From a phage: a DNA stretch of 64,000 nt. Under the pieces are notes generated by a model. That model saw nothing but the letters and a program-made list of their open reading frames with translations. It was not told the origin of the DNA and ran no database searches. The stretch is taken from NCBI GenBank assembly GCA_026188615.1, contig GCA_026188615.1_4525.1; one strand, written 5' to 3'. Shown here piece by piece: positions 1 through 64,000 of the stretch (positions are counted from its first letter, which is position 1; each line of letters opens with the position of its first letter). Position numbers and translations under genes: made by a program.

Positions 1-858
1 CCGGCGTATGCCGGAACTTCATCTAATGGTATCATATCAGATTTAACTGATAATGTGAAAGATGCAGTGACTAAATTCTCTAATGGGTTGCTTCCTGCCG
101 GAGCTAATAAATCTACTATAAATAAAACTCCTGTTGCTAATATACTTTTGCCACGTTCCAAATCTGACGTTGATACAACTTCACATCGTTTTAATGATAT
201 CGGTGATAGCCTTATTACTAAAGGTGGAGGTACTGCTACAGGTGTTTTAAGTAACATTGCTTCTACTGCAGTCTTTGGTGCATTAGATTCTATTACTCAA
301 GGGCTTATGGCTGATAACAACGAACAGATTTATACGACTTCTCGTAGTATGTATGGCGGTGCTGAGAACCGTACTAAAGTATTTACATGGGATTTAACTC
401 CACGTTCAACTGAAGACCTTATGGCTATTATAAACATTTACCAGTATTTTAACTATTTCTCATATGGTGAGACCGGTAAATCACAGTACGCCCAAGAGAT
501 TAAAAGTTATTTAGACGAATGGTATCGTTCAACGTTTATTGAGCCTATGACGCCAGATGATGCAGTAAAAAATAAGACATTGTTTGAAAAGATTACTGCG
601 TCATTAACAAACGTATTAGTTGTAAGCAACCCTACAATTTGGATGGTTAAAAACTTTGGTTATACATCTAAATTTGATGGATTAACTGACGTATTTGGTC
701 CATGTCAAATTCAAAGCGTACGTTTTGATAAAACTCCAAATGGACAATTTAATGGTCTCGCTGTTGCTCCTAACTTACCATCAACATTTACGTTAGAGAT
801 AACAATGCGAGAAATTATTACATTAAACCGTTCTTCACTTTATGCGGGGACTTTCTAA
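1..858 (+). CDS. 48: baseplate tail tube cap gp48, C-terminal part (5' end lies outside window)
   Basis: Frame-1 ORF open from window edge to stop at 858; directly upstream of 320-aa gp54-sized ORF; T4 order 48-54-alt-30. Confidence 0.7.
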   Translation, partial: PAYAGTSSNGIISDLTDNVKDAVTKFSNGLLPAGANKSTINKTPVANILLPRSKSDVDTTSHRFNDIGDSLITKGGGTATGVLSNIASTAVFGALDSITQGLMADNNEQIYTTSRSMYGGAENRTKVFTWDLTPRSTEDLMAIINIYQYFNYFSYGETGKSQYAQEIKSYLDEWYRSTFIEPMTPDDAVKNKTLFEKITASLTNVLVVSNPTIWMVKNFGYTSKFDGLTDVFGPCQIQSVRFDKTPNGQFNGLAVAPNLPSTFTLEITMREIITLNRSSLYAGTF

Positions 859-1820
859 TGTACTCTTTAGAAGAATTTAATAACCAAGCTATAAATGCAG
901 ATTTCCAACGAAACAATATGTTTAGTTGTGTATTTGCTACTACCCCATCGACCAAATCATCTTCACTAATTTCGTCAATTGGTAGTTTTACTTATAATAA
1001 CTTAGGGTTGGATTCCGATTGGCTAGGATTGTCTCAAGGTGATATCAATCAGGGCATAACAACCCTGACTACAGCAGGAACACAGAAATTAATTCGAAAA
1101 TCAGGTACAAATAAATATCTGATTGGAGCAATGAGCCAACGTACGGTACAAAGCTTGTTAGGTGAGTTCACGGTAGGAACTTATCTGATAGATTTCTTCA
1201 ATATGGCATATAATAATACAGGTTTAATGATTTATTCTGTAAAAATGCCTGAGAACCGATTATCTTATGAAACGGATTTCAACTATAACTCCCCGAACAT
1301 CAGAATTACCGGCCGTGAAATGGACCCATTAGTAATAAGCTTTAGAATGGATTCCGAAGCATCTAACTTTAGAGCAATGCAAGACTGGGTAAACTCAGTC
1401 CAAGACCCTGTAACAGGTCTTCGTGCTTTACCACAAGACGTCGAAGCAGATATTCAGGTTAATTTACATGCACGAAATGGTTTACCACATACAGTTACCA
1501 TGTTCACTGGATGTATTCCTGTTAGTGTCTCTTCTCCTGAGTTAACATATGATGGTGATAATCAGATAACAGTTTTTGACGTAACATTTGCTTATCGCGT
1601 TATGCAATCAGGTGCTGTAAATAGACAGGCTGCTTTAGAATGGCTGGAATCAGGACTTATTAGTAGCGTTTCAGGAATGTTTGGGAATAATCAAAATGAT
1701 TCTGGGCTAGGAAGTGCAGTATCAAGACTTTCTAGATTAGGTGGGACCGCTGGAGGTGTGTCTAATATAAACACAATGACAGGTATGGTGAATTCTACAT
1801 CAAGAGTTTTAGGTCTATAA
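858..1820 (+). CDS. 54: baseplate tail tube initiator gp54
   Basis: 320 aa, same length as T4 gp54; position between gene 48 and alt; followed by hairpin terminator. Confidence 0.75.
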   Translation: MYSLEEFNNQAINADFQRNNMFSCVFATTPSTKSSSLISSIGSFTYNNLGLDSDWLGLSQGDINQGITTLTTAGTQKLIRKSGTNKYLIGAMSQRTVQSLLGEFTVGTYLIDFFNMAYNNTGLMIYSVKMPENRLSYETDFNYNSPNIRITGREMDPLVISFRMDSEASNFRAMQDWVNSVQDPVTGLRALPQDVEADIQVNLHARNGLPHTVTMFTGCIPVSVSSPELTYDGDNQITVFDVTFAYRVMQSGAVNRQAALEWLESGLISSVSGMFGNNQNDSGLGSAVSRLSRLGGTAGGVSNINTMTGMVNSTSRVLGL

Positions 1821-1821
1821 G

Positions 1822-1847
1822 AAAAAAGGGAGACAACGTCTCCCTTT
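1822..1847. terminator. bidirectional hairpin terminator (GGGAGAC-AAC-GTCTCCC flanked by A and T runs)
   Basis: Perfect 7-bp GC stem read directly; A-run upstream and T-run downstream; between convergent genes 54 (+) and 1854..2147 (-). Confidence 0.55.
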
Positions 1848-1853
1848 AGGGGT

Positions 1854-2147
1854 TTATTTACGGAATGAAAGGAATGCTGGTGCTCGGAATGGAGTATCAT
1901 CTTTAGAGTATTTAACTAATACGACCATTGGTACCTCTGTTTCTAAATGACCTGTCACTACACCGATAAAAATTTGATCAGTGTGCTCAGGGTCACGAAA
2001 GTTTTTAAGAGGTTCCATAGCAATATGGAATGCACCTGGGAATACTCGATTCAATTCGTCAATCACAGCTTCGTTAAAAACATCATCCGCTGGGATAGCA
2101 TCTTCAACTACTAGTTCTTGACCATTAAAGCGAAGCATAGATTTCAT
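1854..2147 (-). CDS. hypothetical small early protein (alt-proximal); start set at internal Met with GAGGA RBS
   Basis: ORF track 1854..2186; first 13 codons overlap promoter -10 region, so real start likely MKSML at 2147. Confidence 0.4.
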   Translation of the reverse strand: MKSMLRFNGQELVVEDAIPADDVFNEAVIDELNRVFPGAFHIAMEPLKNFRDPEHTDQIFIGVVTGHLETEVPMVVLVKYSKDDTPFRAPAFLSFRK

Positions 2148-2174
2148 AACGTTTTCCTCATGTTGTTGATAGGA

Positions 2175-2207
2175 TGATAGTATCACACATCCATGTGTTT
2201 GTAAACT
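2175..2207 (-). promoter_or_regulatory. T4 early-type sigma70 promoter (-35 TTTACA, 17-bp spacer, -10 TACTAT)
   Basis: Read on minus strand: TTTACA (2200..2205) and TACTAT (2177..2182). Confidence 0.5.
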
Positions 2208-4293
2208 ATCCTTGGATAAATTTAAACGGAACTGATTCTAAATCCATTAAAGATGCTAACAATTTCAAACCTTTAGGTGCACTAGTTTTTTCTACAAATG
2301 AGGCAAAAGATACCGGCTCATCTGATTCGATTTCACCCGTCATAGCAACTACCTCGCCTGTTTCCATGAGAACATCACCATCGTAAATGACAGCTTCGTC
2401 CAACTGGTCCGAGGACATGACTTCAGCTTGAATAAATTTAAGGTTGGATTCTAAACCTGCACCAGTGTCAGATGACGCATCTGTAATTTTATTTATCTGC
2501 AAGAGAATGCCTCTAGGCAAAATAATTTCTTGCTCATTAGGGTGATTACTCAACTGTCCGGGATAAATCACGTTAACTTTATGAGCGCCATCGATAGCCC
2601 ATCCAACGTTAACACGGATTTGTTCTGGTGCATGCATAGCTGTTCTTACTTGGCTAGGAGAAATAGTAACACCTTCGTCATTATTATCAATGTTAAGCTC
2701 TTTGCGAACTTCTTCAGGAGCAAGTCCAAGGGCAACGTTCTCTTTAAACCCGCCGAAAATAATAGGAGCTAGTGAAGTGGAAACATAGTTTCTGAAGTAG
2801 AATACCTTATTTTTAACCATTGCTTCGTAAATAGGCATTCTGATAGACTGGGCTCTATACAACGTTAGTCCTTCAGGTAAACGGTCTCCATTTAAAAACG
2901 CCGAATCAAGACCATCAATAGCGCGTTTAACTTCATCTTCATCTGCAACATCATAAAAATCCGGTTTATAACGGCCTAACAACATATTATTGATATCGGT
3001 ATACGCAGAAGAGGCATATTCGCGAATAGCTCGTTTTTCAGCAACAGAGTATTGTTTAGGGTCCCGATTCATTGTTATATTAAAGGTGCCTCTAGCCGAT
3101 TCTCGTGCATAGGTATACATCACATTAGACAAGAACGCTGATTTACGTTGTTTCCAAGTTTTTTCAGATACTTCAGCTAAAACATCGTCGGCCAGTTGGA
3201 AATTATCACGTCTAAAATCTTCAAACCATTCGTCTTTAATAGAGTCCGCAATTTCGTTTGCAGCTTCAACAAAAGCAGCTAATGCTTTAACAGATGTTGT
3301 TTTTTCAGTTTTAATTTTCTTAGCAAACTTTTCTAAAGTTGGCTTAATAACACTACCATAAGAAACTTCATCAGCAAATCTAAAGGATTCATCAATACGA
3401 TTATAAATCTTATTTTCGATATCAGCAACTAAAGTGCCTTTTGCTGTGGATGATGCTTGAGCTAGTACGATTTCATATGCTTCAGGAAGTAATTCGGCTG
3501 TAGCCGGGCCACTAACTTCTTTAGCAGAATTTTCGTATTTCTGGAATAACTCACCTTCTTGGCGGTCAGCTTCTAAAGATTGACTTGCTGCAATAGCACG
3601 ACGAGAAATTTTAGTACGAGCAATAACAGGCTTATCTTTACGTTTTTCTTCTACAGCAGCAATAGAACCAGCGATAGCCGTTTCTTTGGTGACCTTTTCG
3701 CCGGTCTTTTTACTCACATAAACTTCGCCAACATCAGAATCTACTTTCGCGTACAACTCTGTGTTAATGTTAGGGATGCCTTTAATATCTTCAATGTTGG
3801 CATTTTTACGAACCATCATCACATAGGTGTGTTTACCTGTGAATTGATACATTGCCGACAATACTTTAAAACGACCGCCGGTTTTAGTAGAAACTAAACG
3901 AGCAAGAAGAGTTTGAAGCTGCTGTCCACGTCCTTTCAATTTCTTGGTAGGGAACCGGAACAGAACTGCATCCATACGAAGAGCTTTAACCCGTTCATAT
4001 ACTGTATTGAAAATAGTGTTGATTGCATCAATAGGAGCAGGACCAAGGCCATTTTTCAATTCAGCGAGATTACCCTTTTCAGACAGACTCATAATAACAA
4101 CATGAGCGTATTTGTCGCCAAGTTTAACTTGTTTTACAGCGTCGCCTTCGGAAAGGTAAGAGAATAAACGAACTACGATGTTTGTATCGATATCACCAAT
4201 TTTCCAGACTTGTGGAACTTTAGCTTTAGGGTTCAAATTGACGACAGGAAGACTGCCTTCAGATTCAAACACTTCATTTAATTGTTCAGACAT
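2206..4293 (-). CDS. alt: Alt ADP-ribosyltransferase (packaged internal head protein)
   Basis: 695 aa vs T4 Alt 682 aa; position between gene 54 and gene 30. Confidence 0.75.
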   Translation of the reverse strand: MSEQLNEVFESEGSLPVVNLNPKAKVPQVWKIGDIDTNIVVRLFSYLSEGDAVKQVKLGDKYAHVVIMSLSEKGNLAELKNGLGPAPIDAINTIFNTVYERVKALRMDAVLFRFPTKKLKGRGQQLQTLLARLVSTKTGGRFKVLSAMYQFTGKHTYVMMVRKNANIEDIKGIPNINTELYAKVDSDVGEVYVSKKTGEKVTKETAIAGSIAAVEEKRKDKPVIARTKISRRAIAASQSLEADRQEGELFQKYENSAKEVSGPATAELLPEAYEIVLAQASSTAKGTLVADIENKIYNRIDESFRFADEVSYGSVIKPTLEKFAKKIKTEKTTSVKALAAFVEAANEIADSIKDEWFEDFRRDNFQLADDVLAEVSEKTWKQRKSAFLSNVMYTYARESARGTFNITMNRDPKQYSVAEKRAIREYASSAYTDINNMLLGRYKPDFYDVADEDEVKRAIDGLDSAFLNGDRLPEGLTLYRAQSIRMPIYEAMVKNKVFYFRNYVSTSLAPIIFGGFKENVALGLAPEEVRKELNIDNNDEGVTISPSQVRTAMHAPEQIRVNVGWAIDGAHKVNVIYPGQLSNHPNEQEIILPRGILLQINKITDASSDTGAGLESNLKFIQAEVMSSDQLDEAVIYDGDVLMETGEVVAMTGEIESDEPVSFASFVEKTSAPKGLKLLASLMDLESVPFKFIQG

Positions 4294-4333
4294 AGTGTTT
4301 TCCTTTTAGTAATAATTTATATTTATGCCAAAA

Positions 4334-4349
4334 AGAGCCCGAAGGCTCT
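4334..4349 (-). terminator. hairpin with UUCG tetraloop on minus-strand transcript (AGAGCC-CGAA-GGCTCT on plus)
   Basis: 6-bp stem read directly; U-run follows on minus strand. Confidence 0.45.
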
Positions 4350-4537
4350 TAATCCACAATAGGAAGCAAAGTACGATAAACTTCAAAATTAGAGCCTTTT
4401 TCGTACTTATCGAAATTGTCCATAAAAATATGATAGGAATCGTTATTAGGAAAATCTAATATAATCTGAGAGCAAGAGGTGGAAACATCTCCACCATCCT
4501 TCTTAGCTACAATAACTGTTTCTAAATAAGCTTTCAT
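4349..4537 (-). CDS. hypothetical small protein
   Basis: ORF track 4349..4558 trimmed to Met (MKAYLET) whose ATG overlaps ligase stop (TAATG). Confidence 0.35.
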   Translation of the reverse strand: MKAYLETVIVAKKDGGDVSTSCSQIILDFPNNDSYHIFMDNFDKYEKGSNFEVYRTLLPIVD

Positions 4538-6030
4538 TATAAACCTGTCTGGGACCACGGTCCAAATACGTCTTCAAATGAATCCGCTTCTGTTTTATCA
4601 AAACGGAACCCTTTAATAATTGGAAGGAAAATACCTACAGTACCTTCACGGCCTTTAGAATGAACCCAACCATTGCATTCACAATCAGCAATACGTCCAA
4701 TCAATTTACCTTCACGAGCTTCGGTCATTAATCGTTCACGGTCCAAATCATGACGCTCATCTAAAGGAATAAGAACCTTTACACCATCAACTGTTTTATG
4801 AGTTGTATCTTTAAACCCTGAACCACAATCAGTTGTAATACGACGACAACGTGATACGAGTTCGACACCACCTAATTTGTTAGGGTCTTTAGAGTGTTCA
4901 TAGTATCCTACAACTTCTAAAGCGATATCAATAACTTCTTTAAATTTAATTAGGTTCTTAGAGCGTTTGTTTTCCCAGTATGAATCACGGTTTTTAAGGA
5001 TAATACCTTCAAGACCTTGGTCAACATATTTTTTATAAACCACTTTAGCTTCGTCAAGATTACGAACTAACTGATTTTCAATTGGCTCAATTCGCTTAAA
5101 GCCTTCAGCCATATTTTCAAGAGCAGCAAAACGAACATCGTATTTCTGACCTTTAATTTTACCGTCAGAATAGACTTCATCTAAAGGAACATAGTCCCAG
5201 GCTTGAAGAACCATACCTTCAGCTTCTTTAGGAGAAATAGTCCCTTGAAGAGATTTATTTGCTAAACCGTTTGAAGTGCTACGGTCCGCAACTTGTACTT
5301 CTTCGGATTCTTCATTATCACCAAATAAGAACGACAGGTCATTTCCTGAGCTCACAGCCTTTTTAATATCAAATGAATGGTAAACTAATTCACCGTCGAT
5401 TAAAACCCCATTAGGGTGTCTTTCACGAGCTTCTTTAGTCATTTCCATTAGTTCATCCGCTAATAGAGTAAGACCATGATATTCGTTGCCGGCACGAGAA
5501 AAGAATTGAACACCATCATCGCGAACTTCAGCGAAACAACGAGCACCATCTGCTTTTAATTGGGCAAATGCAGGCCATTTAATATTTTTAGTAATCAATT
5601 TCTCGTCATATGCAGATGCTAACATCTGTGGTTGCAATTGAATAAGTCCAGGCCACACCTTATTCGCGATAGACACTGAAGCACCTACTTCAAGGTCGCG
5701 CATCATTACACGACGAAGGACTTCTACATCATCAGGTTTACCATCAGCGATATAACCCATGAGCTCTTTAATTGCAGCATTACCAGTGAGTTTACGAGTG
5801 GCTAATGTGAACTCAATAAAATCCAACATGTCATCTAATTCAAGAAGACCATACGCTTGAGACCTTTCACCTGGTCCTGGCCATTTCTTAATATAATACT
5901 GGATACCACGTGCATATGTTAAACGATACACACGTTCAAGTAATTTGTTGTCCTTATTTTTCTTAAGGATTTCCTGTTTTGTTTTAGTAGAACCGATCGC
6001 AGCTATTTGGTTTAAAATATCTAAAATCAT
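4537..6030 (-). CDS. 30: ATP-dependent DNA ligase gp30
   Basis: 497 aa; near-colinear with recalled T4 ligase (MIL.ILN..A.IGSTK, KADGARCFAEVR adenylation lysine motif, ECECNGW near C-term). Confidence 0.95.
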   Translation of the reverse strand: MILDILNQIAAIGSTKTKQEILKKNKDNKLLERVYRLTYARGIQYYIKKWPGPGERSQAYGLLELDDMLDFIEFTLATRKLTGNAAIKELMGYIADGKPDDVEVLRRVMMRDLEVGASVSIANKVWPGLIQLQPQMLASAYDEKLITKNIKWPAFAQLKADGARCFAEVRDDGVQFFSRAGNEYHGLTLLADELMEMTKEARERHPNGVLIDGELVYHSFDIKKAVSSGNDLSFLFGDNEESEEVQVADRSTSNGLANKSLQGTISPKEAEGMVLQAWDYVPLDEVYSDGKIKGQKYDVRFAALENMAEGFKRIEPIENQLVRNLDEAKVVYKKYVDQGLEGIILKNRDSYWENKRSKNLIKFKEVIDIALEVVGYYEHSKDPNKLGGVELVSRCRRITTDCGSGFKDTTHKTVDGVKVLIPLDERHDLDRERLMTEAREGKLIGRIADCECNGWVHSKGREGTVGIFLPIIKGFRFDKTEADSFEDVFGPWSQTGL

Positions 6031-6296
6031 TTGATGTCCTCGATTTTGGTTACGGTTCTATTATAAGCCACTTCATCTAGAAGCGATTTCAGCGTTTTCT
6101 GATAAGTTGTAATCCATTTACCGAGTCCTTCAACATAGTATTCTGAAATGTAGATGAACCCTTGTTCAACACACTCTTTAAATATTTCTGCGTCTTTTAC
6201 TGAACGAAACAATGGCCAGTCTCGAAAGAACATGTTAACGTGACCGTAGTCACGTGTGGTATTTTTGCCATCTGTAATATCATGAACTACAAACAT
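6027..6296 (-). CDS. hypothetical protein (30.1 position)
   Basis: 89-aa ORF overlapping ligase start by 4 nt; synteny. Confidence 0.5.
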   Translation of the reverse strand: MFVVHDITDGKNTTRDYGHVNMFFRDWPLFRSVKDAEIFKECVEQGFIYISEYYVEGLGKWITTYQKTLKSLLDEVAYNRTVTKIEDIK

Positions 6297-6305
6297 AATT
6301 AACCC

Positions 6306-7130
6306 TTAACAATTTATAGACCAAGTCCATTTAGACGAATCTAAAGGAAAGTTTTGAATCGTCCACCACGGCTGCATATCAGTTGGTCCTGGGGTTCGCC
6401 AGGTGTATGGAGTACGTGTTGTCGAGGGGCCACCAATTTGATTAGGCCATGCACCTGGACTTGTTGCACCAGATTCTTTAAGCAAATCCGCCAATCGTTT
6501 TAAAAGGTCTTCACGATCTGAATCTGAATTATTCTTAGGCAGAACCAAACGAGATTCAATATCATCCCACGTGTGTACACGTTGTGCAGTACGAGGAATG
6601 GCATCACGTTCACCACGAGCCAACCAATAAATCGGTACATTAAGAATTTCTGCCGCATGGTCACAATGATGAGCTAAATCGTCAACGTAACAAATTACGT
6701 TATATTTTGTTTTAGCTAGTTCGAATAATTGTTCCTTTGAAGAATCATGACCACACATCATTACTTCAGAGAAAGCGCCTGGGAACAAAGCATTCAAATT
6801 AAATTGTCTATTCAATCGAGCATCAATTGAATCACCTAGCGCCGTCACGGCTACAAAATTATAGTCTTCTTTTAGTTTATTGATAACTCGAAGAGCATCA
6901 GAATAAGGCGCTAAGTAACGAATAAAATCAGAGCTATTATATTTTTCTATTAATTGTTTACCAAGGTTATCGTCGGTATTGAACAGTTTACCAGGAGAAA
7001 TAAATTTTTCGTCCTGAATCATTTTTAAAATATGTTCTAATGGAAGGTTATATTTTTGGGCAAAATAAGGAAGTCCAGATTGCCAGCTTAAACATACACC
7101 ATCAATATCAGTCAAAATAGTAGGCTTCAT
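6306..7130 (-). CDS. HAD-superfamily hydrolase-like protein (30.2 position)
   Basis: N-terminal LTDIDGV (DxDG[TV] motif I) and CYVDD (motif IV-like) seen in translation; 274 aa. Confidence 0.55.
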   Translation of the reverse strand: MKPTILTDIDGVCLSWQSGLPYFAQKYNLPLEHILKMIQDEKFISPGKLFNTDDNLGKQLIEKYNSSDFIRYLAPYSDALRVINKLKEDYNFVAVTALGDSIDARLNRQFNLNALFPGAFSEVMMCGHDSSKEQLFELAKTKYNVICYVDDLAHHCDHAAEILNVPIYWLARGERDAIPRTAQRVHTWDDIESRLVLPKNNSDSDREDLLKRLADLLKESGATSPGAWPNQIGGPSTTRTPYTWRTPGPTDMQPWWTIQNFPLDSSKWTWSINC

Positions 7131-7594
7131 AAAGAGTCTCTTAATAGGTTTAACACGTCAATAAATTCATCTTCAGTTAGTATTGTATCATCTTTTGTTA
7201 GGTGGCTGGCCATGCTGTGCTTCAAAATTTTTCCTTTAGAGGCTTGTAAGGCATCACGAAACCCCTTGTTTTGGATCGCGGCTTCAAAATATGCATTTGT
7301 GTATAATTCTTTCCACGCTTCAGAGTATCTTGAAAATGGAACTCCTAACCAGAAGAGAGTCCCACGGTCCTGAGCTCTTGCATAAGACCTTCCAGCTTGC
7401 TGTGCAGCCAATCCAGACAACCCAAATATACGTCTTTGTTGTTCAACATTTTTCACCTTACATCCTTGGAGAAATCCTTCAAGACCTCCGAATTGAATAC
7501 CATCCATAACAAAAGGCCATTGAGCAAAGTTACTTAATGCACACGACGGCCATTTGAAATTACTTCTTATTTCTAATTCAGACATCTTTAACAC
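7127..7594 (-). CDS. NADAR/YbiA-like domain protein (30.3 position)
   Basis: LSNFAQWPFVMDGIQF matches recalled YbiA core FSNFAAWPIKVDGKTW; 155 aa. Confidence 0.6.
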   Translation of the reverse strand: MLKMSELEIRSNFKWPSCALSNFAQWPFVMDGIQFGGLEGFLQGCKVKNVEQQRRIFGLSGLAAQQAGRSYARAQDRGTLFWLGVPFSRYSEAWKELYTNAYFEAAIQNKGFRDALQASKGKILKHSMASHLTKDDTILTEDEFIDVLNLLRDSL

Positions 7595-7796
7595 TTATAA
7601 TTTCAACATCAGCCCAATGTCCGTATCCAGGTATACGGTCTTCGATAGATAAATTTCTGTCATTTTTAGGCATTTTAATTGACGTAACGTATGGTTCTAA
7701 ACGGTTTTCCGCGTAATATGGAAAAACGTCGGTTACACGATAAGTAACTTCAATCATTTCCGTACCAAACAATTTCTGGATTAATTTATTCAACAT
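7578..7796 (-). CDS. hypothetical small protein (30.x cluster)
   Basis: 72-aa ORF in tightly packed minus-strand cluster. Confidence 0.4.
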   Translation of the reverse strand: MLNKLIQKLFGTEMIEVTYRVTDVFPYYAENRLEPYVTSIKMPKNDRNLSIEDRIPGYGHWADVEIISVKDV

Positions 7797-7983
7797 GTTT
7801 CAACCCTTTAATAGGAGATAACTCTTTACCCATACGTATGTCAGAAGTCCCATCAACCCATTGAACAGCATACGCTTCATTGATAATTCCAGCGGCAGTT
7901 TTAAATTCGTTGAGAACTTTAAAAATCATCCCAGGGATTCCAACACCTTTTAATTGGACTGTTTGTGCTATTAAAAATTTCAT
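7786..7983 (-). CDS. hypothetical small protein (30.x cluster)
   Basis: 65-aa ORF, overlaps neighbours by a few nt as typical for T4 early clusters. Confidence 0.4.
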   Translation of the reverse strand: MKFLIAQTVQLKGVGIPGMIFKVLNEFKTAAGIINEAYAVQWVDGTSDIRMGKELSPIKGLKHVE

Positions 7984-8037
7984 ATTTTTCCACTTACTAA
8001 AGAAATCATTATACTCTAATCCGTCCTTGGATGTACA

Positions 8038-8682
8038 CTACTTAATGAAATTAATTTCTACCGGATGAACAACAGGTTGAGCAGTGATATATTGAGTAAT
8101 TGCTTTCATGACTAGAGCTTCAGAACCAGGATTTTTCTCAACGAATTCACGTGCTAGGTTATGAGCTTCGAGTTCACTCAATAAACCGGAACGCTGGCAT
8201 CCACGGTCTTGAGTACCCTGTTCAGATAAAAGGACTACTACATATTTTTCATCGTCGTAGGGCTTAGCCAGTTGAGCAAATGTTCCTTTACTTCCAAAAG
8301 GAGAGTTATGTCGCCACATCACGCCGTGAGGAGTTTCAACCTTCGTATATTCGTGCGGTCCATTTTTCTTAGTTTCTTGATGTGGAACTTCATAGACCTT
8401 AGGGTTAGGACATTCAATAAAATGCTCATCTAAATCGGTCGAGAATATTAAAGTAAAACAATTACTGAATTTACCAACACCGGCCTGATAAATTTTACCT
8501 TCAGAAGTTCTAATTTCACAAACCGAGCCGGCATCAGTAACTTCTAAAACTTCAAAAGGCTCGATAAGGTCATATGAGAACATGTTTTTAAGGCGTGGAG
8601 TAATATCCCCATTTTTAAAATTCATTTTATAAAAAGTATTAACTTTAAACATAATTTCCTCAATGAGAGCCGAAGCTCCCAA
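8038..8682 (-). CDS. hypothetical protein, 214 aa (30.x cluster)
   Basis: Long ORF in coding-dense minus-strand cluster; no recognisable motif. Confidence 0.5.
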   Translation of the reverse strand: MGASALIEEIMFKVNTFYKMNFKNGDITPRLKNMFSYDLIEPFEVLEVTDAGSVCEIRTSEGKIYQAGVGKFSNCFTLIFSTDLDEHFIECPNPKVYEVPHQETKKNGPHEYTKVETPHGVMWRHNSPFGSKGTFAQLAKPYDDEKYVVVLLSEQGTQDRGCQRSGLLSELEAHNLAREFVEKNPGSEALVMKAITQYITAQPVVHPVEINFIK

Positions 8683-8687
8683 TTAAT

Positions 8688-9053
8688 TTAGATATCAAAT
8701 TCGTTAAGAACTACATCAAAGATTGCTTCGAGATGTTCAGGTTTAGCTCGGTTGCTCAGGATATGACGAATCCAAGTTTTAACCAGAAGTTTACGATTAA
8801 CACCATTCCAGCAAGGATGAGTACCTAAATCACGCTGACGGAAATCATCATCTAATGCAATTTTAAAATTTGAACCTTCCATCGTGATTGAAACCGTGAT
8901 ACCATTTTCAAATCGCATATAAACGTAATTAGGAGTCATGCACTGTTCGATTTCACAAACTGTACCGTTTTCGTGTTTCCATAAGCAAATAACTTCAGAA
9001 GAACCAGCAATACCGTTAGAAACATATTTACGTTCGAAGTTGGTGTAGTTCAT
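8688..9053 (-). CDS. hypothetical protein, 121 aa (30.x cluster)
   Basis: ORF preceded by early promoter-like element near 9085..9122. Confidence 0.5.
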   Translation of the reverse strand: MNYTNFERKYVSNGIAGSSEVICLWKHENGTVCEIEQCMTPNYVYMRFENGITVSITMEGSNFKIALDDDFRQRDLGTHPCWNGVNRKLLVKTWIRHILSNRAKPEHLEAIFDVVLNEFDI

Positions 9054-9127
9054 TTTATTCTCCAGATGTTTAAGTTGTTTGTTGGTACAGGTCTATAATA
9101 ACATAACCTGTACCAAAGTAAACTGTT

Positions 9128-9496
9128 TTATGCAACTTTAATCCAATTGTCTAAATTTAAAACACCTTTGGCTTTCATTTTTTCGATCAGGTTATCTGCT
9201 GTAATGCGTCCATTTTGATACCATGTAACATCTTCAGAGTAACCAGTTTCTTCGTCAACATATGTTTCTGAACGAATTTTACCGGTAATAATAGTTTTTA
9301 ATTCATATGTGTCACCTGTGAAAAAGTTTGCTAACACAATTTTCCAAGAGAAATCATCTGAAGGACCTTCAGGGGTCATACAACCTACGAACTCAAATTG
9401 CTCTTTGTATAACATCCACTGGAATTCTTTAATTTCGATAGCTTTATAACCGTCGTGGTCTTTACATTTGATGTATGAGTTCAGATTGATTTTCAT
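9128..9496 (-). CDS. hypothetical protein, 122 aa (30.x cluster)
   Basis: ORF preceded by early promoter-like element near 9530..9575. Confidence 0.5.
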   Translation of the reverse strand: MKINLNSYIKCKDHDGYKAIEIKEFQWMLYKEQFEFVGCMTPEGPSDDFSWKIVLANFFTGDTYELKTIITGKIRSETYVDEETGYSEDVTWYQNGRITADNLIEKMKAKGVLNLDNWIKVA

Positions 9497-9604
9497 TTTG
9501 TTCTCCGGTTTGTTTTATCGATTAGGTGGTACAAGTCTATAGTAACACATCCTACAGGAGAGTAAACATCTTTTTTAAACTTTTTCTGCCCTAAACGCAC
9601 AAAA

Positions 9605-9622
9605 GGGAGACCGAAGTCTCCC
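9605..9622 (-). terminator. intrinsic terminator hairpin GGGAGAC-UUCG-GUCUCCC followed by U-run (minus-strand transcript)
   Basis: Perfect 7-bp stem with CGAA loop on plus strand; AAAA at 9601..9604. Confidence 0.6.
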
Positions 9623-9627
9623 TAAAA

Positions 9628-9807
9628 TTATGCAACAACCTTTCCAAAACGAGAAGCATCATCTCGAAGAACTGCACGTGCTCTGCGCATGATCTTCTCA
9701 ACTGTTTGATTAATACGAGAGTTCGACCCACGCTTGTATCCAGCGCGTTTAGAGGTACCATCAACTTTCTTTTCAACTGCTTTCTTTGCTTTAGCTTGTT
9801 TTGCCAT
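9628..9807 (-). CDS. small basic Lys/Arg-rich protein, 59 aa (30.9 position); not in supplied ORF track
   Basis: Hand-translated: MAKQAKAKKAVEKKVDGTSKRAGYKRGSNSRINQTVEKIMRRARAVLRDDASRFGKVVA, stop TAA at 9628..9630; ninth ORF between gene 30 and rIII. Confidence 0.45.
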   Translation of the reverse strand: MAKQAKAKKAVEKKVDGTSKRAGYKRGSNSRINQTVEKIMRRARAVLRDDASRFGKVVA

Positions 9808-10070
9808 TATAAATTCTCTTTAAATGAAAATGCAGGACTTATTGACATTGCCTGCGCAAGCCCTCAAGGGGAACATAGGTTTTGGATATTTAACGACAGG
9901 ATAACCATAAACCCGTCATCATACCAACCACGACTTAGACAGATAACCTTTTTCTGACGCGTGATAGTACAAAATACATTCAAGAGGTACACCGTAAAAC
10001 TGCCGGGGACTTAAAACTATAATGATTCGCAAATCATTAATCAGACAGTTCGACGGCTCCTCGATTTAAC

Positions 10071-10319
10071 TTACTTTAGGGTAATAACAAAATGACGTAC
10101 TGCTTTACGAGCTGCAGAAGCCAAAGGCTTAGCATATTTCAGTTCATCTTTTGCTTCCAGTTCAGAGGCCAAAGCTGCCTGGACCGGGTTCAGATGTTTG
10201 AAATATCGCAGGATTTCAAGAGCTTCGGCTTCAACATCGATAGATGCGCCATAGTTTTCGTGACCATTATTCCATGCGTTACGTTGCAGTTCAAGAGCGT
10301 GTTGTAATTGTTTAATCAT
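10071..10319 (-). CDS. rIII: rIII lysis-inhibition accessory protein
   Basis: 82 aa, same as T4 RIII; directly downstream of gene 31. Confidence 0.85.
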   Translation of the reverse strand: MIKQLQHALELQRNAWNNGHENYGASIDVEAEALEILRYFKHLNPVQAALASELEAKDELKYAKPLASAARKAVRHFVITLK

Positions 10320-10435
10320 TTTAAATTCTCAATTCGAGATAATATTTAGTAGCCACGTTCGTCTGAATTTCACCTTCTTTCGACAAGTCTCTCAGTTGTA
10401 GGCTACCGCTTAGAAGAGTGTTCTCTTCATATAGT

Positions 10436-10443
10436 TATTTATA
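10436..10443 (-). promoter_or_regulatory. T4 late promoter TATAAATA (minus strand) between gene 31 and rIII
   Basis: Exact TATTTATA on plus strand = TATAAATA on minus. Confidence 0.5.
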
Positions 10444-10776
10444 TCACTTATAAAGACACGGAATAGCTTTATAATGGCATGTTACGAATTTCTGTTTAAT
10501 TTCTTTAGGTTGTTTAAGTCCCAAAGCCACAAATGGATGTGGAACATTTCGAATTTGTCCAACTGGTAGTGGAGTCAAATCACCGACTTCAACAAAACCT
10601 TCAGGAACATCAGGACCTACAGAATGAACTACACATAGTTCAGGAACTTCACCTTGAACACGTTTACCAATCACAAGTCCTGATTCGGTAACTTCTTCAT
10701 CACCTGCTTGAGCGGGTTCAGAAACCAGAATGACATATTCACCAACAGCACGAATTGGGAGTTGTACTTCAGACAT
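10444..10776 (-). CDS. 31: gp31 co-chaperonin (GroES analogue)
   Basis: 110 aa; near-identical to recalled T4 gp31 ([34 protein letters not shown]...[15 protein letters not shown]). Confidence 0.95.
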
Positions 10777-10833
10777 CTTATTTCCTTGTTGTTTGACGAT
10801 AGATTAATAATACCATACTATTCGTAAAGCATA

Positions 10834-11142
10834 TTACATAAGAAGCAAACGTTCTACCGGAGTACCATCAACCGAAATTACTTTATCAAGGCGGAAAGAA
10901 CGCCACTGACCTAACTTGGTATCGAATGCTCGAACTGATTCACGAGGTTCAGAACGAACTTCTGTTGCCGGATTGTTATTTTCATATTTGACTTCAAGTT
11001 CATCGCGAGAAGCAAACATAGTGCGTACCTCACCGTTAGCCTTTTCAAATACAACACAATGAACGCCTACAGACAGAATAGTTTTAATACGTTCACGAAG
11101 AACCATAGTCTCTTGTTCAGTTAAAATCATATTATTCACCAC
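10834..11142 (-). CDS. hypothetical protein (31.1 position)
   Basis: 102-aa ORF between cd and gene 31. Confidence 0.5.
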   Translation of the reverse strand: MVNNMILTEQETMVLRERIKTILSVGVHCVVFEKANGEVRTMFASRDELEVKYENNNPATEVRSEPRESVRAFDTKLGQWRSFRLDKVISVDGTPVERLLLM

Positions 11143-11713
11143 AAAAGTTTCGGATTTGTTCCCAATTCAGAGAACGAAGATTATTACGAGAGTACTGAAT
11201 TACTTCAATACCGGCTTGTTTTAGAATGTCTGCCCAATTTTCAGGAGATCTGTCATATAATTCTGCGTATACAACCTTTTTAATACCTGACTGTGTAATA
11301 GCTTTAGTGCAATCAGGACACGGAGAAAGCGTCGTATATAACGTAGCACCTTCAATAGAATTACCTTTACGAGCTGCAAACAAAATTGCATTCAATTCAG
11401 CATGGATTTCGTTATTAGCAGACCATGCACTATGAGCGGCCCGATGTTCTTTAGCCAAAACAAAATTATCCACCCGTCCAAATGCTGTAGTGCCTTCTTT
11501 ATGCCCAGCAACGATGACCGGGCTTGGTTTATTCTTCAACCAACCGTTTTCGGATGCATGTTCGCAACAGTTTGTACCACCTGAAGGAGAGCCATTATAA
11601 CCTGTAGAAATAATGCGTCCATCTTTTTCAATGACGGCGCCAACTTTCCATGAACAACATTTTGATTCTTGAGAAATCAGATATGCAATCTGAAGGTATG
11701 TGCTAGCTTTCAT
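11132..11713 (-). CDS. cd: dCMP deaminase
   Basis: 193 aa = T4 Cd length; zinc-binding deaminase motifs HAELNAI and SPCPDCTKAI. Confidence 0.9.
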   Translation of the reverse strand: MKASTYLQIAYLISQESKCCSWKVGAVIEKDGRIISTGYNGSPSGGTNCCEHASENGWLKNKPSPVIVAGHKEGTTAFGRVDNFVLAKEHRAAHSAWSANNEIHAELNAILFAARKGNSIEGATLYTTLSPCPDCTKAITQSGIKKVVYAELYDRSPENWADILKQAGIEVIQYSRNNLRSLNWEQIRNFCGE

Positions 11714-12705
11714 TATTGAACCTTATTAATATAAGTTAACAGCTCTTTAGTTTGTTCCCAACTGATGCACGCATCGGTAACGGAAACGCCATAGGACATA
11801 TTATCAGAAATTTTTTGATTTCCTTCATGTAGGAACGATTCTATCATAATTCCTTTGACCAAATCATTAGCTGCTAAATTTTTACCAATACCAATTTGAT
11901 TGCTATAATGCCCATCAGCGTTTGCATGGCTACAGTCAACCATTACATAATGATTCAGACCTACTGCCCTTGCTTTGTTAGAAGCTTCTTGAATATCAGA
12001 AGAATGATAGTTCGGGCCGTTGGTCCCGCCACGCAATACGATATGCGTATTCTGATTACCTTCAGCTTCAACAATGCCTACAGTACCATCGACGTCCATA
12101 CCCATATACCGATGAGGCCAGGCGGCACTATACATCGCGTCTGTAGCTACTTTAATAGAACCATTGGTTGCGTTCTTGAAGCCTACGCACATCGGTAGAC
12201 CTGAAGCAATTTCACGATGTGTCTGACTTTCAGTCGTACGGGCGCCAATAGCAACCCATGAGAAAATACCAGAAAGATACTTAATCGTGAATGGGTCTAA
12301 TACTTCAGTTGCTAATGGAAGTCCCATACGTAGAAGTTTACGACACAATGTTCGTGCAACTATAAGACCGTGGTTCATATCAAAACTTCCGTCAAGATAT
12401 GGATCATTTACAAGACCTTTCCAACCTACGGTAGTTCGAGGCTTTTCAAAATAAACGCGCATCACTAACAGAACATTAGGAAGACGAGTTTGAAGTTCAG
12501 CCAGGCGTTTGCCGTATTCAACAGCAGCAATAGGGTCATGAATTGAACAAGGACCTACAACGATAAGTTTGCGTGGGTCTTCACCATTCATAATCGAATT
12601 AACTTGTTCGCGATGAGAAGCCACTTGTGATGCGTAAGCTTCCGACAAAGGAATAATCTCAGCCAGTTCTTTTGGAGAAATAAGTTTTCCGACGACAGGT
12701 AACAT
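11713..12705 (-). CDS. 3-deoxy-D-arabino-heptulosonate-7-phosphate (DAHP) synthase, class I (AroG/AroF/AroH-like)
   Basis: 330 aa; long colinear matches to recalled E. coli AroG: GPCSIHD, MRVYFEKPRTTVGWKGL, GARTTESQ.HRE.ASGL, VGFKN, LRGG, ESFLHEGNQ, TDACI. Confidence 0.85.
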   Translation of the reverse strand: MLPVVGKLISPKELAEIIPLSEAYASQVASHREQVNSIMNGEDPRKLIVVGPCSIHDPIAAVEYGKRLAELQTRLPNVLLVMRVYFEKPRTTVGWKGLVNDPYLDGSFDMNHGLIVARTLCRKLLRMGLPLATEVLDPFTIKYLSGIFSWVAIGARTTESQTHREIASGLPMCVGFKNATNGSIKVATDAMYSAAWPHRYMGMDVDGTVGIVEAEGNQNTHIVLRGGTNGPNYHSSDIQEASNKARAVGLNHYVMVDCSHANADGHYSNQIGIGKNLAANDLVKGIMIESFLHEGNQKISDNMSYGVSVTDACISWEQTKELLTYINKVQ

Positions 12706-12713
12706 AACAATCC

Positions 12714-12902
12714 TTAGGAGATATAAACAGATTCTGATTCAACAATACCTTTAACCGGATTAGACAGGCTAAGTTGGTAGTGCTCAGATTTATGACCATT
12801 CTCGATAGTAATGAGAGCTATCTCATTATAGTGTTCCATATACTCGAGTTGCTTCAACAAGACCATCACTGCATAATTTAAGATTAGTAATTTGGTCACC
12901 AT
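12714..12902 (-). CDS. hypothetical small protein (cd.x cluster); true start probably internal Met
   Basis: 62-aa ORF; overlaps next ORF. Confidence 0.3.
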   Translation of the reverse strand: MVTKLLILNYAVMVLLKQLEYMEHYNEIALITIENGHKSEHYQLSLSNPVKGIVESESVYIS

Positions 12903-13062
12903 CTTTAGGATTAACGATTATGAGAAAAGAACGTGGAGATTCTTGAATAACTCGTAATGTTGCATCTTGGAAACGTTCAGACACTTTATTGATGAGTGCT
13001 TGAGCAAATTCTTTTACTTTAATCTGAAATTCGTGTACTGTAATTGGGTTTTCACTTAGCAT
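12826..13062 (-). CDS. hypothetical small protein (cd.x cluster)
   Basis: 78-aa ORF preceded by early promoter-like element near 13080..13125. Confidence 0.4.
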   Translation of the reverse strand: MLSENPITVHEFQIKVKEFAQALINKVSERFQDATLRVIQESPRSFLIIVNPKDGDQITNLKLCSDGLVEATRVYGTL

Positions 13063-13122
13063 TTCTATTTCCTCATTTGTTGGTAGAGTTATAGTATCAC
13101 AACTCCACCATGTTGTAAACCA

Positions 13123-13398
13123 TTAAATTGCTTTGCATTCAATTTTTTGTGTACCGAAATTGATATCACATTGGATAACTAAATCGCCGTCAAGATCAAA
13201 TACCACGATGACGTGTGCAGACCCAGGGAGAAGAGTAATAGCAATAGAATCTACTTGGTCTGGGAGCAAAGCATTGAGTACATGAGTTACTTGAGCATGA
13301 ACTCTGAGTTCGGCTGCGTTATCAAGCACTTCAAACATATTATTAGCAATAATCTGACTGAAGACTACCTTTACAATTTCAGAATAAGTTGGGAACAT
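13123..13398 (-). CDS. hypothetical small protein (cd.x cluster)
   Basis: 91-aa ORF. Confidence 0.4.
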   Translation of the reverse strand: MFPTYSEIVKVVFSQIIANNMFEVLDNAAELRVHAQVTHVLNALLPDQVDSIAITLLPGSAHVIVVFDLDGDLVIQCDINFGTQKIECKAI

Positions 13399-13405
13399 AA
13401 TTACC

Positions 13406-13630
13406 TCAGTGCACAGTATTTACTTTAACTCGAACAACAAATCGCTCGGTTGGTTCACCTACAGGAACAAACTCTACATGATATTCACCTTTGTAACGAG
13501 TATTCAGATCATTACGAATTCCTGCGAGTTTGTTGATTAATGTAGGACTCATATTAAGTCCCACTAGTTTACGAAGCATTTTGTATGCTTCATCTTCGAT
13601 TTCATGATGTTTATCGTACATAGTTTTCAT
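13406..13630 (-). CDS. hypothetical small protein (cd.x cluster)
   Basis: 74-aa ORF. Confidence 0.4.
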   Translation of the reverse strand: MKTMYDKHHEIEDEAYKMLRKLVGLNMSPTLINKLAGIRNDLNTRYKGEYHVEFVPVGEPTERFVVRVKVNTVH

Positions 13631-13802
13631 TTAACCATTCAATTGCCTGGTCGACGTTATCAAATATACCGCCGTCCAAACGTTCTTCATGCTCATAGTC
13701 CAGCACATCAATACCGAACTGTCCATTTACTAAAGGCCAGGCAACAAACAAATATTCTTTATGCTGTTCGATGGCCTCAATCACTTCATATAATCGTTTC
13801 AT
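13611..13802 (-). CDS. hypothetical small protein directly downstream of pseT
   Basis: 63-aa ORF, start overlaps pseT stop. Confidence 0.4.
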   Translation of the reverse strand: MKRLYEVIEAIEQHKEYLFVAWPLVNGQFGIDVLDYEHEERLDGGIFDNVDQAIEWLNENYVR

Positions 13803-14889
<1,087 letters not shown>

Positions 14890-14890
<1 letters not shown>

Positions 14891-15189
14891 TATTTGATTC
14901 CTAAGAAAGCTTCAAGAATACGAATGTTGAGTTCGCGCCGGTCTTTATTAATTTCAGCAACGTTTTTATTAATTGACGTACTTCTAACGTTTGAAGAAAT
15001 AAATTTAATCATATGACTTTTGAGTTGTTGCAAATCCAACCCTTTTTCTTTAGCAGCTTTACGAAGAGCTTTACCTGCTTCATCTAGTGCCTTTGCTGCA
15101 TCTTTGTCATAATCTACAAGTGTCATTCCACGGCAGATATCAATATACTCATCAGACCGTTTGATGTAATTCTCTAGTAATGTTTTCAT
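14890..15189 (-). CDS. hypothetical small protein
   Basis: 99-aa ORF preceded by early promoter 15216..15248. Confidence 0.45.
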
Positions 15190-15215
15190 TTAGATTTCCT
15201 CAATTATCCATAGGA

Positions 15216-15248
15216 GCATTATACTCTGCTCCCGAGAGTTTGTAAACT
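15216..15248 (-). promoter_or_regulatory. T4 early-type promoter (-35 TTTACA, 17-bp spacer, -10 TATAAT) with dyad GGAGCA/TGCTCC flanking the -10
   Basis: Minus strand: TTTACA at 15241..15246, TATAAT at 15218..15223. Confidence 0.55.
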
Positions 15249-15471
15249 ATTTTACTAAAGATTCAATATACTCATGAAGAGCTTTAGTCGCTACTGCCCA
15301 CTTATTCTGATATTCATTTTTCAGATTAGCACGAGACTGAACTAACAAGCGGTCATTAGTCGGAGGCAAAGATTCTAATCGTTGAATCTGGCGTCCATAA
15401 ATCATAGCCGCCATTTCAGATTCATAGATAAGCCCTTTAATGTATTCATGCTGTTCTTTAGTCATTGGCAT
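15247..15471 (-). CDS. hypothetical small protein (pseT.1-like position)
   Basis: 74-aa ORF. Confidence 0.4.
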   Translation of the reverse strand: MPMTKEQHEYIKGLIYESEMAAMIYGRQIQRLESLPPTNDRLLVQSRANLKNEYQNKWAVATKALHEYIESLVK

Positions 15472-15752
15472 TTTTCCTCTTTTAAACCACTACGATAATA
15501 ACATAACATAGTCTTCTGGTCATGTATATATCTTTTTACGTCGTTTAACCAGATACGAAATTCTTGAGAGTCTTCAAATGGCATTCCAACCCACGGATTA
15601 CCATCAATAACCTTTACTTGCCATTTCTGGTTGTATTCGGAAATAGGCGTAGGCCATGAAGGATGTAAAGTTTCTTTAGGGCTTACTGGCACATCCTGAG
15701 TACATCCAACTAGGAGACCAATAGATAATACAGCCACAGTTAATTTAATCAT
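15462..15752 (-). CDS. outer-membrane spanin lipoprotein (o-spanin, pseT.2-like)
   Basis: Signal peptide plus lipobox (LLVGC) at N-terminus; adjacent to and overlapping i-spanin; T4 spanins lie between alc and pseT. Confidence 0.65.
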   Translation of the reverse strand: MIKLTVAVLSIGLLVGCTQDVPVSPKETLHPSWPTPISEYNQKWQVKVIDGNPWVGMPFEDSQEFRIWLNDVKRYIHDQKTMLCYYRSGLKEEKCQ

Positions 15753-16105
15753 TCTGAGAGCTTCCTGAGGTCTTCTGCAAAGGAATCGAAGGACCTGTTG
15801 ATTTGTTTTTCGACCAATCCTGGCTTACTTGCCACCACGTTCTTCTTCTTCGAATCCTTACGGAGCTTTTCATTTTCAGCCTTAAGTTGGTCAACTAAAA
15901 CACGGTTCTTATAAGTCATTTCTTCGATTGACTGATATTGAATCTTGAAGTCGTCTAATACTTTAGCATTGTTTTTAGCAGTCTCTTTAACAGAAGCCAA
16001 TTCAGTATTCAGCGAATCGACTTTATGGTTCAGAAATGCTATTGTTACAGTAGCAACAACTGCAAAAGCTGCCACTACAATATATGATGCATTTACTTTA
16101 AGCAT
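15749..16105 (-). CDS. inner-membrane spanin (i-spanin, pseT.3-like)
   Basis: N-terminal TM helix (YIVVAAFAVVATVTIAFL) followed by coiled-coil-like charged region; paired with lipoprotein. Confidence 0.6.
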   Translation of the reverse strand: MLKVNASYIVVAAFAVVATVTIAFLNHKVDSLNTELASVKETAKNNAKVLDDFKIQYQSIEEMTYKNRVLVDQLKAENEKLRKDSKKKNVVASKPGLVEKQINRSFDSFAEDLRKLSE

Positions 16106-16593
16106 GTTTGAATAATCTCAATGATTTCGTCTCGGGATAATCCATTGATAAGAACTGTTTTAGGCCCGTCAGTTTGGATTTTGTATGATTCAAACAATAC
16201 ACACAACTCTTCTGCTGTATGATATGGGCTTGAGATTCCGAGACGGTTGAATTTGTCGGTAAGAGGGTCGCAAATAATATAGAATTTGATACCTGCGATA
16301 TGTACGTTTGGTTGACTAATATTAATGAACACATTAGCGTCATATTTAGTCAAATTGTTTTGAAGAAATTCTACCATAGAATTAACTGCTTCTGGCATCG
16401 CTTCGCGTTTCTCTTCAGCGTATCGGGTTGAATACTCTTTTTGTTTTACTTTCTTTTTAAGATTTTTGGCCAGTGTAACACGTAGGTCAGTAAGATAACC
16501 AACTGGACGTCCTTTCTTAAAGACCCGGATTCCGTCAGTTGTGTCTCCAAAAGCGTTTACGACCATATCGTTAGTAATCAATTGCATATTCAT
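16093..16593 (-). CDS. alc: putative Alc (host transcription unfolder/elongation inhibitor)
   Basis: 167 aa from internal Met (same as T4 Alc length); position between rnlA and spanins; assignment by synteny and length only. Confidence 0.5.
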   Translation of the reverse strand: MNMQLITNDMVVNAFGDTTDGIRVFKKGRPVGYLTDLRVTLAKNLKKKVKQKEYSTRYAEEKREAMPEAVNSMVEFLQNNLTKYDANVFINISQPNVHIAGIKFYIICDPLTDKFNRLGISSPYHTAEELCVLFESYKIQTDGPKTVLINGLSRDEIIEIIQTCLK

Positions 16594-16621
16594 AATTTTC
16601 TCCTCGTGTTGTTGATAAACC

Positions 16622-16654
16622 CATAGTATCACCATCCTTGGTGTTTGTAAACCG
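16622..16654 (-). promoter_or_regulatory. T4 early-type promoter (-35 TTTACA, -10 TACTAT)
   Basis: Minus strand: TTTACA 16647..16652, TACTAT 16624..16629, 17-bp spacer. Confidence 0.5.
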
Positions 16655-17788
<1,134 letters not shown>

Positions 17789-17834
17789 TCAGTTAGTTTT
17801 TTTAAATTGTACCACAATCCTTGTGGTATGTAAA

Positions 17835-18245
17835 CTACTTTTTCTTATGTTGGATATTCCAAGGCGGGTTGAACTTTTTGATAAAAAGTGGTTCTTCAAG
17901 GTCCATTGTTGCGATGGTCATTGAACCAAGTTCGTTGGTGACTGAAAGGTCAAAACATTGGCGGGCCCAGAATTCAACCTTTTTGCCTTGCATTAAGGCA
18001 TCCAAAATCATAAGTGATTTTCTTGAATCTGAAGTCTGGTCTTTTCGATTTATGGCTGTTCGATAATAGTTAATGCGTTTCTTTAAATTCTTGGTTTTAC
18101 CAATATACACAAGTTCGTCATCTATAGCAATAGCGTATATGACATTTTTCTTATTAGGGACATCAACTGTTTTAATTGTTGCATCTTCTAATAGCTCCAA
18201 TTCTGTATATTTAATAAAGGAATATTCGGCGGCAATATCTTTCAT
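17835..18245 (-). CDS. denA: endonuclease II (GIY-YIG family)
   Basis: 136 aa = T4 EndoII; GIY-YIG-like YAIAIDDELVYIGKT motif; position between rnlA and nrdB. Confidence 0.8.
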   Translation of the reverse strand: MKDIAAEYSFIKYTELELLEDATIKTVDVPNKKNVIYAIAIDDELVYIGKTKNLKKRINYYRTAINRKDQTSDSRKSLMILDALMQGKKVEFWARQCFDLSVTNELGSMTIATMDLEEPLFIKKFNPPWNIQHKKK

Positions 18246-18253
18246 AATAAAGT

Positions 18254-18267
18254 GGGACCGAAGTCCC
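18254..18267 (-). terminator. hairpin GGGAC-UUCG-GUCCC on minus-strand transcript between nrdB and denA
   Basis: 5-bp GC stem with CGAA loop on plus strand. Confidence 0.4.
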
Positions 18268-18271
18268 GTCC

Positions 18272-18772
18272 TTAGAAATATTTTTTGTATGAATTGATTA
18301 CATTTTGGTCTACATCATTATCAATTTGTGCGACAAGATAAGAACTGATTTCAACTTCCTGAGGAGCTGCTTGAACTAAATCAGAGTTCAGATATTCACG
18401 AATCCATGGAATAGGATGACGAGTTGATACGTCTTTAAGAGGACATGGCAGACCACAACTACGCATACGAGACACGGTAAGATAATCCACAAATTCACTT
18501 AGGATTTTAACATTTAGACCTGGAAGAGCACCATCTTTAAACAAGTGTTCAGCCCATTCTTTTTCTTGAGCGTTAACTTCCATGAAAATATCAACTGCTT
18601 CTTGTTCACACTCTTGAGCAATTTTGACCCATTCATCACCGTCTTCGCCATCTTGTAAAGCACGAATAATATATTGAGTGCCCTTAAGGTGGAGCTGTTC
18701 ATCACGAGCAATGAACTTCATAATCTTGGCATTACCTTCCATGATTTCCATGTTCTTATGGAAGTTAAAGGT
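18272..18772 (-). CDS. nrdB: ribonucleotide reductase small subunit NrdB, exon 2 (5' boundary approximate)
   Basis: Translation matches recalled E. coli NrdB region MEGNAKI..IARDE.LHL.GTQ...PIPWI...SYLV.QID; interrupted from exon 1 by ~1.1 kb intron. Confidence 0.8.
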   Translation of the reverse strand, partial: TFNFHKNMEIMEGNAKIMKFIARDEQLHLKGTQYIIRALQDGEDGDEWVKIAQECEQEAVDIFMEVNAQEKEWAEHLFKDGALPGLNVKILSEFVDYLTVSRMRSCGLPCPLKDVSTRHPIPWIREYLNSDLVQAAPQEVEISSYLVAQIDNDVDQNVINSYKKYF

Positions 18773-19865
18773 ACCGTATGTTCGATTGAGCTCGCTAATT
18801 CTCAACCCGTTCTCTTATGAACTGCTGCATGTTACCATGCAGTCCAGACTATATCACAATCCCGGAGGGATTCTCCCCATTTCGAGTCGCTTGACCCTAC
18901 GTCCGAAGACTAGTCGTTGAACCTTGCTTTGCAATTGTCGCCGTGCCATCGTTTATATGTTGATGGTGATAAATCTTTCTTATCACAATATGGACAATTC
19001 AATTGAATTCTATTTGGATTTAATTTACATCTGTCATTATGTTTTAGATAAAATCCAGGACCTTTACCAATGTGACCACAGAAATCACATGTGATTTCTT
19101 TTTGTGCAGGATGGGTCCCGTTCTTAACCATTTCTAATGTTTTTGCTGATGTTCTTTTCTTATGGTCTTCTGATAAGAAATGATGTGAACCGTCATTTAC
19201 CCGTTTTGATTGAGTTTCTGACTGCATTTTACCACCGCAAAATACATGAGTACCTTCTTTTATAGCTGCAATATTGCGTTCTTTAACTTTTGCAATATGC
19301 TCAGCTTGTTGAAAATTATGTATACCTAATGCAACTCTATTTAAATTAGATTTACGCTGTATTTCACCGTCTAAAAGATGAAATGTACCATTTTCTATCT
19401 TAGATTTAATAGAGGCAATATTTTTAGCTCGTACTTCAGGGATATTAAAAATCTGGATTTCTCTAGATTTTGCGGCTTTAGAAGCTAATTCAGAAATTTC
19501 TTCAGGAGAATATTTCATTCTAAGCTTTATAGCATGACAAGCCTGGTAATCTTTTTGAGCTAAATGTATATCATAATGTTCCTGTATAGAAAGGCACATC
19601 AAATTATCTAAATCATTATTTTCACGGTTACCGTCTTTATGATGGATTTCGTATGTTCTTCCATCAGAATCTTTAGGTATAGGTCCGTTAGCATCTATCC
19701 AAATTTTTCTATAGTTCAATTGTGCATCCTCTTAAAAGTATAATCATATTTATATTATACTAATTAAAGGTGCAAGCAAAACCTTGGCTGCTAGTTTTCC
19801 TATAAAGGACTTTCCAGCAATTAAAGGAGTTTTCGATAAACGTTACCGTTTAAAGGCGCATTTTA
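18773..19865 (-). mobile_element. group I self-splicing intron in nrdB carrying HNH homing endonuclease ORF (boundaries approximate)
   Basis: NrdB reading frame split into two ORFs; in-frame stop immediately after exon 1 (YVSFA-stop); intervening 269-aa HNH ORF; matches known T-even nrdB intron architecture. Confidence 0.75.
18910..19719 (-). CDS. I-TevIII: intron-encoded HNH homing endonuclease, I-TevIII-like (full length)
   Basis: 269 aa; HNH motif YEIHHKDGNRENNDLDNL near N-terminus, C-terminal Cys/His zinc-finger-like repeats. Confidence 0.8.
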   Translation of the reverse strand: MNYRKIWIDANGPIPKDSDGRTYEIHHKDGNRENNDLDNLMCLSIQEHYDIHLAQKDYQACHAIKLRMKYSPEEISELASKAAKSREIQIFNIPEVRAKNIASIKSKIENGTFHLLDGEIQRKSNLNRVALGIHNFQQAEHIAKVKERNIAAIKEGTHVFCGGKMQSETQSKRVNDGSHHFLSEDHKKRTSAKTLEMVKNGTHPAQKEITCDFCGHIGKGPGFYLKHNDRCKLNPNRIQLNCPYCDKKDLSPSTYKRWHGDNCKARFND

Positions 19866-20540
19866 CGCAAAAGATACATAAAAACGAATAGCTTCTAAGG
19901 CATTAATAACGTGCAAACAGAGGTAAAGAGACTTCATTAAAGCACGTTTAGCTTCGGCTTCTTGTTTAATAGCTCGGTTTAAACGAAAGTCGGCATCAGG
20001 AGATTCTTTAGCTAGTTCTACAAATTCCTTAGCGTTTTCCCAATAACGAGCTTTAACCAGAACATCATCATAATATCGTCCGATAGATTCGGCACGCTTC
20101 ATAATAGCTTCATCTAATACAATCTCATCAAACACCTTCGATGGATCTGTATAAAGATTTCGCATAATATGAGTATATGAACGAGAGTGAATAGTTTCAC
20201 TGAAAGTCCATGTAGCAACCCATGTATCTAATGAAGGGTCTGAAAGCAATGACATAAGTACCGCAGATGGTGCTCTACCTTGGATAGAATCTAATAATGA
20301 TTGATACTTAAGGTTGTTGGTAAAGATGTCCTGTTGGAACTGTGGAAGCTTATTAAACTGGGCCGAATCCAACATCAAGTTTACTTCCTCGGGACGCCAG
20401 AAAAAACTTAGCTGCCGCTCAATGAGTTCTTCAAAAACTTTATGACGCTGAATATCATAACGTGCGAGACCAAGACCAGAACCAAAGAACATTGGTTCGT
20501 TCAAAACATCGACTTGTTGTGTATTAAAAACTGTACTCAT
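19866..20540 (-). CDS. nrdB: ribonucleotide reductase small subunit NrdB, exon 1
   Basis: 225 aa N-terminal part ending ...EAIRFYVSFA as in recalled NrdB just before the intron. Confidence 0.8.
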
Positions 20541-21235
20541 TTAGAATCCTTAAATTTACATTTATCATAATGCCATCTTAGAGCATTGCCTTTATTAACT
20601 TTCTTGCCACAATGCGGACAAGGTGGATATTCAGTACTTTGCTTAGTTCTCAAAGAAATCAAATCACGAGTTTCTTTAGTATGAGGAACATCTCTTGTTG
20701 GAGATATTGTACCATACATAGGATTAAGCACACCTAGTTTAGCTTTTGCTATATTCTTTTTGGCTTCATCTGATTTAGGTTTTCTCATCTTTTTCTTAGT
20801 TTCTTCACTTTTAGCCCTTCCTTTGGTTGCCGCCGATATTTTGTGCTTGGTTTCTTCTGTTAAATGTAGGCCTGTTTTCGCTTTTGAAATTTTCAGTCTT
20901 GTTTCTTCAGAAATGACCATACCTTTGCGAAATTGTGAATTTAACTTCTTTGCATGGGCATATATTTTAGAATGAACTTTATAATGTCGTTTCTTGGTTC
21001 CTTTCATATTGCACATCATGAAAAATGCGAATATAACAGATTTTATCGGATAAATCTTTGATAAAATAGCATGTGCTATAAAATGCTCTCTAGCTGTTAA
21101 TTCAACTAAATTTTCTTTATCATCAGAACCTCCTAAACATCTAGGAACTATATGATGAGTCTCTTTATATTCGGATAAAGGTTCCCGAGCCTTAGCCCGG
21201 GAAATTAGGTCGTTATAGATTTTTTGATAATTCAT
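20537..21235 (-). CDS. mobE: free-standing HNH homing endonuclease, MobE-like
   Basis: 232 aa; HNH motif ETHHIVPRCLGGSDDKENLVELTAREH; repeated basic NUMOD-like K.SEETK..IS.A units; sits between nrdA and nrdB as mobE does in T4. Confidence 0.7.
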   Translation of the reverse strand: MNYQKIYNDLISRAKAREPLSEYKETHHIVPRCLGGSDDKENLVELTAREHFIAHAILSKIYPIKSVIFAFFMMCNMKGTKKRHYKVHSKIYAHAKKLNSQFRKGMVISEETRLKISKAKTGLHLTEETKHKISAATKGRAKSEETKKKMRKPKSDEAKKNIAKAKLGVLNPMYGTISPTRDVPHTKETRDLISLRTKQSTEYPPCPHCGKKVNKGNALRWHYDKCKFKDSK

Positions 21236-23490
21236 TACAATTTACAAGCAGAACAATCTTCAGCTTTAGGTGTTTCTAATTCATAGTCGTCTGTACCAGA
21301 CCCATCACGAGTGTTATGATAGTAGAGGTTTTTTCCGCCAAAGTACCAGAAGTAAAGCAGATCGTCAAGCATTACAGACATTGGCACTTTACCTTTCTCA
21401 AATACTGCAGGGTCATAGTAAGTATTAGCAGAAGCAGATTGGCACACCCATTTCAACATGATAGCAACTTGGGTCAAATAAGGTTTATTACCTTTCTTAG
21501 CAAGTTTCCACGCGTAGTCGTAAAGACTCATGTTATGTTCTATATTAGGAACAACCTGTCGGAAGTTGCCTTCTTTAGATTCTTTAATACTTACTGGACC
21601 GCGTGGGGGCTCAATCCCGTTTGTAGAGTTCGATACTTGACTGCTTGACTCACAAGGCATGAGTGCAGACAACGTTGAGTTACGAATTCCATGTTCTTTG
21701 AGTTCAGCTCGAAGTTCTTCCCAGTCACAGACGTAGTTCGGGGCCGCGATTTGGTCAATCTTTTTATTGTACCAGTCGATAGGTAATTCGCCTCTAGACC
21801 ATTTAGTGTCTGAATAATACTCGCAAGGTCCTTTTTCTTTGGCGAGTTTGATTGAAGCTTTGATAAGGCCATATTGCAATCTCTCAAACAATTCATGAGT
21901 CAAATCGTTAGCATCTTCATATGAAGCAAAGTTAGAAGCTAACCATGCAGCATAGTTCGTCACACCAACGCCGAGGTTTCGACGCTTTTTAGCTTTTAAA
22001 GCTTCTGGAACAGGATAATCTTGATAGTCTAACAGGTTATCAAGTGCACGTACTTGTACTTCAGCAAGTTCATTAATTTTATCTTGGTCTTGCCAATCAA
22101 ATTTATCTAATACAAAAGCAGATAATGTGCATAAACCAATTTCAGCGTCAGGACCATTCACATCATTAGTTGGAATAGCGATTTCACAACATAAGTTACT
22201 CTGACGAATTGGAGCTTTTTCACGAATAAACGGAGTGTAGTTATTCGTGTTATCAACAAACTGTGGATAAATTCGAGCAGTACCAGAACGTTCAGTCATG
22301 AACAATTCAAAGAGTTCTAGTGCTTTGATTCTTTTCTTTCTGATTGTTGGGTCTTTTTCAGCTTTCTCATAAAGCTCACGGAATTTATCTTGATCTTCAA
22401 AGAACGAGTAGTATAGTTCGCCTGACATTTCGTGAGGGCTAAATAAAGTAATATAATCATTTTTACCAAGGCGTTCCATCATAAGGTCATTAATCTGAAT
22501 TCCGTAGTCCATATGTCGAATACGGTTTTCATCCACGCCTTTGTTATTTTTCAGAACTAATAGGTTCTCTACTTCTAAGTGCCACATCGGATAATACGCT
22601 GTAGCAGCACCACCACGAATACCACCTTGAGAACAAGATTTTACTGCAGTTTGGAAATGTTTCCAGAATGGAATAACACCTGTATGTCGAACTTCACCCA
22701 TACCGATCTTAGAACCTTCTGCACGAAGCATGCCAACGTTGATACCGATACCAGCTCGTTTAGAAATATATTCAATAATTGATGCTGAAGTTTTGTTAAT
22801 AGATTTTAACGAATCACCGGCTTCAATAACTACACAACTAGAGAACTGGCGAGTCGGAGTACGAGCACCTGCCATAATTGGGGTTGGCAATGAAACTTGA
22901 TGAGTAGAAACAGCATCATAAAAACGAATAATATGTTTCAAACGGTCATGAGTTTCGTCTTGATGTAAGGCCATACCAATAGCCATGATAGCAAACTGGG
23001 GAGTTTCATAAATCTTACCAGTTGTTTTATCTTTAACTAGGTATTTTTCTTTAAGCTGCATAGCACCAGCATAAGTCAGGTCAAAGTCTCGTTCATGTTT
23101 AATCTGTGAATCGAGATAAATGATTTCTTCTGCTGAATATTGAGACAACAGCTCAGGGTCATATTTGCCTTCATTAACACAGTAAGAAATATGGTCGATA
23201 AAAGCAGGCGGTTCAAACTGCCCATATACATCTTTACGAAGTGCAAACATTAGCCCTTTGGCGGCGACATACTGATAATCGGGTTCTTCGACAGAAATCA
23301 AGTTAGCTGCAACTTTAATACAAATCTTCTGGATATCTTTGGTGCTCATCCCATCGTCAAGATGGGTCTTAATTTCTTCGTACAATTCATATGGGTCGAT
23401 TTGTGTTCCTTCACATTGCCAAGTTAATACTTGAATAATTTTCTGTGCATCAAAATTTTGGGATACCCCACTGCTCTTAGTTACTTGCAT
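21235..23490 (-). CDS. nrdA: ribonucleotide reductase large subunit
   Basis: 751 aa (T4 NrdA 754); class I RNR large-subunit size and position next to nrdB. Confidence 0.9.
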   Translation of the reverse strand: MQVTKSSGVSQNFDAQKIIQVLTWQCEGTQIDPYELYEEIKTHLDDGMSTKDIQKICIKVAANLISVEEPDYQYVAAKGLMFALRKDVYGQFEPPAFIDHISYCVNEGKYDPELLSQYSAEEIIYLDSQIKHERDFDLTYAGAMQLKEKYLVKDKTTGKIYETPQFAIMAIGMALHQDETHDRLKHIIRFYDAVSTHQVSLPTPIMAGARTPTRQFSSCVVIEAGDSLKSINKTSASIIEYISKRAGIGINVGMLRAEGSKIGMGEVRHTGVIPFWKHFQTAVKSCSQGGIRGGAATAYYPMWHLEVENLLVLKNNKGVDENRIRHMDYGIQINDLMMERLGKNDYITLFSPHEMSGELYYSFFEDQDKFRELYEKAEKDPTIRKKRIKALELFELFMTERSGTARIYPQFVDNTNNYTPFIREKAPIRQSNLCCEIAIPTNDVNGPDAEIGLCTLSAFVLDKFDWQDQDKINELAEVQVRALDNLLDYQDYPVPEALKAKKRRNLGVGVTNYAAWLASNFASYEDANDLTHELFERLQYGLIKASIKLAKEKGPCEYYSDTKWSRGELPIDWYNKKIDQIAAPNYVCDWEELRAELKEHGIRNSTLSALMPCESSSQVSNSTNGIEPPRGPVSIKESKEGNFRQVVPNIEHNMSLYDYAWKLAKKGNKPYLTQVAIMLKWVCQSASANTYYDPAVFEKGKVPMSVMLDDLLYFWYFGGKNLYYHNTRDGSGTDDYELETPKAEDCSACKL

Positions 23491-23577
23491 ATATTCCTCA
23501 GTATAGGTTGATAGACATTACTCCAAACGGGATAGTATTTATCCCGTTAATTTATTATACACTTTTAAACTGAAGCG

Positions 23578-23832
23578 TTAATTATTCTTAGCAATAATTT
23601 CTTTGTATTCTTTAGGAGTCAAGACCGTAATATCGAAATAAACCAATGGTTCTTTTTCCGTACCGTAACCACCACAAAATTCACGATATTCATAAATTCG
23701 TTCATGTGAATAACAAACGAATCGTTCACCTTTAACTGTGATTTCACTATTTGGTGAAGGGATATCTAGTTCGGTAGGATTTTTCATTTCAAAAATTGTG
23801 GTGCCATATGAATTAATAAAACGTAAAATCAT
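23578..23832 (-). CDS. hypothetical small protein (nrdA.1 position)
   Basis: 84-aa ORF between td and nrdA. Confidence 0.45.
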   Translation of the reverse strand: MILRFINSYGTTIFEMKNPTELDIPSPNSEITVKGERFVCYSHERIYEYREFCGGYGTEKEPLVYFDITVLTPKEYKEIIAKNN

Positions 23833-23833
23833 T

Positions 23834-24694
23834 TTATACCGCCATTTTAGCTTTGATAGCTGGATGTGATTCGTAATTTTTAAGAACGAAATCAGAATGT
23901 GTCATCGTTCCAGTAACCCAGTCCATTTGGATTTTTGTAGGCCAATTCTCAAAATTACTAGGCCAATTAATTTCAAGAGAACACAACTCTTTAGGTTCAC
24001 GACGAAGAACTTCTTTGCATTGTTCTACATGATTGCTGTAGATATGCGTGTTGCCGCCTGAGAACACTAAATCACCCGGGATAAGGTTACACATCTTCGC
24101 TACAATATGCGTCAAGGCGGCGTACGAGGCGATGTTGAACGGCAAGCCCAAGAAAACATCTACACTGCGTTGATACCATTGTAAATCAAGATGTCCATTA
24201 CGCACATTAAATTGATAGAACATATGACAAGGAGGAAGAGCCATTTGGTCAATTTCGGCAGGGTTCCATGCAGAAACTATTTGACGACGGTCAGTTGGTA
24301 ATTTTTTAATACGGTTGATTGTTTCAACCAATTGGTCCACACCACCAAAATCTCGCCATTGCTTACCATAAATAGGACCAAGTTCGCCACTATGATAACC
24401 AAGGTCTTTTGCCTGATTTTCATAGTTGTCGTCCCAAATAGTTTTGCCTTCAATTAGACTACCATGAGTACGAATACGCAAATCATTAACATTGGTAGAA
24501 CCAGACATGAACCACAGTAGTTCGGCAATACAAGCTTTCCATGCTAATTTCTTAGTTGTTACTGCAGGGAATCCTTTAGTCAGGTCCCAACGTAATTTAG
24601 TTCCGAACAGGGCAATTGTTCCTGTGCCTGTACGGTCGTCTGTTTCATAGCCGTTTTCAAGGATATTTTTAATTAAATCTTGATATTGTTTCAT
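23834..24694 (-). CDS. td: thymidylate synthase, intronless
   Basis: 286 aa contiguous ORF = T4 Td mature length; conserved TS motifs (LPPCH, DLQWYQRS); no intron present. Confidence 0.95.
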   Translation of the reverse strand: MKQYQDLIKNILENGYETDDRTGTGTIALFGTKLRWDLTKGFPAVTTKKLAWKACIAELLWFMSGSTNVNDLRIRTHGSLIEGKTIWDDNYENQAKDLGYHSGELGPIYGKQWRDFGGVDQLVETINRIKKLPTDRRQIVSAWNPAEIDQMALPPCHMFYQFNVRNGHLDLQWYQRSVDVFLGLPFNIASYAALTHIVAKMCNLIPGDLVFSGGNTHIYSNHVEQCKEVLRREPKELCSLEINWPSNFENWPTKIQMDWVTGTMTHSDFVLKNYESHPAIKAKMAV

Positions 24695-24707
24695 TTAGCA
24701 CCTATAA

Positions 24708-25665
<958 letters not shown>

Positions 25666-25947
25666 TCAAAACCCCTTTTCAATAAACCATTCAGTGGCTT
25701 TATTAGCGTCAAAGAATAACTCTTCATATGTCTTTTCTTTGTTTTCAAAAACTGTCACACAAACACGTTGACATTCTCCACAGTATTCTTCTGACATACT
25801 CAAAGCGTCAGAAAACATTTCATTAAATTCACTTAAATCGGGATTATGCAATGCGTTAAAAATTGCATAATCGAATTCGTCATTCATAAATTCAAATACA
25901 AAAATCATATTATTTTTCCTCAAACAGACTTTTTCACAATTTTCCAA
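25666..25947 (-). CDS. hypothetical small protein (frd.1 position)
   Basis: 93-aa ORF. Confidence 0.4.
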   Translation of the reverse strand: MENCEKVCLRKNNMIFVFEFMNDEFDYAIFNALHNPDLSEFNEMFSDALSMSEEYCGECQRVCVTVFENKEKTYEELFFDANKATEWFIEKGF

Positions 25948-26162
25948 TCAGCTTTAAACGATTCAACATCAGAGTGGTGAATCCAGAACCCTGCACTTTC
26001 ACCATCTTCATAGAGTGGACATCCATCGCATTCATCTTCCCAACCCATATCGCGTAAAAGATGTTCAGCTTTTTCAACAAGTTCAGCGTCTTTACCGACG
26101 ATGTTGAAGTACCATTTACCTCTAACTTCAGAATCTTTGATGCTCTGGCGTTGCAATCTCAT
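25920..26162 (-). CDS. hypothetical small protein (frd.2 position)
   Basis: 80-aa ORF. Confidence 0.4.
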   Translation of the reverse strand: MRLQRQSIKDSEVRGKWYFNIVGKDAELVEKAEHLLRDMGWEDECDGCPLYEDGESAGFWIHHSDVESFKADWKIVKKSV

Positions 26163-26226
26163 TTTATTCTCCGCTTCACTTTTGATTTGATAGGGCTACT
26201 ATAACATAGCCCTATCTTGTTATAAA

Positions 26227-26613
26227 CTACTTTTTAAAAGTTTTTTGCAAAAGTTCGATTATTTCGTCGACGTTGGTTTCATCTACGATACAATGGATTT
26301 TTGTTACACCTAAAGTTATACCTTCGTTAGTAGGTTGAGGCTTTACTAAATCTACCTCAGTAAAGTATTTGAATTCTTCAGAGTAAATCTCAAAATACGT
26401 CTCAAGTGGGCCACCAGCCGTGTATTCAGTGCCATCTTCCATAGTTACACGTACCACACATTCACCAGCGCAATCATCACTTTCCATTTCATCTACAACA
26501 AAACTAGGTCCGTGCTTCTCTATTAAATTTAGCATCATTACATTGCAACGGCACTCGTTAGCAAAGTCATTTTTAAATAAAGGGTTAATGATATAAGTTT
26601 TTCCGATTTCCAT
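26227..26613 (-). CDS. hypothetical protein (frd.3 position)
   Basis: 128-aa ORF preceded by early promoter ~26638..26672. Confidence 0.45.
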   Translation of the reverse strand: MEIGKTYIINPLFKNDFANECRCNVMMLNLIEKHGPSFVVDEMESDDCAGECVVRVTMEDGTEYTAGGPLETYFEIYSEEFKYFTEVDLVKPQPTNEGITLGVTKIHCIVDETNVDEIIELLQKTFKK

Positions 26614-26637
26614 TTTGATTTCCTCATGTTGTTGATA

Positions 26638-26672
26638 TGTCTATACTAACACATCCAGGGAAGAAGTAAACA
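26638..26672 (-). promoter_or_regulatory. T4 early-type promoter (GTTTAC -35, TAGTAT/TATAGA -10)
   Basis: Minus-strand GTTTAC at 26666..26671 and TATAGA region 26640..26648. Confidence 0.45.
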
Positions 26673-26702
26673 ACTTTTTCGGCAATTTACAGATACTCAA
26701 AA

Positions 26703-26720
26703 GGGAGACCGAAGTCTCCC
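26703..26720 (-). terminator. gene 32 intrinsic terminator hairpin GGGAGAC-UUCG-GUCUCCC plus U-run
   Basis: Perfect 7-bp stem, CGAA loop on plus strand, A-run at 26696..26700; immediately downstream of gene 32 stop. Confidence 0.6.
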
Positions 26721-26726
26721 AATTTA

Positions 26727-27629
26727 TTATAGACCGGCTAACAGGTCATCGAGGTCACCATCATCAGAGGACGAGGTAGAACTCATGAAGTCATCTTCAG
26801 TTTTTGCAGAACTAAAGGCTTCCATGTCTTTATCGAAATCGTCAAGGTCAGAAGCAACTTTATCTGCAACAGAAGCTGCTGCGGCTGCTGCACCACCAAG
26901 AGCGGCAGTACCAAGAACCTTAGCGAAAGATTCATTTAATTTTTCAAAGGATTTGAACTGGTCTTTAGCCGTCAAAGTAGTAAGGTCTACCATCTGGTCA
27001 TATAGTTCTTTCTGGAATGCTTCGTCATTAATACGAGGAATTTCAGATTGACCCAAGAATTTAGATTCGTCATAGTTGCTAAAACCTGAAACCTGCTTAG
27101 CTTTCAGAACAAAGTTAGCACCTTCAAACGGACAAGTAACATCAACTGGAGTTTCACCCATTTCGGTATCAACAGCAATCATTGCATTGATTTTGTCCCA
27201 AATCTTTTTACCGAAACGATATTTAAATACTTTACCTTCGTTATCTGGAGCTTGAGGGTCTTTAACAACCAGAATATTAGCCCAATAAGAAGTTTTACGT
27301 TTCAGTTGAGAATATTCAGCTTTGTTGGTATTGTACAGGTCATTTTTACTAATGTACTGACATACAGGACAAGAGTCGTAATCACCATGTGTAGAAGAGC
27401 AATTTTCAATATACCATTTACCATTTTTCTTGAAACCGTGGTTAACAAGAATTGCAAATGGTAGTGCATCATCAGTTTTTGCTGGCAAGAAACGAATTAC
27501 CGCTTGACCATTACCAGATGCATCTAGCTTCAGCTTCCATTCGCCTTTATCTTCTGAAGAGAAACCTTTGTTACCATTCAGTTTAGCCATTTGAGCAGCG
27601 AGGTCTGCGGTACTTTTACGTTTAAACAT
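26727..27629 (-). CDS. 32: single-stranded DNA-binding protein gp32
   Basis: 300 aa; near-identical N-terminus to recalled T4 gp32 ([34 protein letters not shown]); acidic C-terminal tail. Confidence 0.95.
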
Positions 27630-27700
27630 TTTATTTGCCTTTATTTAGATTATTAATTAAATTTTACAGTTGGTTGCTACGACACTTATACCTCGTAGCT
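27630..27700 (-). promoter_or_regulatory. gene 32 5' leader, candidate autogenous translational operator (A/U-rich UUAA-type repeats)
   Basis: mRNA-sense leader reads ...UUAAUUAAUAAUCUAAAUAAAGGCAAAUAAA-AUG, resembling the T4 gene 32 operator; structure not verified. Confidence 0.35.
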
Positions 27701-27709
27701 GGTATGTTT

Positions 27710-27717
27710 TATTTATA
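27710..27717 (-). promoter_or_regulatory. T4 late promoter TATAAATA upstream of gene 32
   Basis: Exact TATTTATA on plus strand. Confidence 0.45.
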
Positions 27718-27746
27718 CGGTAATTCTAACACAGATAAAATAAAGC

Positions 27747-28400
27747 TTAATACTTACATGATTTGATTGTTTCTATGAACAATTTCTTAGCAGCATTTAC
27801 ATCGATTTGAAGTATTTTTCGATATGCCTTTAATTTGGTAGAATAATTTTGCCAGACTAAGTTATCGGTGAGTTCGTCGTGCTTATCTATAATATTCAAA
27901 AACGAGTCCAACAATAAGAAAGTCTCAAATGAAATTATATTGCTTTGTAGCAATTTAAATATGTAGCTCGACTGAACTTTATTATTATAATCAAATATCT
28001 CTTGAAGCGCACTAACTTCCACTTTCTTACTGAAATAGTAGATGTTACGTACATCTTCAGCAAACGTCTCCTTGGCTTGTTTGAGACGTCCAATATATTC
28101 CCTATAGAAAACTAATGCATCAGCGTCTGATATCTCACCAATCCATGCATCTTGGTTAGCAACTAAGTTGCTTATGAATATCAAGGTGAGTTCCTTTAAT
28201 TTATATTTCTCTGCTAGTTTTTCAAAGAAATATTTATCTCGGCGTTTTTGATACGCATTATCCGAAACACGCATGCACCAGTTATATTTGATTACGTCAT
28301 ACCGACCATTAAAATGTTGTTTGCACATCAAGTATAGTTTGTATACCGATTTTCCGTTAATATAACGTTCTCCATCAGGAGGCATGCGTATTTTAATCAT
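27747..28400 (-). CDS. 59: gp59 helicase loader
   Basis: 217 aa; near-colinear with recalled T4 gp59 (MIK.RMP..GERYI.GKSVYKLYLM.KQH.NG.YDVIKYNWCMRVSD). Confidence 0.95.
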   Translation of the reverse strand: MIKIRMPPDGERYINGKSVYKLYLMCKQHFNGRYDVIKYNWCMRVSDNAYQKRRDKYFFEKLAEKYKLKELTLIFISNLVANQDAWIGEISDADALVFYREYIGRLKQAKETFAEDVRNIYYFSKKVEVSALQEIFDYNNKVQSSYIFKLLQSNIISFETFLLLDSFLNIIDKHDELTDNLVWQNYSTKLKAYRKILQIDVNAAKKLFIETIKSCKY

Positions 28401-28735
28401 AATAAGAAATCTAACGTATTAGTTTTTTCACCACGAGCAACTGATGGGCGAAGCATGTTTTCGTCAATTGCTTCGCTTGTAATTTTTTCAACAATTCCTG
28501 TAGGAATAAATTTAGCAAATTGTGTTTCTGGAATAGAATTTTCTTCCAAGAAAGCAGTTGTTGCTTCTAAATAAGACATACCAAATTGTTCAACCATGGA
28601 TTCGATAATGAATCCGTTTTCTTGTCGGTCAAGCAATTTAGCGATATCATCTTTATCGTGTTTTACTGCTAATTCTTGTTCAGATAAACCGGCCTCATCA
28701 ACCGGTTTAATATCACTTAGTGAAAACTGTGTCAT
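28397..28735 (-). CDS. 33: gp33 late transcription co-activator
   Basis: 112 aa = T4 gp33; position between 59 and dsbA. Confidence 0.85.
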   Translation of the reverse strand: MTQFSLSDIKPVDEAGLSEQELAVKHDKDDIAKLLDRQENGFIIESMVEQFGMSYLEATTAFLEENSIPETQFAKFIPTGIVEKITSEAIDENMLRPSVARGEKTNTLDFLL

Positions 28736-28982
28736 AAAGCTCGACTACCTCTTCGTTTTCAGCTTCAAATTGATCACGAGCGTCTTTATGATAAAGAGCT
28801 AACAAACGATTAAACATTTTTCCATCGACACCAAGCTCTTCTTTAGCACGAGTACGAATGTCTTTAATCAGTTCATTATAACCAGAAATTTTAAGTTTGT
28901 TATCGGAAGCTTCCTTGACTAGTTTAGCCAGTTCTTCACCGTGCACATCTTGATTAAATTCAACTGCTTCTTTCTTAGCCAT
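28713..28982 (-). CDS. dsbA: DsbA double-stranded DNA-binding protein
   Basis: 89 aa from internal Met (T4 DsbA 89 aa); position between rnh and 33. Confidence 0.7.
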   Translation of the reverse strand: MAKKEAVEFNQDVHGEELAKLVKEASDNKLKISGYNELIKDIRTRAKEELGVDGKMFNRLLALYHKDARDQFEAENEEVVELYDTVFTK

Positions 28983-28989
28983 GTTTACC

Positions 28990-29907
28990 TCAGAATTCAT
29001 TAATTACACTTGTTAATTTAGAAAGACCAGATTTTACAAAGTATGAATAAATCTTGCCTTTAGGTTGTGGTTTATATGAATTATAATACTCTATAATGGT
29101 TGAAGCAATATTATCAGGGATATAATTAAAATCAATGAGAACCAAATTTTCTTGATACCGTTTATATTCTTCTGCACTTAATAATACTTCAGCTTGAGAA
29201 CGGTCATTGGCAATTGCTTCAATAATCGATGTTTTCATACTCGGAGTTCGTTCACCATCAACTCTGGTAAACCAGAAGTCGCCACGAACTCGAACAGATG
29301 CAACACCATCCTTACGGTCACCTTTAAGAATTTTAGTCATGCAATCAATTTCAGCAGAACCGTTCTTAATTTTAACCCATTTTTTCTGTGGTGGCGACCA
29401 CTGTTTAACGTTAGGATATTTGTGTAATTGTGTAAAGTCACCATCTGATGCAACAATACATACTTTATGTCCAGCTAATGACAAATATTTAGTTAATACA
29501 CCGATATGGTCATCCGCTTCATACTTGTCAATATCCATTACAACGTATGGCATGTATTTCTTAATCTCATCAACAACTTGATGGAGTGCAGTAAAATATC
29601 CTTCCCAATCCCACTTTGAAGCTTCACGATCGGTTTTACGATTTTTCTTGTAATAGTAAGCAAAGTCACGACGCCAATAACCCGAAGTAGCATTATCCAT
29701 ACACAATACAAATTTTGTATAGCCTTGCTTACGGAACATCACTACGTTTTTACGAATTGAATTCAAGATTACATGACGAACCATCGGAACGGTAATTTTA
29801 TCGCCGTCTTCAAAGTTGTTTAATGCGGCTGCCAATGCAATGTTACTAAAGTCGGCAAGTGCAATACCTTCTTTGTAATCTTCATCCAACATCATTTCTA
29901 AATCCAT
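28990..29907 (-). CDS. rnh: RNase H (5'-3' exonuclease/flap endonuclease)
   Basis: 305 aa; near-colinear with recalled T4 RNase H (MDLEMMLDEDYKEGI...). Confidence 0.95.
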   Translation of the reverse strand: MDLEMMLDEDYKEGIALADFSNIALAAALNNFEDGDKITVPMVRHVILNSIRKNVVMFRKQGYTKFVLCMDNATSGYWRRDFAYYYKKNRKTDREASKWDWEGYFTALHQVVDEIKKYMPYVVMDIDKYEADDHIGVLTKYLSLAGHKVCIVASDGDFTQLHKYPNVKQWSPPQKKWVKIKNGSAEIDCMTKILKGDRKDGVASVRVRGDFWFTRVDGERTPSMKTSIIEAIANDRSQAEVLLSAEEYKRYQENLVLIDFNYIPDNIASTIIEYYNSYKPQPKGKIYSYFVKSGLSKLTSVINEF

Positions 29908-29984
29908 ATGAACCTCTTGTTCAGTTAGTCAACTTGTCTATAGTAACACACTCATTTGAAAGCGTAAATAGTCTTTTACTCATT

Positions 29985-29992
29985 TATAAATA
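29985..29992 (+). promoter_or_regulatory. T4 late promoter TATAAATA upstream of gene 34
   Basis: Exact TATAAATA ~35 nt upstream of gene 34 ATG. Confidence 0.6.
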
Positions 29993-30026
29993 GTAAAATA
30001 GAACACATAATGATAAGAGGACTACC

Positions 30027-33000
30027 ATGGTTGACATCAAACGTAAGTTCAGGGCCGAAGATGGTCTTGATGCAGGCGGTGATAAGATAGTTAACGTTGC
30101 GCTTGCCGACCGCACAGTTGGCACCGATGGCGTGAACGTTGACTTTTTGGTGCAAGAAAACACCGTACAGAATTATGATGATACGCGCGCGTATACAAAA
30201 GATTTTATTGTTCTTTATAATAATCGTTTTTATCAAGCTTTAAGCGATATTCCAGCTCCGGCAGGCCCTTTCTCTTTGGGTAAATGGAAGGCAACTCGTA
30301 CAGATGCAGATTGGATTACAGTTCAAGGCGGAGATTTCCAATTATCAGTAGGTAACTCTATTGCGGTTGATACTTCAGCTGGCACTGATATTAATTTCAC
30401 TTTGCCTCAAAATCCTTTAGATGGCGATACAGTTATTTTGTCTGATATTGGCGGTAGAGTAGGCTATGTAAAAGTTCAAATTACTGCAGCGGCTCAAAGT
30501 ATTGTAAACTTTAGAGGACAACAGGTTCGTTCAGTTTTAATGACGCACCCAAAATCTAAAATGGTCTTCATTTTTAGCAACCGCCTATGGCAAATGTATA
30601 TTTCTGATTATGAACGTAATGCAGTCACAGTAACTCCTGCTAAGCCGTATCAGGCGCAACCTAACGATTTTATCATTCGTCGTTTTACATCAGCCGCTCC
30701 TATTAATATTACATTGCCTCGCAATGCTAATAATGGCGATATTATTAATTTAGTTGATTTAGACAAATTAAACCCGTTATATCACACAATTGTCAAAACT
30801 TACGATGATACAACTTCTATACGAGAAGCTGGTGTTCATGTAGCAGAAGGACGTAATACTGCGGAAGCGTTCTTTGTTTATGATTCTGCTAATAGCTTAT
30901 GGCGTGTTTGGGAAGGTGACCAGAAATCTCGTTTACGTATAGTTCGTAATGATACTGATTTACGCCCTAATGAAGAAGTTCTTGTTTTTGGAACTGATAA
31001 TAATACAATCTCGACGGTAAATCTTACTTTGCCTACAGATATTTTGTCTGGCGATACTGTTAAAATATCGTTGAATTATATGCGTAAAGGGCAAACTGTA
31101 AAAATTAAAGCTGCTGAAGGCGATACAATTGCTAGCAGTATTTCTTTATTACAGTTCCCAAAACGTTCGGAGTATCCACCTGATGCACAATGGGTTTCTG
31201 TTAGTGAGCTGGAATTTAATGGTGATACTTCGTATGTACCTGTACTTGAGTTAGCTTATATAGAAGATTATTCATCTGAAACAAAATATTGGGTAGTTCA
31301 ACAAAACACCGTAACCGTCGAACGAGTCGATGCATCGAGCAATAACACTCGAGCTCGTTTAGGTGTTATTGCTCTTGCTTCTCAAGCGCAAGCAAATGTT
31401 GATTTAGAAAATGCTCCTGGTAAAGAACTGGCTATTACTCCGGAAACATTAGCAAATCGTACAGCAACTGAAACTCGTCGTGGTATTGCTCGTATTGCAA
31501 CAACTGCACAAGTTAACCAGAATACCGATTTTGCATTCCAGGATGATTTGATTATTTCTCCTAAGAAATTGAATGAACGTACAGCAACTGAAACCCGTAG
31601 AGGTGTTGCTGAAGTTGCAACTCAGACTGAAACTAATGCTGGCACAGATGATACCACTATTATTACTCCTAAGAAATTGGATGCCCGTCAAGGTTCTGAA
31701 GTTTTATCTGGTATTGTAAAATACACATCTACGACTGGTACTACAGCTGCTACTATTCGTGGTAATGCTGGGACTAACGTTTATAACAAAGCCGTAGATA
31801 ATTTAACTATTTCTCCAAAGGCTCTTGACCAGTATAAAGCTACCCCTACTCAACAGGGCTCAGTAATTCTTGCTATTGAAAGCGAAGTTATCGCTGGCGA
31901 ATCACAAGCTGGTTGGGCTAATGCTGTAGTGACCCCTGAAACTCTGCATAAGAAAACTTCTACTGATGGACGTATTGGTTTAATTGAAATTGCTACGCAA
32001 GCAGAAACTAACACTGGAACTGATTATACTAGAGCAGTAACGCCTAAGACGTTAAATGATAGGAAAGCTACGGAAGGATTATCTGGCATAGCCGAACTTG
32101 CTACGCAAGTTGAATTTGATACTGGAACTGATGATACTCGTATCTCGACTCCACTGAAAATTAAAACTCATTTTGATTCTTCTGACCGTACCAGTGTTAA
32201 TTCTGATTCCGGACTTATTGAAGAAGGAACCTTGTGGAACCATTATACTCTTGATATTTCTAAAGCAAATGAAACACAACGCGGTACACTTCGCGTAGCG
32301 ACCCAGGCAGAATCTAATGCAGGAACTTTAGATGATGTTCTTATTACTCCTAAAAAGCTTTTAGGGACTAAGTCCACTGAAACATCTGAAGGTGTAATTA
32401 AGGTTGCTACTCAGGCTGAAACTGTAACAGGAACTTCTGCTAATACTGCTGTATCACCTAAGAATTTAAAATGGATTGTTCAATCAGAACCATCATGGAC
32501 TGCTACTACGGCAATTCGTGGATTCGTTAAAACTTCATCTGGTTCTATTACATTTGTCGGTGACGATACTCAAGGTAATACCCAGGATTTGAATCTTTAT
32601 GAGAAAAATAGTTATGCTATTTCTCCATATGAATTAAACCGTGTACTTGCTAACTACTTACCGTTGAAAGCTAAAGCAGCTGATAGTAATTTGTTAGATG
32701 GTCTAGATTCTCTTCAGTTCATCCGTAGAGACATCGACCAGACGGTTAATGGTTCTTTAAGTCTTACTAAACAGACCAACCTGAGTGCTCCTTTAGTATC
32801 TACAAGCACTGCTTCTTTTGGTTCCGAAGCATCTGTTACTCGTAGATTAACTCTTAATGACTCTAGCGGTTCCGAAATAATTTTCACTAAAGGAACCCAA
32901 TCTCTTAGTAATAAAGAGAATTTCGTTGTTAGAGCATGGGGTAATAGCGCTACAGATGGTGCCCGTGATACAGTATTTGAAGCGGGTGACGAAACCGGAT

Positions 33001-33860
33001 ACCATTTCTATTCTCAGCGCGCTGCTGATAATAAAGTATCATTTAATATTAATGGAACACTTTATTCAACAGGTATTGTTTCTACAAATGGATTAAATGT
33101 TACGGGTGTTTCTACCTTTACCGGGCCTATTAGTGCTACAGGCGAAATTGTTTCTAGTTCTCCTATTGCATTCAGAGCTATTAACGGTAACTATGGTGTT
33201 ATGCTTTATAATGCTGGTAACAGTTCTTATATTGCATTAACTAACTCAGGTGACCAGACCGGGACGTTTAATAACTTACGCCCGATCACGATTAACAACG
33301 CCACAGGCTTAGTTCGTCTTGACAATGGTGTTCAAATCACAAGTGGTGCAACAATAACTACCGGCGGGTTAACTGTAAATAACAGAATTATTTCTAACGG
33401 CGTTAAAACTGCCACGGTTTATACCGATAAACCAACAGCTTCTACTGTAGGTTTTTGGTCTATTGACATTAACGATTCTGCTGTATATAGCCAATTCCCT
33501 GGATACTGGACGCGTGATAACAAAGGTAACCGTGACCAAGAAATTAAATATCCTGGTACTTTGACTCAATTCGGCAATAGCTTAGATTCGCTTTATCAGG
33601 ATTGGATTTGTTATCCTACGGGTGCAAATGGTGGTAGTATTCGTTATACTCGTACCTGGCAGAAAAATAAAGATGCTTGGACTTCATTTGCAATGGTATT
33701 TGATAGTGGCAACCCACCTTCACCTAGCGATGTCGGTGCTATCCCATCTGATAATGCTGTTATTGGAAACCTTACTGTTCGAGACTTCTTACAATTAGGA
33801 AATGTGAGAATTGTTCCAGACCCGGTTAACAAAACAGTTAAATTTATATGGGTTGAATAA
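30027..33860 (+). CDS. 34: long tail fibre proximal subunit gp34
   Basis: 1277 aa; colinear with recalled T4 gp34 over most of its length (e.g. RTATETRRGIARIATTAQVNQNT, PGTLTQFGN.LDSLYQDWI.YPT). Confidence 0.95.
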   Translation: MVDIKRKFRAEDGLDAGGDKIVNVALADRTVGTDGVNVDFLVQENTVQNYDDTRAYTKDFIVLYNNRFYQALSDIPAPAGPFSLGKWKATRTDADWITVQGGDFQLSVGNSIAVDTSAGTDINFTLPQNPLDGDTVILSDIGGRVGYVKVQITAAAQSIVNFRGQQVRSVLMTHPKSKMVFIFSNRLWQMYISDYERNAVTVTPAKPYQAQPNDFIIRRFTSAAPINITLPRNANNGDIINLVDLDKLNPLYHTIVKTYDDTTSIREAGVHVAEGRNTAEAFFVYDSANSLWRVWEGDQKSRLRIVRNDTDLRPNEEVLVFGTDNNTISTVNLTLPTDILSGDTVKISLNYMRKGQTVKIKAAEGDTIASSISLLQFPKRSEYPPDAQWVSVSELEFNGDTSYVPVLELAYIEDYSSETKYWVVQQNTVTVERVDASSNNTRARLGVIALASQAQANVDLENAPGKELAITPETLANRTATETRRGIARIATTAQVNQNTDFAFQDDLIISPKKLNERTATETRRGVAEVATQTETNAGTDDTTIITPKKLDARQGSEVLSGIVKYTSTTGTTAATIRGNAGTNVYNKAVDNLTISPKALDQYKATPTQQGSVILAIESEVIAGESQAGWANAVVTPETLHKKTSTDGRIGLIEIATQAETNTGTDYTRAVTPKTLNDRKATEGLSGIAELATQVEFDTGTDDTRISTPLKIKTHFDSSDRTSVNSDSGLIEEGTLWNHYTLDISKANETQRGTLRVATQAESNAGTLDDVLITPKKLLGTKSTETSEGVIKVATQAETVTGTSANTAVSPKNLKWIVQSEPSWTATTAIRGFVKTSSGSITFVGDDTQGNTQDLNLYEKNSYAISPYELNRVLANYLPLKAKAADSNLLDGLDSLQFIRRDIDQTVNGSLSLTKQTNLSAPLVSTSTASFGSEASVTRRLTLNDSSGSEIIFTKGTQSLSNKENFVVRAWGNSATDGARDTVFEAGDETGYHFYSQRAADNKVSFNINGTLYSTGIVSTNGLNVTGVSTFTGPISATGEIVSSSPIAFRAINGNYGVMLYNAGNSSYIALTNSGDQTGTFNNLRPITINNATGLVRLDNGVQITSGATITTGGLTVNNRIISNGVKTATVYTDKPTASTVGFWSIDINDSAVYSQFPGYWTRDNKGNRDQEIKYPGTLTQFGNSLDSLYQDWICYPTGANGGSIRYTRTWQKNKDAWTSFAMVFDSGNPPSPSDVGAIPSDNAVIGNLTVRDFLQLGNVRIVPDPVNKTVKFIWVE

Positions 33861-33868
33861 GAGGTTAT

Positions 33869-34993
33869 ATGGAAAAATTTATGGCAAGGTTTGGACAGGG
33901 ATACGTCCAAACGCCGTTTTTATCGGAAAGCAATTCAGTTAGATTTAAGCTAAGTATAGCGGGTTCATGCCCGCTTTCAACAACTAATCCGTATATTTTG
34001 TTCCAAAACGAGCCTTTAGGGTTGCAGTCTTTTGGTATTGGACTAAATGTTAGGGTGATAAATCCGGAAAATGGAACTATAGTTGATAGTAAATTATACA
34101 ATTTTGCGCCTACAAATAATGCAACTTCAGCTGCATTTATTTCGTTTGTTAATACATACGCAGATAATTTCATTTTCGCATTTATTTCTAATAACAAATT
34201 TAATTTGCCACCGGAAATAATTGAATGGTTTAAAGCTGCTGGGAGTTCAGTTATACCGTCAATTGAAGTTGCTAGTCTTGTTGATATTTCATATTCAGCG
34301 TTTTATGTTTCAGGTAAAAATACTATTGCATTAGAACACATAAAATACAGTAATAAGAAAACAATTTCTGATTACGCAACTCCATTAGATATTGTATATG
34401 ACTCTATTGCTGATATAGGTGCTACCGGCTATCCTAGACGTACATATGAAGCTCTAGAAACGTTTTTATCTCCTGTTGGAGGAACTAACAATGAAATAAA
34501 AAGGATGCCTACGTCATCCCTTGTTACTCCTATCGCAAACTATGGATTAAAGCCTACAGATTTTCTTTATTTGAAATTTCAATTAATGGCTGATGAAGAA
34601 TTATTAGAGGAAGGAACCACAAGACTTTCAATTCGTTTCTTTAAGTCTCCATCTAGCTCTCCTATATCATCTAAAGATATAAACTTTGATGGAACTGCCC
34701 GGGAGTGGAAGCTATATGAAGAATACGTTGAAATACCGGCTGAAGCTGATGGCTTTACAGTATATTGTTACCGTACAGCCTCAGTCGGTCAAGGTGGACT
34801 AAGAAATGTTATTTTCACTGAAGTATCATGTAACGGAAGTATAGCAAAACCCGCCGAGTTTGGTATAAACGGTATTCGTGTTAATTACATTGATGAATCA
34901 TTAACCGGTAATGATATAATGGACTTGCCTACTCAGTTATCTAACGACACAGGTAAGGTATTTGGGCAGGAATTTAAAGAGTACACAGAATAA
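33869..34993 (+). CDS. 35: long tail fibre hinge connector gp35
   Basis: 374 aa (T4 gp35 372); position between 34 and 36. Confidence 0.85.
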   Translation: MEKFMARFGQGYVQTPFLSESNSVRFKLSIAGSCPLSTTNPYILFQNEPLGLQSFGIGLNVRVINPENGTIVDSKLYNFAPTNNATSAAFISFVNTYADNFIFAFISNNKFNLPPEIIEWFKAAGSSVIPSIEVASLVDISYSAFYVSGKNTIALEHIKYSNKKTISDYATPLDIVYDSIADIGATGYPRRTYEALETFLSPVGGTNNEIKRMPTSSLVTPIANYGLKPTDFLYLKFQLMADEELLEEGTTRLSIRFFKSPSSSPISSKDINFDGTAREWKLYEEYVEIPAEADGFTVYCYRTASVGQGGLRNVIFTEVSCNGSIAKPAEFGINGIRVNYIDESLTGNDIMDLPTQLSNDTGKVFGQEFKEYTE

Positions 34994-34994
34994 A

Positions 34995-35010
34995 GGAGAC
35001 TTCGGTCTCC
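34995..35010 (+). terminator. intrinsic terminator hairpin GGAGAC-UUCG-GUCUCC plus UUUU after gene 35
   Basis: Perfect 6-bp stem, TTCG loop, TTTT tail on plus strand. Confidence 0.6.
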
Positions 35011-35018
35011 TTTTCGCG

Positions 35019-35026
35019 TATAAATA
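35019..35026 (+). promoter_or_regulatory. T4 late promoter TATAAATA upstream of gene 36
   Basis: Exact TATAAATA ~27 nt upstream of gene 36 ATG. Confidence 0.6.
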
Positions 35027-35052
35027 CTTTAATATTAATAAGGAGACACGAA

Positions 35053-35709
35053 ATGGCCGATTTAAAAGCCGGAAGTACAGTTGGTGGTTCCGTCATATGG
35101 CATCAAGGCAATTTTCCTTTAATGCCAGCTGGCGATGACATCCTATATAAAACATTTAAATTATACACCGAATATAACAAGCCAAAAGCGGCTGATAACG
35201 ATTTCGTATCTAAAGCAAATGGTGGGACATATCTCAAAAAGGTAATCTTTAACGAAGGTGTTGCAGTCAAAACAGCAGATGACCAAACGAATGGCATTTT
35301 TTCTGGTGGTGGTGACGCCGCGACATTCGACCAAACAAACATGGATATTGTTTCGTGGTATGGTATTGGGTTTAAATCATCTCAAGGTACAGGTGAAAGA
35401 ACTGTTGTAATTGATACTCGCACCGGTAATATAAGTTCTAAAGGCGTTATTGAAGCATCTCAATTCAGAGCCACAACGTTAGCACCTTTAAATAATTACG
35501 ACCTTACTCGCAAAGATTATGTTGATAGTCAAATAAATACAGTTAATGCTAATGCAAACAGTCGTGTACTCCGTTCAGGAGATACGATGACCGGCGCGCT
35601 AACCGCCCCAAACTTTTTCTCACAGAATCCTGCATCTCAACCCTCGCATGTTCCACGATTTGACCAAATTGTTATTAAGGATTCTGTTCAAGATTTCGGC
35701 TATTATTAA
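35053..35709 (+). CDS. 36: long tail fibre distal connector gp36
   Basis: 218 aa (T4 gp36 221); position between 35 and 37. Confidence 0.85.
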   Translation: MADLKAGSTVGGSVIWHQGNFPLMPAGDDILYKTFKLYTEYNKPKAADNDFVSKANGGTYLKKVIFNEGVAVKTADDQTNGIFSGGGDAATFDQTNMDIVSWYGIGFKSSQGTGERTVVIDTRTGNISSKGVIEASQFRATTLAPLNNYDLTRKDYVDSQINTVNANANSRVLRSGDTMTGALTAPNFFSQNPASQPSHVPRFDQIVIKDSVQDFGYY

Positions 35710-35717
35710 GAGGACTT

Positions 35718-38700
35718 ATGGCTACTTTAAAACAAATACAATTTAAAAGAAGCAAAACTGCAGGAGCACGTCCTGCCGCTTCAGTATTAGCCGAAGGTGA
35801 ATTGGCTATAAACTTAAAAGACCGTGTACTTTTTACTAAAGATGACCAAGGAAATATTATTGATCTGGGTTTTGCTAAAGGTGGTAGTATTGACGGGAAT
35901 GTTATTCATACTGGCAATTATAACCAAACTGGCGATTATACTTTAAATGGCACCTTCACTCAGACAGGTGATTTTAATTTAACCGGTATTGCTCGAGTAA
36001 CTCGTGATATTATTGCCGCTGGGCAGATTACGACTGAAGGCGGAGAACTTATTACAAAAAGTTCAGGTACAGCACATGTTCGTTTTCATGATTCGGCTGA
36101 TCGTGAACGTGGCATTATTTATTCACCGGCTAATGATGGATTAACTACGCAAGTAGTTAATATCCGCGTTAAAGACTACGCCGCTGGTGATGAAAGCACC
36201 TATGCATTTTCGGGCAGTGGACTATTTACTTCACCTGAAGTATCAGCATGGAAATCTATGTCAACTCCTCAGATTTTGACAAATAGAGTTATTACTAATA
36301 ATAAATCTACGAGTGATTATGACATTTATTCTATGGCAGACAACGTTCCATTGTCTGAAAGCACTACTGCTATTAATCATCTCCGTGTTATGCGCAATGC
36401 TGTAGGCGCTGGTGTATTCCATGAAGTTAAAGATAATGATGGAATAACTTGGTATACTGGAGATGGCTTAGACACTTATCTTTGGTCGTTTACCTGGTCC
36501 GGTGGATTGAAAGCTGGTCATTCTATTTCTGTTGGTACTCCTGGTGGCAATAAAGGATACTCTGAATTAGGGACTGCTTCAATTTCTCTTGGCGATAATT
36601 ATACCGGGCTAAAATGGCATCAGGATGGATATTTTTTTACGGTAAACAACGGTACAAAAACTTTCCTTTCTGGTCCGGCGGAAACCACTAGCCTTAGAAA
36701 AATGGTTATGGGTTATTCTGTAAATGGTACTGATTTGACTACTCCTCCAACTGAAAACTATGCTCTTGCTACTGTTGTGACATATCACGATAATAACGCG
36801 TTTGGAGATGGTCAGACTCTTTTGGGATATTATCAAGGCGGTAATTATCATCACTATTTCCGTGGTAAGGGTACCACAAACATTAATACTCATGGTGGTT
36901 TGTTGGTTACTCCAGGTAATATTGATGTTATTGGCGGTTCTGTTAATATAGATGGTAGAAATAATTCTTCTACACTAATGTTTAGAGGCAACACAACAGG
37001 ATACAGCTCGGTTGATAATATGGATATTAAAGTTTGGGGTAATACGTTTGTTGATCCAAGCGGAGGTATCCGTAAAAACATTATGGAAATTTCTGATGCA
37101 ACTAGCTGGATGAGCTATATTCAAAGACTTACTACTGGCGAAGTAGAAATGAACGTTAATGGTTCATTTGAATCATCTGGTGTTACTGCTGGAGATAGAG
37201 GAGTTCACACAACAGGTGAAATTTCATCCGGAGCAGTGAATGCTCTTCGTATTTGGAACGCAGATTATGGAGCCATTTTTAGACGTTCAGAAGGAAGTCT
37301 TCATATTATTCCAACTGCTTATGGCGAAGGCAAAGATGGCGATATCGGTCCACTTCGCCCGTTTAGTATGGCTTTAGATACCGGTAAAGTTACTATTCCA
37401 GATTTACAATCGAGCTACAATACGTTCGCTGCTAACGGTTATATTAAATTTGTTGGTCATGGCGCTGCCGCAGGTGGATATGATATTCAATATGCCCAAG
37501 CGGCTCCTATTTTCCAGGAAATTGATGATGATGCTGTAAGCAAATATTATCCTATTGTTAAACAGAAGTTTTTAAATGGTAAAGCCGTTTGGTCTTTAGG
37601 TACTGAAATTAATTCGGGTACATTTGTTTTACACCATATCAAAGAAGATGGATCACAAGGACATACATCTCGTTTTAATCAAGACGGCACAGTTAATTTC
37701 CCTGATAATGTTCAGGTTGGTGGTGGTGAAGCTACTATTGCTCGCAACGGTAACATCTGGTCTGATATCTGGAAAACGTTTACTTCAGCAGGAGACACCA
37801 CAAATATTCGCGATGCAATAGCTACCCGTGTTTCTAAAGAAGGCGACACGATGACCGGCCGCTTAACCCTTAAAACCAACTCAGATGCTGTTGTTATCGA
37901 TTATCCGGCAGATGAAGCGGGTTATGTTAAGGGTAAAAAAGGTGGTGTTGATAACTGGTATGTAGGTAATGGTGGTGCTGATAACGGTTTAGCTTTCTGG
38001 AGCTTCCAATCCCAAGGTGGTATTAATATCAACCCGAACGGTGAAGTTATTCTGGCGCCGCAAGGTGTTGCAATAGTCAATATAAACCGCGACCGTATTC
38101 ATATGAATGGTTCCAACTGGATTGCACATAAATCTGGCGCATGGGGCGACCAATGGGGCTTAGAAGCACCTTATTTCCTTGATTTTGGTAGCGTTGGCGA
38201 AGACAGTTATTATCCTATCATTAAAGGCAGATCTGTAATTAGTGGTCAAGGATATACTACTTCTGTTGACCTTGGTATTAGACGTACACCTCAAGCATGG
38301 GGACAAGCGATAATTCGAGTTGGTAATGCCGGAGGCGCTGACGGTCCTGTGGGTATTTTTGAATTCCATTCGTCTGGACTATTCTATAGCCCTAATATGG
38401 TTCAAACTCCGGCAATTGGTGTTGGTACTGCTAATGGACTTGGTGCTCCAAGTATTGCAATCGGTGATAATGACACGGGCTTATCACATGGTGGTGATGG
38501 TCGAATTAACATGGTTGCCAATGGTATACATATTGCAAACTGGGGAGCAGGCTATCAATCTCATCCTGGGCTTTGGGATTCAACTGGTGCTTTTTGGACA
38601 GAAACCGGAAGAGCTATCGTTTCTCATGGCCATTTAGTTCAGGCGAATGACAGCTATTCAACGTTTGTCCGTGATGTTTATGTCCGCTCTGATATTCGTG

Positions 38701-39023
38701 TTAAAAAGAACCTCGTTAAATTTGAAAATGCTTCTCAGAAGCTTTCTAAAATTAACGGTTACACTTATATGCAGAAACGTGGAACAGATGAAGAAGGTAA
38801 TCAGAAATGGGAACCTAACGCTGGTTTGATAGCTCAAGAAGTTCAAGCTATTTTACCAGAATTAGTTGAAGGCGACCCGGATGGTGAATCTTTACTTCGT
38901 TTAAACTATAACGGTGTAATTGGTTTAAATACAGCTGCAATCAATGAGCATACCGCAGAAATTGCAGAACTTAAGTCAGAGATTGAAGAGCTTAAAAAAT
39001 TAGTTAAATCATTGTTAAAATAA
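35718..39023 (+). CDS. 37: long tail fibre distal subunit gp37, T2-type with C-terminal intramolecular chaperone (peptidase S74-like) domain
   Basis: 1101 aa; C-terminal ~110 aa show S74 hallmarks SDIRVKKN...GYTYMQK...[13 protein letters not shown]...LNYNGVIGL; followed by gp38 adhesin. Confidence 0.9.
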
Positions 39024-39026
39024 TAA

Positions 39027-39044
39027 GAGGGGCTTCGGCCTCTT
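39027..39044 (+). other. RNA hairpin with UUCG loop between genes 37 and 38 (no U-run; likely not a full terminator)
   Basis: GAGGGGC-TTCG-GCCTCTT stem-loop immediately before gene 38 RBS. Confidence 0.35.
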
Positions 39045-39054
39045 GGAGGTTTAT

Positions 39055-39828
39055 ATGGCAGTTGAAGGACCGTGGGTAGGATGGTCTGCAAGGGTACAGA
39101 CTGGAGATCCTTGGATGGGTGGTGCCGCACAGAGATTGAGAATGGGAATTCCGTTTTGGATGAGTAATATGATAGGACGATCTGTTGAAGTAATTCACAC
39201 ACTTGGAGCAGACCATAACTTCAATGGTCAATGGTTCCGAGATAGATGTTTTGAAGCCGGCGGTGCTCCTATAGTGTTTAATATCACAGGCAACTTAGTA
39301 TCATATAGTAAAGATGTTCCATTATTCTTTATGTATGGCGATACGCCAAACGAATATGTTACTTTGAATATTCATGGTGGAGTTCATATGTGGGGACGAG
39401 GTGGTAACGGTACTGTAAACGGAAACCCAGGCACAAATGGCGGCGATGTAATCCAAAATGATATCGGCGGAAGACTTCGTATTTGGAACTATGGCGTTAT
39501 TGCATCAGGCGGTGGTGGTGGTGGTGCAGTGTCATTACAGAATAGCTGGGCGCCAAATGCTACAGCAGGTGGCGGTGGTGGTAGACCATTTGGCCTCGGC
39601 GGCGGTGGCGTTAATTGGCCGGGTGGTAATGCTAGTTATGACGCCCCGGGCGGTGCCGGTTACACTTCCCAATTCGGCGGAGGCAATGGTGGTGATGCTG
39701 GAGGTCGGGGCGGAGATGGATGGGGTAATCACTTATCTAGATCTGGCGGTGGTGCTCCTGGCAGAGCAGTATTCGGAAGTTCACCGTCATGGGGTGCTAC
39801 AGGCACAATCTACGGCTCCTGGATTTAA
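39055..39828 (+). CDS. 38: gp38 receptor-binding adhesin, T2-type with glycine-rich motifs
   Basis: ~257 aa from Met with GGAGG RBS; conserved N-terminal blocks [54 protein letters not shown]; multiple poly-Gly runs. Confidence 0.85.
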
Positions 39829-39846
39829 ACGATAATACCTCTCAAT

Positions 39847-39854
39847 TATAAATA
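39847..39854 (+). promoter_or_regulatory. T4 late promoter TATAAATA upstream of holin gene t
   Basis: Exact TATAAATA ~20 nt upstream of t ATG. Confidence 0.6.
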
Positions 39855-39873
39855 TTGATAAATGGGAGGTAAT

Positions 39874-40533
39874 ATGGCAGCACCAAAAGTATCATTTTCG
39901 CCTAGTGATATTTTATTTGGGTTGCTAGACCGCATTTTCAAAGATAACGCCTCTGGAAATATTCTTATTTCCAGAGTTGCTGTTGTAGTTCTTTTGTTCC
40001 TAATGGCACTAATATGGTACAAAGGGAATATTTTTATGGATTATTACGTGAGGTCGAAATATGATACTTACACAGAAGTAATTCAAAAAGAAAGAAATAC
40101 ACGATTTGAATCTGCGGCTTTAGAACAACTACAAATAGTCCACGTCACATCAAGGGCGGATTTTAGTTCGGTGTATTCTTTCAGACCTAAAAATCTAAAT
40201 TATTTCGTCGACCTTATTGCGTATGAAGGTAAGTTACCTAGCACAGTAACTGAAAAATCTATGGGAGGATTTCCTGTCGATAAAACGACAGCAGAATATT
40301 CGGTCCATTTAAGTGGACTTCACTTTACTTCTAAAACAGATTTTGCTTTCTTACCTACCAAATCAAAAACTCCGGAACTGGCATATATGTATAGTTGTCC
40401 TTACTTCAATTTGGATAACATATATGCTGGAACTGTTTCTATGTATTGGTATAAGGGGTCAGATGTGTTAAATGAAGAACGCTTGGCCGCAATATGCAAC
40501 CAAGCTGCAAGGATATTAGGGCGGGCTAAATAA
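39874..40533 (+). CDS. t: holin T (class III holin, RI target)
   Basis: ~219 aa from MAAPK start; near-colinear with recalled T4 T (SFSPSDILFG.LDR.FKDNA, YSFRPKNLNYFVD.IAYEGKLPST, YMYSCPYFNLDNIYAGT, AARILGRAK). Confidence 0.95.
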   Translation: MAAPKVSFSPSDILFGLLDRIFKDNASGNILISRVAVVVLLFLMALIWYKGNIFMDYYVRSKYDTYTEVIQKERNTRFESAALEQLQIVHVTSRADFSSVYSFRPKNLNYFVDLIAYEGKLPSTVTEKSMGGFPVDKTTAEYSVHLSGLHFTSKTDFAFLPTKSKTPELAYMYSCPYFNLDNIYAGTVSMYWYKGSDVLNEERLAAICNQAARILGRAK

Positions 40534-40806
40534 TTAGTTGTTAGAATACATCGTCAAATGGCGATAAATATTTTCAAAACCTTCATTGAATTCACTAATC
40601 AGTGTTTTCTTTTCTTCGGCAGTTAAATTTGTAATTAGTTTTCTGAACGAATTCTGATTTAGCTGCCGACCATCTTTTTTAATTCCAATCTCATTCAAGA
40701 ATCCGATGAAATTTGCTCGGTCTTCAACAATATCTTCCCTCGAGAATTTAATCAAAATAGAAGCAACCGTAATAATTTCACGTACAATTTCAATATCTTT
40801 ATTCAT
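40534..40806 (-). CDS. asiA: anti-sigma70 factor AsiA
   Basis: 90 aa; near-colinear with recalled T4 AsiA (MNK.I..VREIITVASILIKFSREDIVE.RANFI.FLNEIG). Confidence 0.95.
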   Translation of the reverse strand: MNKDIEIVREIITVASILIKFSREDIVEDRANFIGFLNEIGIKKDGRQLNQNSFRKLITNLTAEEKKTLISEFNEGFENIYRHLTMYSNN

Positions 40807-40852
40807 AACGTTTTATTCATTCCATTTGGTTGATATGAGTATAGTACCATTA

Positions 40853-41014
40853 TCAGTGTTGATTGTAAACAGCTTTTTCTACACTTTTAACGTAATCAGT
40901 GTAGTCTTCCTGTTCATACGAGTGTAAGGCCAAGAATGCGGCTAATAGTTCATTATAGACTAAAGCCTCACGCTCACGTTCTGCCTCTACTACGTTCTGA
41001 AGATTATGGCTCAT
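40853..41014 (-). CDS. hypothetical small protein
   Basis: ORF track 40853..41068 trimmed to internal Met overlapping upstream stop. Confidence 0.35.
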   Translation of the reverse strand: MSHNLQNVVEAEREREALVYNELLAAFLALHSYEQEDYTDYVKSVEKAVYNQH

Positions 41015-41015
41015 A

Positions 41016-41303
41016 TCATTCCTTATAACTATCAATGTAGTCCTGTATGTCAAAGAATGACATTTCATATTCTAGGGCATTAAGAGCCCGTTCTTCAGTA
41101 TAGTCAGAACCAAAGACGATAGTGATTTCACCAGGCTTCATGTGATTGAAATCCACACTAAAAGGAATACGAGAACATACTTCGTCTGCCATATCTGCAA
41201 CAACACTACAATACACTTCTCGGTTAACCTGATAAAGCTCTGCAAGTTCTTCGCATCGAATAACAAGTTCAGTGGCAGGATTTTCTTTGATTTTAGTAAG
41301 CAT
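41016..41303 (-). CDS. arn: putative Arn (anti-restriction nuclease) - acidic small protein
   Basis: 95 aa (T4 Arn 92 aa), acidic composition, position next to asiA; assignment by synteny only. Confidence 0.4.
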   Translation of the reverse strand: MLTKIKENPATELVIRCEELAELYQVNREVYCSVVADMADEVCSRIPFSVDFNHMKPGEITIVFGSDYTEERALNALEYEMSFFDIQDYIDSYKE

Positions 41304-41377
41304 AGTCTTTACCCTTATGTTTTTGTTTGCGTTTAGATTGAAGTTCTGATTTCTTCTTGTCCTTATGGACAGAAGCC

Positions 41378-41605
41378 TTATTGAAATCGTGTTTTGCTAC
41401 AAGATTGTTCATAATGATTTATAACCTCATTTAAACATTTATCGGTAAAAGAAAACTTTTTAGCCACAGAACATTCGATAATGTGTTCTTTCAAATCTTT
41501 AGAGTCAGTATAACCCATCTCAGTAATAAAGTGGCGAATTAAAGCTTTATTCTTATCATTAACAGAATTAAAATAATCTGCTTTAGAATCAATTATTCTC
41601 ATCAT
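41378..41605 (-). CDS. hypothetical small protein (arn-motA interval)
   Basis: 75-aa ORF. Confidence 0.4.
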   Translation of the reverse strand: MMRIIDSKADYFNSVNDKNKALIRHFITEMGYTDSKDLKEHIIECSVAKKFSFTDKCLNEVINHYEQSCSKTRFQ

Positions 41606-41870
41606 CTAATTTCCTTAACTGATATTGCAATGAGCTAATAATTTCTTCGTTCATTTTAATATACATGTCACGCAAGAAAGGTTTTAACCCTTCACGAATA
41701 ATTGCTAATGTATCACCTTTACATAAATTAACCAAATAAGGATGATCTAAAGCGTCCCAACCAGGCTGATTAGCATACATGCCATAGTTTTCTTCCATCA
41801 TATGATTAAGACGTTTGATATCTTGGATGCGTGATTCAATAGCGTCTTTCTGGAGTTGTTTAATATTCAT
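41589..41870 (-). CDS. hypothetical small protein (arn-motA interval)
   Basis: 93-aa ORF. Confidence 0.4.
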   Translation of the reverse strand: MNIKQLQKDAIESRIQDIKRLNHMMEENYGMYANQPGWDALDHPYLVNLCKGDTLAIIREGLKPFLRDMYIKMNEEIISSLQYQLRKLDDENN

Positions 41871-42331
41871 TAGTAAAGGTCCTCTGAATAAAGTTCTTTC
41901 TCACTTCCACCACGTTCAATACGTACCTGTCCAGCATACGTTGCAATAATCATTGCTTCTTCACGAGTCCAGTAATTAGAGTATTGGTCAATAAAGCCTT
42001 GGTCGTCGCCACAAACTTGTTGAGAGACTAATTGAGGACCAACTATATCAAGTACTTCAGCCATATCTTTAGAGTAATGACGAACTCCAGGAATAACCAG
42101 AGTTCCACCACTCTTCAATTTAAATCTATTAGCTGCACATACTATAACACGTTGAACTTTTTGGTCATTATTCCAATAACACGTTTGCCAACAGATTTCA
42201 GGAACTTCATTCATTACATCATCAGCAGAATAATTATAACCGTAGGACTGGAATTTTTCTGCTAGACTTTCAGGAGTCTCACGAGACAAGGCCAAATCTA
42301 ATAGCTCTAAACGTTCTTTAAATGATTTCAT
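41870..42331 (-). CDS. hypothetical protein (arn-motA interval)
   Basis: 153-aa ORF. Confidence 0.45.
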
Positions 42332-42657
42332 TTAAACCATTCCTTAATACGTTGCCAAATAGATTTTTGTGCTTGTTTATTTACACCAATCGAACGAATA
42401 ACTGGTTGTGACTGCTGGTATTCTTTATAATCTTCTTTATAGATTTCGTAAGCTGCATCAACAAATGAACTGATCGCTGCCATGTAGTTTTTACGAAGGC
42501 CAAACGGCGCGTCATTATTTTCACGAATAACCGTATATTGGCCTGCTTTAATCTTTACAATTGTCCCTAAATAAGCCCCGTGGTACCAAATATCCCATCC
42601 TTCCTGAGTAGGTTCTGCACATTTACGAAGTTCGTTAATAATATTCAGCTTATTCAT
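42328..42657 (-). CDS. hypothetical protein (motA.1 position)
   Basis: 109-aa ORF directly downstream of motA. Confidence 0.45.
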
Positions 42658-42667
42658 TATGTATTCC

Positions 42668-43300
42668 TCACAGTACGTTAGTTACAAGGGTAATGATTTC
42701 TTTGGACACATTAGGGAAGTCAATGTAAGTATATTTACCACCGATCTTAATCTTAACATCATTTTCAAGAGAAGTAAACAGCTTTGATTCAGTTTCTGAC
42801 ATGTTGTATGCAAAGATTCTAAGAGCGCCATCTCGACGAATTTCGATCTGACGAATACCTAGAACTCGTTTTGCAAATCGAACTTCTAAGTTACTACGGT
42901 TTTCACCAATTTCTTTAACTTCAACTTTATCTTTAATATTTTCAAAAACAAAGTTTGCTAATTCATGCATTTCAGGAGTAACTCCACGTGCTTTTCTAGT
43001 GTTACGTTTCTGAAGAAGTTCTGGAGCATTTTCTTGGGCAAAGAGGTCTGCAGCTTTTTGGATAATATCCATTGCTTCACCTGTTGCTATAAGTCCATCA
43101 CCGGATTTTTCGACTAAACCTTTCTTAATCAATACACCGATGTTAGAGTTAACAACTGATGCATTGTATTCCGCTTCCAGAGCTTCACGGACATTGGCAG
43201 CAGTGGTGAAGTTGTTCTTAATGATATAAACCATTATTGCAGCAGTTTTTTCATTCAGAGCGTTTTCAGAAGCTTTGATGATGTAAGTAACTTTAGACAT
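42668..43300 (-). CDS. motA: MotA middle-transcription activator
   Basis: 210 aa (T4 MotA 211); N-terminus MSKVTYIIKAS...NSNIGVLIKKGLVEKSGDGL matches recalled MotA. Confidence 0.9.
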   Translation of the reverse strand: MSKVTYIIKASENALNEKTAAIMVYIIKNNFTTAANVREALEAEYNASVVNSNIGVLIKKGLVEKSGDGLIATGEAMDIIQKAADLFAQENAPELLQKRNTRKARGVTPEMHELANFVFENIKDKVEVKEIGENRSNLEVRFAKRVLGIRQIEIRRDGALRIFAYNMSETESKLFTSLENDVKIKIGGKYTYIDFPNVSKEIITLVTNVL

Positions 43301-43336
43301 TTTATTTCTCCAATTTGGTTGTTTTGTTTTGATAGG

Positions 43337-43370
43337 TCTATAATATCACGTTTGAAGCACATGTAAACTG
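43337..43370 (-). promoter_or_regulatory. T4 early-type promoter upstream of motA (-35 TTTACA, -10 TATTAT)
   Basis: Minus strand TTTACA 43362..43367, TATTAT 43340..43345. Confidence 0.5.
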
Positions 43371-43394
43371 TTTTGTGAGAAAAAATGCGCAAAA

Positions 43395-43410
43395 GGGAGC
43401 CGAAGCTCCC
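43395..43410 (-). terminator. intrinsic terminator hairpin GGGAGC-UUCG-GCUCCC plus U-run downstream of gene 52
   Basis: Perfect 6-bp stem, CGAA loop on plus, A-run 43391..43394. Confidence 0.55.
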
Positions 43411-43486
43411 TAATCGTGATTGTCCAGCCAATACAGCCAAATCACTAGTGCAGCTATTGCACCGAGAAATCCTAAGGCTAGGGCAC

Positions 43487-44812
43487 TCAAAGTGCCTCCA
43501 AGTCTTTAGTGTACTCTGTCACAACATCAGTAGACTTCCAATACTCATTTTCTTCTTTCTTAGCTTTAGCTTCTTCTGCTAGTTTACGTGCTTCGTCAGA
43601 AGTGATATGGAAGATGTTAAGACCGACTAGTTTATCGACGTGTTCTTTATACATTTCGATTTGTGCTAGCTCTTCAGTCAAAGCTTTACGAGTCTTGCCT
43701 TGAATCACAATTTCGCCACTGATAACTTTTTTGATGAAGTGTGCCTTAGCAAAAGCAAGTTTAAATGCTTTTTCAGATTCAAGGATTTTGTTGTCAATAC
43801 GTTTCTGAACGTAAGTCTTACGGACTTCAACAAAATCTTTGATTAAATCCACTACGTTATCGTAGACAGCTAATTTACCCTTTTCATTAATCACTGTGAT
43901 GTTTTGTGAACGACGTTCGATGAGACTAAAATCTTTCATGATTTTTTCATGACGTAGCTCTTCATCATCAGGAAGCGAGTACTCTTTACGGAACTTCACC
44001 TTAAACCCAAAGCCGTGTTCACCACAATCATCTTCCCACGAGATTAGACCTTTATCTTCTAATGGGTCAAGAACCTTACTCACATACGTTTCACGGTCAA
44101 ATTTATATGGGATTTCAGTTATCTGCATTTGAGTACGAGATGTGAACTTATATGTTCCGTGAATCTCATAACGCCCATCAACTTCATGCACTTCACCACG
44201 GAATTCCGGGAATTCAACTTTTGGCTTAGTGACATTTTTACCTTGAAGAGCTTGTAATACAGCCTTTTTGACTGATTTAAAACTATGAGGCAGAATATTT
44301 GTTGCGTAACCGGTTGCAATACCAGAGACACCATTCAAAAGAACTGTCGGAATAATAGGAAGATAGAATTTTGGTGGAATGTGTTCTTTATCTTCATGAG
44401 CTGGAGCATATTCAGTATCTTTATATACGTTATAGAAATTTTTACTTACACGAGCAAAAATATAACGAGATGCTGCAGCTTTTTGGACTGTTCGAGAACC
44501 AAAGTTACCTTGACCATCTAATAGTGGATAGTTGTTATTCCACGTGTTAGCCATCAATGCTCCTGCATCTTGTGCAGAAGATTCGCCGTGATGATAACCT
44601 AAATCTGCAACACCGCCTGCAATTGATGCAAGTTTATGAAATTTTTCTTTATTACCACGAGCCAAATCTAACGCACGATGAACCACAAAACGTTGAACCG
44701 GCTTAAATCCATCAATCATGTTCGGGATTGCACGGTTTTCAACGGTGTACATCGCATATGCTAAGGCTTCGTTATCAATAATACTTTTTAGATTACGAGA
44801 ATTCAATTGCAT
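43487..44812 (-). CDS. 52: DNA topoisomerase II medium subunit gp52 (GyrA-like)
   Basis: 441 aa (T4 gp52 442); position between ndd cluster and motA. Confidence 0.85.
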   Translation of the reverse strand: MQLNSRNLKSIIDNEALAYAMYTVENRAIPNMIDGFKPVQRFVVHRALDLARGNKEKFHKLASIAGGVADLGYHHGESSAQDAGALMANTWNNNYPLLDGQGNFGSRTVQKAAASRYIFARVSKNFYNVYKDTEYAPAHEDKEHIPPKFYLPIIPTVLLNGVSGIATGYATNILPHSFKSVKKAVLQALQGKNVTKPKVEFPEFRGEVHEVDGRYEIHGTYKFTSRTQMQITEIPYKFDRETYVSKVLDPLEDKGLISWEDDCGEHGFGFKVKFRKEYSLPDDEELRHEKIMKDFSLIERRSQNITVINEKGKLAVYDNVVDLIKDFVEVRKTYVQKRIDNKILESEKAFKLAFAKAHFIKKVISGEIVIQGKTRKALTEELAQIEMYKEHVDKLVGLNIFHITSDEARKLAEEAKAKKEENEYWKSTDVVTEYTKDLEAL

Positions 44813-44816
44813 ATTT

Positions 44817-44957
44817 TCACCATATTAATGAACGAATAACCATTATAACATCTGAAATGAAAAGCACTACTTGGATTAGTCCAAACATCACACCGTAGTA
44901 CAGAACCGTAAGCAACAACAAGAGCCCGAAGGCTCCTGCTAAGATTTTCTTAATCAT
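44817..44957 (-). CDS. small hydrophobic membrane peptide, 46 aa (not in ORF track)
   Basis: Hand-translated MIKKILAGAFGLLLLLTVLYYGVMFGLIQVVLFISDVIMVIRSLIW; stop 5 nt before gene 52 ATG. Confidence 0.4.
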   Translation of the reverse strand: MIKKILAGAFGLLLLLTVLYYGVMFGLIQVVLFISDVIMVIRSLIW

Positions 44958-45103
44958 TACTCGCCTTTTAATACGTTAAGAAGAGCTAAGACCGCTAAGG
45001 TACCTTGTGATACAGCCTGTTGAAATACTGTTGTTTCACCTGTAACTAAAGTGCTAACGAATAAAAACGACCAACACAACAATGCAATAATCCATGCTAC
45101 CAT
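44957..45103 (-). CDS. small hydrophobic membrane peptide, 48 aa (ac-like position; not in ORF track)
   Basis: Hand-translated MVAWIIALLCWSFLFVSTLVTGETTVFQQAVSQGTLAVLALLNVLKGE; stop overlaps next ATG (TAATG). Confidence 0.4.
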   Translation of the reverse strand: MVAWIIALLCWSFLFVSTLVTGETTVFQQAVSQGTLAVLALLNVLKGE

Positions 45104-45155
45104 TTTAATTACCTCACAAATAAATTAAAGGCCTAACTTAATAGGCCTGTATAAA

Positions 45156-45602
45156 TTAGTAACTCTGCAGAATTAATTTGAAATTATCAGCCAGAAGACG
45201 GTTCATTTCAGTGAGTGTTTGATATTCTGATGTATGGTTGCGAGTGAATGCCAGAGCCAATTGACCTTTACCATAACCAGTGGTCAGTGGTTTCATGTTC
45301 TTAGCTGCAACAAAGATTACATCATATTCAATATTGTTAGTGCCCATGGTACGGGCTAGTTGCGAACGGCCTTGACGAATGTGAGAAAGAATTGCATCCA
45401 ACCCTTGTTTAGAACGTTGACGTCCTACAAAGAATCGTGCTGCTACTTGTCGCCAATCAGATGAACCTTTAACGAAGAAGTAAAAACCTTCACGAGAACG
45501 AAACTCTTTAGAAACTTCAGAACCGTATTCGCCATTACGAACTACTGCAACAACTTCACCGCCAACTGCCAGAAGGTCTTTACGAGTTAAATATTTGGAC
45601 AT
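45156..45602 (-). CDS. ndd: nucleoid disruption protein Ndd
   Basis: 148 aa; C-terminal half near-identical to recalled T4 Ndd ([56 protein letters not shown]). Confidence 0.9.
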
Positions 45603-45644
45603 GCTAATTTCCTCAATTGATTAATGTTTTTGTAATCCATGAGA

Positions 45645-45678
45645 GCATTATACTCTGCTCTCAAGAGTTTGTACAATT
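45645..45678 (-). promoter_or_regulatory. T4 early-type promoter upstream of ndd (-35 TTGTAC, 18-bp spacer, -10 TATAAT) with dyad GAGAGCA/TGCTCTC flanking the -10
   Basis: Minus strand TATAAT at 45647..45652; near-duplicate of promoter at 15216..15248. Confidence 0.55.
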
Positions 45679-45879
45679 TTATTCGGCTATATCAGAACGT
45701 TCAAAAAGCTCTTCAACAGTTAAACATTCAGTGTCATCTTCAATAAAGAATCGAGTCCAACACGTTGGGGCGATACAGTTATGAGTTTGTCCGGCGATAG
45801 AAGCTACACGAATAAGCTGCTGACCATTATTCAGAACAAATTTTTCACCAATTTCAACATCTTTAAAAAGCTTAGCCAT
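45679..45879 (-). CDS. hypothetical small protein (ndd.x cluster)
   Basis: 66-aa ORF, Cys-containing (CIAPTCW). Confidence 0.4.
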   Translation of the reverse strand: MAKLFKDVEIGEKFVLNNGQQLIRVASIAGQTHNCIAPTCWTRFFIEDDTECLTVEELFERSDIAE

Positions 45880-46129
45880 TTTGTGTTCCTCATGTTTCAG
45901 TAGGACTACTATACCATAATCCTACTGTGTTGTAAACAATTAAATTACATTAAAATATGTTAAAGCCAACCATGTTCCAGTGAACGAACATGCAATGTAA
46001 AAAACCGTATCACAAAATGTTCTTAGTACAATAAGAAGTGCATTTTTCATAAGTACCTCAACACAATTGAAAATATTATACAAATCATTGGGATACTAAG
46101 CAACCATATTCCTATCCACATTTTAGAGC

Positions 46130-46393
46130 TCATATCTCAACTTCCGTGAGTTCCATATATCCTTTGTTGATAACCTCTTTAAGGTCTTTAGAAAGAATAA
46201 CGTTAAAATGGTCGTTCATATGTCCGTTAACTAAACGAGTTATTTCGGCTTCAGATGACATATAAGGCACGTCTGAGTCCCAATGAGATAGACCCAAATG
46301 GGTGTAAATCATCCCTTCGTCATCTGCAGTGTTGTACATTGAAACAAATTCGCCTGTTACTTTATGTTTTGCGTAGAAAAATTTAAATTTCAT
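46130..46393 (-). CDS. hypothetical small protein (ndd.x cluster)
   Basis: 87-aa ORF preceded by early promoter-like element ~46395..46450. Confidence 0.45.
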   Translation of the reverse strand: MKFKFFYAKHKVTGEFVSMYNTADDEGMIYTHLGLSHWDSDVPYMSSEAEITRLVNGHMNDHFNVILSKDLKEVINKGYMELTEVEI

Positions 46394-46461
46394 GATGTTA
46401 TCCTCTTTTAGATAGGACTACTATATCATAGTCCTACTTAGTTGTAAACACTTTTATGAAA

Positions 46462-47019
46462 TTAAAGATGAAGATACCACCCGTTGTAGTTGCTCTTGCG
46501 GACGATTTTCTTTAGGTCTTCATGGTCTCCCACGAACTTTATAGAATAAGAGAAGACGTCAGGTGAGGTTTCTTTGACATCTAATATAATAATGCAATCT
46601 GCGACTCGATGATTCAAGAAGGGCCCTATATTGATTCCATTACCACCCGGATAATCACCACTGTATCCTGTGGTAACCGAAATCCATTTCGAATCCATCT
46701 GATGGGTCTTTACTTCTACGCGTAGACCACAGTACTTAGGATGAGCTAAAACGTCCCATGCATACGTGTACGGGTCTTCTACGTCTTCATTACCTTTATT
46801 AACATATCCGTCTAGCCAATTTGCTACTACATACTCTGCAAAGACTGCAACCTTACAACGTCGAACAACGTCTTCTTTTATTTGACCTGGTTCTTGTTTC
46901 AACGAGTACCGAGCAGTATCAGCGATCTTAACCTTCATTTCGCTAGTCAAAAACTCATTCGACAGGATAAATGTCGGAAGACTCTTCAGCCTCAACAGTC
47001 CCAAGTTCGTCTTTACCAT
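46462..47019 (-). CDS. denB: putative endonuclease IV (DenB) by position and length
   Basis: 185 aa from internal Met (= T4 EndoIV length); lies between ndd cluster and rIIB; no motif-level confirmation. Confidence 0.4.
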   Translation of the reverse strand: MVKTNLGLLRLKSLPTFILSNEFLTSEMKVKIADTARYSLKQEPGQIKEDVVRRCKVAVFAEYVVANWLDGYVNKGNEDVEDPYTYAWDVLAHPKYCGLRVEVKTHQMDSKWISVTTGYSGDYPGGNGINIGPFLNHRVADCIIILDVKETSPDVFSYSIKFVGDHEDLKKIVRKSNYNGWYLHL

Positions 47020-47242
47020 AGATACCTCTAATGTGTAGTTCGCCAAAATAAATGCGGTCACCTTCTTCAAGATATTCTGCATCTACCGGCGGAATTTCAA
47101 TAACAACTTCGTCGCATTCTAACCAGCCGTAGTGTGCATCACCAGGATGTTTTACCAATTTAGCGCAATACACTGATTTACATTTATGATGGCCACGAAG
47201 ATTAGCGATTTTGGATTCTGATACGTCAAATGGATGAATCAT
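46955..47242 (-). CDS. hypothetical small protein (denB.1 position)
   Basis: 95-aa ORF. Confidence 0.35.
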   Translation of the reverse strand: MIHPFDVSESKIANLRGHHKCKSVYCAKLVKHPGDAHYGWLECDEVVIEIPPVDAEYLEEGDRIYFGELHIRGIYGKDELGTVEAEESSDIYPVE

Positions 47243-47262
47243 AATTACCCCTAAAGAAAAAA

Positions 47263-47278
47263 GGGGACCGAAGTCCCC
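47263..47278 (-). terminator. intrinsic terminator hairpin GGGGAC-UUCG-GUCCCC plus U-run downstream of rIIB
   Basis: Perfect 6-bp stem, CGAA loop on plus, A-run 47253..47262. Confidence 0.55.
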
Positions 47279-47283
47279 AATTA

Positions 47284-48219
47284 TTATTCTGCAAATAATT
47301 CAGTAACGTCTGAAATTACTTCATAACGACATGTACGCATCTTAGCATCACCATAGTCAACTGGGATGGATACAACATCACGTGGATGAACTTTAACTTT
47401 CACAACTTTATCTGAGCTTGAACCAAAGTGGCGAATATAAGATTTAGCACAAACATGTAGACCGCGAGAACAGGTTTGTGTATCATCATCGTTAACACGA
47501 GTACGAGGCATTGAAACAACTTTACCTGGGGAGTTATCAAATGTACCACTATAGCAGTCTAAATAGTCCTTACGAACTACTTTCCACGCATAGAAATGAC
47601 CATCTTCAGTGATTTCAATATCGTTTGCAACCAAGAAGTCGAATAAACGTTGTACAGCTTTTTCGCTTGGGTTTTCTAACAGGTTTTCAAGGAATGGCAG
47701 ATAGAATTTAAAGTCTTCACCTTTTTCCATAGAATCAATAATACGGTTAACCAGCCCTGAACGAATCTCTATACCTTGATAAAATAAACTACCACCTTCA
47801 ATAACAACATTACCGTCAACAAACTTACTAATAGCTTTCTTGATGTTAATAAGTTCGACAGCTTTACTAAGGTTTCCTGCGACCAGATTAGCTTTAATTT
47901 CTTCAAAATTTGCATGACTTGATGGGGTCGCATTGTATGCTACGCGTCCTTCAATTATTGAAATAAATTTAGATGACGCGTTCCATACGATTTCAGGACG
48001 GTGTCCGCCGATAATAGGTTCATCATTTTCTGGGACCTGTTCTTCGTCTTCAAATTCAGCTGCTTTCTCTTCAGCTTTAAAATTCTTAACAATCTTACGA
48101 AGAGTATCTGTTGAAATGTCAAAGTAATCGGCAATTTCTTTACGGGTCCATTTGCCTGATTCAACCAGGCCGTAAGCTTCTAACTGTTCTTCTTTGGACA
48201 AGCATTTGATATTGTACAT
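47284..48219 (-). CDS. rIIB: rIIB (rapid-lysis / RexAB-exclusion protector)
   Basis: 311 aa (T4 rIIB 312); directly downstream of rIIA. Confidence 0.85.
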   Translation of the reverse strand: MYNIKCLSKEEQLEAYGLVESGKWTRKEIADYFDISTDTLRKIVKNFKAEEKAAEFEDEEQVPENDEPIIGGHRPEIVWNASSKFISIIEGRVAYNATPSSHANFEEIKANLVAGNLSKAVELINIKKAISKFVDGNVVIEGGSLFYQGIEIRSGLVNRIIDSMEKGEDFKFYLPFLENLLENPSEKAVQRLFDFLVANDIEITEDGHFYAWKVVRKDYLDCYSGTFDNSPGKVVSMPRTRVNDDDTQTCSRGLHVCAKSYIRHFGSSSDKVVKVKVHPRDVVSIPVDYGDAKMRTCRYEVISDVTELFAE

Positions 48220-48228
48220 AATGTTTCC

Positions 48229-50442
48229 TTATTTGGCCGCTTCCACGGCCTTCATGAATTTAACGATTTGAGCGACCTGTTCTTTTGAAAGAGTACCACG
48301 TCGTCCCATGTATTCTGACACAATATGATAATTGATTTCGAATTCAATAACCATTTTATCATCATTATCGTAAGCATTATCTTTAAGCTTATCGAAAATT
48401 TTAGCACATAATTCTAACTTCTTATTCAGGTCTCTGTTATCAGCACCTGCGAATCGATTCCATCCCCAGCGATTATTTACTGTTGAGAGTTTTGCAAAGT
48501 CTTTACTGATTTCTTTGTTCTTAGAGCTAAAATACTTACTAAGGAAGTTAAGCTCTTCATTACGAGTAATATGGTTTAGATAGGGTTGTGCTCTACGACT
48601 TGGTGATACATACTCATCATAATCTACTTTATCGATTAGCGTAATATAGTCATTAATTGATTTTTCGAACAAGCATTCTACTTCACCAAGTTTACGAACT
48701 TTCTTAGCAATCTGTGGGCGAACTACAGTGAACTCTTTAATACCTGATAAATCGGCAATACGGGTCAAGAAATTGGAGTCGTAGTTCAACCAACCTTTAT
48801 CTGCGTCAAGACATTCAGCATTAGAACGATTACGAACTATAACATAACCTTGGATTTCATCTGCTTCACTTGCCGGAATAAAGAGATCTTCTGATACCCA
48901 AACATCGTTTTCATTCTTAAAGAACCGATGAGCACTTGGGGATTTAGGACGAGGCTGCGATGAACGTTCTTTAACTTCAATCCATGGTTTAACCAATGCA
49001 AGAATTTCAGAGGTCTTATAAAATTTAAGGCTATCACCAGCGAAAATAACCTTTAATCGTTCCAGAAGTTTCATTGCAACTTCATCTTCCGGGTTAATGA
49101 ATAATACGCTACTACCCCATCCAGAAGGAACCTTATCAACGAGTGTTGATGCATCAGTGGAAGTCAAAGCATCGTTCAGAGCACGCATCATTGGTACGCG
49201 GCCTTTCACATCGTCAATAACGATATCAATATGCTTACGACTAATACCTAGCAGGCTATTAATTGAAATAGTTGCAGACGAGCTTCCGCTTTCACGAATA
49301 CGACGAAGTCGTGGGTTTGAAACGATATCATATACAACGCCAAGGTTGCACCATTCAGGTCCCATTTTAAAACGTTTGTACAACTCAGAATAAGTTAGTT
49401 GTTCTTTAGAGTATTTCAGTGATTCAATATTAGAACCGGCTTTTTCCATATATTTACGAGCAGAGTAACCAAGAGAATCGATTTCACGGAATACATGACG
49501 TGGATATTCACAATCAATCCATTTCTTAGAATCTTCAGCAAATAATTTTGCATCGATTTCTGCAACGCGTTTATGGATATTTGCTACTGTACGTTTATCA
49601 AATGACAATGCTTCACGAGACGGGGCTACATCTAGTTCACCCATAGGGAATTTAATATAAGCTGTAGTGCATCGTGTCATCATCCAGGTTTGTTCTTTAA
49701 TAACACTTCCGATTGGATATACAATACCACCATAAACAGCCATGATATTACCACGTTCACCCCATGGAGCTTCCTTGGCTAAATAAACATCATCGAATTC
49801 CGGGAAGTATTTGATATCTTTAACACCGCGAACTTCTGCAATATCACCTAGAGGACGCATAACATATGCAATTTCAGATGCGAACTTTTCAAAATCTTCT
49901 GGGTTAACCGGTACAACTACTTCAACGCCGGTCCGGTCATCAGGACCCATCTTATCTACGAAGGTTGGCTTAATCTGTGGACCAGTGTCATCTTGGTAGA
50001 TTACGTAACCACGAACTTCGCCATTATGATAAGAAGTAATGTTAAACGTATCGGTATATGCTAGTGGAGCTTTAGAGCCGAGTCCGAATCCACCAATGAA
50101 ATCGTTACTCGATGTTTTAGTTGAAGCAAAATATGAGTTATAGATTCCTGGCTCTTCATCATTACCTCGAATGGTGAAATCACTCATACCAGGACCAAAG
50201 TCTCGAACTACAAAACGTGGGTCTAAACGACCTGGTGCCTGAACAATAAACTTATCAGTGCAACCATTAAGAATTTGTCCATCGATACAGTTGGTGATTA
50301 ATTCACGTACACAAGCCAATTCTTTGTTTGTATAAAGGTCATTAGACAAAATCTTATAAACTTTGCTATTGCCTTGAATAGTGAATGCTGTGCTCTTACC
50401 GCCTGAACCAATAATCGTTTCTTTAGCCGTTTCAATAATCAT
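48229..50442 (-). CDS. rIIA: rIIA (rapid-lysis / RexAB-exclusion protector)
   Basis: 737 aa (T4 rIIA 725); adjacent to rIIB. Confidence 0.85.
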   Translation of the reverse strand: MIIETAKETIIGSGGKSTAFTIQGNSKVYKILSNDLYTNKELACVRELITNCIDGQILNGCTDKFIVQAPGRLDPRFVVRDFGPGMSDFTIRGNDEEPGIYNSYFASTKTSSNDFIGGFGLGSKAPLAYTDTFNITSYHNGEVRGYVIYQDDTGPQIKPTFVDKMGPDDRTGVEVVVPVNPEDFEKFASEIAYVMRPLGDIAEVRGVKDIKYFPEFDDVYLAKEAPWGERGNIMAVYGGIVYPIGSVIKEQTWMMTRCTTAYIKFPMGELDVAPSREALSFDKRTVANIHKRVAEIDAKLFAEDSKKWIDCEYPRHVFREIDSLGYSARKYMEKAGSNIESLKYSKEQLTYSELYKRFKMGPEWCNLGVVYDIVSNPRLRRIRESGSSSATISINSLLGISRKHIDIVIDDVKGRVPMMRALNDALTSTDASTLVDKVPSGWGSSVLFINPEDEVAMKLLERLKVIFAGDSLKFYKTSEILALVKPWIEVKERSSQPRPKSPSAHRFFKNENDVWVSEDLFIPASEADEIQGYVIVRNRSNAECLDADKGWLNYDSNFLTRIADLSGIKEFTVVRPQIAKKVRKLGEVECLFEKSINDYITLIDKVDYDEYVSPSRRAQPYLNHITRNEELNFLSKYFSSKNKEISKDFAKLSTVNNRWGWNRFAGADNRDLNKKLELCAKIFDKLKDNAYDNDDKMVIEFEINYHIVSEYMGRRGTLSKEQVAQIVKFMKAVEAAK

Positions 50443-50454
50443 ATTTTTCTCTCA

Positions 50455-50655
50455 TCACAAGTTACGTTTAAAAATTTCTGCCACTTCGAGAAGTTCTTCT
50501 TTAGTAGCTGTATCGGTTTGTATTTTATATCGAATTTCTTTAAAGCGTTCTTTAAAGGACTCTGCTGACTCGATATCAAAAAATCTTTGGATAAGCCGGA
50601 ATTCCCGGAGCACCGCTTTATCAAAAAGTTCCAAGTCCACGTTATATGTTCTCAT
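50455..50655 (-). CDS. hypothetical small protein (rIIA.1 position)
   Basis: 66-aa ORF just upstream of rIIA. Confidence 0.45.
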   Translation of the reverse strand: MRTYNVDLELFDKAVLREFRLIQRFFDIESAESFKERFKEIRYKIQTDTATKEELLEVAEIFKRNL

Positions 50656-50747
50656 AATATTCTCTTCAGTAGATTCCTAGGGCACTATTACTAAAGACCA
50701 TATAATCTATCATCTTATGTGTAATAGTGCCTCAGGCTATTCAGGAT

Positions 50748-51848
50748 TTACGCTGTGAAGATTTTATCCCACATCGCAACAACTGCATCTCGGTTATACT
50801 TCTTCCATACTGCTTCAGCACGTTTAACTCGAGCTTCGTATGTGTCAGTGAATTCTAATACAGCTTTTGTGTAAAGCGCAACTACTTCTTTCTTAGGAGT
50901 AGAGGAATCAATTTCTACACGCACAGTATCTGGGTCGTATTCAAATGTCGCATGAGGATAATCCTTAAAAACTAACTGAATTACAGGGACACCTTTAGAG
51001 ATGGCTTCAATAGAACTATTCTCTACCGTACCTGTGTCAGGACACGTATTAATAAGTGCTTTAGCTGTTTTAAGGCGTTCCATGATTTCACTGTGTGGAG
51101 CATCAATAATAACAGGATATTTAGCCGGTGGCACCCATTTGCTTGGACAGTATCCTGCACCATTTTCGCCTAGTGCTTTAATCGCTTCAAGAGCAACATC
51201 AGTACGACGCATTTTAGTGTCATAACGTTGTGCACTAATAATCAGATCCGTCGCCGGAAGAACTTCAGGTTTCTCATTCAAACAAATAACCGGATAATCT
51301 TCGGCTTCAAACAACGGATTTGCTCGCCAATAATCATAATCAATTTTGTCAGTCAGACCTGAAGTCATATAACAATATTTGCGTTCAAATTCACGGAAGG
51401 CTTTAGTAGGAGCATAACTCTTACCACCATTCTTATGAATTTGAATAGTCTGGTCCCAAATTTGAACAATGCCACGAGATACCGGTTCAAATGGTGTTGC
51501 CATAAAATTCTTATGAACTTTAGAGAGACCCGCGTCTTTAATTGCCTGAACGGTTAGTTTGGTCGGTTCCATTGTAACAACGAAATCGTACTCATTAATG
51601 CCGGCTAGTTCAACAATCTTACGAGCCATAGTATAACTCATACCTAGACTGAATTTAGTCAGATGACCAACAGGATGATGATTAACCTTCCAATCACCAA
51701 ATGTGTCATTATCAAAGCCGATATAATCAATATCAGCGCCGGTGGACACAAGATATTTCAACACATTTAAATGTACTGCTTCAAGACCACCTTGTACACG
51801 GTCAGGATTAAATGGGACTGCACGAGACGGGATAAACATAACTTTCAT
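50748..51848 (-). CDS. putative glycosyltransferase (GT-B-like), candidate DNA hydroxymethylcytosine-sugar transferase
   Basis: 366 aa; N-terminal MKVMFIPSRA..GGLEAVHLNVLKYL and C-terminal ENSSIEAISKGVPVIQL resemble GT-B/GT4 motifs; occupies the gene 60 position of T4. Confidence 0.55.
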   Translation of the reverse strand: MKVMFIPSRAVPFNPDRVQGGLEAVHLNVLKYLVSTGADIDYIGFDNDTFGDWKVNHHPVGHLTKFSLGMSYTMARKIVELAGINEYDFVVTMEPTKLTVQAIKDAGLSKVHKNFMATPFEPVSRGIVQIWDQTIQIHKNGGKSYAPTKAFREFERKYCYMTSGLTDKIDYDYWRANPLFEAEDYPVICLNEKPEVLPATDLIISAQRYDTKMRRTDVALEAIKALGENGAGYCPSKWVPPAKYPVIIDAPHSEIMERLKTAKALINTCPDTGTVENSSIEAISKGVPVIQLVFKDYPHATFEYDPDTVRVEIDSSTPKKEVVALYTKAVLEFTDTYEARVKRAEAVWKKYNRDAVVAMWDKIFTA

Positions 51849-51874
51849 AATTAAGCCTTATTAAAATTAAAATG

Positions 51875-51892
51875 AAGCTCCCGAAGGAGCTT
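51875..51892 (-). terminator. hairpin AAGCUCC-UUCG-GGAGCUU between HNH ORF and glycosyltransferase
   Basis: 7-bp stem with CGAA loop on plus strand; A-rich upstream. Confidence 0.45.
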
Positions 51893-52688
51893 AGGACATC
51901 CAACACATTTTATAACCTTTGCAGGTTCTGTTAGGATTATTTAATGCTTTCAATATATTAGAAGACCCTATATCTAAATACTCCCTTAATTCATAAAGAT
52001 AGTTAAAATCAATAGTTTCACCTGTTTTTACACTTGTGATTCTTATAGGCCTTCTTTCATATTTAGATTTATACAACTCTCTAGTCTTAGCTTTAGTTTC
52101 TTCCGACCTAGGAGTGTATGGTTTAAATCCTTTTGTTTTAAATGTTTCCATTCTTGATTTAGTTATTTTATCCTGGTGTTCTTTTGTTTTTACAGGTGCT
52201 TTTCGCCCATTCTCCCAAGATAACTTGTTGGCCTGTATTATTTTATCTATTGCTTCTTGCGTATGAGTTTTACCATAAAATGGATTTAATTCGCCTATAC
52301 GTTGTGAAGCAATATGTGACATTAATTCTCTTGTTGCTTTAGTATGTTTTTTACCTTTAAATGGATTGCCATTTTTAGCAATCCATTCTTTCATAAATCT
52401 AGAGTGCTCTTTAGAGAATTCTTGTTTAAGCCAATCATAATCTCTAGAATTTCTAGCTCCCATGTAAAAAGCTCTAATAGCCATAAGCATAGAACGGTTC
52501 TTATGAATTTTATAAAGCAATAAATGGGCGATAAAATGCTCTCTAGGGGTCAATTTAACTAGATTTGATTTAGCATTACTCCCGCCCATAGATTTTGGCA
52601 ATATATGATGCGTCTCAGTATAATTAGGAATAATGCTGCGGTTTTTAGCCGCAGCGATAAGTTTATCATAAATTTTACGATAATTCAT
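51891..52688 (-). CDS. free-standing HNH homing endonuclease (MobA-like, intact)
   Basis: ~265 aa from MNYRKIYDKL start overlapping gene 39 stop; HNH motif ETHHILPKSMGGSNAKSNLVKLTPREH; basic repeat-rich C-terminus. Confidence 0.7.
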   Translation of the reverse strand: MNYRKIYDKLIAAAKNRSIIPNYTETHHILPKSMGGSNAKSNLVKLTPREHFIAHLLLYKIHKNRSMLMAIRAFYMGARNSRDYDWLKQEFSKEHSRFMKEWIAKNGNPFKGKKHTKATRELMSHIASQRIGELNPFYGKTHTQEAIDKIIQANKLSWENGRKAPVKTKEHQDKITKSRMETFKTKGFKPYTPRSEETKAKTRELYKSKYERRPIRITSVKTGETIDFNYLYELREYLDIGSSNILKALNNPNRTCKGYKMCWMS

Positions 52689-54508
52689 TATCCTAGCATC
52701 CAATCTTTACGGAGTTCAGGGTCGTTACCCATGAGCATTTCAAATAGTTCTTTCCAATTTTCAGGAAGTTTAACTACGTCGTACACAGGGTTTTGAATCA
52801 TTTCTTTATATTCATCTCGCTGAAGTGAGCCTAATCCCTTGATGTATCGAATACTATGCTTAGGAAGTGTATCTTTAGCTTCTTCATACTCAGCTACAGT
52901 ATAAAACCATTTTTGAGTTTTGCCAATTTGTGCAATAATTACAGGCGTTTTAACAAAGCGAATACGTCCTTGTTCAAACAATTCAGGCCAATTACTAAAG
53001 AAAGCAAGCAAAGCCGGATAGATACTTCCAAGACCGTCATGATCGGCATCGGTCATAATTGCAATATTACGATAGTTCGTATTCTCTGCCTTTTCACCAA
53101 GAATAAGACCTGTGATAGCACAGATATCAAAGAGCTCTTTGTTCTTCATCATATCAGCATATGACATACCCCAGCTATTCATCACCTTACCACGTAATGG
53201 GAATCCGCCGTGTAGTTCACGGTCACGAACATCAATGAGATAACCAATTGCCGAATCACCTTCTGTTAAAAACAATGTCGTATCTGCATCTTTACCACAT
53301 TGGTTAGCTTTAATATGCTTATGAACCTTAGCTTTAGTTGCCTTTTTAGCTGCTTTAGTTTCTGCAGCCTTTTCTGCTGCCAATTTACGAGCTAATGCTG
53401 CTTCAACAATAGGCATAATCAAGGCTTCGTTTTTAAGAAGTGCCTGAGCAATTTTCTTAGCATCTAATTGGATATGATTACGAATATCACCATACGTTGA
53501 CGTTAAACGTTCTTTAGTCTGAGAATCAAAACGCATGTTGCTCATGTCTCTAATAAACATCAACATTGTGAGGCATTCTTTAACACGAGCTTTAGTGACT
53601 TCAATACCCTTATATTTCTTTTTAATACCCGGTAAAAGATGTTCGCAGATATCATCCATTACACATTCAACATGATGACCACCATTTTTAGTATGGATGT
53701 TATTCACATAAGTTAAATGACGGAAGCCATCTGGTGATGTTGTGAATGCTATAGAGACTTTATCATTTTCTTGAATGATGTTATCTTCACCAAATTGTTT
53801 AGCAAATCGTTTAAAATTACCATCAACCTTTTTACCATTAAATGTGAACTTGATATCAGGATAAACGACTGCCAATGTTTGAAGTCGGTCTAAAGTAATA
53901 TCTAAATAAATTTGAGATAAATTATGCTCTTCAAATGAAGAGAAATCAGGAGTGAAGATTACTTTAGTGCCTTTACCTTTAGATTTCTTAGAAGACCATG
54001 ATTTGTTTTCCATTCCGTTTGAACAGTTAACAGTGATTTCATTTTCGCCATCTGACGTGATGCCTGTAAACAAAGTAGAGAAGATATTAGTTAAACTACT
54101 CCCGACGCCGTTCATACCGCCAGTCTTGCGTTCAGAATCATCACCAAAGTTACCACCAGCCTTTGGAATAGTCCAGGCTGCTACAGGCCCAGGAATTTGT
54201 TCACCTGTTTGGTCAGTAACTAAACCTTGAGGAATACCACGTCCGTTATCTTCCACCGAAACTTGATTATTTTTAATTTGCACATCAATTTTATTTGCAA
54301 ACTTAAATGATGTACGAATAGCTTCATCAACCGAGTTGTCAATAATCTCATCGATTAATTTAACCAGACCAGGAACATATTCAACTTGTTGATATTTACC
54401 AAACAAAAAACGCTCATGGGCTTCTTTAGCAGAAGAACCAATATACATGCCACTACGTTTCTTAATATGTTCTACATCTGACAGTACCTTAATTTCATTT
54501 TTAATCAT
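52688..54508 (-). CDS. 39: DNA topoisomerase II large subunit gp39 (GyrB-like), unsplit form
   Basis: 606 aa single ORF; GHKL ATPase-like N-terminus (..DNGRGIP..); no separate gene 60. Confidence 0.85.
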   Translation of the reverse strand: MIKNEIKVLSDVEHIKKRSGMYIGSSAKEAHERFLFGKYQQVEYVPGLVKLIDEIIDNSVDEAIRTSFKFANKIDVQIKNNQVSVEDNGRGIPQGLVTDQTGEQIPGPVAAWTIPKAGGNFGDDSERKTGGMNGVGSSLTNIFSTLFTGITSDGENEITVNCSNGMENKSWSSKKSKGKGTKVIFTPDFSSFEEHNLSQIYLDITLDRLQTLAVVYPDIKFTFNGKKVDGNFKRFAKQFGEDNIIQENDKVSIAFTTSPDGFRHLTYVNNIHTKNGGHHVECVMDDICEHLLPGIKKKYKGIEVTKARVKECLTMLMFIRDMSNMRFDSQTKERLTSTYGDIRNHIQLDAKKIAQALLKNEALIMPIVEAALARKLAAEKAAETKAAKKATKAKVHKHIKANQCGKDADTTLFLTEGDSAIGYLIDVRDRELHGGFPLRGKVMNSWGMSYADMMKNKELFDICAITGLILGEKAENTNYRNIAIMTDADHDGLGSIYPALLAFFSNWPELFEQGRIRFVKTPVIIAQIGKTQKWFYTVAEYEEAKDTLPKHSIRYIKGLGSLQRDEYKEMIQNPVYDVVKLPENWKELFEMLMGNDPELRKDWMLG

Positions 54509-54558
54509 GTTGTCTCCTCGTTATGAAGGTATTCTATCATCCTAAATCTAAAGCAAAA

Positions 54559-54572
54559 AGGGCCGAAGCCCT
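54559..54572 (-). terminator. hairpin AGGGC-UUCG-GCCCU plus U-run upstream of gene 39
   Basis: 5-bp stem with CGAA loop, A-run 54555..54559. Confidence 0.4.
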
Positions 54573-54997
54573 TATTTAAATTTAATTTTCTGAAGTGCAT
54601 CAATTGCAGCCAGGCGCCCTTGTTCACTTTTAACTGTAATGACCACATCGCCTGATACGATCACCGAACCATCAACAAATTCTATAGAGCCTTTTTTGAA
54701 ATCAACAGATGTATCTGGTTCCGGAACTTCTTCAAAGAATTTAAATTCTGCACCATAAAGCAGAATATCACCTTGCATACTATGAATAGTTCGGCCATAA
54801 TCGCCTACGGCTTCTACAGCAATAACCGAAACACCGTAACCAATCATCTCTTCCACAATAAAATCTTTAGACAATAAAGTAGTATGCAGATTAGTATTAA
54901 GACGTTTACCAGTCGTATTAAGAATTCTCAAGAAATTATCTTCCTGTCCTTTGATAATACGATATTTCTTACCAACTTCAAAACCTTTAAAAGCCAT
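54572..54997 (-). CDS. hypothetical protein (39.1 position)
   Basis: 141-aa ORF. Confidence 0.45.
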   Translation of the reverse strand: MAFKGFEVGKKYRIIKGQEDNFLRILNTTGKRLNTNLHTTLLSKDFIVEEMIGYGVSVIAVEAVGDYGRTIHSMQGDILLYGAEFKFFEEVPEPDTSVDFKKGSIEFVDGSVIVSGDVVITVKSEQGRLAAIDALQKIKFK

Positions 54998-54999
54998 AA

Positions 55000-55179
55000 T
55001 TAACCCTTCTTAAGTAAGTCGTAAAAACCACCGTTCACATGTTTAGGAGCAGAAACCCGACGAGTAGACAGACGATGACATTCAGGGCAAACATCGTTTT
55101 CTCGTTCAGAAATTCTTTTAATTTTTTCATATTCATGACCACAATCTTCGGATTGACATTTATAGTCGTATAACGGCAT
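55000..55179 (-). CDS. small CxxC...CxxC zinc-ribbon protein, 59 aa (not in ORF track)
   Basis: Hand-translated [59 protein letters not shown]; two Cys pairs. Confidence 0.5.
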   Translation of the reverse strand: MPLYDYKCQSEDCGHEYEKIKRISERENDVCPECHRLSTRRVSAPKHVNGGFYDLLKKG

Positions 55180-55592
55180 TATTGTTCCTTAAAGTGAGCT
55201 TTCAACATTTGATACAAAGACCATGCCTGGTCGTTATTTTCGATAGTAATTGTCATCACTGGAAATTCAGACAATTCGTCAAGTTCATCAGAATCTTGCT
55301 CTTCGGACGCTTGATATGGATTTCCAACTTCGTCAAAGAACTCTGCTTCATTCGTGGAGAGCCAGATAAAGTTTTCATCAAGGATATCACCGCCCGTGGC
55401 GTATCCAACCGTGCCAGTAGATGTCACAATTTTAGTAGGACGACCAAGATGGTCAACATCTAATACTTTAAATGGTTCCATGCCAAGACGTCGTGCATAA
55501 ATCCCATTATCAGTGTGGTCTTTAATAAACTCTTCTTGGGCACGTTTATCTTTAAATTGGTACCATGAGTTAACGCGGAATTTATTAGCCAT
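55179..55592 (-). CDS. hypothetical protein with acidic C-terminus
   Basis: ORF track 55179..55610 trimmed to MANKF start. Confidence 0.4.
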
Positions 55593-55819
55593 TAGTAAGT
55601 TTCCTTCCAATAAGTTGTACCGTTTTCAGTGATTTCACGGAAGATACCGTAGATAGGCATTTCATCACCGAGTTTTTCGTAAACGTAAACCACTTCGGTG
55701 TAGCATAAAAATCCGGTCCAGTTTTTCTGTACAACAACTAAATCAGGATTAAACAGAACATCTTCAAACTCATCGATGTTTGAATCAGTAGTTACGTTTT
55801 TAATGATTTGACGTTTCAT
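55592..55819 (-). CDS. hypothetical small protein
   Basis: ORF track 55592..55864 trimmed to internal Met after promoter region. Confidence 0.35.
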
Positions 55820-55876
55820 AATATTCTCCTCTTGTTTTGATAGGTCTATAGTATCATAGACCATAGTTGTTGTACA

Positions 55877-56401
55877 TCATTTTAGCAAAATAAAATCAAC
55901 TTGTTCTGCCAATGAACGTCTAAACATTAATTGACAACTTCCGAGGATGAAATCAGGTGCTTCATAGACCGCGATGTAGTATCCTTTAGCTTTCAAGAGT
56001 TCAACATCCACCTGGTCATCAAACCATGCATAAACCGCGTCAACGCTTTCAAATCCAAAATAGAACCCTTGAGCCCAATCTTCACTCAATTCAAATGTGT
56101 ACTCAATTCTATGGTATCTTAAGATATTTTGTTCAAGAAGTTTGTCTTCATTTACTGTAGGACGATTAGGGACATTATAGTTGTCGCCGTGATGGTAGAA
56201 GTTACCTGAGAGTATTCCATGCTTATCAAGGAACTCCCATGTTTCTTCAGAGTTGTCGGTGCCCGACCAACCGTATGGCGAGCGAGGTTCTTTATTCCAA
56301 GAGGTTTCCCAAATTCTGACGGCTTTACCGTCTTCGATAGCAATTCCTGGTAATGATTCACGTTGAGTGCAAAAACTACGTTCTACGCGGTAAACTAACA
56401 T
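55877..56401 (-). CDS. hypothetical protein, 174 aa
   Basis: ORF with GGAGG RBS; preceded by early promoter-like element 56410..56450. Confidence 0.5.
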   Translation of the reverse strand: MLVYRVERSFCTQRESLPGIAIEDGKAVRIWETSWNKEPRSPYGWSGTDNSEETWEFLDKHGILSGNFYHHGDNYNVPNRPTVNEDKLLEQNILRYHRIEYTFELSEDWAQGFYFGFESVDAVYAWFDDQVDVELLKAKGYYIAVYEAPDFILGSCQLMFRRSLAEQVDFILLK

Positions 56402-56460
56402 ATTATTCTCCTCCGGTTGATATGGTTATAATATCAAAACCAGAGGAGAAGTAAACAACT

Positions 56461-56880
56461 TTATGCGAAAGCAGCTGGGCTATATTTTTTAATTTGGAAT
56501 TCAGGAACTACCATGAACTGACCAGCGAAAACGATGTTATAAAGCTTAACACCATCTTCTACCCAACGGTCGCTAATAAATCCGGCGATTTGCTTAGTTT
56601 TCCATGGCGTTCCATCAGTTGCCGCAGCAATAGTGAATTCATGGTCTTTTTCAACAGAAACTGATCTGCATAGTCCCCATTTGAACGCTTTTTCTTCTGG
56701 CTCAATGAACTGGCTTGAGACGTAGCCAATATTACCATTAGCATCACGAACTTTAACTTGGTTACGACCAAAAACCGGATCACTCACAGAAAGAACTTCA
56801 ACCAACTTCCCGGCAACTTTAGAGCGAGAAGCAACAGATACATATACGTAATCACCTGTAGAGAGATTTACAATATTCAT
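56461..56880 (-). CDS. paralog 1 of tandem small-protein family (dexA-proximal)
   Basis: 139 aa; shares N-terminal SRSK.AGKLVEV and C-terminal FISD.WVEDG.KLYNIVF.G.F.VV blocks with neighbours. Confidence 0.55.
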   Translation of the reverse strand: MNIVNLSTGDYVYVSVASRSKVAGKLVEVLSVSDPVFGRNQVKVRDANGNIGYVSSQFIEPEEKAFKWGLCRSVSVEKDHEFTIAAATDGTPWKTKQIAGFISDRWVEDGVKLYNIVFAGQFMVVPEFQIKKYSPAAFA

Positions 56881-56889
56881 AATAATTCC

Positions 56890-57375
56890 TTAAGCTTTAC
56901 GAGGAGACACATAGCGAGTGATTTCGGATTCTTTAACAACTCGGAAGTCACCTAAGAATACGATATTGTATAACTTTTCACCATCTTCTACCCATTGGTC
57001 ACTAATGAAGCCACACATGGTATCAGTTTTGCTTGGATAACCGTATTCATCGATGAAGTCAAATTCTTTATCAGTCTGGAATTCAACACCTTTACACAAG
57101 GCCCATTTGAACTGTACATTAGGCTCTGTGGATTCAACTTTTTCTCTTGAAGCAAAAGCACTACTCGCAGGAGTTTCCAAGAACTTTGCACGAACATAAG
57201 CGAACTGAGTTTCCCTCGACCCAAGACTAGGAATAATACGAACTTTTACCTCAGAATCTTCATCTTTAACGCCTTCTTTAAGTTGAATACTTACAACTTC
57301 GACCAATTTTCCTGCTGCTTTAGAACGAGATTTGTTAGATACGCGAACGATTTCACCAATAATACCAAGATTCAT
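56890..57375 (-). CDS. paralog 2 of tandem small-protein family
   Basis: 161 aa; same conserved blocks. Confidence 0.55.
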   Translation of the reverse strand: MNLGIIGEIVRVSNKSRSKAAGKLVEVVSIQLKEGVKDEDSEVKVRIIPSLGSRETQFAYVRAKFLETPASSAFASREKVESTEPNVQFKWALCKGVEFQTDKEFDFIDEYGYPSKTDTMCGFISDQWVEDGEKLYNIVFLGDFRVVKESEITRYVSPRKA

Positions 57376-57436
57376 AATTTTCTCTCTTTGTTTAAGTTGA
57401 ATTCATTATACTCCACCCGTCCTTGGATGTACAACA

Positions 57437-57931
57437 TTAATTAAGGATATTAACCACAGCACTACGTGGAACTACACTAAAATCACCTGCATGAACAACG
57501 TTCAGAAGTTCAACACCGTCTTCAATCCACTGATCAGTCACCCATCCATTTACTGGACCAGCGAATGGGCGTCGAATTGAAACGTATTTACACAACAAAT
57601 CAGTAGGCTCAATAGGCTTAATCAGAGTACCGTACATACAAGCGATATCCATATCAATACAGATATCTTTAACGGGTTCTACTTCTTCAATCAACAGTTC
57701 AAAGTCGGTGCTTGGAAGGGCGGTGGTAGAAATTGTACCATATGAATTTTTAATTTCTAAGAATAACCAAGGGCCTTCAACTTGTTTGATGAAGTTAACA
57801 ATAGTGAAACTATTACCTTGAGTGGCACCTAAAATTTCACAAAACTTTTCATAAGCTCGCACTGAAGCACCGTACCAGTTGATTTGTTTTTCATCTTTCA
57901 GGATGTAAGTAGCCGTAGTATTGATATTCAT
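57437..57931 (-). CDS. paralog 3 of tandem small-protein family (more divergent)
   Basis: ~164 aa from MNINTT start; C-terminal WVTDQWIEDGVELLNVVHAGDFSVVP block. Confidence 0.5.
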   Translation of the reverse strand: MNINTTATYILKDEKQINWYGASVRAYEKFCEILGATQGNSFTIVNFIKQVEGPWLFLEIKNSYGTISTTALPSTDFELLIEEVEPVKDICIDMDIACMYGTLIKPIEPTDLLCKYVSIRRPFAGPVNGWVTDQWIEDGVELLNVVHAGDFSVVPRSAVVNILN

Positions 57932-57996
57932 AATGTTTTCCTGTTTGGTTAAGATAGAAAGATTATACTCCAACCATCCTTGGTTGTAAACTGGTT

Positions 57997-58674
57997 TTAT
58001 CGCTGTTTTACACTTAACGGGTCAGGATTCTCAGGTACATCTTCAAGACCAAGCGCATAACGCTGAGCATATTTTAACATCAAAATATCTTTAGCACAAT
58101 CGTGAATACTATCATGGGCAACGAATCCTTTTAGAGTACCCATCGGTAATGGACACATACTTAATCCTCGTGTCAACGAGTAAGCTTCGATTGCCGTACG
58201 AATATCGCGTTGAGCCCAGAATTTAACAGGTTCTAATTTATCGGTATCAATATCCGGTTCAAGAACACCTTCATCACGATAGAGGTCACGAATCAAATCG
58301 ACCAAGATCGGGAAGTCAAAGCTCATACCACGGCACCACATCTGTGATTTCCATTGGTCAACTTTATTAGCTCGACAATAATCTAAAAAGATTTTAATGC
58401 CTTCAAGCGTAGTGACATCGTCTTCAGACGGGGCCAGGTTTTTACGTGCTTCTGCTGATTGTTCTTTCCACCATTTCATAGTGGATTTAGCGAAAACTCG
58501 CTTCCCTTTTTGAGAAGCTAAATTAAATTTAATTCGCTTACCTCGTTGAACAAGTTCTTCAAATGTTTCAACAACTTCAGGGTCCGAATTATATGCAATA
58601 ACCGCAAGGTCAATAACAGCAGCTTTTGACGTATTGCCGAATGTTTCAAAATCTATAATAACATCAGTGCTCAT
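57997..58674 (-). CDS. dexA: exonuclease A (DnaQ-like 3'-5' exonuclease)
   Basis: 225 aa (T4 DexA 227); N-terminal IIDFETFG exonuclease motif; adjacent to dda. Confidence 0.8.
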   Translation of the reverse strand: MSTDVIIDFETFGNTSKAAVIDLAVIAYNSDPEVVETFEELVQRGKRIKFNLASQKGKRVFAKSTMKWWKEQSAEARKNLAPSEDDVTTLEGIKIFLDYCRANKVDQWKSQMWCRGMSFDFPILVDLIRDLYRDEGVLEPDIDTDKLEPVKFWAQRDIRTAIEAYSLTRGLSMCPLPMGTLKGFVAHDSIHDCAKDILMLKYAQRYALGLEDVPENPDPLSVKQR

Positions 58675-58683
58675 AATTTTCTC

Positions 58684-59997
58684 TCAAATAAAATGGACGT
58701 CAAAACGACCGCGAGTTGTGCCGACATACAATAACTGTTTAGCTAATTCTGAATCGGCATAATGGATACACGGTGTATAAACAAAGGCCGTGTCAACAGA
58801 CATACCCTGGGCCTTATGGAAGGTTGATACTGGTAGTGCCTTCACCTTAGTGAACATACGTTTAGCATCCCAGAATTCACTCCATGGAGCTTTACCACCT
58901 TTATTCCAGAATTTGTATGTTTCTGCGGTCTTAGCCAAAAACAAATTGAATTTATAAAGCTCTTCTTCAGAAGAAATAACCTTTATATCTTCGCGGATGT
59001 ATTCTTCATCATCCCCATATGTTTCTACTGTAAGATTCCAGTATCGTATCATATATTCGCCCGAAACACCACGTGCTTTAACGAATGTAGACGTTTCTAC
59101 AGCATCTCGAATACGAACGAATTGCCCGTTATTGAAAAGCATTTCAGTCATATTTTTGCCATCTAGCTTATATGTCTTAGTAAACGGCTCTTGTAGAACA
59201 ATGACTTCATCTTTAATAAATGGCTTTTCTGTTTCAAGAAGTTTTCGGCGAATAATTGAATTTAACTTGTCTACCGACTTATTTGTGAATGCCATCATTC
59301 GATTTTCGAAAAGGTCTTCAGGAGTTTTAACGACATTAAAATAGTTCATCATATACGATTTAAGGTCTGTATATCCATGAACACCGTGCCCATCAACTAC
59401 TTTATCGTAAATCCATTTGCCATTACGAATATCAGTCGCAACATCAATAATTGGCGCATTGCTACGTTTAACTTCTGTAAGGTCGCATTGCACGAAGTCT
59501 TTGTGAGTGAAGAAAGGACTTAGATACGCAGTGGATTCGCCTGGGTCTACCGGACGAATCTGGCATCGGTCACCAATTCCAATTACTGTGCACCATTTAG
59601 GGATACTAGCTAACATTATTTTAAACAGAGAACGGTCGCACATTGATGCTTCATCAAATAACAGTACACGACACAAGGCTAAGTCGGGAACCTTTTTCTG
59701 TTCAAACAATACGTTTTCTTCGTATGTAGTTGGGTTGATTTTAAGAATGCTATGAATAGTCGATGCTTCTTGACCCGCAAGTTTGCTTAGAACCTTTTTA
59801 GCAGCATGTGTAGGGGCTGCTAAAATAATACCTGATTCTCCGGCAGAAATAAGAGCTTCAACGATGAATCTAGTAAGGGTTGTTTTACCTGTACCAGCAG
59901 GCCCATTAATAGTTACGTGATGTTTCTTTTCTTTAATAGCTTTCATAACAACGTTGAAGGCGTTTTTCTGGCCGTCAGTCAAATCATCAAATGTCAT
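58684..59997 (-). CDS. dda: Dda DNA helicase (SF1B)
   Basis: 437 aa (T4 Dda 439); Walker A GPAGTGKT, LLFDEASM Walker B-like. Confidence 0.9.
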   Translation of the reverse strand: MTFDDLTDGQKNAFNVVMKAIKEKKHHVTINGPAGTGKTTLTRFIVEALISAGESGIILAAPTHAAKKVLSKLAGQEASTIHSILKINPTTYEENVLFEQKKVPDLALCRVLLFDEASMCDRSLFKIMLASIPKWCTVIGIGDRCQIRPVDPGESTAYLSPFFTHKDFVQCDLTEVKRSNAPIIDVATDIRNGKWIYDKVVDGHGVHGYTDLKSYMMNYFNVVKTPEDLFENRMMAFTNKSVDKLNSIIRRKLLETEKPFIKDEVIVLQEPFTKTYKLDGKNMTEMLFNNGQFVRIRDAVETSTFVKARGVSGEYMIRYWNLTVETYGDDEEYIREDIKVISSEEELYKFNLFLAKTAETYKFWNKGGKAPWSEFWDAKRMFTKVKALPVSTFHKAQGMSVDTAFVYTPCIHYADSELAKQLLYVGTTRGRFDVHFI

Positions 59998-60305
59998 CGT
60001 AAAGTCCCTGCAATTGGAATACTAACAATACGGCCTGTGTCCAGGATTCGTTGATACAATCTTTGCGTCTCCGCATCTAGTTTAACGTGTTTCATTTCAA
60101 GCTTATTAAACCAGAACTTACGCGGAGTTTCGACCATTCTTAGAACTCCCATTTTTAAATCCGTTTTATACTGTGTTTTCAAAGTATCGAAAACTTTATC
60201 TGCAATATCCTTTCTAAAAAATACCGCAGGACGATGCTCATCAAGTGGAACCGGGACAGTAAATCCTTCCATATCTCGATAAACTATTGCATATACATAA
60301 ACCAT
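59994..60305 (-). CDS. hypothetical protein (dda.1 position)
   Basis: 103-aa ORF overlapping dda start by 4 nt. Confidence 0.45.
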   Translation of the reverse strand: MVYVYAIVYRDMEGFTVPVPLDEHRPAVFFRKDIADKVFDTLKTQYKTDLKMGVLRMVETPRKFWFNKLEMKHVKLDAETQRLYQRILDTGRIVSIPIAGTLR

Positions 60306-60307
60306 AA

Positions 60308-61054
60308 TTAACCTTTAATCAGTTGGAATAATGATGCGCTAAGTGGTAAGCCGCGTTTCAATTTTAATTTACCAATGAAACCAATCTTTTCAAAACGTTG
60401 CAGACCTTGGATAACTTTATCATATGTATCGAAAAGCGATTCAGCGTCAGTTAATTTAGTTTTAGTTTTCCAGTCGGAGCCTTTAAGAAGAACGTTGAGT
60501 TTAGTAAGTTCATGGCCTTCTGCTTGATGTGAGCCATTAATGCGTGCTTTCAAAGCAACAATTCTAAGTTTAGATTCGTTAGATAAAGGTTGATTTTTCA
60601 TCATGTTCGCCATATGCTTAACACGATTTTCACGTTTTGCTCGGATTTTTAAAATAGTATCATAAACCTTTTTAATTTGGGCCCATTTCTTCTCGTCGAG
60701 ATTAAGTTTCTCTACTTTACGGACAGAAGGATTAGCGATACGTCTTGCAATGGCATCACGTTTCTCAATAAGTTCTTCTAATGTTAAATCAGAACGAGCC
60801 GTGTTATATTTTTTCTTAACTGGGATAACATTACCTTTAATGTAGCCTATATCATTATTAAAACGTTCTAAGGATAATTTCTCACCTTCAACAGAGTTAT
60901 TAAAAGATTCACCTGAGTAAGCGCAGACCTTTTGATCAAGAATGTTTTTAAGGTAATTAAAGTCTAAGTTAAAATCCTTAGAGCGTCTCTTCGCAGAAGC
61001 TCTGGTGTGGTCAAGACGACGATTGATTTTGTTAATTTTATTATTTGATAACAT
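60308..61054 (-). CDS. srd: putative Srd (sigma-like decoy protein)
   Basis: 248-aa basic protein at the T4 srd position between modB and dda; synteny and size only. Confidence 0.45.
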   Translation of the reverse strand: MLSNNKINKINRRLDHTRASAKRRSKDFNLDFNYLKNILDQKVCAYSGESFNNSVEGEKLSLERFNNDIGYIKGNVIPVKKKYNTARSDLTLEELIEKRDAIARRIANPSVRKVEKLNLDEKKWAQIKKVYDTILKIRAKRENRVKHMANMMKNQPLSNESKLRIVALKARINGSHQAEGHELTKLNVLLKGSDWKTKTKLTDAESLFDTYDKVIQGLQRFEKIGFIGKLKLKRGLPLSASLFQLIKG

Positions 61055-61206
61055 AATATTTTCCTCTGTCTTACGGACGTTAGGTCATTTAGTTGATAAG
61101 CTTATAATATCATGCCCTCAGGTAGTGTACACTCTTTTTTCGTAAAATGCTTTAATTTTTTATGTGTTATAATGGTTCTGAGTTCCATCCGGTTATTCCA
61201 ATTCAG

Positions 61207-61815
61207 TCAGTAACTGACAATAGACAGATTCCAGATTGTATAACTTCCATCTTGAATAATAGAATCTACACGCAGTGTAGTCCCTATAGGGAGCATAAAT
61301 TCACATTCGTCAGATATAAGTCTAGCATTAGACCGTCTTGTCGCTTCAGGGAAAGCTCCATTGAACTCACAAGATGGCGCAGCCAGAATCATGTTAAGCA
61401 TATGTTCACGGAAGTTGAAAGCAAACGGTGCATCTTTGATGCAGAACATATTAAATGTTCCATAAAAATTATACGAAGCAAAGTTACGTGCTACACTGAA
61501 CACTGGGCTGAAGCTCATTACTCTGTCAAATTTAATAATACTACCAATGCCTTTATCATCGAGTGTGGCCATAGTTTTCTTAGAGATTCCACGATACATT
61601 GTCTCAGGAACAGAAGACGTCCAATTTCTACGAACGATTGAACTTAACTCCTGTTGAATACAGTCTGGCTTGTTTTCCATACATTGCCAAAGGATGCTTT
61701 GTTCATTATCGTTGAATTGACTATCAATTTCGTACTGCAATACATCTTGATATTCGGGGTTTTGAGCACGACGAACCATTTCTTCAATTTCACACTCGTT
61801 ATACGGCATAAACAT
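61207..61815 (-). CDS. modB: ADP-ribosyltransferase ModB
   Basis: 202 aa; paralog of upstream ORF; R (YRG), S-x-S (SFS) and E-x-E (ECEFM) ART motifs. Confidence 0.7.
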   Translation of the reverse strand: MFMPYNECEIEEMVRRAQNPEYQDVLQYEIDSQFNDNEQSILWQCMENKPDCIQQELSSIVRRNWTSSVPETMYRGISKKTMATLDDKGIGSIIKFDRVMSFSPVFSVARNFASYNFYGTFNMFCIKDAPFAFNFREHMLNMILAAPSCEFNGAFPEATRRSNARLISDECEFMLPIGTTLRVDSIIQDGSYTIWNLSIVSY

Positions 61816-61872
61816 TTAGGTTTCTCCTGTGGTTGATAAAAGTATAGTATCATCGTCTGTAGAGTTTGTACA

Positions 61873-62454
61873 CTAAAAATTCAACATTTTCAAATGAATG
61901 ATTTTGTATAATCGAGATAAAGGGTCATATTCTAAGTCTTCAATTTCCACAATCTCAAATCTAGAGATACCTGAGACCATGTACTCTTGTTCAGATTCAA
62001 TCATATCTAGGACGTCAACACGCTTTTCTTCCATAACATGCTTAGGGTTCTTTCCGGCGAGTACAATGTTAACCATGTTTTGGTAGTAATCAAAAATGAA
62101 TGGAGCATTCCTGAGACTAAGAATAGTATACGTCTGATATTCCCAACTCCCAGAGAATTGACGAGCTGTACTGAAATCAGTTGTGAACGATGTTACTCGT
62201 CCAGGAGACCAATGGCATCCAACAGAAAGAAGTGAAAGACGTTCTACTTCTTCTGGAGTTACACCACGGTAGAGTTCTACTGGTACTGTAGAAGTCATAT
62301 GCTTACGAACAAGATGGTCTAATTCATAGTGGAAATCCGGGTCTTCCTTAGAATCGGTGCAAGCCCAGAGAATGTTTTGTTCTTGGCGGGTGAATTTGCT
62401 ATCAATCAGATTTGTTAGGTATTCACGTTCTTGAAGTTCAGATTGACATGTCAT
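61873..62454 (-). CDS. modA: ADP-ribosyltransferase ModA
   Basis: 193 aa; ART motifs YRG, TTDFSTA, EQEYMVS; first of tandem pair. Confidence 0.7.
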   Translation of the reverse strand: MTCQSELQEREYLTNLIDSKFTRQEQNILWACTDSKEDPDFHYELDHLVRKHMTSTVPVELYRGVTPEEVERLSLLSVGCHWSPGRVTSFTTDFSTARQFSGSWEYQTYTILSLRNAPFIFDYYQNMVNIVLAGKNPKHVMEEKRVDVLDMIESEQEYMVSGISRFEIVEIEDLEYDPLSRLYKIIHLKMLNF

Positions 62455-62479
62455 GATAGACCTCCATTTAAAGATAAGC

Positions 62480-62511
62480 CTATCATAACACGAGAGGAGG
62501 GAATGTAAACT
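62480..62511 (-). promoter_or_regulatory. T4 early-type promoter upstream of modA (-35 TTTACA, -10 TATGAT)
   Basis: Minus strand TTTACA 62504..62509, TATGAT 62482..62487. Confidence 0.45.
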
Positions 62512-62670
62512 ACTTTTTAAGCTTTCCTACTAAAGGTCCATCAGGGCCAGGTTGTTCTAACATGAATAACGATGCTTTAAAAAGCAATGTCAACCCTTTC
62601 ACCATTCGATACCATGTCTCAAAGTCTTTTTCCTTGATTTCTAGTAAGAATTTCTCTTTCAATTTCTCTT

Positions 62671-62859
62671 TCATTTCCAAGGACTCCATGGCGGAGGGTC
62701 GTCATAATAAGAGGCAAGGTCTTTCAGGACATCTAATGGTAAACTAAAGCCGTGTCGTTGTATAATACTATCTAGTTCATCAACAAGTTCACTACGATGC
62801 ACTTTAGGAGCCTCAACTTCAGGCTCGTCAAACATACTCATAAGGTCCATATTATTCAC
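62671..62859 (-). CDS. hypothetical small protein
   Basis: 62-aa ORF. Confidence 0.35.
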   Translation of the reverse strand: MNNMDLMSMFDEPEVEAPKVHRSELVDELDSIIQRHGFSLPLDVLKDLASYYDDPPPWSPWK

Positions 62860-63316
62860 CTAAATAAAAACTAGCAGGTTCAGAGAATGTTTCTAGTGCT
62901 ACACCTTTTGTCTTAAAAAATTTCCAAATAGCACGTTGCAAATGGATTAAATCTGCTAATGATGTAATAAAGTATTTTTTGGCAAAATACGTATGGTCTC
63001 GCTTTTCAAACAGGTCTAAACGCTTTTCAGGATTCACATAAACAGCATTTTCTGTAGATTCATACCCTAAGTCCTTTATGCCTTCTTCAAGACTAAACGG
63101 AGAATTTTTAGAATGAGTAATAGCTCCAACTCGCTCTACACGAATTTTGTAACCTTTAGGAATCTGCAATTTGCAGAATTCTTCTACGATATATTGCGGA
63201 TTATTTAGACTTTTGTTAATGAGAATAGCTATTTCTAGTGGAGTCTTATCTTCTACTGGTATATGTTTAAATGACTTGGCTTCAAGCAAATACATTTTAA
63301 ATAACATAGCATCCAT
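62852..63316 (-). CDS. hypothetical protein, 154 aa
   Basis: ORF in minus-strand early cluster. Confidence 0.45.
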   Translation of the reverse strand: MDAMLFKMYLLEAKSFKHIPVEDKTPLEIAILINKSLNNPQYIVEEFCKLQIPKGYKIRVERVGAITHSKNSPFSLEEGIKDLGYESTENAVYVNPEKRLDLFEKRDHTYFAKKYFITSLADLIHLQRAIWKFFKTKGVALETFSEPASFYLGE

Positions 63317-63522
63317 TATAATTTCCTCGATGGTTCACCCATATAAAGTTTTACAATACGTTCGCCTTCATCTTCGACGAGTTTTTCTTCATGTTTCTGG
63401 AATTCTTTAGCCATATTCTCTTCAAGAACATCTAACCAATCTTCTGGACCGACACCATCGTCCCAGCTTTTAAACCATTTAACTATCTTGTTCATTCGCA
63501 GCTCCCTGAGCTTGAACCACAA
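63316..63522 (-). CDS. hypothetical small protein
   Basis: 68-aa ORF, start overlaps downstream gene. Confidence 0.4.
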   Translation of the reverse strand: MWFKLRELRMNKIVKWFKSWDDGVGPEDWLDVLEENMAKEFQKHEEKLVEDEGERIVKLYMGEPSRKL

Positions 63523-63815
63523 TCAGAATAACTTGACCCAGAATCACCAGGCCAAGACGATACGTATGAATGATTATAACTTGAAGAGCTTGAAGCATTA
63601 ACCTGTTTTGTTTTTGGACGAACAACTTCTTCCATCATTCCGTCACCGATATATTCCCAACTTTTTTTGTGTGTATCAGGAATAGGCATCATACCTTCGC
63701 CTGGTTTAACAGCAAACAACTTCTTCAGTATCGTAAGCATTAATTGTTCCTCGAACAAAACGAACACCACCTTCATCCCAGCGGATTTCGGCATTAAATT
63801 TGACGTCTTCACCAT
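63492..63815 (-). CDS. hypothetical protein with Ser-rich C-terminus
   Basis: 107-aa ORF. Confidence 0.35.
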   Translation of the reverse strand: MVKTSNLMPKSAGMKVVFVLFEEQLMLTILKKLFAVKPGEGMMPIPDTHKKSWEYIGDGMMEEVVRPKTKQVNASSSSSYNHSYVSSWPGDSGSSYSDCGSSSGSCE

Positions 63816-63933
63816 CCATCATGAATGAGTGTACGACTACATCATCGTAATATCCAAGACCGTATTTCAACGAAACTTCTTGAGCAATCAAAGCACCTAA
63901 TGTGTTATTAGGTTTAATCCAACGATTTAACAT
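63706..63933 (-). CDS. hypothetical small protein
   Basis: 75-aa ORF with promoter-like element 63940..64000 upstream; overlaps previous ORF so one of the two may be spurious. Confidence 0.35.
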   Translation of the reverse strand: MLNRWIKPNNTLGALIAQEVSLKYGLGYYDDVVVHSFMMDGEDVKFNAEIRWDEGGVRFVRGTINAYDTEEVVCC

Positions 63934-64000
63934 ATTGTTCTCCTCTTGAGTAAGTAAGAATATCTTAACACAGTTTTTAGTGGTTGTAAACTGTAGAAAC

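Follow-up and report, generated by a model that had tools for sequence, protein, structure and literature searches.

Among the closest described counterparts of the genes analysed here are MotB (Patterson-West et al. 2018 and 2021; Son et al. 2021) and MotB.1 of phage T4. Patterson-West et al. 2021 (Viruses 13:84, PMC7827196) aligned 102 phage homologues of MotB and distinguished four categories, in which the C-terminal domain is common and the N-terminal domain varies. Besides the MotB group there are two groups with other N-terminal domains, one of them including T4 MotB.1, and duplication of one gene was proposed as the origin of the other. The same study noted that RB69 carries two motB genes and one motB.1, and HHpred assigned the MotB C-terminal domain a cold-shock-like OB fold. 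T4 MotB was found to bind DNA tightly with no detectable specificity, with H-NS and StpA co-purifying on the DNA, and to alter the H-NS footprint; 75 host genes were upregulated, about one-third of them in the H-NS regulon, and H-NS-silenced host genes are de-repressed. Its over-expression is toxic, it improves phage fitness, and motB knockdown did not significantly change the T4 early, middle and late transcriptome (PMC7827196). Son et al. 2021 (NAR 49:9229) name both DNA compaction and derepression of H-NS silencing in their title. For MotB.1, Kim et al. 2025 (PMC12152347) reported an LSm-like N-terminal domain, a five-stranded bent beta-sheet whose fold is common to GoF and Frd.2; T4 motB.1 deletion and amber mutants were without phenotype, and MotB.1 was inactive in an RNA reporter assay.

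Identification of a motB gene cluster

We analysed a 64,000-nt stretch of phage DNA (GenBank assembly GCA_026188615.1, contig GCA_026188615.1_4525.1), referred to below as the window. A first-pass annotation had singled out three consecutive minus-strand ORFs, describing them as tandem diversified paralogues in a T4-type early region, each led by its own early promoter, and as likely host-takeover or anti-defence factors. The three ORFs are all present, at 56461–56880 (ORF1, 139 aa), 56890–57375 (ORF2, 161 aa) and 57437–57931 (ORF3, 164 aa from an ATG). Megablast of positions 56300–58100 matched 624 phage records and identified the source phage as a Mosigvirus, an RB69-like T-even phage. The closest record is Mosigvirus vB-Eco-KMB38 (99.3% nucleotide identity), in which all four genes at this locus are annotated as transcriptional regulators.

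The surroundings bear out the early-region placement. On the minus strand, and in the order of transcription, the window carries dda (58684–59997), dexA (57997–58674), motB.1 (ORF3), motB (ORF2), a shortened second motB (ORF1), motB.2 (55877–56401) and cef, so that all three ORFs lie in the dexA-to-cef early region of a Tevenvirinae genome. Between the topoisomerase subunit gp39 (52688–54508, minus strand) and the 174-aa motB.2 homologue lie, in this order, a 141-aa ORF, a 59-aa 39.2-like ORF, goF and cef, all on the minus strand, the last recognized by Pfam T4_Cef (E=8e-34). The motB region of T4, which the first-pass annotation had proposed for comparison, is the appropriate one: ORF2, ORF3 and the 174-aa gene match T4 MotB, MotB.1 and MotB.2, respectively, the 174-aa product being 33% identical to T4 MotB.2 (E=2e-15) and falling in phrog_1106. 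ORF2 matches Pfam PF17613 (motB) over profile positions 5–157 of 162 (E=7.6e-54), as expected of a MotB orthologue; ORF1 matches the same family more weakly (E=5.3e-21) and phrog_1671 at E=6.6e-51, and ORF3, the MotB.1 orthologue, matches phrog_2333 at E=1.7e-82. We are highly confident that the locus represents the motB cluster of an RB69-like T-even phage, with the domain architecture described below, and much less confident of any specific role for ORF1 or ORF3. The paralogy of the trio and its RB69-type arrangement are an instance of the published family, which the first-pass annotation had not identified by name, and were already known.

Paralogy and domain composition of the trio

The relationship among the three proteins was quantified by Smith–Waterman alignment against 500 shuffles. 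Similarity is well above that of the shuffled controls for every pair (z=37 for ORF1/ORF2, 15 for ORF1/ORF3 and 17 for ORF2/ORF3), with BLASTP E-values of 2e-28, 1.5e-9 and 3e-9, respectively, and 42% identity between ORF1 and ORF2; the description as tandem diversified paralogues is thus sound. The C-terminal block G(F/W)(I/V)(S/T)D.W(V/I)EDG..L.N.V..G.F.VV was found in all three. The N-terminal block SRSK.AGKLVEV, which had also been ascribed to all three, is confined to ORF1 and ORF2; ORF3 lacks it, and its N-terminal half shows no Smith–Waterman similarity to ORF1 or ORF2 above shuffles (z of -0.6 and -0.9). The reason is that ORF3, judged by sequence, is a domain-swapped relative (MotB.1), not a simple diverged copy.

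Family profiles draw the same line. All three proteins exceed the curated PF17613 gathering threshold (25 bits): ORF2 scores 182.4 bits over its full length, ORF1 75.6 bits and ORF3 35.1 bits, the last through its C-terminal domain only, and all database homologues bear a precomputed PF17613 assignment. In PHROGs, phrog_1671 ('MotB-like transcriptional regulator') contains ORF2 (E=2.6e-69) and ORF1, and ORF3 belongs to phrog_2333, of unknown function in that resource, with phrog_1671 as a secondary match. The KOW-like N-terminal domain (SRSKAAGKLVEV region) and conserved C-terminal domain that define MotB Category 1 are both present in ORF2 and ORF1; ORF3 lacks the former, the z-scores of its N-terminal half being below 0. 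It has the features of MotB.1 (Category 2), namely a non-KOW N-terminal domain, a GWVTDQWIEDGVELLNVVH-type C-terminal domain and a position directly upstream of motB, and its C-terminal motif agrees fully with the family consensus. A search of the trio against NCBIfam gave no match. An hhalign comparison of the two class alignments (A3 versus A4, E=5e-38) is partly circular, each alignment holding members of the other class, and is not independent evidence.

The extent of ORF3 had been placed at 57973, which corresponds to a 178-aa form initiating at TTG. This form is not supported because the TTG at 57973 lies within the promoter and the homologues are 164 aa long, in agreement with the ATG start; the gene itself stands.

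Two candidates for a further paralogue were rejected. One, the 29-aa 'Category 3' peptide, is what a frameshift makes of the tail of RB69 motB.1; the other, the 174-aa neighbour, a 'transcriptional regulator' in KMB38, scores z of -0.3 to 1.4 against ORF1, ORF2 and ORF3. A tblastn search of the whole window for the C-terminal domain returned no copy beyond the three known.

Comparison with T4, RB69 and RB3

ORF2 is 58.6% identical to T4 MotB over the full length (E=2.5e-60), and the two agree in their KOW-like N-terminal and C-terminal domains, in their dexA–cef neighbourhood and in having a predicted early-type promoter. ORF1 shares both domains with T4 MotB at 37% identity; it differs from that protein in being near neutral, in not being led by a promoter, and in missing both the approximately 25-residue linker and part of a hairpin within the N-terminal domain. 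A second motB copy is absent from T4. Between ORF3 and T4 MotB.1 the identity is 37% (E=1.6e-26), with the same order of N- and C-terminal domains and the same position directly upstream of motB, although ORF3 has about 20 more residues between the domains (DMDIACMYGTLIKP). ORF3 is also complete at the end of the C-terminal domain, where the T4 reference MotB.1 (119 aa) falls 28 residues short. The reference protein is shortened because of one extra G carried by the reference record alone: this G is absent from 13 other T4-type genome records, and the intact form has 143 aa. The published MotB.1 constructs (PMC12152347) were built on the truncated T4 reference annotation.

Gene order in T4 (dexA, motB.2, motB.1, motB, cef) differs from that of the window. 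The RB69 reference, in contrast, has exactly the order of the window (motB.1, motB, a MotB-like 139-aa gene, motB.2), and the order and spacing of RB69p010 to RB69p013 (motB-like, motB, a 29-aa ORF, motB.1) are those seen here, including 9 nt between motB and the 139-aa gene. Its proteins are 95% identical to ORF1 and 98% identical to ORF3, and its MotB (151 aa) is 78% identical to ORF2. In the RB69 reference, motB.1 is split into 132 aa and 29 aa by two 1-nt insertions, whereas the copy in the window is intact; the split is probably peculiar to that record. The order of the window was found in six loci, namely the window itself, KMB38, RB69 and three IMG/VR contigs; in eight further T4-like loci the arrangement is that of T4 and the second motB is absent. 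The second copy is not restricted to Mosigvirus: in Tequatrovirus RB3, a 139-aa gene with 89% identity follows motB after 9 nt, and the motB–second motB pair is thus conserved in two genera.

Promoters and transcription units

The promoters and co-transcription proposed here rest on consensus matches. Three sites of the GTTTAC...TATA type exist, as the first-pass annotation had noted, although they are not distributed one per ORF. The predicted early-type promoter of ORF3 (57962–57991, minus strand, GTTTACAACCAAGGATGGTTGGAGTATAAT) is GTTTAC-N18-TATAAT, matching 12 of 12 early-type and 11 of 12 sigma-70 positions; exactly this arrangement occurs at two sites in the 64-kb window against 0.12 expected. 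The candidate promoter of ORF2 (57405–57434, minus strand, TTGTACATCCAAGGACGGGTGGAGTATAAT) is TTGTAC-N18-TATAAT, with 10 of 12 matches and a perfect TATAAT, and begins 3 nt past the ORF3 stop codon. The third site (56428–56456, minus strand, GTTTAC-N17-TATTAT, 11 of 12) is downstream of ORF1 and would serve the 174-aa motB.2 homologue. It overlaps a predicted RNA hairpin (56406–56450, minus strand; minimum free energy -24.9 kcal/mol, z=-4.05, with 0 of 200 shuffles folding as well), which contains the -10 element of this promoter and whose 3' arm covers the Shine-Dalgarno sequence GGAGGAG of the 174-aa gene.

ORF1 is differently placed. From the ORF2 stop to the ORF1 ATG there are only 9 nt (56881–56889, minus strand, GGAATTATT), which leave no space for a promoter, and the ORF1 Shine-Dalgarno sequence AAGGA overlaps the ORF2 TAA stop. 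Within the 3' end of ORF2, the best candidate for an ORF1 promoter matches 8 of 12 positions, which is background level, and the TGCTT core of a MotA box for ORF1 is absent. Given the 9-nt gap, the AAGGA of its own and nothing above 8 of 12 upstream, ORF2 and ORF1 are most likely expressed as a single bicistronic early unit. Judged by consensus, the earlier proposal of one promoter per ORF holds for ORF3 and ORF2 and fails for ORF1, and the trio does not appear to make up three independent transcription units: two of the three genes are preceded by a predicted promoter, and ORF2 and ORF1 are likely to be co-transcribed.

Family breadth and selection

An ORF1-type gene, defined by at least 80% identity, is present in 208 of the 761 phage records with a MotB-type match. 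Since no record has its best match between 60% and 80% identity, the ORF1 type is a distinct and stable lineage, fixed at 139 aa and 84–100% identical across the 208 records and two genera. Ratios of dN/dS, calculated by the Nei–Gojobori method against Mosigvirus relatives, are 0.11–0.21 for ORF1 (four comparisons), 0.07–0.10 for ORF3 and 0.23 for ORF2, the ORF2 value leaving out L003 and L006, where a gapped match treated as ungapped gave values above 1; for comparison, dexA gives 0.01–0.04. ORF1, ORF2 and ORF3 are all maintained under purifying selection.

We considered whether ORF1 could be a redundant, decaying motB duplicate without a function of its own. It is shorter than MotB, the linker and an own promoter are absent, the type is missing from 553 of the 761 MotB-bearing records, and in KMB38 a W93-to-stop mutation interrupts the gene prematurely, which shows that at least one isolate can do without the second copy. 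Set against these observations, the dN/dS ratios of all four comparisons and the fixed length and high identity in two genera are those of a maintained gene, which has moreover retained its own Shine-Dalgarno sequence and gives a confident structure model (below). Decay is, on this evidence, very improbable, and we keep to ORF1 as a maintained lineage within the family.

The same conservation bears on a possible anti-defence role, which had been suggested from the layout of the genes. Anti-defence genes are commonly laid out as tandem, diversified early paralogues, and this layout fits an array in which each protein of the trio would act against a different host immune system. The relief of H-NS xenogeneic silencing by MotB may also be regarded, loosely, as counter-defence. 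However, the tight conservation (84–100% identity of the ORF1 type, dN/dS of 0.1–0.2) is unlike that of fast-evolving arms-race genes. Neither annotation nor the literature retrieved ascribes such an activity to any family member, and PADLOC, whose library models defence and not anti-defence proteins, gave no match. We therefore consider an anti-defence array improbable. The alternative suggestion of a host-takeover role fares better, in that the family has a documented member of this kind in T4 MotB (PMC7827196).

The family as a whole is very small: a profile built from 40 members retrieved 32 clusters at E up to 0.001 among 1.84 billion cluster representatives. The farthest of these combine a classical KOW motif (GKxVKVISGKHxG) with the same C-terminal core, and the significant structural relatives in BFVD that bear an organism name are all from T4-like phages. 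Several domain combinations occur in the database. For example, a KOW N-terminal domain is joined to a MotB.1-type C-terminal domain in Klebsiella and Enterobacter phages, MotB.1 forms of 180 aa and 250 aa exist with one or two N-terminal modules, and in some chimeric proteins a MotB N-terminal domain precedes an ORF1-type C-terminal domain. This variety indicates recombination among the tandem copies, as read from the sequences.

Predicted structures and charge

The AF2 model of ORF1 (pLDDT 86.9, pTM 0.75) consists of two five-stranded beta-barrels, the KOW-like N-terminal and the C-terminal domain, with the inter-domain linker absent. In ORF2, a basic KOW-like N-terminal domain is followed by a linker and the C-terminal domain. 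In both proteins the SRSKxAGKLVEV motif sits in the KOW-like barrel, which is of the SH3 type. ORF3 (pLDDT 78.8) is modelled as an N-terminal domain that is beta-rich with one helix (pLDDT 80–87), a linker at residues 86–107 with pLDDT below 50, and the C-terminal barrel. The shared C-terminal beta-barrel spans about 55–75 residues around the core G-[FW]-[IV]-[ST]-D-x-W-[VI]-E-D-G-x-x-L-x-N-[IV]-V. By fold, the close known systems are tandem SH3-like barrels (53BP1 tandem Tudor, Spt5 KOW-KOW, NusG KOW and KIN17), and what the models suggest is a pair of tandem SH3-like barrels in place of the OB fold, a minor new point. A sequence search for a solved relative of ORF2 in the PDB found none, the best hit (E=0.35) being a chance match. 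The published LSm-like link of MotB.1 to GoF was not confirmed by hhalign, as the MotB.1 alignment gave no match to the GoF of the window (E=0.2). The sole link is that the 141-aa protein encoded nearby cross-matches phrog_2333 weakly (E=0.0012).

Charge differs widely among the proteins. ORF2 is acidic overall (pI 5.4), with an N-terminal domain of pI 9.8 and a C-terminal domain of pI 4.7, in contrast to T4 MotB (pI 9.2); ORF1 has a pI of 7.8 and ORF3 of 4.5. Invariant positions in the C-terminal domain are occupied by D, W, E, G, L, N and V, which are acidic or hydrophobic and in no case basic. On account of this composition and conservation, the C-terminal domain is more likely to be a protein-contact or self-association module than a DNA-binding surface.

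These features can be set against the names under which the genes are filed. The labels in GenBank, PHROGs and Pfam ('modifier of transcription', 'transcriptional regulator') would make the trio sequence-specific regulators of phage genes. The models, however, are all-beta barrels, with no helix-turn-helix or other specific DNA-reading motif, and for T4 MotB both the absence of detectable specificity in DNA binding and the T4 transcriptome, not significantly changed upon motB knockdown, speak against such a function (PMC7827196). Specific regulation by the trio is in our judgement decidedly unlikely, and the account that follows builds on the non-specific DNA binding of T4 MotB.

Discussion

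By homology with T4 MotB, which is abundant and made early, ORF2 would be produced in quantity directly after infection and would use its basic KOW-like domain to coat DNA irrespective of sequence, compacting it. It would thereby alter the binding of H-NS and StpA, leading to de-repression of H-NS-silenced genes and better phage fitness. Charge-driven DNA coating may not transfer unchanged from T4 MotB to ORF2, because ORF2, whose C-terminal domain is acidic, has an overall pI of 5.4 compared to 9.2 for the T4 protein. ORF1 would most likely be made from the same early mRNA as ORF2. Both ORF1 and ORF3 probably have related but non-identical jobs, the C-terminal domain having been kept while charge and N-terminal domain diverged. 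We postulate that the three proteins have in the C-terminal domain a common module for partner binding or self-association, and that the choice of nucleic acid falls to the N-terminal domain, a KOW domain directing the protein to DNA and an LSm-like domain possibly to RNA.

As a discovery the locus is minor, since hundreds of T-even genomes already carry annotations for these genes and their paralogy is published. What is new is likewise minor, and comprises the SH3-like models, the small size of the family, the record-specific truncation of MotB.1 in the T4 reference and the probably record-specific split in the RB69 reference. The truncation has a practical consequence, in that negative results obtained with the 119-aa T4 MotB.1 may need redoing with the 143-aa form.

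For work on this family it may be useful that purifying selection acts on both the intact MotB.1 and the second copy of MotB. The SH3-like or Tudor-like C-terminal barrel with its acidic motif, as modelled, favours protein binding or self-association over the proposed OB-fold DNA binding. A more speculative proposal, to which we assign a small chance, is that the paralogues cooperate and are not redundant. The invariant, acidic D-x-W-x-E-D-G motif would then be a shared surface for docking or hetero-oligomerisation, contacting either a single host protein such as H-NS or StpA or the paralogues themselves. The exchanged N-terminal barrels (a basic KOW, a neutral KOW and an acidic LSm-like one) would direct the complex to DNA or RNA. 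If this is true, the phage would encode a small combinatorial 'chromatin' toolkit of tandem SH3-like/Tudor-like barrels.

Frameshifted motB.1 genes in the T4 and RB69 references

In the T4 reference (NC_000866.4; locus L002, 2205-2400), MotB.1 is 119 aa long and ends in GWVTDQWIGRWR*. Comparison with part of the MotB.1 orthologue of the window, ORF3 (window positions 57437-57620), reveals that it is shortened by one additional G (TGGATTGGAAGATGG versus TGGATTGAAGA), and that the other frame after this end holds 28 codons reading EDGVELLNVVHAGEYSVVPRSAVVAILN, the conserved C-terminal domain core. The extra G occurs only in both copies of the T4 reference record, while 13 other genome records (RB55, RB59 and 11 of T4 or T4T) are 100% matches to the G-less version; in T4T, MotB.1 is annotated as 143 aa. 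Kim et al. 2025 (PMC12152347) give MotB.1 as a 13.8-kDa protein and do not mention the extra G, and the truncated form may be what their negative results describe.

The RB69 reference (NC_004928; locus L003, 3877-4060), compared with the same part of the window (57437-57620), carries motB.1 in two pieces, one ORF of 132 aa and another of 29 aa (RB69p012). The break results from two insertions of 1 nt each, both absent from the window, where the gene is intact and encodes 164 aa. RB69p012 is the 'Category 3' peptide of Patterson-West 2021 (PMC7827196). We reject its reading as an independent mini-gene, as the peptide is the frameshifted tail of motB.1.

Two minus-strand ORFs match a further family, phrog_622: a 141-aa ORF adjoining gp39 (54572-54997; E = 8.5e-22) and GoF (55179-55592; E = 1.7e-39). 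The 141-aa ORF also gave a weak match to phrog_2333, the MotB.1 family (E = 0.0012). On the question of whether the 141-aa ORF, GoF and the MotB.1 family are related, direct pairwise similarity was not significant (z = 1.5).

Putative regulatory elements around the MotB genes

Four early-type promoters (window 57962-57991, 57405-57434 and 15218-15247; T4 reference L002, about 2190-2220) all contain a short GC-rich inverted repeat in the spacer between -35 and -10, such as AACCAaggaTGGTT. The promoters of ORF3 and of the MotB orthologue ORF2 have similar spacers (ACAaCCAAGGAtGGtTGGAGTATAAT versus ACAtCCAAGGAcGGgTGGAGTATAAT). Either the promoter consensus or a co-duplication with the genes may account for this.

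Further downstream on the minus strand, a strong RNA hairpin (56406-56450; MFE -24.9 kcal/mol, z = -4.05) precedes the 174-aa motB.2 homologue. Its upstream arm pairs with the Shine-Dalgarno sequence GGAGGAG of this gene, and the hairpin contains the -10 element of the gene's own promoter. Transcription reading through from ORF2 and ORF1 would give an mRNA whose ribosome-binding site is masked; if it began at the local promoter instead, the 5' arm of the hairpin would be missing from the transcript. The arrangements at T4 e, soc and I-TevI are similar.

Truncation and possible recombination of the tandem MotB copies

ORF1, the second and shortened MotB copy, is interrupted in the closest relative of the window, vB-Eco-KMB38 (locus L001, 2662-3081), where a nonsense mutation changes W93 to a stop. 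The orthologue is therefore annotated as only 92 aa, and is without the core of the C-terminal domain. Three MotB-family proteins from metagenomic contigs (P0148, P0149 and P0151) are chimeric, joining a MotB-type N-terminal domain and linker to an ORF1-type C-terminal domain or tail. Such chimeras would arise if the tandem copies recombined unequally.
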